Under the pieces are notes generated by a model. That model was not told the DNA's origin. It saw only the letters and a list, made by a program, of their open reading frames with translations, and did no database searches. Shown here piece by piece: positions 1 to 16,112 of a stretch of DNA of 16,112 bases (positions are counted from its first letter, which is position 1; each line of letters starts with the position of its first letter). This DNA is from Octopus sinensis (Eukaryota). Where the stretch lies: assembly GCF_006345805.1 (NCBI RefSeq), contig NW_021825261.1, forward strand, positions 1 to 16,112, read 5' to 3'. The position numbers and the translations under genes are program-made.

Positions 1-218
1 GCTGGATCTCTTCCTGTCAGGTGTCCCAGATGAACCAACTTCACGGCAGGAGGGGCAGATGAGGGCAGCTGCATAGAACTCTCTCATGCACCAAATGGCA
101 GTTGCTAGAAAGCTTTCGTGAAGTGAAACCAAGTAGCAACACCAAATGGCGGTGCCCCAGCATGGCCACAGCTCATAAGCTGAAACTAGAATCAATCAAT
201 CAATCAATCAATCAATCA
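1..218 (+). mobile_element. 3' end of CR1-group LINE (LINE-A copy 1), runs off window start
   Basis: Frame from nt 2 reads LDLFLSGVPDEPTSRQEGQMRAAA*NSLMHQMAVARKLS*, matching the ORF2 C-terminus of the copies at 2748-3893 and 10407-12801. Premature TAG at 74-76 (TCG in the other copies), normal stop 119-121, short 3' UTR, then (ATCA)7 tail at 191-218. Confidence 0.93.
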
Positions 219-319
219 TATATATATATATATATGTACATATATATATATATATATGTATATATGTACATATATATATATATATATGTATATATATGTA
301 CATATATATATATATATAT
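219..319. repeat. (TA)n microsatellite with periodic TGTACA interruptions
   Basis: Directly visible; TGTACA recurs about every 30 nt. Confidence 0.97.
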
Positions 320-329
320 TTAAAAATTG

Positions 330-385
330 AGGGAGATAAATTAATATTAATTTTAATATCAATTTAAAACCAGTAGTCCAGCATT
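330..385 (+). repeat. Unclassified dispersed repeat fragment (second copy at 7478-7537)
   Basis: AGGGAGATAAATTAATATTAATTTTAATATCAATTTAAAACCAGTAGTCCAGCAT aligns with AGGGTGAAAAATTGAATATTAATTTGATTAATATGAATTGAAAACCAGTGGTGTAGCAT at 7478-7537. Confidence 0.55.
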
Positions 386-429
386 CAAAAAATCTGAGGA
401 TGCAGAGAAAATTCATATATATATGTATA

Positions 430-621
430 TTGGCAGGGCTGGCCTGCTAGGTAGCCGGCCAGAATGCTAGAAAAAGATCATCAACGATCAAACTACAAGG
501 GAAATTCTCTAGAGGAAGAATACAAGCGATTTTCTTCCTCTAGAAATTTCCCTTGTAGTTTGATCGTTGATGATCTTTTTCTAGCATTCTGGCCGGCTAC
601 CTAGCAGGCCAGCCCTGCCAA
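430..621. mobile_element. Near-perfect palindrome, MITE/foldback-like element in a TA context
   Basis: Arms 415-520 and 532-636 are reverse complements apart from a single 1-nt indel; loop is 11 nt (521-531, TACAAGCGATT). The core TTGGCAGGGC...GCCCTGCCAA is flanked by TA on both sides (428-429, 622-623), compatible with a TA target duplication. The hairpin is certain; the MITE label is inference. Confidence 0.65.
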
Positions 622-690
622 TATACATATATATATTATATATTATATATATAATATATATGTACATATATATATAATATAATATATATA

Positions 691-734
<44 letters not shown>

Positions 735-896
735 GTACATATATATATATATATTATGTACATATATATATATATATGTACATATATATATATATATATA
801 TGTACATATTATATATATATATTATATATTATATGTACATATATATATATATATATATATGTCATATATATATATATATGTACATATATATATATA
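622..896. repeat. Long interrupted (TA)n microsatellite with TGTACA/TTA interruptions
   Basis: Directly visible. Confidence 0.97.
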
Positions 897-2173
897 CTTT
901 GATACTTTGATAGTTTGATAGGTTTCGGCCATTATTGGCCCAGGCCATGTCTAACTTCATAGCACCACCTGGTGAAGTCTTTCAAGTCAGAATTTGGGCA
1001 CTATGGCCCACTCAAGTAGAGAGTTATTGTTTACAGAGACATATCCGGGTGTAGGGGGTTTATCCGGGATTTCTTGAAGGAATCTGTCCAATGACTTCTT
1101 GAACCCTATAGGGTCAGTTTCTGTTTTAATTTGTTTGGTGTAATGTTAAAGAGAGCGGGGCCAATTGAGGTGAAATAATTGTGCGTATTGTTGTTATGAG
1201 ATGAGAGTGCGATTTTTGTTTTGGGCGGATGGCATGGGGCCCAAGCCTTGGATGTACCTTAAAGGTGATGCCAACATCATTTGGGCAATGCTGATGGAAT
1301 ATTTTCCACATCATGCAGATGATGTAGCGCTCACGACGACGTTGAGAGAATAAAGTTTTAGCTTTTCTAGTCGACCCCAATAGTCGAGGCCTGTCATGCC
1401 ATCTCTTTTTTTGTGATTGCCCTTTGAGGTGCTTCAACTTTTATGATACTTTGTATTGTGTGGGGAGACCACAGTGGACAACAGTATTCAAGGTGGGGGC
1501 GGGCAAAAGTGGAGAAGAGAAGGATAATGGTGTGGATATCTCTCGACTGGAAAGTTCTGAGAATCCAGGAACACATTCTGCGGGCCATGTCAACTTTGGT
1601 GTTTATATGAGTGGCCCAGCTTATGTTGTTGTCCACAATTACTCCCAAGTCTCTGATGTTGTTGGACGCCGCGAGAGTTTCACCTGAAGGAAGGGAGTAT
1701 CGGAGTTTCAGGGCATCCTCTTTTCTAAAGTGGATTAACTCAAATTTATCCTCGTTCAGCAGCATATTGTTTTTTTCTACCCATTGGATAACAGCCAGTA
1801 GATCTGACTGAAGGCATGTCCGGTCACTCGCCTCATTTATGACCTTCTGTAGCTTGGAATCATCTGCAAAGATTTTTATGTTGCTGTGCTTGATGATGTC
1901 ATTGATGTCATTAATGTAGATGATGAAAAGAATGGGCCCAGCACAGTGCCTTGCGGAACGCCACTACTGACTTTGGCTGGGCTTGATTTTACCCCTTCAA
2001 CTACAACATGTTGTGATCTGTCTGTCAGGAAACACTTGATCCATTTCAGTAAGTTTCCAGAGAAACCAATGTTGGATAGTTTTTTCAATAGGATCTTGTG
2101 ATCGACCCTGTCGAAGGCCTTACTGAAATCAAGGTAGATGACATCAGTGTTGGAGCCCTCTCCCAAAGCTCTC
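897..2173 (-). mobile_element. 5'-truncated, frameshifted CR1-group LINE (LINE-B, distinct from LINE-A)
   Basis: Minus-strand RT motifs DVIYLDFSKAFDRVDH, GVPQGTVLGP, FADD (1859-1870), RDLGVIVD, HLEYCCPLWSP, RRRERY and the C-terminus FKKSLDRFLQEIPDKPPTPGYVSVNNNSLLEW, with stop at 987-989. Several frameshifts. 3' tail of 8-nt units (TATCAAAG/C) at 897-920. Confidence 0.93.
987..2172 (-). pseudogene. LINE-B ORF2 remnant (RT domain and C-terminus), disrupted
   Basis: ORF-track pieces 1876..2193, 1394..1765 and 1126..1437 are consecutive fragments of one RT protein in different frames. Confidence 0.9.
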
Positions 2174-2209
2174 ATATATATATATATGTACATATATATA
2201 TATATATAT
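2174..2209. repeat. (TA)n microsatellite
   Basis: Directly visible, between LINE-B and an RTE tail. Confidence 0.95.
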
Positions 2210-2452
2210 CATCATCATCATCATCATCATCGTTTAACGTCCGTTTTCCGTGCTAGCACGGGTTGGACTGTTTCGACCGGGGTCTGGGGAGCTCGGGACT
2301 GCCCCAGGCTCCAGTCTAGTCTGGCAGTGTTTCTACAGCTGGATGCCCTTCCTAACGCCAACCACTCCGCGAGTGTAGTGGGTGTTTTTTACGTGCCACC
2401 TGCACAGGTGCCAGAGGGGTCTGGCATCGGCCACGTTCAGATGGTGCTTTTT
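2210..2452 (-). mobile_element. RTE LINE 3'-end fragment (copy 1)
   Basis: (CAT)7 on plus, i.e. an (ATG)n tail on minus, followed by sequence homologous to 14322-14535 of the RTE copy that carries the RT ORF; one hairpin repeat unit, then truncated. Confidence 0.88.
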
Positions 2453-2480
2453 GTATATATATTTATATGTACATATATAT

Positions 2481-2747
2481 CGTCTGGCACCTGTGTCGGT
2501 GGCACATAAAAAACACCATCCGAGCGTGGCCGTCTGCCAGCCTCGTCTGGCACCTGTGTCGGTGGCACATAAAATCACCCACTACACTCTCGGAGTGGTT
2601 GGCGTTAGGAAGGGCATCCAGCTGTAGAAACACTGCCACATCTGACTGGCCTGGTGCAGCCTTCGGGCTTCCCAGACCCCAGTTGAACCGTCCAACCCAT
2701 GCTAGCATGGAAAGCGGACGTTAAACGATGATGATGATGATGATGAT
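2481..2747 (+). mobile_element. RTE LINE 3'-end fragment (copy 2)
   Basis: Very close reverse complement of the 9156-9420 copy; ends GAAAGCGGACGTTAAAC(GAT)7; 5' end starts inside a hairpin repeat unit. Confidence 0.9.
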
Positions 2748-3807
2748 CTGAAAGATAGAAGTCAGGTGGTAGTAGCCAATGGGGCCACTTCCATTAACAC
2801 GCAAATAGTGAGCGGGCACTGTTTTGGGACCACTACTGTTCATAATGGCCCTCTCAGACACGCCCTCAGCCATGCAGAGAGCCACGATCACAAATTATGC
2901 AGATGATACAAAAGTTTCACAGGCAATACAGAACCCTGAGGACACTAAACGCCTGCAATGTGAGCTGGACAAAATATACAAGTGGGCTGAAAAGAATAGC
3001 ATGCAGTTCAATGCTGAAAAGTTTCAAGCTTTATACTATCAGCATGCAAAACTAAATGCAATACCCAATGAATACACTGGACCCGGAGGAATTGCAATCC
3101 CAGAGGCACAATCAGTGCGTGACCTGGGTATTTACATGAGTGATGACGCAACCTTTCGTGTACATGTTGCTAAATTGGCAATGAAATGTAGACAACTGGC
3201 CGGATGGATTCTCAGAACCTTTAGAACAAGAGAACAAGAAACCATGATGGTCCTCTGGAGGACACTTGTCCTAAGCCACTTTGACTATTGCTCTCAGCTA
3301 TGGTCACCATCTAGTGTCAAGTTGATCACAGAACTTGAGGCGATCCAACGTAGCTACACGAAGAAGATAGCCTCTATGCAGAATATAAGCTACTGGGAAA
3401 GATTCAAGAGATTAAAACTCTATTCCTTGGAGCGTAGGCAAGAAAGATATGCCATAATATACATCTGGAATATCCTGGAGGGACTTGTCCCAAACTTTGG
3501 CATCAAGAGTCACACAAATGCCAGAACTGGGCGCCACTGCGTGGTTCCTAGGACTCCAAATTTGCCATCAAGATGTAGGACAAGATACTGTGATAGCCTG
3601 GGCTTCCGAGGCATACACCTCTTCAATATCCTCCCGAAGAACCTAAGAGACCTGCATGGGATGGATGCAGATGTCTTTAAAATGAAACTGGATCTCTTCC
3701 TGTCAGGTATCCCAGATGAACCAACTTCACGGCAGGAGGTGCAGATGAGGGCAGCTGCATCGAACTCTCTCATGCACCAAATGGCAGTTGCTAAAAAGCA
3801 TTCGTGA
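2748..3807 (+). pseudogene. LINE-A ORF2 remnant (second half of RT and C-terminus)
   Basis: Open from 2824 to 3807, but an 11-bp deletion relative to copy 3 (near 2811) removes the GVPQ motif and shifts the frame; no N-terminal half. Confidence 0.92.
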
Positions 3808-3893
3808 GGTAAAATCATGTAGCAAACCAAATGGCTGTGCCCCAGCATGGCCACAGCTCATGAGCTGAAACTGGAAAAATCAAAATCAAAATC
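2748..3893 (+). mobile_element. 5'-truncated CR1-group LINE (LINE-A copy 2)
   Basis: Begins at LKDRSQVVVANG. YADD at 2896-2907, RDLG, SHFDYCSQLWSP, LYSLERRQERY, stop 3805-3807, 3' UTR, (AAAATC)3 tail to 3893. About 93% amino-acid identity to copy 3 by manual count (23 differences in ~320 aa). Confidence 0.95.
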
Positions 3894-3920
3894 ATATACA
3901 TATATATATACATCTGTATG

Positions 3921-3952
<32 letters not shown>

Positions 3953-4099
3953 CATATATATATGTATGTATATATACACACACACACATACATACACACA
4001 CACAGACACATACATAGATAGATACATACATATAATACATGAATATGTCATACATACATACATACATACATACATACAAACAAACAAACAAACAAACAA
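3894..4099. repeat. Compound microsatellite (TA)n/(CA)n/(TACA)n/(CAAA)n
   Basis: Directly visible. Confidence 0.96.
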
Positions 4100-4495
4100 T
4101 GGAAATTGAAGTTTTGTAGGTATATGTAATGTGTGTCATTATGTATGTCTGCAAAGCCATCGATATTTTTCTTCATCAAGCGAATGTACAGCATCTCAAA
4201 GTTATGAAGAAACAAAACCGATGAAGGGGCACTTGTGTATGTATGCCATGTTTTTCTGGTCATAAAATGGTGACCGGTAATAAAGTTACAAATAATTTAT
4301 GTTCCCTCCCACTAGGACAATCCCCCCAACGGACAAAACCCCCACAGTATTCCTGTGACTTTTTTTTTCATGTGGATTCCATAAAATTATGTTGAAAGTT
4401 TTGATGTATGTCAAGCTAGAAATGGCAGCCAAATCTCCTCATATAGGCCACGCCCTAGAAGGACAATTGTTTCATTATCAGGGATACTAACACAT

Positions 4496-4698
4496 CAGAA
4501 ATGTTAGCACGCCAAGCGAAATACTTTGTGGTATTTCATCTGTCTTAACTTTCTGAGTTCAAATTCCACCAAAGTCTTTGCCTTTCATCCTTTTGGGGTC
4601 GATAAATTAAGTACCAGTTGCATCCTTGGATTGATGTAATAGACTGGCCTCCCCATAAAAAATTCCGGGCCTTGTGCCTACAGTGGAAATGAATATTT
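4496..4698 (+). mobile_element. tRNA-derived SINE, degenerate (second copy at 10082-10214)
   Basis: B-box-like GAGTTCAAATTCC at 4555-4567, central TTTGCCTTTCATCCTTTTGGGGTCGATAAATTAAGTACC, 3' GGCCTTGTGCCTACAGTGGAAA; the central and 3' blocks recur at 10082-10214. Family name not assigned. Confidence 0.75.
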
Positions 4699-5072
4699 AA
4701 GACGATGGAGTTTTGTGGCAAATGACTGCCCCAGTAGAATGAAAATATAGCAAATGCGGGCTAGGATTGAAACAGGAGTTGTAGTGAGAAGCAACCGAAG
4801 AGGTATGCGGAAACTTGTTTGGATTTGGTTTGAGAGAATCTCTGAATAAACAGATTTTCTTTTTTTTTCGGTTCTTTATTAATTGATATAATACACCATA
4901 CATACATACAGATATAGTATACATTTCATACATATACACACACATATACAATACCTGTATACATTGATAAATGCAGGGTGGGAGGGACAGATTCAGAGTT
5001 TGAAATGCCATGTGGTTTTTAGCGAAATCAGAATAATTTCTTATCATCGAAAACATGGGAATTATTTATCCA

Positions 5073-5338
5073 AGATTTCCCAACAGGTTTCCTATTAAAT
5101 GAAGCCGCTTTAGTAAAAGGTTACTCTGTAATGTTTGTTGATCACGGAAATATATTTACACGTTACTTCACCTTTTTTACTGCGATTCATTTTCAGTCTT
5201 AATTTTATTGCTTTTATTTTGATTTTTTGGGTGTGGCGTTAAAAGGCCGTAACATGACACATGGGTTTTTGTTTAGATGTTTTCTTTCTCACTTTCCCTT
5301 CTTTCTTTCTCTCTCTCTCTCTCCCCTCTCCCCCGACT

Positions 5339-5397
<59 letters not shown>

Positions 5398-5649
5398 GGC
5401 TTATCCTTTTTATTGGTCTACAAAAGTGTGCCCTCTTCCACCAACTATCTACTTCACATCCTCATAGGAAAGGAATCTGAAAACAAAAATGCATGGAAAG
5501 CAATGGGTAGTAGGGACTTCGGAAAATTCACAAGGTCCCAGTTCTTCCCTTGTAACTTTGAGGAAAATATAATACTTTTGAAATCACAAATTAGACTTTT
5601 CCTCAAGAACTTGGTTGCTGAACATCCCTTTGAAGGGTTTGGGTCCTCC

Positions 5650-5655
<6 letters not shown>
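5073..5655 (+). repeat. Left arm of a long inverted repeat, with internal (CT)n; unclassified
   Basis: Reverse complement of 7898-8455; 13 differences outside the (CT)n tract by manual alignment. Confidence 0.95.

Positions 5656-5700
<45 letters not shown>
5656..5700. repeat. (TA)n microsatellite
   Basis: Pure alternating TA between the left arm and the Helitron 3' end. Confidence 0.97.
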
Positions 5701-5701
<1 letters not shown>

Positions 5702-5758
5702 TAGCAGAGATACCCGGCATTGCCCGGTTACATTCAATAGAAGAATTAGACTTTTCTG

Positions 5759-5792
<34 letters not shown>

Positions 5793-5894
5793 ATACACAC
5801 ACACAAATATATGTATATTAATATAACTACATGAAAGTACATGAAGTTTGTTAAAAAAAAAGGGAATCATGTATATACCTCCTAACTGTTGAGA

Positions 5895-6715
5895 TTATAA
5901 CACCTCGTTGTAAACAATGTTCCTTGTTTTTCCTTGTGGAGCATATACAAAAAGGTTTCTTTTGGTTCCTACTCTTGAGCAGCCAACATACAGTTGCCTA
6001 TGCGAGAAGCAGGACTCTTCCAAGAGAAAACCAGCTACAGAGAGGGTTTGACCCTGAGATTTGTTAATGGACATGGCAAAGCTGAATCGAAGGGGGAATT
6101 GCAGTCTTCTGAATGTAAATGGAATTTCTGCTCCTGATGGAGTAAGAGGAAATCTTGGAATAAAGACGTCATCACTTTTTCCACCTCCAGAAAGAATGAA
6201 TGCCTCGATAACGTGTGATATCATTTTCTTTATCACCAGTCGTGTTCCATTGCAAAGTCTTGGTGGTTCCAGATTGCAGAGTAGCATTACAGGAGTTCCA
6301 ACTTTAAGTCGTAATATGTGCGGAGGTAGTCGAGGAGGCTCCAGTGAATTGAGAAATTCAGGAGGATAGTTCACAACTATCTGGAATTGTATCAACAGAC
6401 TTGTAAGTCTGTATAGTGCCAGGAAGAGAATACATTAGCTGTTGATTAATTTTGTTAACAGCGACGTTTTTTGGAGCTAATATTGCTCTTTCACACAGCC
6501 AATTTTGATTTTGGTAGTTTTGTGTGAAGTTGGGAAAGACTTTGTTTTTGAGGTCATCTACAGAATTAACAACATTGCTGATATTCTCCATGTGAGGATA
6601 GAGCAGTTGAGCTTGGCGCTGAAGGGGACAATGTTTTTGAGATTCCGGTTCGAATATAAGGCAGGTTTGAAAGTGTTCCCAACAGTTATTAGTTGTAGTG
6701 GTAGAGTGTTTATGC
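5895..6715 (-). pseudogene. Helitron RepHel C-terminal PIF1-family helicase fragment
   Basis: WLCERAILAPKNVAVNKIN, then after a frameshift near 6390 [33 protein letters not shown]...LCNGTRL...[21 protein letters not shown]...[13 protein letters not shown]...[10 protein letters not shown], the characteristic Helitron helicase C-terminus; stop 5895-5897. Confidence 0.93.
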
Positions 6716-6774
6716 CGAATATGTACGTATGCATGTATATATATGTATGTATGCCTGTATATATGTACAAAATC

Positions 6775-6886
6775 CACTGGTCTGAAGCTAGAGCAGAAGA
6801 CACATGCCAAGTCACCACACAGTGGGACTGAACCCAAGACCATGTGTTTGGAACGTAGTTTGTTACCACACAGCCACACCTGCCCC
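6775..6886 (-). mobile_element. tRNA-related SINE head (same family as 8523-8895), nested in the Helitron interval
   Basis: Minus strand: A-box-like TGGCTGTGTGG (6866-6876), B-box GGTTCAGTCCC (6824-6834), followed by ACTGTGTGG as in the 8523 copy. Confidence 0.8.
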
Positions 6887-7000
6887 TATGTATGTGTGTG
6901 TGTGTGTGTAGATATATTATGCATGTATATATGTGTATATATATGTGTACATATTACATGTACATCTATATATATACATCTACACATAAAATACAAAATA
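6887..7000. repeat. Mixed (TG)n/(TA)n/(TACA)n microsatellite
   Basis: Directly visible. Confidence 0.9.
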
Positions 7001-7477
7001 CAAAGTTATATCTTGATATCGCTAGTGATAACAATACTCAAAATATATAACAGACTGGCATTGTAGGCCCGTCTCTTGCAATTTCGATCAATTGGATCTT
7101 GTCCTCCCTCTTGTATAGAAGTGTACGGCTGCAGCGAAATTCATTTTTGGACTTTCTTCTATCGAAGGCATTTTAACAAAAATGCTTCCGTAAAGACTGA
7201 AAATATTGCCAATTTCCCCAAACAGGGACACAATTCAATTTTCAAACAATAACCTCCGAAAGGGGGAGGATTATGGTTTACAATTATTTAACAAATGCAA
7301 CACAACAACGTTTCCCTGACGAGGAACCAACAAACGTGATTACAATAGTCAAACAGTAATAATAATAACAACAATCCTTTTTAATTTATCCCCATTTATG
7401 TGAAACCACTTATTCAAGTTCAAGTCATTGATGCAATTTTATACGAATTGTTAATACACACACACACACACATAATA

Positions 7478-7537
7478 AGGGTGAAAAATTGAATATTAAT
7501 TTGATTAATATGAATTGAAAACCAGTGGTGTAGCATA
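7478..7537 (+). repeat. Unclassified dispersed repeat fragment (homologous to 330-385)
   Basis: See alignment under 330-385. Confidence 0.55.
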
Positions 7538-7897
7538 TAAGACCATAGCGGATCTTCCTCTAGCAAAAAGGATGACCAGTATTAATGGCTCATCCCTGTT
7601 ATATAAATACATTCACTTTAATTGTTGCACACTTGCAAAGAGAAAGTAGGAGAAAGTGTGGTGGTAATGGAAGGAGTGAAGCACTTGAAATGAGAGAGGC
7701 AAATCGTAAAATATTGAGTTTTTTCGAATTTTTGCTTAATTGGGGGTCAAGTTGAAAAACCTTTATATGCCATGACCCAATCGAATCTACTTGGAAAAAT
7801 CATAGGTAAATTCCAATTGAAGAAATTCTATATTGTAGAATTGTATTAAAAAGGAACATGGGAACAGGCAGAGAAAATCTGCCTTTTATCATAAGAG

Positions 7898-8153
7898 ATA
7901 GTAGAAGGACCCAAACCCTTCAAAAGGATGTTCAGCAACCAAGTTCTTGAGGAAAAGTCTAATTTGTGATTTCAAAAGTATTATATTTTCCTCAAAGTTA
8001 CAAGGGAAGAACTGGGACCTTGTGAATTTTCCGAAGTCCCTACTACCCATTGCTTTCCATGCATTTTTGTTTTCAGATTCCTTTCCTATGAGGATGTGAA
8101 GTAGATAGTTGGTGGAAGAGGGCACACTTTTGTAGACCAATAAAAAGGATAAG

Positions 8154-8189
<36 letters not shown>

Positions 8190-8455
8190 GAGTCGGGGGA
8201 GAGGGGAGAGAGAGAGAGAAAGAAAGAAGGGAAAGTGAGAAAGAAAACATCTAAACAAAAACCCATGTGTCATGTTATGGCCTTTTAACGCCACACCCAA
8301 GAAATCAAAATGAAAGCAATAAAATTAAGACTGAAAATGAATCAGAGTAAAAAAATATGACGTAACGTGTAAATATATTTCCGTAATCAACAAACATTAC
8401 AGAGTAACCTTTTACTAAAGCGGCTTCAATTAATAGGAAACCTGTTGGGAAATCT
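7898..8455 (-). repeat. Right arm of the long inverted repeat, with internal (GA)n
   Basis: Reverse complement of 5073-5655. Confidence 0.95.
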
Positions 8456-8483
8456 CTATATATATATACACACACACACACAC

Positions 8484-8516
<33 letters not shown>

Positions 8517-8522
8517 CATATA

Positions 8523-8895
8523 GTGATAAGTAGCTTGTTTACCAACCACATGGTTCCAGGTTCAGTCCCACTGTGTGGCACCTTGGGCAAGTGTCTTCTA
8601 CTATAGCCTTGGGCTAACCAAAGCCTTGTGAGTGGGTTTGGTAGACGGAAACTGAAAGAAGCCCATCGTATATATGTATATATATATGCGTGTGTGTGTT
8701 TGTCCCTCTAGCATTGCTTCACAACCAATGCTGGTGTGTTTATGTCCCCCTTACTTAGCGGTTCGGCAAAAGAGCCCGTTAGAATAAGTACTGGGCTTTC
8801 AAAAGAATAAGTCCCGGGGTCGTGTTGCTCAATTAAAGGCGGTGCTCCAGCATGGCCGCAGTCAACTGACTGAAACAAGTAAAGGAGTAAAAGAG
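8523..8895 (+). mobile_element. tRNA-derived SINE with CORE-like motif, internal microsatellite and LINE-A-like 3' end
   Basis: B-box GGTTCAGTCCC at 8559-8569; ACCTTGGGCAAGT (CORE-like) at 8580-8592; internal TA/TG tract; 3' GGCGGTGCTCCAGCATGGCCGCAGTCAACTGACTGAAAC at 8838-8876; short purine-rich repeat tail. The A-box end of the head is clipped. Confidence 0.85.
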
Positions 8896-8896
8896 G

Positions 8897-9106
8897 GTAT
8901 ATATACATATATATATATATACATATATATATATGTGTATATATATATATATACATATATATATGTACATATATATATATGTATATATATATACATATAT
9001 ATATACATATATATATATATGTATATATATATATACATATAATATATATACATATATATATATACACACACATATATATATACACAACACACACATATAT
9101 ATATAT

Positions 9107-9145
<39 letters not shown>

Positions 9146-9155
9146 TACATATATA
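8897..9155. repeat. Long interrupted (TA)n/(TACA)n/(CA)n microsatellite
   Basis: Directly visible. Confidence 0.97.
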
Positions 9156-9600
9156 CATCATCATCATCATTTAGAGTCCGTTTTCCATGCTAGCATGGGT
9201 TGGACGGTTCAACTGGGGTCTGGCAAGCCCGAAGGCTGCACCAGGCCAGTCAGATCTGGCAGTGTTTCTACAGCTGGATGCCCTTCCTAACGCCAACCAC
9301 TCCGAGAGTGTAGTGGGTGATTTTATGTGCCACCGACACAGGTGCCAGACGAGGCTGGCGAACGGCCACGCTCGGATGGTGTTTTTCATGTGCCACCGAC
9401 ACAGGTGCCAGATGAGGCTGGCAGACGGCCACGCTCGGATGGTGTTTTTATGTGCCACCGACACAGGTGCCAGATGAGGCTGGCGAACGGCCACGATCGG
9501 ATGGTGTTTGTTACGTGCCCACAGCACGGAGGCCAGTCGATGCGGTACTGGCTACGGCCACGTTCGGATGGTTTTCTTGTGTGCCACTGGCACTGGTACC
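9156..9600 (-). mobile_element. RTE LINE 3'-end fragment (copy 3) with about 4.5 tandem ~62-bp hairpin units
   Basis: (CAT)5 at 9156-9170, the conserved terminal block, then tandem units from 9321; homologous to 14298-14830. Confidence 0.9.
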
Positions 9601-9683
9601 ACAAAGATACACACACACACATATATATATATATATACACACACATATATATATGTACACACACATATATATATATATATATG
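9601..9683. repeat. (CA)n/(TA)n microsatellite
   Basis: Directly visible. Confidence 0.93.
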
Positions 9684-9684
9684 T

Positions 9685-9966
9685 GGAGGCGCAATGGCCT
9701 GTGGTTAGGGCAGCGGACTTGCGATTGTAGGATCGTGGTTTCGATTCCCAGGCCGGGTGTTGTGTTTATTGAGCGAAAACACCTAAAACTCCACGAGGCT
9801 CCGGCAGGGAGTGGTGGTGATCCCTGCTGTACTCTTTCGCCGCAACTTTCTCTCACTCTTTCTTCTGTTAGCCTGCTCACTTAGCCAGTGGGGTAGCATC
9901 ATTTGAAGGCTAAAACAATGCGAAGTGCATTGTGACCAGCCATGTGATAGCTGGATGGTCACGGTG
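9685..9966 (+). mobile_element. tRNA-derived SINE, third family in the window
   Basis: Head GGAGGCGCAATGGCCTGTGGTTAGGGCAGCGGACT with A-box-like 9695-9706 and B-box GGTTTCGATTCCC at 9737-9749, followed by ~200 nt of non-tRNA body; flanked by TA microsatellites. May correspond to one of the published octopus tRNA-derived SINE families (OK/OR1/OR2); not verified. Confidence 0.8.
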
Positions 9967-10070
9967 ATATATATATATATACATACACACACATCTATCT
10001 ATCTATATATATAGATACACACACATCTATCTATCTATATATATACATACACACATATATATATATATAT
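9967..10070. repeat. Compound (TA)n/(CA)n/(TCTA)n microsatellite
   Basis: Directly visible. Confidence 0.93.
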
Positions 10071-10081
10071 TTAGTCAGTTA

Positions 10082-10214
10082 GTCTTTACATTCTGTGGTT
10101 AAATTCTGCCTAGGTTGAATTTGCCTTTTCATCCTTTCTGGGTTTATAAAATAAGTACTGGATTCATCCTCTCCCCCAGATTTTCAGGCCTTGTGTTTAC
10201 AGTAGAAAGGATTA
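10082..10214 (+). mobile_element. Degenerate SINE fragment (same family as 4496-4698)
   Basis: TTTGCCTTTTCATCCTTTCTGGGTTTATAAAATAAGTAC and GGCCTTGTGTTTACAGTAGAAAGGATTA match the 4496 copy. Confidence 0.7.
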
Positions 10215-10406
10215 AAATTGACATAGATGTGTAAATTTGATGTTGAAAGGGAGAAAAAAGCAGTTCAACTCCAATTGAACTCAATTTTTTTCTTGTAACA
10301 TTGCCTCTGCTTAATGTTTGTCATTGAAAGGGCTCCACTCATTTTCACTTAGACATGCGACTCTTGAAAAAGGAGCTGACGGTCTTTCGGAATAGCTACA
10401 AATAAA

Positions 10407-12801
10407 GATTGATTGATTGATTCTAGTTTCAGCTTATGAGCTGTGGCCATGCTGGGGCACCGCCATTTGGTGTTGCTACTTGGTTTTACTTCACGAAAGC
10501 TTTTTAGCAACTGCCATTTGGTGCATGAGAGAGTTCGATGCAGCTGCCCTCATCTGCACCTCCTGCCGTGAAGTTGGTTCATCTGGGACACCTGACAGGA
10601 AGAGATCCAGTTTCATTTTAAAGACATCTGCATCCACCCCATGCAGGTCTCTCAGGTTCTTCGGGAGGATATTGAAGAGCTGTGGGCCACGGAAGCCCAG
10701 GCTATCACAGAATCTTGTCCTACATCTTGATGGCAAACTTGGAGTCCTAGGCACCACGCAGTGGCGCCCAGTTCTGGCATTTGCGTAACTCTCGATGCCA
10801 AAGTTTAGGACACGTCCCTCCAGGATCTTCCAGATGTATATTATGGCATATCTTTCCCGCCTACGCTCCAAGGAATATAGTTTTAATCTCTTGAGTCTTT
10901 CCCAGTAGCTTACATTCTGCATAGAGGCTATCTTCTTTGTGTAGCTGCGTTGGATCGCCTCGAGCTCTGTGATCAACTTGACACTGGATGGTGACCATAA
11001 CTGAGAGCAGTAGTCAAAGTGGCTTAGGACAAGTGTTCGCCAGATGACCATCATGGTTTCTTGTTCTCTTGTTCTAAAGGTTCTGAGGATCCATCCGGCC
11101 AGTCGTCTACATTTCATTGCCAATTTAGCAACATGTACACGAAAGGTTGCGTCATCACTCATGTAAATACCCAGGTCACGCACTGATTGTGCCTCTGGGA
11201 TTGCTATTCCTCCAGGTCCAGTGTATTCATTGGGTATTGCATTTAGTTTTGCATGCTGATAGTATAAAGCTTGAAACTTTTCAGAAATTGAACTGCATGC
11301 TATTCTTTTCAGCCCACTTGTATATTTTGTCCAGCTCACATTGCAGGTGTTTAGTGTCCTCAGGGTTCTGTATTGCCTGTGAAACTTTTGTATCATCTGC
11401 ATAACTTGTGATCGTGGCTCTCTGCGTGGCTGAGGGCATGTCTGAGAGGGCCATTATGAACAGTAGTGGTCCTAGAACAGTGCCCTGCGGAACACCGCTC
11501 ACTATTTGCGTGTTAATGGAAGTTAATTGGCTACTACCACCTGACTTCTATCTTTCAGAAAGTCATGAAGCCATTCTCCCAGTTTTCCAACTATGTTGAG
11601 ATCACGCAGTTTGTGACATATCATTCCATGATCGACTTTATCAAAGGCCTTTGCAAAGTCGAGATATATCACTTCCACATCTGAGTGGTTGAGCAGCTGT
11701 TTCAGCATCCAGTCATAGTGCTGCAGGAGCTGAGTTAAACAGCTTCTCCCTGGTCGGAAACCATGTTGGGTGTCGGGCAGCAAGTCATTCTCTTCAAGGA
11801 AGGTGATCAGTTTCCTACTGACTATTCGTTCTATGACCTTGCTGATGTGTGAGGTCAGAGAGATAGGTCTGTAGTTCTTGGCCTCTGCTCTGCTACCTCC
11901 TTTATGAATGGGGCATATTTTACCTTCCTTCAGTTTTTTTGGAAGTTTGCCAGCTGCAAGGAAGCTCTGAAAGAGGAACTGCAGTGGTCTTGCTAGGACT
12001 CTCTTACATGCTTTTAGGAGGATTGCCGGGAATCCATCGGGGCCAGTAGCTGAGTCTGTTTTCATTTCATCTATAGCCTTGATTACATCGTCTTCCTTTA
12101 TATCGATGTAATTTATCGTCGCCGCCTCTGATTTTATATCTGCAGTGGTAAAGAAGTCAGTTGGATTGGTGATTTGGAGATGCCCAAGCTGTGGAGTGAA
12201 AACACTCTTGAATTGCTCATTCAGTATTTCACTTACCCTCATTGGTTTTCCTGTAAGTGTGCCATCCTTTTCAAGGAGTGGCCCTATTCTACAGTGCACT
12301 GTAGCTGTTTCTTTGGCATACCTGTAGAAAGCTCTGGGGTTAGATTTTATGTTGTCTATAGCCCAGGCTTCTTTGTCTGCTCTTTCTTTTTCATGGGAGA
12401 GTTGCAGACATTTTTCAATTTCCAACAGTTTTATTTTTAGGCGGGACTTTTCACTGCTTTCAATCTGTTTGTTTAGGCGATTTGAAATTTTTGTACGCCG
12501 TCTCATTAAAATTTTCCTCTCTCTGGGGATTTTGTTCTTGTGTACAGTGGCCTTTCTCTCTGGGACGCATTTGTTGCATATGGCTTGCATTACAGACATG
12601 AATTGTTGAAGTTTCACGTCGATGTCTGGCGAGGAGAGACATTTAGGCCAGTTTTGTTTCAGGATCTCTTTCTCAATTTGTTTCCAGTTTGCCTTATGGT
12701 AGTTCAAGCTGGAAAGATTCTGAGGGTTTCTTGTAGGCTGCATGTCCGTGCTCTCTTTTGGCCCGTACATGGTCAGCTCTACCATGTTGTGATCCGAGAG
12801 T
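10407..12801 (-). mobile_element. 5'-truncated CR1-group LINE (LINE-A copy 3), 2.4 kb
   Basis: (GATT)4 at 10407-10422 is an (AATC)4 tail on minus; 3' UTR; ORF2 from LSDHNMVEL (end of the APE endonuclease domain) through the linker and RT (YRPISLTS, QHGFRPGRSC, YLDFAKAFDKVDH, GVPQGTVLGP, YADD at 11392-11403) to the stop at 10491-10493. No target-site duplication seen. Confidence 0.96.
10491..12800 (-). pseudogene. LINE-A ORF2 (post-endonuclease linker, RT, C-terminus), two frameshifts
   Basis: Three in-order fragments (11523..12785, 11281..11520, 10491..11281). Lesions relative to copy 2: GGGGCC replaced by TA near 11525 (stop plus shift) and +1 nt near 11286. Confidence 0.94.
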
Positions 12802-13089
12802 CAAATCTTTTTTTTTTTTTGATAGGTTTTTTTTTTCTTTAATTATCTGCTAATGAATTTGGAAATAATGTTTTGGAAAAAATTATTTATTGAACTGCTC
12901 AAATAAATAAATTTTTGTAGATTTAATAAATGGAATTTTGTAAAATTTCAGTATGACTTAAAAAATTACAGCTCAACTTTAATTGAAACGACCTTTTTTT
13001 TTATGTTGAAATTTGTATTTGTGATGAGTGTATTTAGAAACTTTACCTTCCCCTCATTATTTTTTACCAGAATTTCTTCGGGTTCCTGT

Positions 13090-13691
13090 CTTCCATATAG
13101 AAGATTAGGATTTTGTCTCCAAAATACGTTTTCAAAATGTTAATATCCTTAACTCTCCCCACCCCAATTTTGAATTTTTAACTATTTTCAAAGTTATTTT
13201 TTTTAAAGCCACATAGAAAAATAGAGATTACGTATCTTTACGAATTTTTTATTTTCAATTTTTCTTAAAGAAACTCAAATTCCCTCACCCAACCTGCACC
13301 CATCACCTCCGAATGTTTTACTGTTAGCTTTTTTGAAAGCAGGGAAGTTTTTCTAGAAATAATGTCGTTTAGCTGTTGTTTCTAGCACGTTGGGATTTCT
13401 GGTGGTGGTCTGATATTTTTGACGTCTGCTATTTCAGTAGAATTCTATGCATGTGTGAAACATCAGACAAAAGTGAAACATTCTGAGTTTTTAGTTTTTT
13501 GAAAGCAGGGAGGTGATGGGTGGGTGAGGTGGGGGAAGGGGCATGGTGTGTTTCTTAAAGAAAAACACAATGAATTGAAAAAAAAATTCCCCAAAAGGTT
13601 TTAAATTAAGAAATTGGGGCAGGGGTGGGAGGAAAATCAAAATTTTGAAAACAGGATTTTTTGACAGAACCATATTCCCCTATATTGAAAG
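13090..13691. repeat. Old imperfect inverted repeat (decayed MITE/foldback-like)
   Basis: Exact paired anchors in nested order: GTTTTCAAAAT 13128-13138 with ATTTTGAAAAC 13642-13652, and CCCATCACCTCC 13299-13310 with GGAGGTGATGGG 13509-13520, plus intervening degenerate matches. Confidence 0.6.
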
Positions 13692-14473
13692 CAGAAATTC
13701 AAAAGAGTTTTTGTTGAAAAAACACACCAAAAATGGGTGGTGTACTCCTTCTTTACCTTTGCCAAATTTCATGGTTTTAACAGGTGTAGCGTTTATCTTT
13801 ACTTTAAAAAAGTGTGGTTGTTTGCTTGTTTGGAATCTCCATCATCGAAAACAGGAATCCTGTGCAAATAAAAATAATCAGAAAGGTTGGTAACTGTGCA
13901 CCAGGTCTGCCATAAAAATACATGGTGGGTGCACACATATTAATGGCAGTAGGTTTGAAAATTAGTAAACGGGGCAAAATGAGTAACTTCTGATTTCTTA
14001 TTTTCTTCCTCCCTGTGTGAATTCCCTTACTTTGTAAGCATTGCATCACCATTTTGTATTGCTACATGATACTTGGGGATACAAACTGGTTGTTGAAGTT
14101 GTGGAAGTACAAAGCATAGTCAAAGGGCAGGGCCCCTTTTTTTTTGTCAAGAAATTTCTCTTCAACTTTGACCCAATTGTAATTGAGAATGCTAATAAAA
14201 TATCTGGATAATTTTTCATGCTAAACAATCAATATTGATTTCTTTGCTGGATTTCAAGTCAATTTTTCCCCACACTAATGTCTAATTTGATAATCTTCAT
14301 CATCATCATCATCATCATCATTTAGCGTCCGTTTTCCATGCTAGCATGGGTTGGACGGTTTAACTGGGGTCTGTGAAGCCGGAAGGCTTCACCAGGCCCA
14401 GTCAGATTTGGCAGTGTTTCTACAACTGGATGCCCTTCCTAACGCCAACCACTCCGCGAGTGTAGTGGGTGTT

Positions 14474-14830
14474 TTTTACCGGCCACCTGCACAGGTGCCA
14501 GACAGAGCTGGCAAACGGCCATGAACGGACAGTGCTTTTACGTGTCACCGGCACGGGGGCCAGCCGAGGCTGGCAACGAACACGAACGGATGGTGCTTTT
14601 ACGTGCCACCAACACGGGGCCAGACAGAGCTGGCAAACGGCCACGAACGGACGGTGCTTTTACGTGTCACCGGCACGGGGGCCAGCCGAGGCTGGCAACG
14701 AACACGAACGGATGGTGCTTTTACGTGCCACTGACACGGGGCCAGACAGAGCTGGCAAACGGCCACGAGCGAATGGTGCTTTTACGTATCACCGACATGG
14801 GTGCCAGACGAGGCTGGCAGCGGACACGGA
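14474..14830. repeat. Tandem array of six 61-62-bp GC-rich hairpin units, alternating A/B
   Basis: Unit starts (TTTTAC) at 14474, 14536, 14597, 14658, 14719, 14780; units 2 and 4 are identical. Confidence 0.95.
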
Positions 14831-14854
14831 TATATGATTTGATTTTGATTGTTC

Positions 14855-16111
14855 TCACTGGTCTTGCCGGGTCTTCTCACGCACAGCATACTTCCACAGG
14901 TCTCGGTCCCTGGTCATTTCCTTGGTGAGACCTAGAGTTCGAAGGTCGTGCTTCACCACCTCGACCCAGGTTTTCCTGGGTCTACCTCTTCCACAGGTCC
15001 CCTCAACTGCCAGGGTGTGGCACTTTTTCACACACCTATCTTCGTCCATTCTTGCCACATGACCATCCCAGCGCAATCGTCTCTCTTGCACACAACATCT
15101 GATGCCTCTTAGGTCCAACTTTTCTCTCAAGGTACTTACACTCTGTCGACTATGAACTCTGATATTACACATCCAACGGAGCATACTAGCTTCATTTCTT
15201 GCGAGCTTACGTAAATCCTCAGCAGTCACAGCCCAAGTTTCACTACCATGTAGCATGGCTGTACGTACACATGCATCATACAGTCTGCCTTTTACTTTGA
15301 GCGAGAGACCGTTTGTCACCAGTAGGGGTAAGAGCTCTCTAAACTTTGCCCAGGCTATTCTTACTCTAGCAGTTACACTTTCAGCACACCCGCCCCCGCT
15401 ACTGACTTGGTCACCTAGGTAGCGGAAGCTATCAACTACTTCTAGTTTTTCTCCTTGAAACATGATAGAAGATGGTCTCTGAATATTTTCAGAGTTTATT
15501 GCTCCTGAGCATCTGCCACAGATAAAAACTATTTTCCTAGTTAGTCTTCCTTTGACATTACTACATCTCTTATGTGTCCATAGCTTACATTTGGTGCATC
15601 TTATAGAGTTTCTACCTACGCCTTTTCTACAGATCGAGCAAGGCCATCTACCTGAAGGTGTTTGTGATTGGTCTACCTTCCTACTTATTAGGACGTTGGT
15701 TTTGGCTAGGTTGATTCTAAGGCCCTTCGATTCTAAACCTTGCTTCCACACCTGAAACTTCTCCTCCAGTCCTGATAGAGACTCAGCAATTAGAGCAAGG
15801 TCATCAGCATAGAGGAGCTCCCAGGGGCATTCAGTCTTGAATTCCTCCGTTATTGCCTGGAGGACTATGATAAATAGGAGGGGGCTGAGGACTGAACCTT
15901 GGTGAACCCCAACCTCTACCCTGAATTCTTCACTGTACTCGATGTCAACCCTCACCTTACTAGCAGCGTCTCTGTACATGGCTTGTACAGCTCTCACTAA
16001 CCATTCATCTATCCCTAGTTTCCTCATTGACCACCAGATAAGGGATCGGGGGACCCTGTCGAAGGCTTTCTCCATATCGACAAAAGCCAGGTATAGGGGT
16101 TTGTCTTTGGC
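14855..16111 (-). CDS. RTE LINE reverse transcriptase, partial, with embedded PHD-type zinc finger
   Basis: Uninterrupted frame from the window edge (AKDKPLYLAFVDMEKAF...) to the stop at 14855-14857; YADD at 15800-15811; C4HC3 pattern at 15509-15640. The ATG at 16075 is internal, not the true start. Confidence 0.92.
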   Translation of the reverse strand, partial: AKDKPLYLAFVDMEKAFDRVPRSLIWWSMRKLGIDEWLVRAVQAMYRDAASKVRVDIEYSEEFRVEVGVHQGSVLSPLLFIIVLQAITEEFKTECPWELLYADDLALIAESLSGLEEKFQVWKQGLESKGLRINLAKTNVLISRKVDQSQTPSGRWPCSICRKGVGRNSIRCTKCKLWTHKRCSNVKGRLTRKIVFICGRCSGAINSENIQRPSSIMFQGEKLEVVDSFRYLGDQVSSGGGCAESVTARVRIAWAKFRELLPLLVTNGLSLKVKGRLYDACVRTAMLHGSETWAVTAEDLRKLARNEASMLRWMCNIRVHSRQSVSTLREKLDLRGIRCCVQERRLRWDGHVARMDEDRCVKKCHTLAVEGTCGRGRPRKTWVEVVKHDLRTLGLTKEMTRDRDLWKYAVREKTRQDQ

Positions 16112-16112
16112 T

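What the first reader, a model, noticed from the sequence alone, without database searches (positions are those of the whole stretch)
8838..8876. SINE and LINE-A share a 3' end with a compensatorily mutated stem-loop: a candidate SINE-LINE partnership
Seen: SINE GGCGGTGCTCCAGCATGGCCG-CAGTC[AACT]GACTG-AAAC versus LINE-A GGCGGTGCCCCAGCATGGCCA-CAGCT[CATA]AGCTG-AAAC (148-186; also 3833-3871 and 10426-10464 on minus). 30 of 39 positions match; 7 of the 9 differences fall in the hairpin, where two base pairs switch together (CT:AG to TC:GA) and the loop varies. These are not CpG changes. Established: in stringent L2/CR1-group systems such as eel UnaL2/UnaSINE1, SINEs borrow a LINE 3' stem-loop for mobilisation. 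Inference: this SINE is mobilised by LINE-A or a relative, and structure rather than stem sequence is recognised. Whether this pair is already published I cannot determine.
Basis: partly seen in the sequence, partly recalled or inferred. Interest (0 to 1): 0.75.

Follow-up and report, generated by a model that had tools for sequence, protein, structure and literature searches.

The report
Octopus SINE borrowing a LINE tail
An abundant short octopus repeat (a tRNA/CORE-type SINE) ends in the same two-hairpin RNA tag as a family of CR1-like LINEs, the usual way a SINE hijacks a LINE's copying enzyme, and its likeliest helper is a sister LINE subfamily rather than the LINE-A copies in this window.

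Summary
SINE 8838-8876 matches the three LINE-A ends at 30, 29 and 30 of 39 positions. Two stem pairs are swapped compensatorily, and chance expectation for the shared 20-mer is 0.

The window is octopod DNA. The SINE (8523-8897) has a tRNA-like head, a CORE domain, an internal microsatellite, a body of about 150 nt and a LINE-type tail. Four copies from three genome contexts share this layout. LINE-A is an APE/RT LINE without RNase H or poly(A), so it is CR1-like.

The tag is larger than reported:
- a first hairpin with a YCCA tetraloop and a 1x1 mismatch
- a second hairpin directly after it
- GAAAC
- short tandem repeats

The same architecture recurs, with strong covariation, in at least 13 distinct marine-metagenome LINE relatives among the 80 fetched.

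Other octopod LINE subfamilies match the SINE better. An O. sinensis copy scores 35/39, with the identical second stem, the same UCCA loop and similar (ARTAAAAG)n repeats. A metagenome copy scores 34/39. LINE-A instead carries (AATC)n repeats.

So the family-level partnership is supported. The compensatory difference reflects divergence between LINE subfamilies, not tolerance shown by this pair. This is a new member of a known kind, of moderate interest.

The parts
8523..8897 (+). One copy of a composite SINE of about 380 bp, slightly 5'-truncated. It has a tRNA-like head with A/B-box-like motifs, a CORE-like domain, an internal (TA)n(TG)n microsatellite, a body of about 150 nt and a LINE-type tail.
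   Evidence: 89% identical over its whole length to a copy in O. vulgaris (L003 1153-1536). It aligns with two O. sinensis copies, and the junction TAAAGGCGG is conserved in all four. ARAGORN and Rfam do not call a tRNA, so the head is assigned by eye.
8837..8858 (+). SINE tail hairpin 1: GGC / G / GUGC [UCCA] GCAU / G / GCC, i.e. outer stem, 1x1 G-G mismatch, inner stem and tetraloop.
   Evidence: RNAfold, CM R1 hit of 66.7 bits, pair counts.
8859..8872 (+). SINE tail hairpin 2: CAGUC [AACU] GACUG.
   Evidence: RNAfold. This helix is 100% paired across 9 distinct octopod tails, and 2 of its 5 pairs change on both sides.
8873..8897 (+). AAAC spacer plus terminal repeats AAGTAAAGGAGTAAAAGAGGG, about (AGTAAAAG)n, followed by a (TA)n microsatellite.
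   Evidence: Read directly. The same repeat type is seen in other SINE copies and in the L002, L005 and L087 LINE tails.
1..218 (+). LINE-A copy 1, cut by the window start. End of ORF2, hairpin 1 at 147-168, hairpin 2 at 169-182, GAAAC, then (AATC)n at 190-218.
   Evidence: CM R1 hit of 64 bits. 98% identical to copy 3.
2747..3894 (+). LINE-A copy 2, 5'-truncated. C-terminal ORF2 at 2824-3807, tail at 3832-3871, (AAAATC)n-like repeats at 3872-3894.
   Evidence: ORF list, weak RVT_1 hit, 94% identity to copy 3, CM hit of 61 bits.
10407..12800 (-). LINE-A copy 3, 5'-truncated with one frameshift. ORF pieces at 11523-12785 (RVT_1) and 10491-11402, tail at 10426-10465, (AATC)n at 10407-10425.
897..2193 (-). 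LINE-B, a second, more distant LINE with the same style of tail: a first hairpin, then GGCC[AAUAAU]GGCC, GAAAC and (TATCAAAG)n.
   Evidence: RVT_1 hit for ORF 1876-2193. CM R1 hit at 922-970 (minus strand), 18.1 bits, E 0.019. Fold.
6787..6851 (-). Fragment of the head/CORE part of a related SINE copy.
   Evidence: Self-BLAST: 82% identity to 8542-8607.

Best explanation
The element at 8523-8897 is a tRNA-headed CORE-type SINE of octopods. Its last 40-60 nt were captured from the 3' UTR end of a CR1-like LINE family that includes LINE-A.

The captured tag has four parts:
- hairpin 1, with a 1x1 mismatch and a YCCA tetraloop
- hairpin 2, directly adjacent
- GAAAC
- short tandem repeats

Proposed mechanism: a Pol III transcript of the SINE presents this tag, and the LINE's ORF2 protein (endonuclease plus reverse transcriptase) binds it in trans. 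Reverse transcription is primed on the terminal repeats at a nicked target (target-primed reverse transcription, probably with slippage on the repeats), and the SINE is copied into the genome.

The most likely helper is the LINE subfamily that shares the SINE's UCCA loop, its CAGUC/GACUG stem and its (ARTAAAAG)n repeats. It is represented by the O. sinensis copy in L005 and by L087 and L002. The LINE-A subfamily in this window is less likely.

Shown here: the shared tail, the fixed SINE architecture across copies and species, covariation of the tail stems, and copies 5'-truncated down to the tail alone. Inferred: protein binding, trans-mobilisation and the role of the repeats.
For: - Tail identity far above chance.
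- Four full SINE copies in the window, O. vulgaris and O. sinensis share one architecture and one SINE/tail junction. Tail-only fragments are present at L003 14503-14555 and L005 2098-2149.
- LINE tails sit 12-25 nt after the ORF2 stop at the homologous position in LINE-A, L001, L002, L005, L086 and L087.
- Identity to the SINE consensus tail is 30/39 for LINE-A, 31 for L002, 34 for L087 and 35 for L005. Terminal repeats match L002, L005 and L087 but not LINE-A.
- Octopod tails are 95.7% paired, with 3 pairs changed on both sides and hairpin 2 100% paired.
- Thirteen distinct marine-metagenome relatives fold by MFE into the same two-hairpin layout. For hairpin 1, 9 of 10 pairs show compensatory change, with a covariation score of 0.766 against 0.207 shuffled and at most 0.245 slid.
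- YCCA hairpins are enriched in the 3' UTRs: 13 observed against 1.4 expected.
- Full-length relatives carry APE (PF14529/PF03372) plus RVT_1 and no RNase H.
- A hairpin plus a microsatellite is the accepted CR1 recognition structure (PMC8665684). Stringent-type SINE/LINE tail sharing is established (PMC3747384).
Against: - Each LINE subfamily is represented by one to three decayed copies.
- Only six SINE tails were seen.
- The L005-type LINE was seen in O. sinensis, and its presence in the window's species is not shown.
- The L005 copy still differs from the SINE at 4 of 39 positions.
- The CR1 assignment rests on domain content, tail style and exclusion, not on an RT phylogeny with reference elements.
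- The inner 4 bp of hairpin 1 in the distant set were a selection criterion, so only the outer pairs and the enrichment test are unbiased.
Confidence: 0.75

Rival explanations
1. The LINE-A subfamily in this window itself mobilises the SINE because the enzyme reads hairpin shape and not stem sequence, so the swapped pairs are tolerated.
For: Hairpin 1 is nearly identical, both hairpins are kept, and GAAAC is shared. Stems covary freely across the clade while the YCCA loop is fixed, which suggests shape plus loop recognition. LINE-A copies are young, at 94-98% pairwise identity.
Against: LINE-A differs from the SINE in the hairpin-1 loop base, the junction base, two stem pairs and the hairpin-2 loop. 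It also differs completely in the terminal repeats, (AATC)n against (AGTAAAAG)n. Sister subfamilies match better on all of these. None of the six SINE tails carries the LINE-A stem or repeats.
Confidence: 0.15
2. The tail is a fossil. The SINE captured it from an ancestral LINE of this family long ago, both have since drifted, and no partnership is active now.
For: SINE copies are about 10% diverged from one another. The L005 LINE copy is frameshifted. All LINE-A copies in the window are 5'-truncated.
Against: The tail is the best-conserved part of the SINE copies. A 2026 O. vulgaris annotation reports recently active CR1 and SINE insertions (PMC13282606). This reading concerns timing and does not change what the tail is.
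Confidence: 0.08
3. Chance juxtaposition. A 5'-truncated LINE fragment landed next to an unrelated SINE, so there is no composite element.
For: 5'-truncated, tail-only fragments of this family do exist.
Against: The same junction (…GCTCGAYTAAAGGCGG…) and the same upstream 150-nt body occur in four copies at unrelated loci in three genome contexts.
Confidence: 0.02

Closest known systems
Eel UnaSINE1/UnaSINE2 with the UnaL2 LINE (stringent-type SINE/LINE pair; review PMC3747384)
   Same: A CORE-type, tRNA-headed SINE shares the last tens of nucleotides of a LINE 3' UTR. The shared part is a conserved stem-loop followed by short tandem repeats, (TGTAA)n in the eel. The presumed mechanism is trans-recognition by the LINE reverse transcriptase, with slippage on the repeats.
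   Different: UnaL2 is an L2-clade element with one functionally mapped hairpin, and its mobilisation has been shown experimentally. Here there are two adjacent hairpins, different repeats and a CR1-like LINE, and there is no experiment.
Amniote CR1 LINEs: 3' hairpin plus 8-mer microsatellite (ATTCTRTG)n as the proposed RT recognition site (PMC8665684, PMC4316615)
   Same: An APE+RT LINE without poly(A). The 3' end is a hairpin structure followed by a microsatellite of about 8 nt. The SINE, L002 and L087, Argonauta, and LINE-B all have 8-mer-like repeats.
   Different: The primary sequence is different. The architecture here is bipartite, with a YCCA-tetraloop hairpin carrying a 1x1 mismatch and then a second hairpin. 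LINE-A itself has 4- to 6-mer repeats. Clade membership was not tested by phylogeny.
Bivalve CORE, V, Deu and Meta SINEs partnered with CR1, CR1-Zenon, L2 and Nimb LINEs (PMC11481361, PMC4824008)
   Same: Mollusc tRNA-derived SINEs with conserved central domains whose tails share 35-61 bp (72-95% identity) with LINE 3' UTRs. Tails are exchanged in a mosaic fashion. Argonauta CORE-SINE copies keep the CORE domain but have a different tail.
   Different: Those studies cover bivalves. No cephalopod pair is listed there or in Table 1 of PMC3747384.
Octopus OR1/OR2/OK SINEs (Ohshima and Okada 1994, cited in PMC4758252 and PMC4824008) and the 'tRNA-Core' SINEs of octopus repeat annotations (PMC8967140)
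   Same: A tRNA-derived, CORE-containing SINE that is abundant in Octopus. The element here is very probably one of these or a close relative.
   Different: I could not obtain the OR1/OR2 consensus sequences, so identity is untested. The papers I could read name no LINE partner for them.

Membership tests
Stringent-type SINE/LINE pair (SINE with a LINE-derived tail) | The SINE 3' end is homologous to the extreme 3' UTR end of a LINE. | tested here: met
   29-35 of 39 nt identical to six LINE tails that lie 12-25 nt after the ORF2 stop. Chance expectation is 0.
Stringent-type SINE/LINE pair (SINE with a LINE-derived tail) | The SINE and its partner end in the same short tandem repeat. | tested here: inconclusive
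   Not met for the window's LINE-A, which has (AATC)n against (AGTAAAAG)n in the SINE. Approximately met for the L002, L005 and L087 LINEs: AGAGTAAAAGAGTA, AGAGTAAGAG and AATAAAAGAATA.
Stringent-type SINE/LINE pair (SINE with a LINE-derived tail) | A conserved stem-loop in the shared tail, maintained by compensatory change. | tested here: met
Stringent-type SINE/LINE pair (SINE with a LINE-derived tail) | The SINE has an internal Pol III promoter in a head derived from a small RNA. | tested here: inconclusive
   A-box-like TGGCTGTGTGG and B-box-like GGTTCAGTCCC are visible in the full copy L003 1153-1230. ARAGORN and the Rfam tRNA model give no call.
Stringent-type SINE/LINE pair (SINE with a LINE-derived tail) | The LINE protein mobilises the SINE in trans, dependent on the tail. 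| not testable with these tools
   Needs a retrotransposition assay.
CORE-SINE superfamily | Presence of the conserved CORE central domain downstream of the tRNA-like head. | not tested
   CACTGTGTGGCACCTTGGGCAAGT resembles the MIR/CORE motif as I recall it. A domain of about 90 nt is conserved at 84% between Octopus and Argonauta SINEs that have different tails. The literature says octopus SINEs are mainly tRNA-Core (PMC8967140). No CORE reference sequence was available for a direct alignment.
CR1-clade LINE (assignment of LINE-A) | ORF2 with an APE endonuclease and RT, and no RNase H domain. | tested here: met
   Window copies are 5'-truncated and show RVT_1 only. Longer relatives (about 620-730 aa) carry PF14529/PF03372 plus PF00078 and no RNase H.
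CR1-clade LINE (assignment of LINE-A) | 3' end made of a hairpin plus a microsatellite, with no poly(A). | tested here: met
   The definition follows PMC8665684.
CR1-clade LINE (assignment of LINE-A) | The RT domain groups with CR1 reference elements in a phylogeny, rather than with L2, Rex1, Daphne, Crack or Jockey. | not tested
   No labelled reference RT set was available. Indirect evidence only: the O. vulgaris annotation has CR1 as its only CR1/L2-group superfamily, and the C-terminal motifs DYCSQLWSP and LYSLERRRE resemble the CR1 pattern as I recall it.

The most novel reading that the evidence does not exclude
A widespread CR1-like LINE lineage of marine invertebrates uses one conserved bipartite RNA tag. 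The lineage includes octopods and many unidentified organisms behind metagenome contigs, and its named protein relatives come from crustaceans and hydrozoans. The tag is a hairpin with a 1x1 mismatch and an invariant YCCA tetraloop, a directly adjacent second hairpin, a GAAAC-like spacer and (N)AAGTA-type repeats. Recognition would depend on shape plus the loop, so an abundant octopus CORE-SINE could be cross-mobilised by several co-resident LINE subfamilies, including LINE-A. That could help explain the octopus-specific SINE expansion.
Probability: 0.25. Interest if true: 0.55.

Novelty: new member of a known kind. Interest (0 to 1): 0.35.

Why it matters
SINEs make up about 12% of the O. vulgaris genome by one recent annotation (PMC13282606). 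Most are unclassified, and the papers I could read name no LINE partner for them.

Tying a tRNA-CORE SINE to a specific CR1-like LINE family gives three things:
- a testable driver for part of the octopus SINE expansion
- a way to classify many 'unclassified' SINE families by their tail
- a compact, covariation-supported RNA motif, the YCCA-loop hairpin plus a second hairpin, for finding 3'-anchored copies of this LINE lineage in invertebrate genomes

The principle itself, SINEs sharing LINE tails with a conserved stem-loop, has been established since the 1990s.

Tried and rejected
- An exact-pattern scan for the tail in JGI metagenome contigs found 0 hits. The same kind of scan in viral contigs also found 0.
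- In GTDB genomes there was one hit, in Pseudomonas guariconensis (L004). I treat it as a chance match and ignore it.
- Rfam at gathering thresholds over the window, L003 and L005 gave nothing. A permissive Rfam search on the full SINE gave only noise and no tRNA. ARAGORN gave nothing.
- Sequence-string searches of the paper library returned only unrelated papers matching the short RNA string CAGCAUGGCC, and none of the tail strings themselves.
- Supplementary files of PMC11481361 (none held), PMC10294476 and PMC13282606 contained no tail or peptide motif that would label the LINE clade.
- Gilbert and Labuda 1999 and Albertin 2015 are not held.
- The window's own ORFs are not in the protein collection, so the source contig could not be extended. 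Only two named Octopus proteins gave loci (L003, L005), which limits the count to six SINE tails.
- My first figure of 41-43% amino-acid identity between the L005 LINE C-terminus and LINE-A was an artefact of frameshifts. Piecewise identity to family members is 58-73%.
- CM R1, built from octopod tails only, is too specific to align the distant relatives. Those were analysed by MFE folding and a fixed-window alignment instead.

Full report
**Observation**

The reported strings are at the reported coordinates. SINE 8838-8876 matches LINE-A at 148-186 and at 10426-10464 (minus strand) at 30/39 positions, and LINE-A at 3833-3871 at 29/39.

Seven of the nine differences lie in the hairpin. Four are stem bases forming two swapped pairs, and three are loop bases. 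The shared 20-mer, with up to 3 mismatches, occurs four times against 0.00 expected from shuffles.

RNAfold predicts the hairpin in all four copies. Two compensatory pairs between two sequences are weak evidence alone, so I looked for more relatives.

**What the elements are**

The window is TE-dense octopod DNA. The best named protein hits for a resident RTE-like LINE are from Octopus vulgaris and O. bimaculoides.

The SINE is one composite element of about 380 bp:
- An O. vulgaris locus (L003 1153-1536) holds a copy 89% identical over the whole length.
- An O. sinensis locus (L005) holds two more copies.
- All four show the same order: a tRNA-like head with A/B-box-like motifs, a domain of about 90 nt containing CCTTGGGCAAGT, an internal (TA)n(TG)n tract of variable length, a body of about 150 nt, the junction TAAAGGCGG, the tail and terminal (ARTAAAAG)n-like repeats.
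- The 90-nt domain is also present at about 84% identity in Argonauta SINE copies that carry a different tail. That fits the module-shuffling habit of CORE-SINEs.
- ARAGORN and Rfam do not call a tRNA.
- The literature describes octopus SINEs as mainly tRNA-Core and tRNA-Deu (PMC8967140) and names OR1 or OR2 as octopus CORE-SINEs (PMC4758252, PMC4824008).

LINE-A is present as three 5'-truncated copies, at 1-218, 2747-3894 and 10407-12800 (minus strand), which are 94-98% identical to each other. They encode RVT_1. Longer relatives carry an APE endonuclease plus RT and no RNase H. There is no poly(A).

That combination, with a hairpin-plus-microsatellite 3' end, is CR1-like (PMC8665684). CR1 is also the only CR1/L2-group superfamily listed in the O. 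vulgaris annotation. I could not run an RT phylogeny with labelled references.

**Relatives of the tail**

Protein searches and contig look-ups gave five more LINE tails of the family. The 39-nt cores and what follows them are shown below.

| Source | 39-nt core | Terminal repeats |
|---|---|---|
| SINE consensus | GGCGGTGCTCCAGCATGGCCGCAGTCAAATGACTGAAAC | AAGTAAAAGAGTAAAAGAG |
| L005, O. sinensis LINE | GGCGGTGCTCCAGCATGGCCACAGTCATTTGACTGAAAT | ATATAAGAGAGTAAGAGAATAT |
| L087, metagenome octopod LINE | GGCGGTGCTCCAGCATGGCCTCAGCCACTGGCTGAAAC | GGTTAAAAGAATAAAAGAATAT |
| L002, metagenome octopod LINE | GGCGGTGCCCCAGCATGGCCACAGCCTGCGGGCTGAAAC | AGAGTAAAAGAGTA(TA)n |
| LINE-A, window | GGCGGTGCCCCAGCATGGCCACAGCTCATAAGCTGAAAC | TAG(AATC)n |
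| L001, Argonauta hians (L086 similar) | GGTGGTGCACCAGCATGACCACAGCCGACTCGGCTGAAAC | (AAAACATT)n |

Identity to the SINE consensus is 35, 34, 31 and 30 of 39 for L005, L087, L002 and LINE-A.

The L005 tail lies about 12 nt beyond the expected ORF2 stop, and its upstream sequence is LINE rather than SINE. It is therefore that LINE's own tail. Piecewise, the L005 LINE is 58-73% identical in protein to other family members, so it is a sister subfamily.

The SINE shares its UCCA loop with L005 and L087, its second stem with L005, and its repeat type with L002, L005 and L087. It shares none of these with LINE-A.

**Structure**

Across nine distinct octopod tails, the two-hairpin structure is 95.7% paired. 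Three pairs change on both sides, and hairpin 2 is 100% paired. All slid controls are at or below 38.5% paired. The outer stem of hairpin 1 shows a C-G to U-A switch in Argonauta.

A metagenome scan with a protein profile returned 80 LINE relatives at 36-45% amino-acid identity. I folded 13 distinct ones, 12 with a YCCA-loop hairpin after ORF2 and L062 found by the covariance model:
- MFE folding gives the same layout each time: an outer stem, a 1x1 mismatch (absent in L053, 2x2 in L045), an inner stem and a four-base YCCA loop (three bases in L062).
- A second hairpin follows after 0-2 nt.
- Then come a GAAAC, GAAGC or UAAAGC spacer and tandem repeats, most of them ending in …AAGTAAGTA.

In a gap-free 24-column alignment centred on the loop:
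- 80.7% of cells pair, against 53.6% in shuffles.
- 9 of 10 pairs have double-sided changes.
- The covariation score is 0.766, against 0.207 shuffled and at most 0.245 slid.

The inner four pairs were a selection criterion. The outer pairs were not, and two of them pair in 15 of 15 sequences with GC/CG swaps.

YCCA hairpins with stems of at least 5 bp occur 13 times in the 3' UTR windows against 1.4 expected (P about 5e-9, with some redundancy between loci).

LINE-B in the window (897-2193, minus strand) has a variant of the same tail.

**Mechanism**

By analogy with UnaL2/UnaSINE1 and with the CR1 hairpin-plus-microsatellite model (PMC3747384, PMC8665684), the proposed sequence is:
1. The SINE's Pol III transcript presents the LINE tag.
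2. ORF2 protein binds the hairpins in trans.
3. Reverse transcription is primed on the terminal repeats at a nicked target.

Tail-only fragments at L003 14503-14555 and L005 2098-2149 fit 5' truncation during such events. Binding, trans-mobilisation and the role of the repeats are inferences.

**Comparison and novelty**

This is the standard stringent-type SINE/LINE relationship. CORE-SINEs with CR1, CR1-Zenon or L2 tails are already described in bivalves (PMC11481361).

I found no cephalopod pair in the SINE/LINE table of PMC3747384, in four octopus or cephalopod repeat papers (PMC13282606, PMC12988792, PMC8967140, PMC9115989), or by sequence-string search. Repbase, Dfam and SINEBase were not available.

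I therefore rate it a new member of a known kind. The conserved bipartite tag with an invariant YCCA loop may be new as a described motif, but it is an incremental addition to known LINE 3' structures.

**Caveats**

- Each LINE subfamily is represented by a few decayed copies, not by consensus sequences.
- Only six SINE tails were seen.
- The window's species is unidentified.
- The LINE clade is assigned indirectly.

Noticed in passing
window 14297-16112 (minus strand); also 2209-2747 and 9156-9596: An RTE-like LINE (ORF 14855-16075, RVT_1 plus a PHD-like finger, cut by the window end). Its 3' UTR is built of 61-63-nt tandem repeats and ends in (GAT)n. The same UTR/tail module occurs without an ORF at 9156-9596 and as a head-to-head inverted pair at 2209-2747, and several times in L003. 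These are either 5'-truncated copies or a second SINE-like parasite of an RTE.
   Followed up: partly
window 415-636: Perfect 92-nt inverted repeat (100% complementary) with a 38-nt spacer, embedded in (TA)n. It looks like a foldback or MITE-like element, or a very recent palindromic duplication.
   Followed up: partly
window 5073-5655 and 7898-8455: Inverted duplication of about 580 bp (93% identity) containing (CT)n. It brackets 2.2 kb that include a Pif1 2B-domain ORF (5895-6395, minus strand; Helitron-like) and a SINE head fragment. The SINE under study starts 70 bp after the right arm.
   Followed up: no
window 9685-9965; 4496-4700; 10070-10210: Further SINE-like repeats. One has a clear B-box-like GGTTTCGATTCCC (9685-9965). 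A second family at 4496-4700 and 10070-10210 shares an AATAAGTACYRG motif with the body of the SINE studied here, which hints at shared body modules.
   Followed up: no
L005 2040-2149: Two SINE tails lie tail-to-tail in inverted orientation and share the same private mutations (GGTGCCCCACCATGG). This looks like a local palindromic duplication or a twin-priming-like event, not two independent insertions.
   Followed up: no
window 187-330, 3895-4090, 8898-9160; L002 1773-1860: LINE-A, L002-LINE and SINE copies are very often followed directly by long (TA)n or (TATG)n microsatellites. This could reflect a target preference or microsatellite birth from the tail. It could also simply reflect how TA-rich this genome's microsatellites are.
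   Followed up: no
L006-L085 (marine metagenome contigs): Besides the YCCA group, a second group of relatives (for example L031, L038, L039, L041, L044, L054) shares a different conserved 3' UTR motif, about GGGARRAAAGCRCYCTGG, before (C)AAAGTA repeats. Most of these LINE relatives end in …AAGTAAGTA.
   Followed up: no
P0162: A protein 72% identical to the octopus RTE-like LINE is deposited as a 'Herbaspirillum sp.' MAG protein on a 1.5-kb contig. This is most likely animal DNA binned into a bacterial MAG.
   Followed up: no
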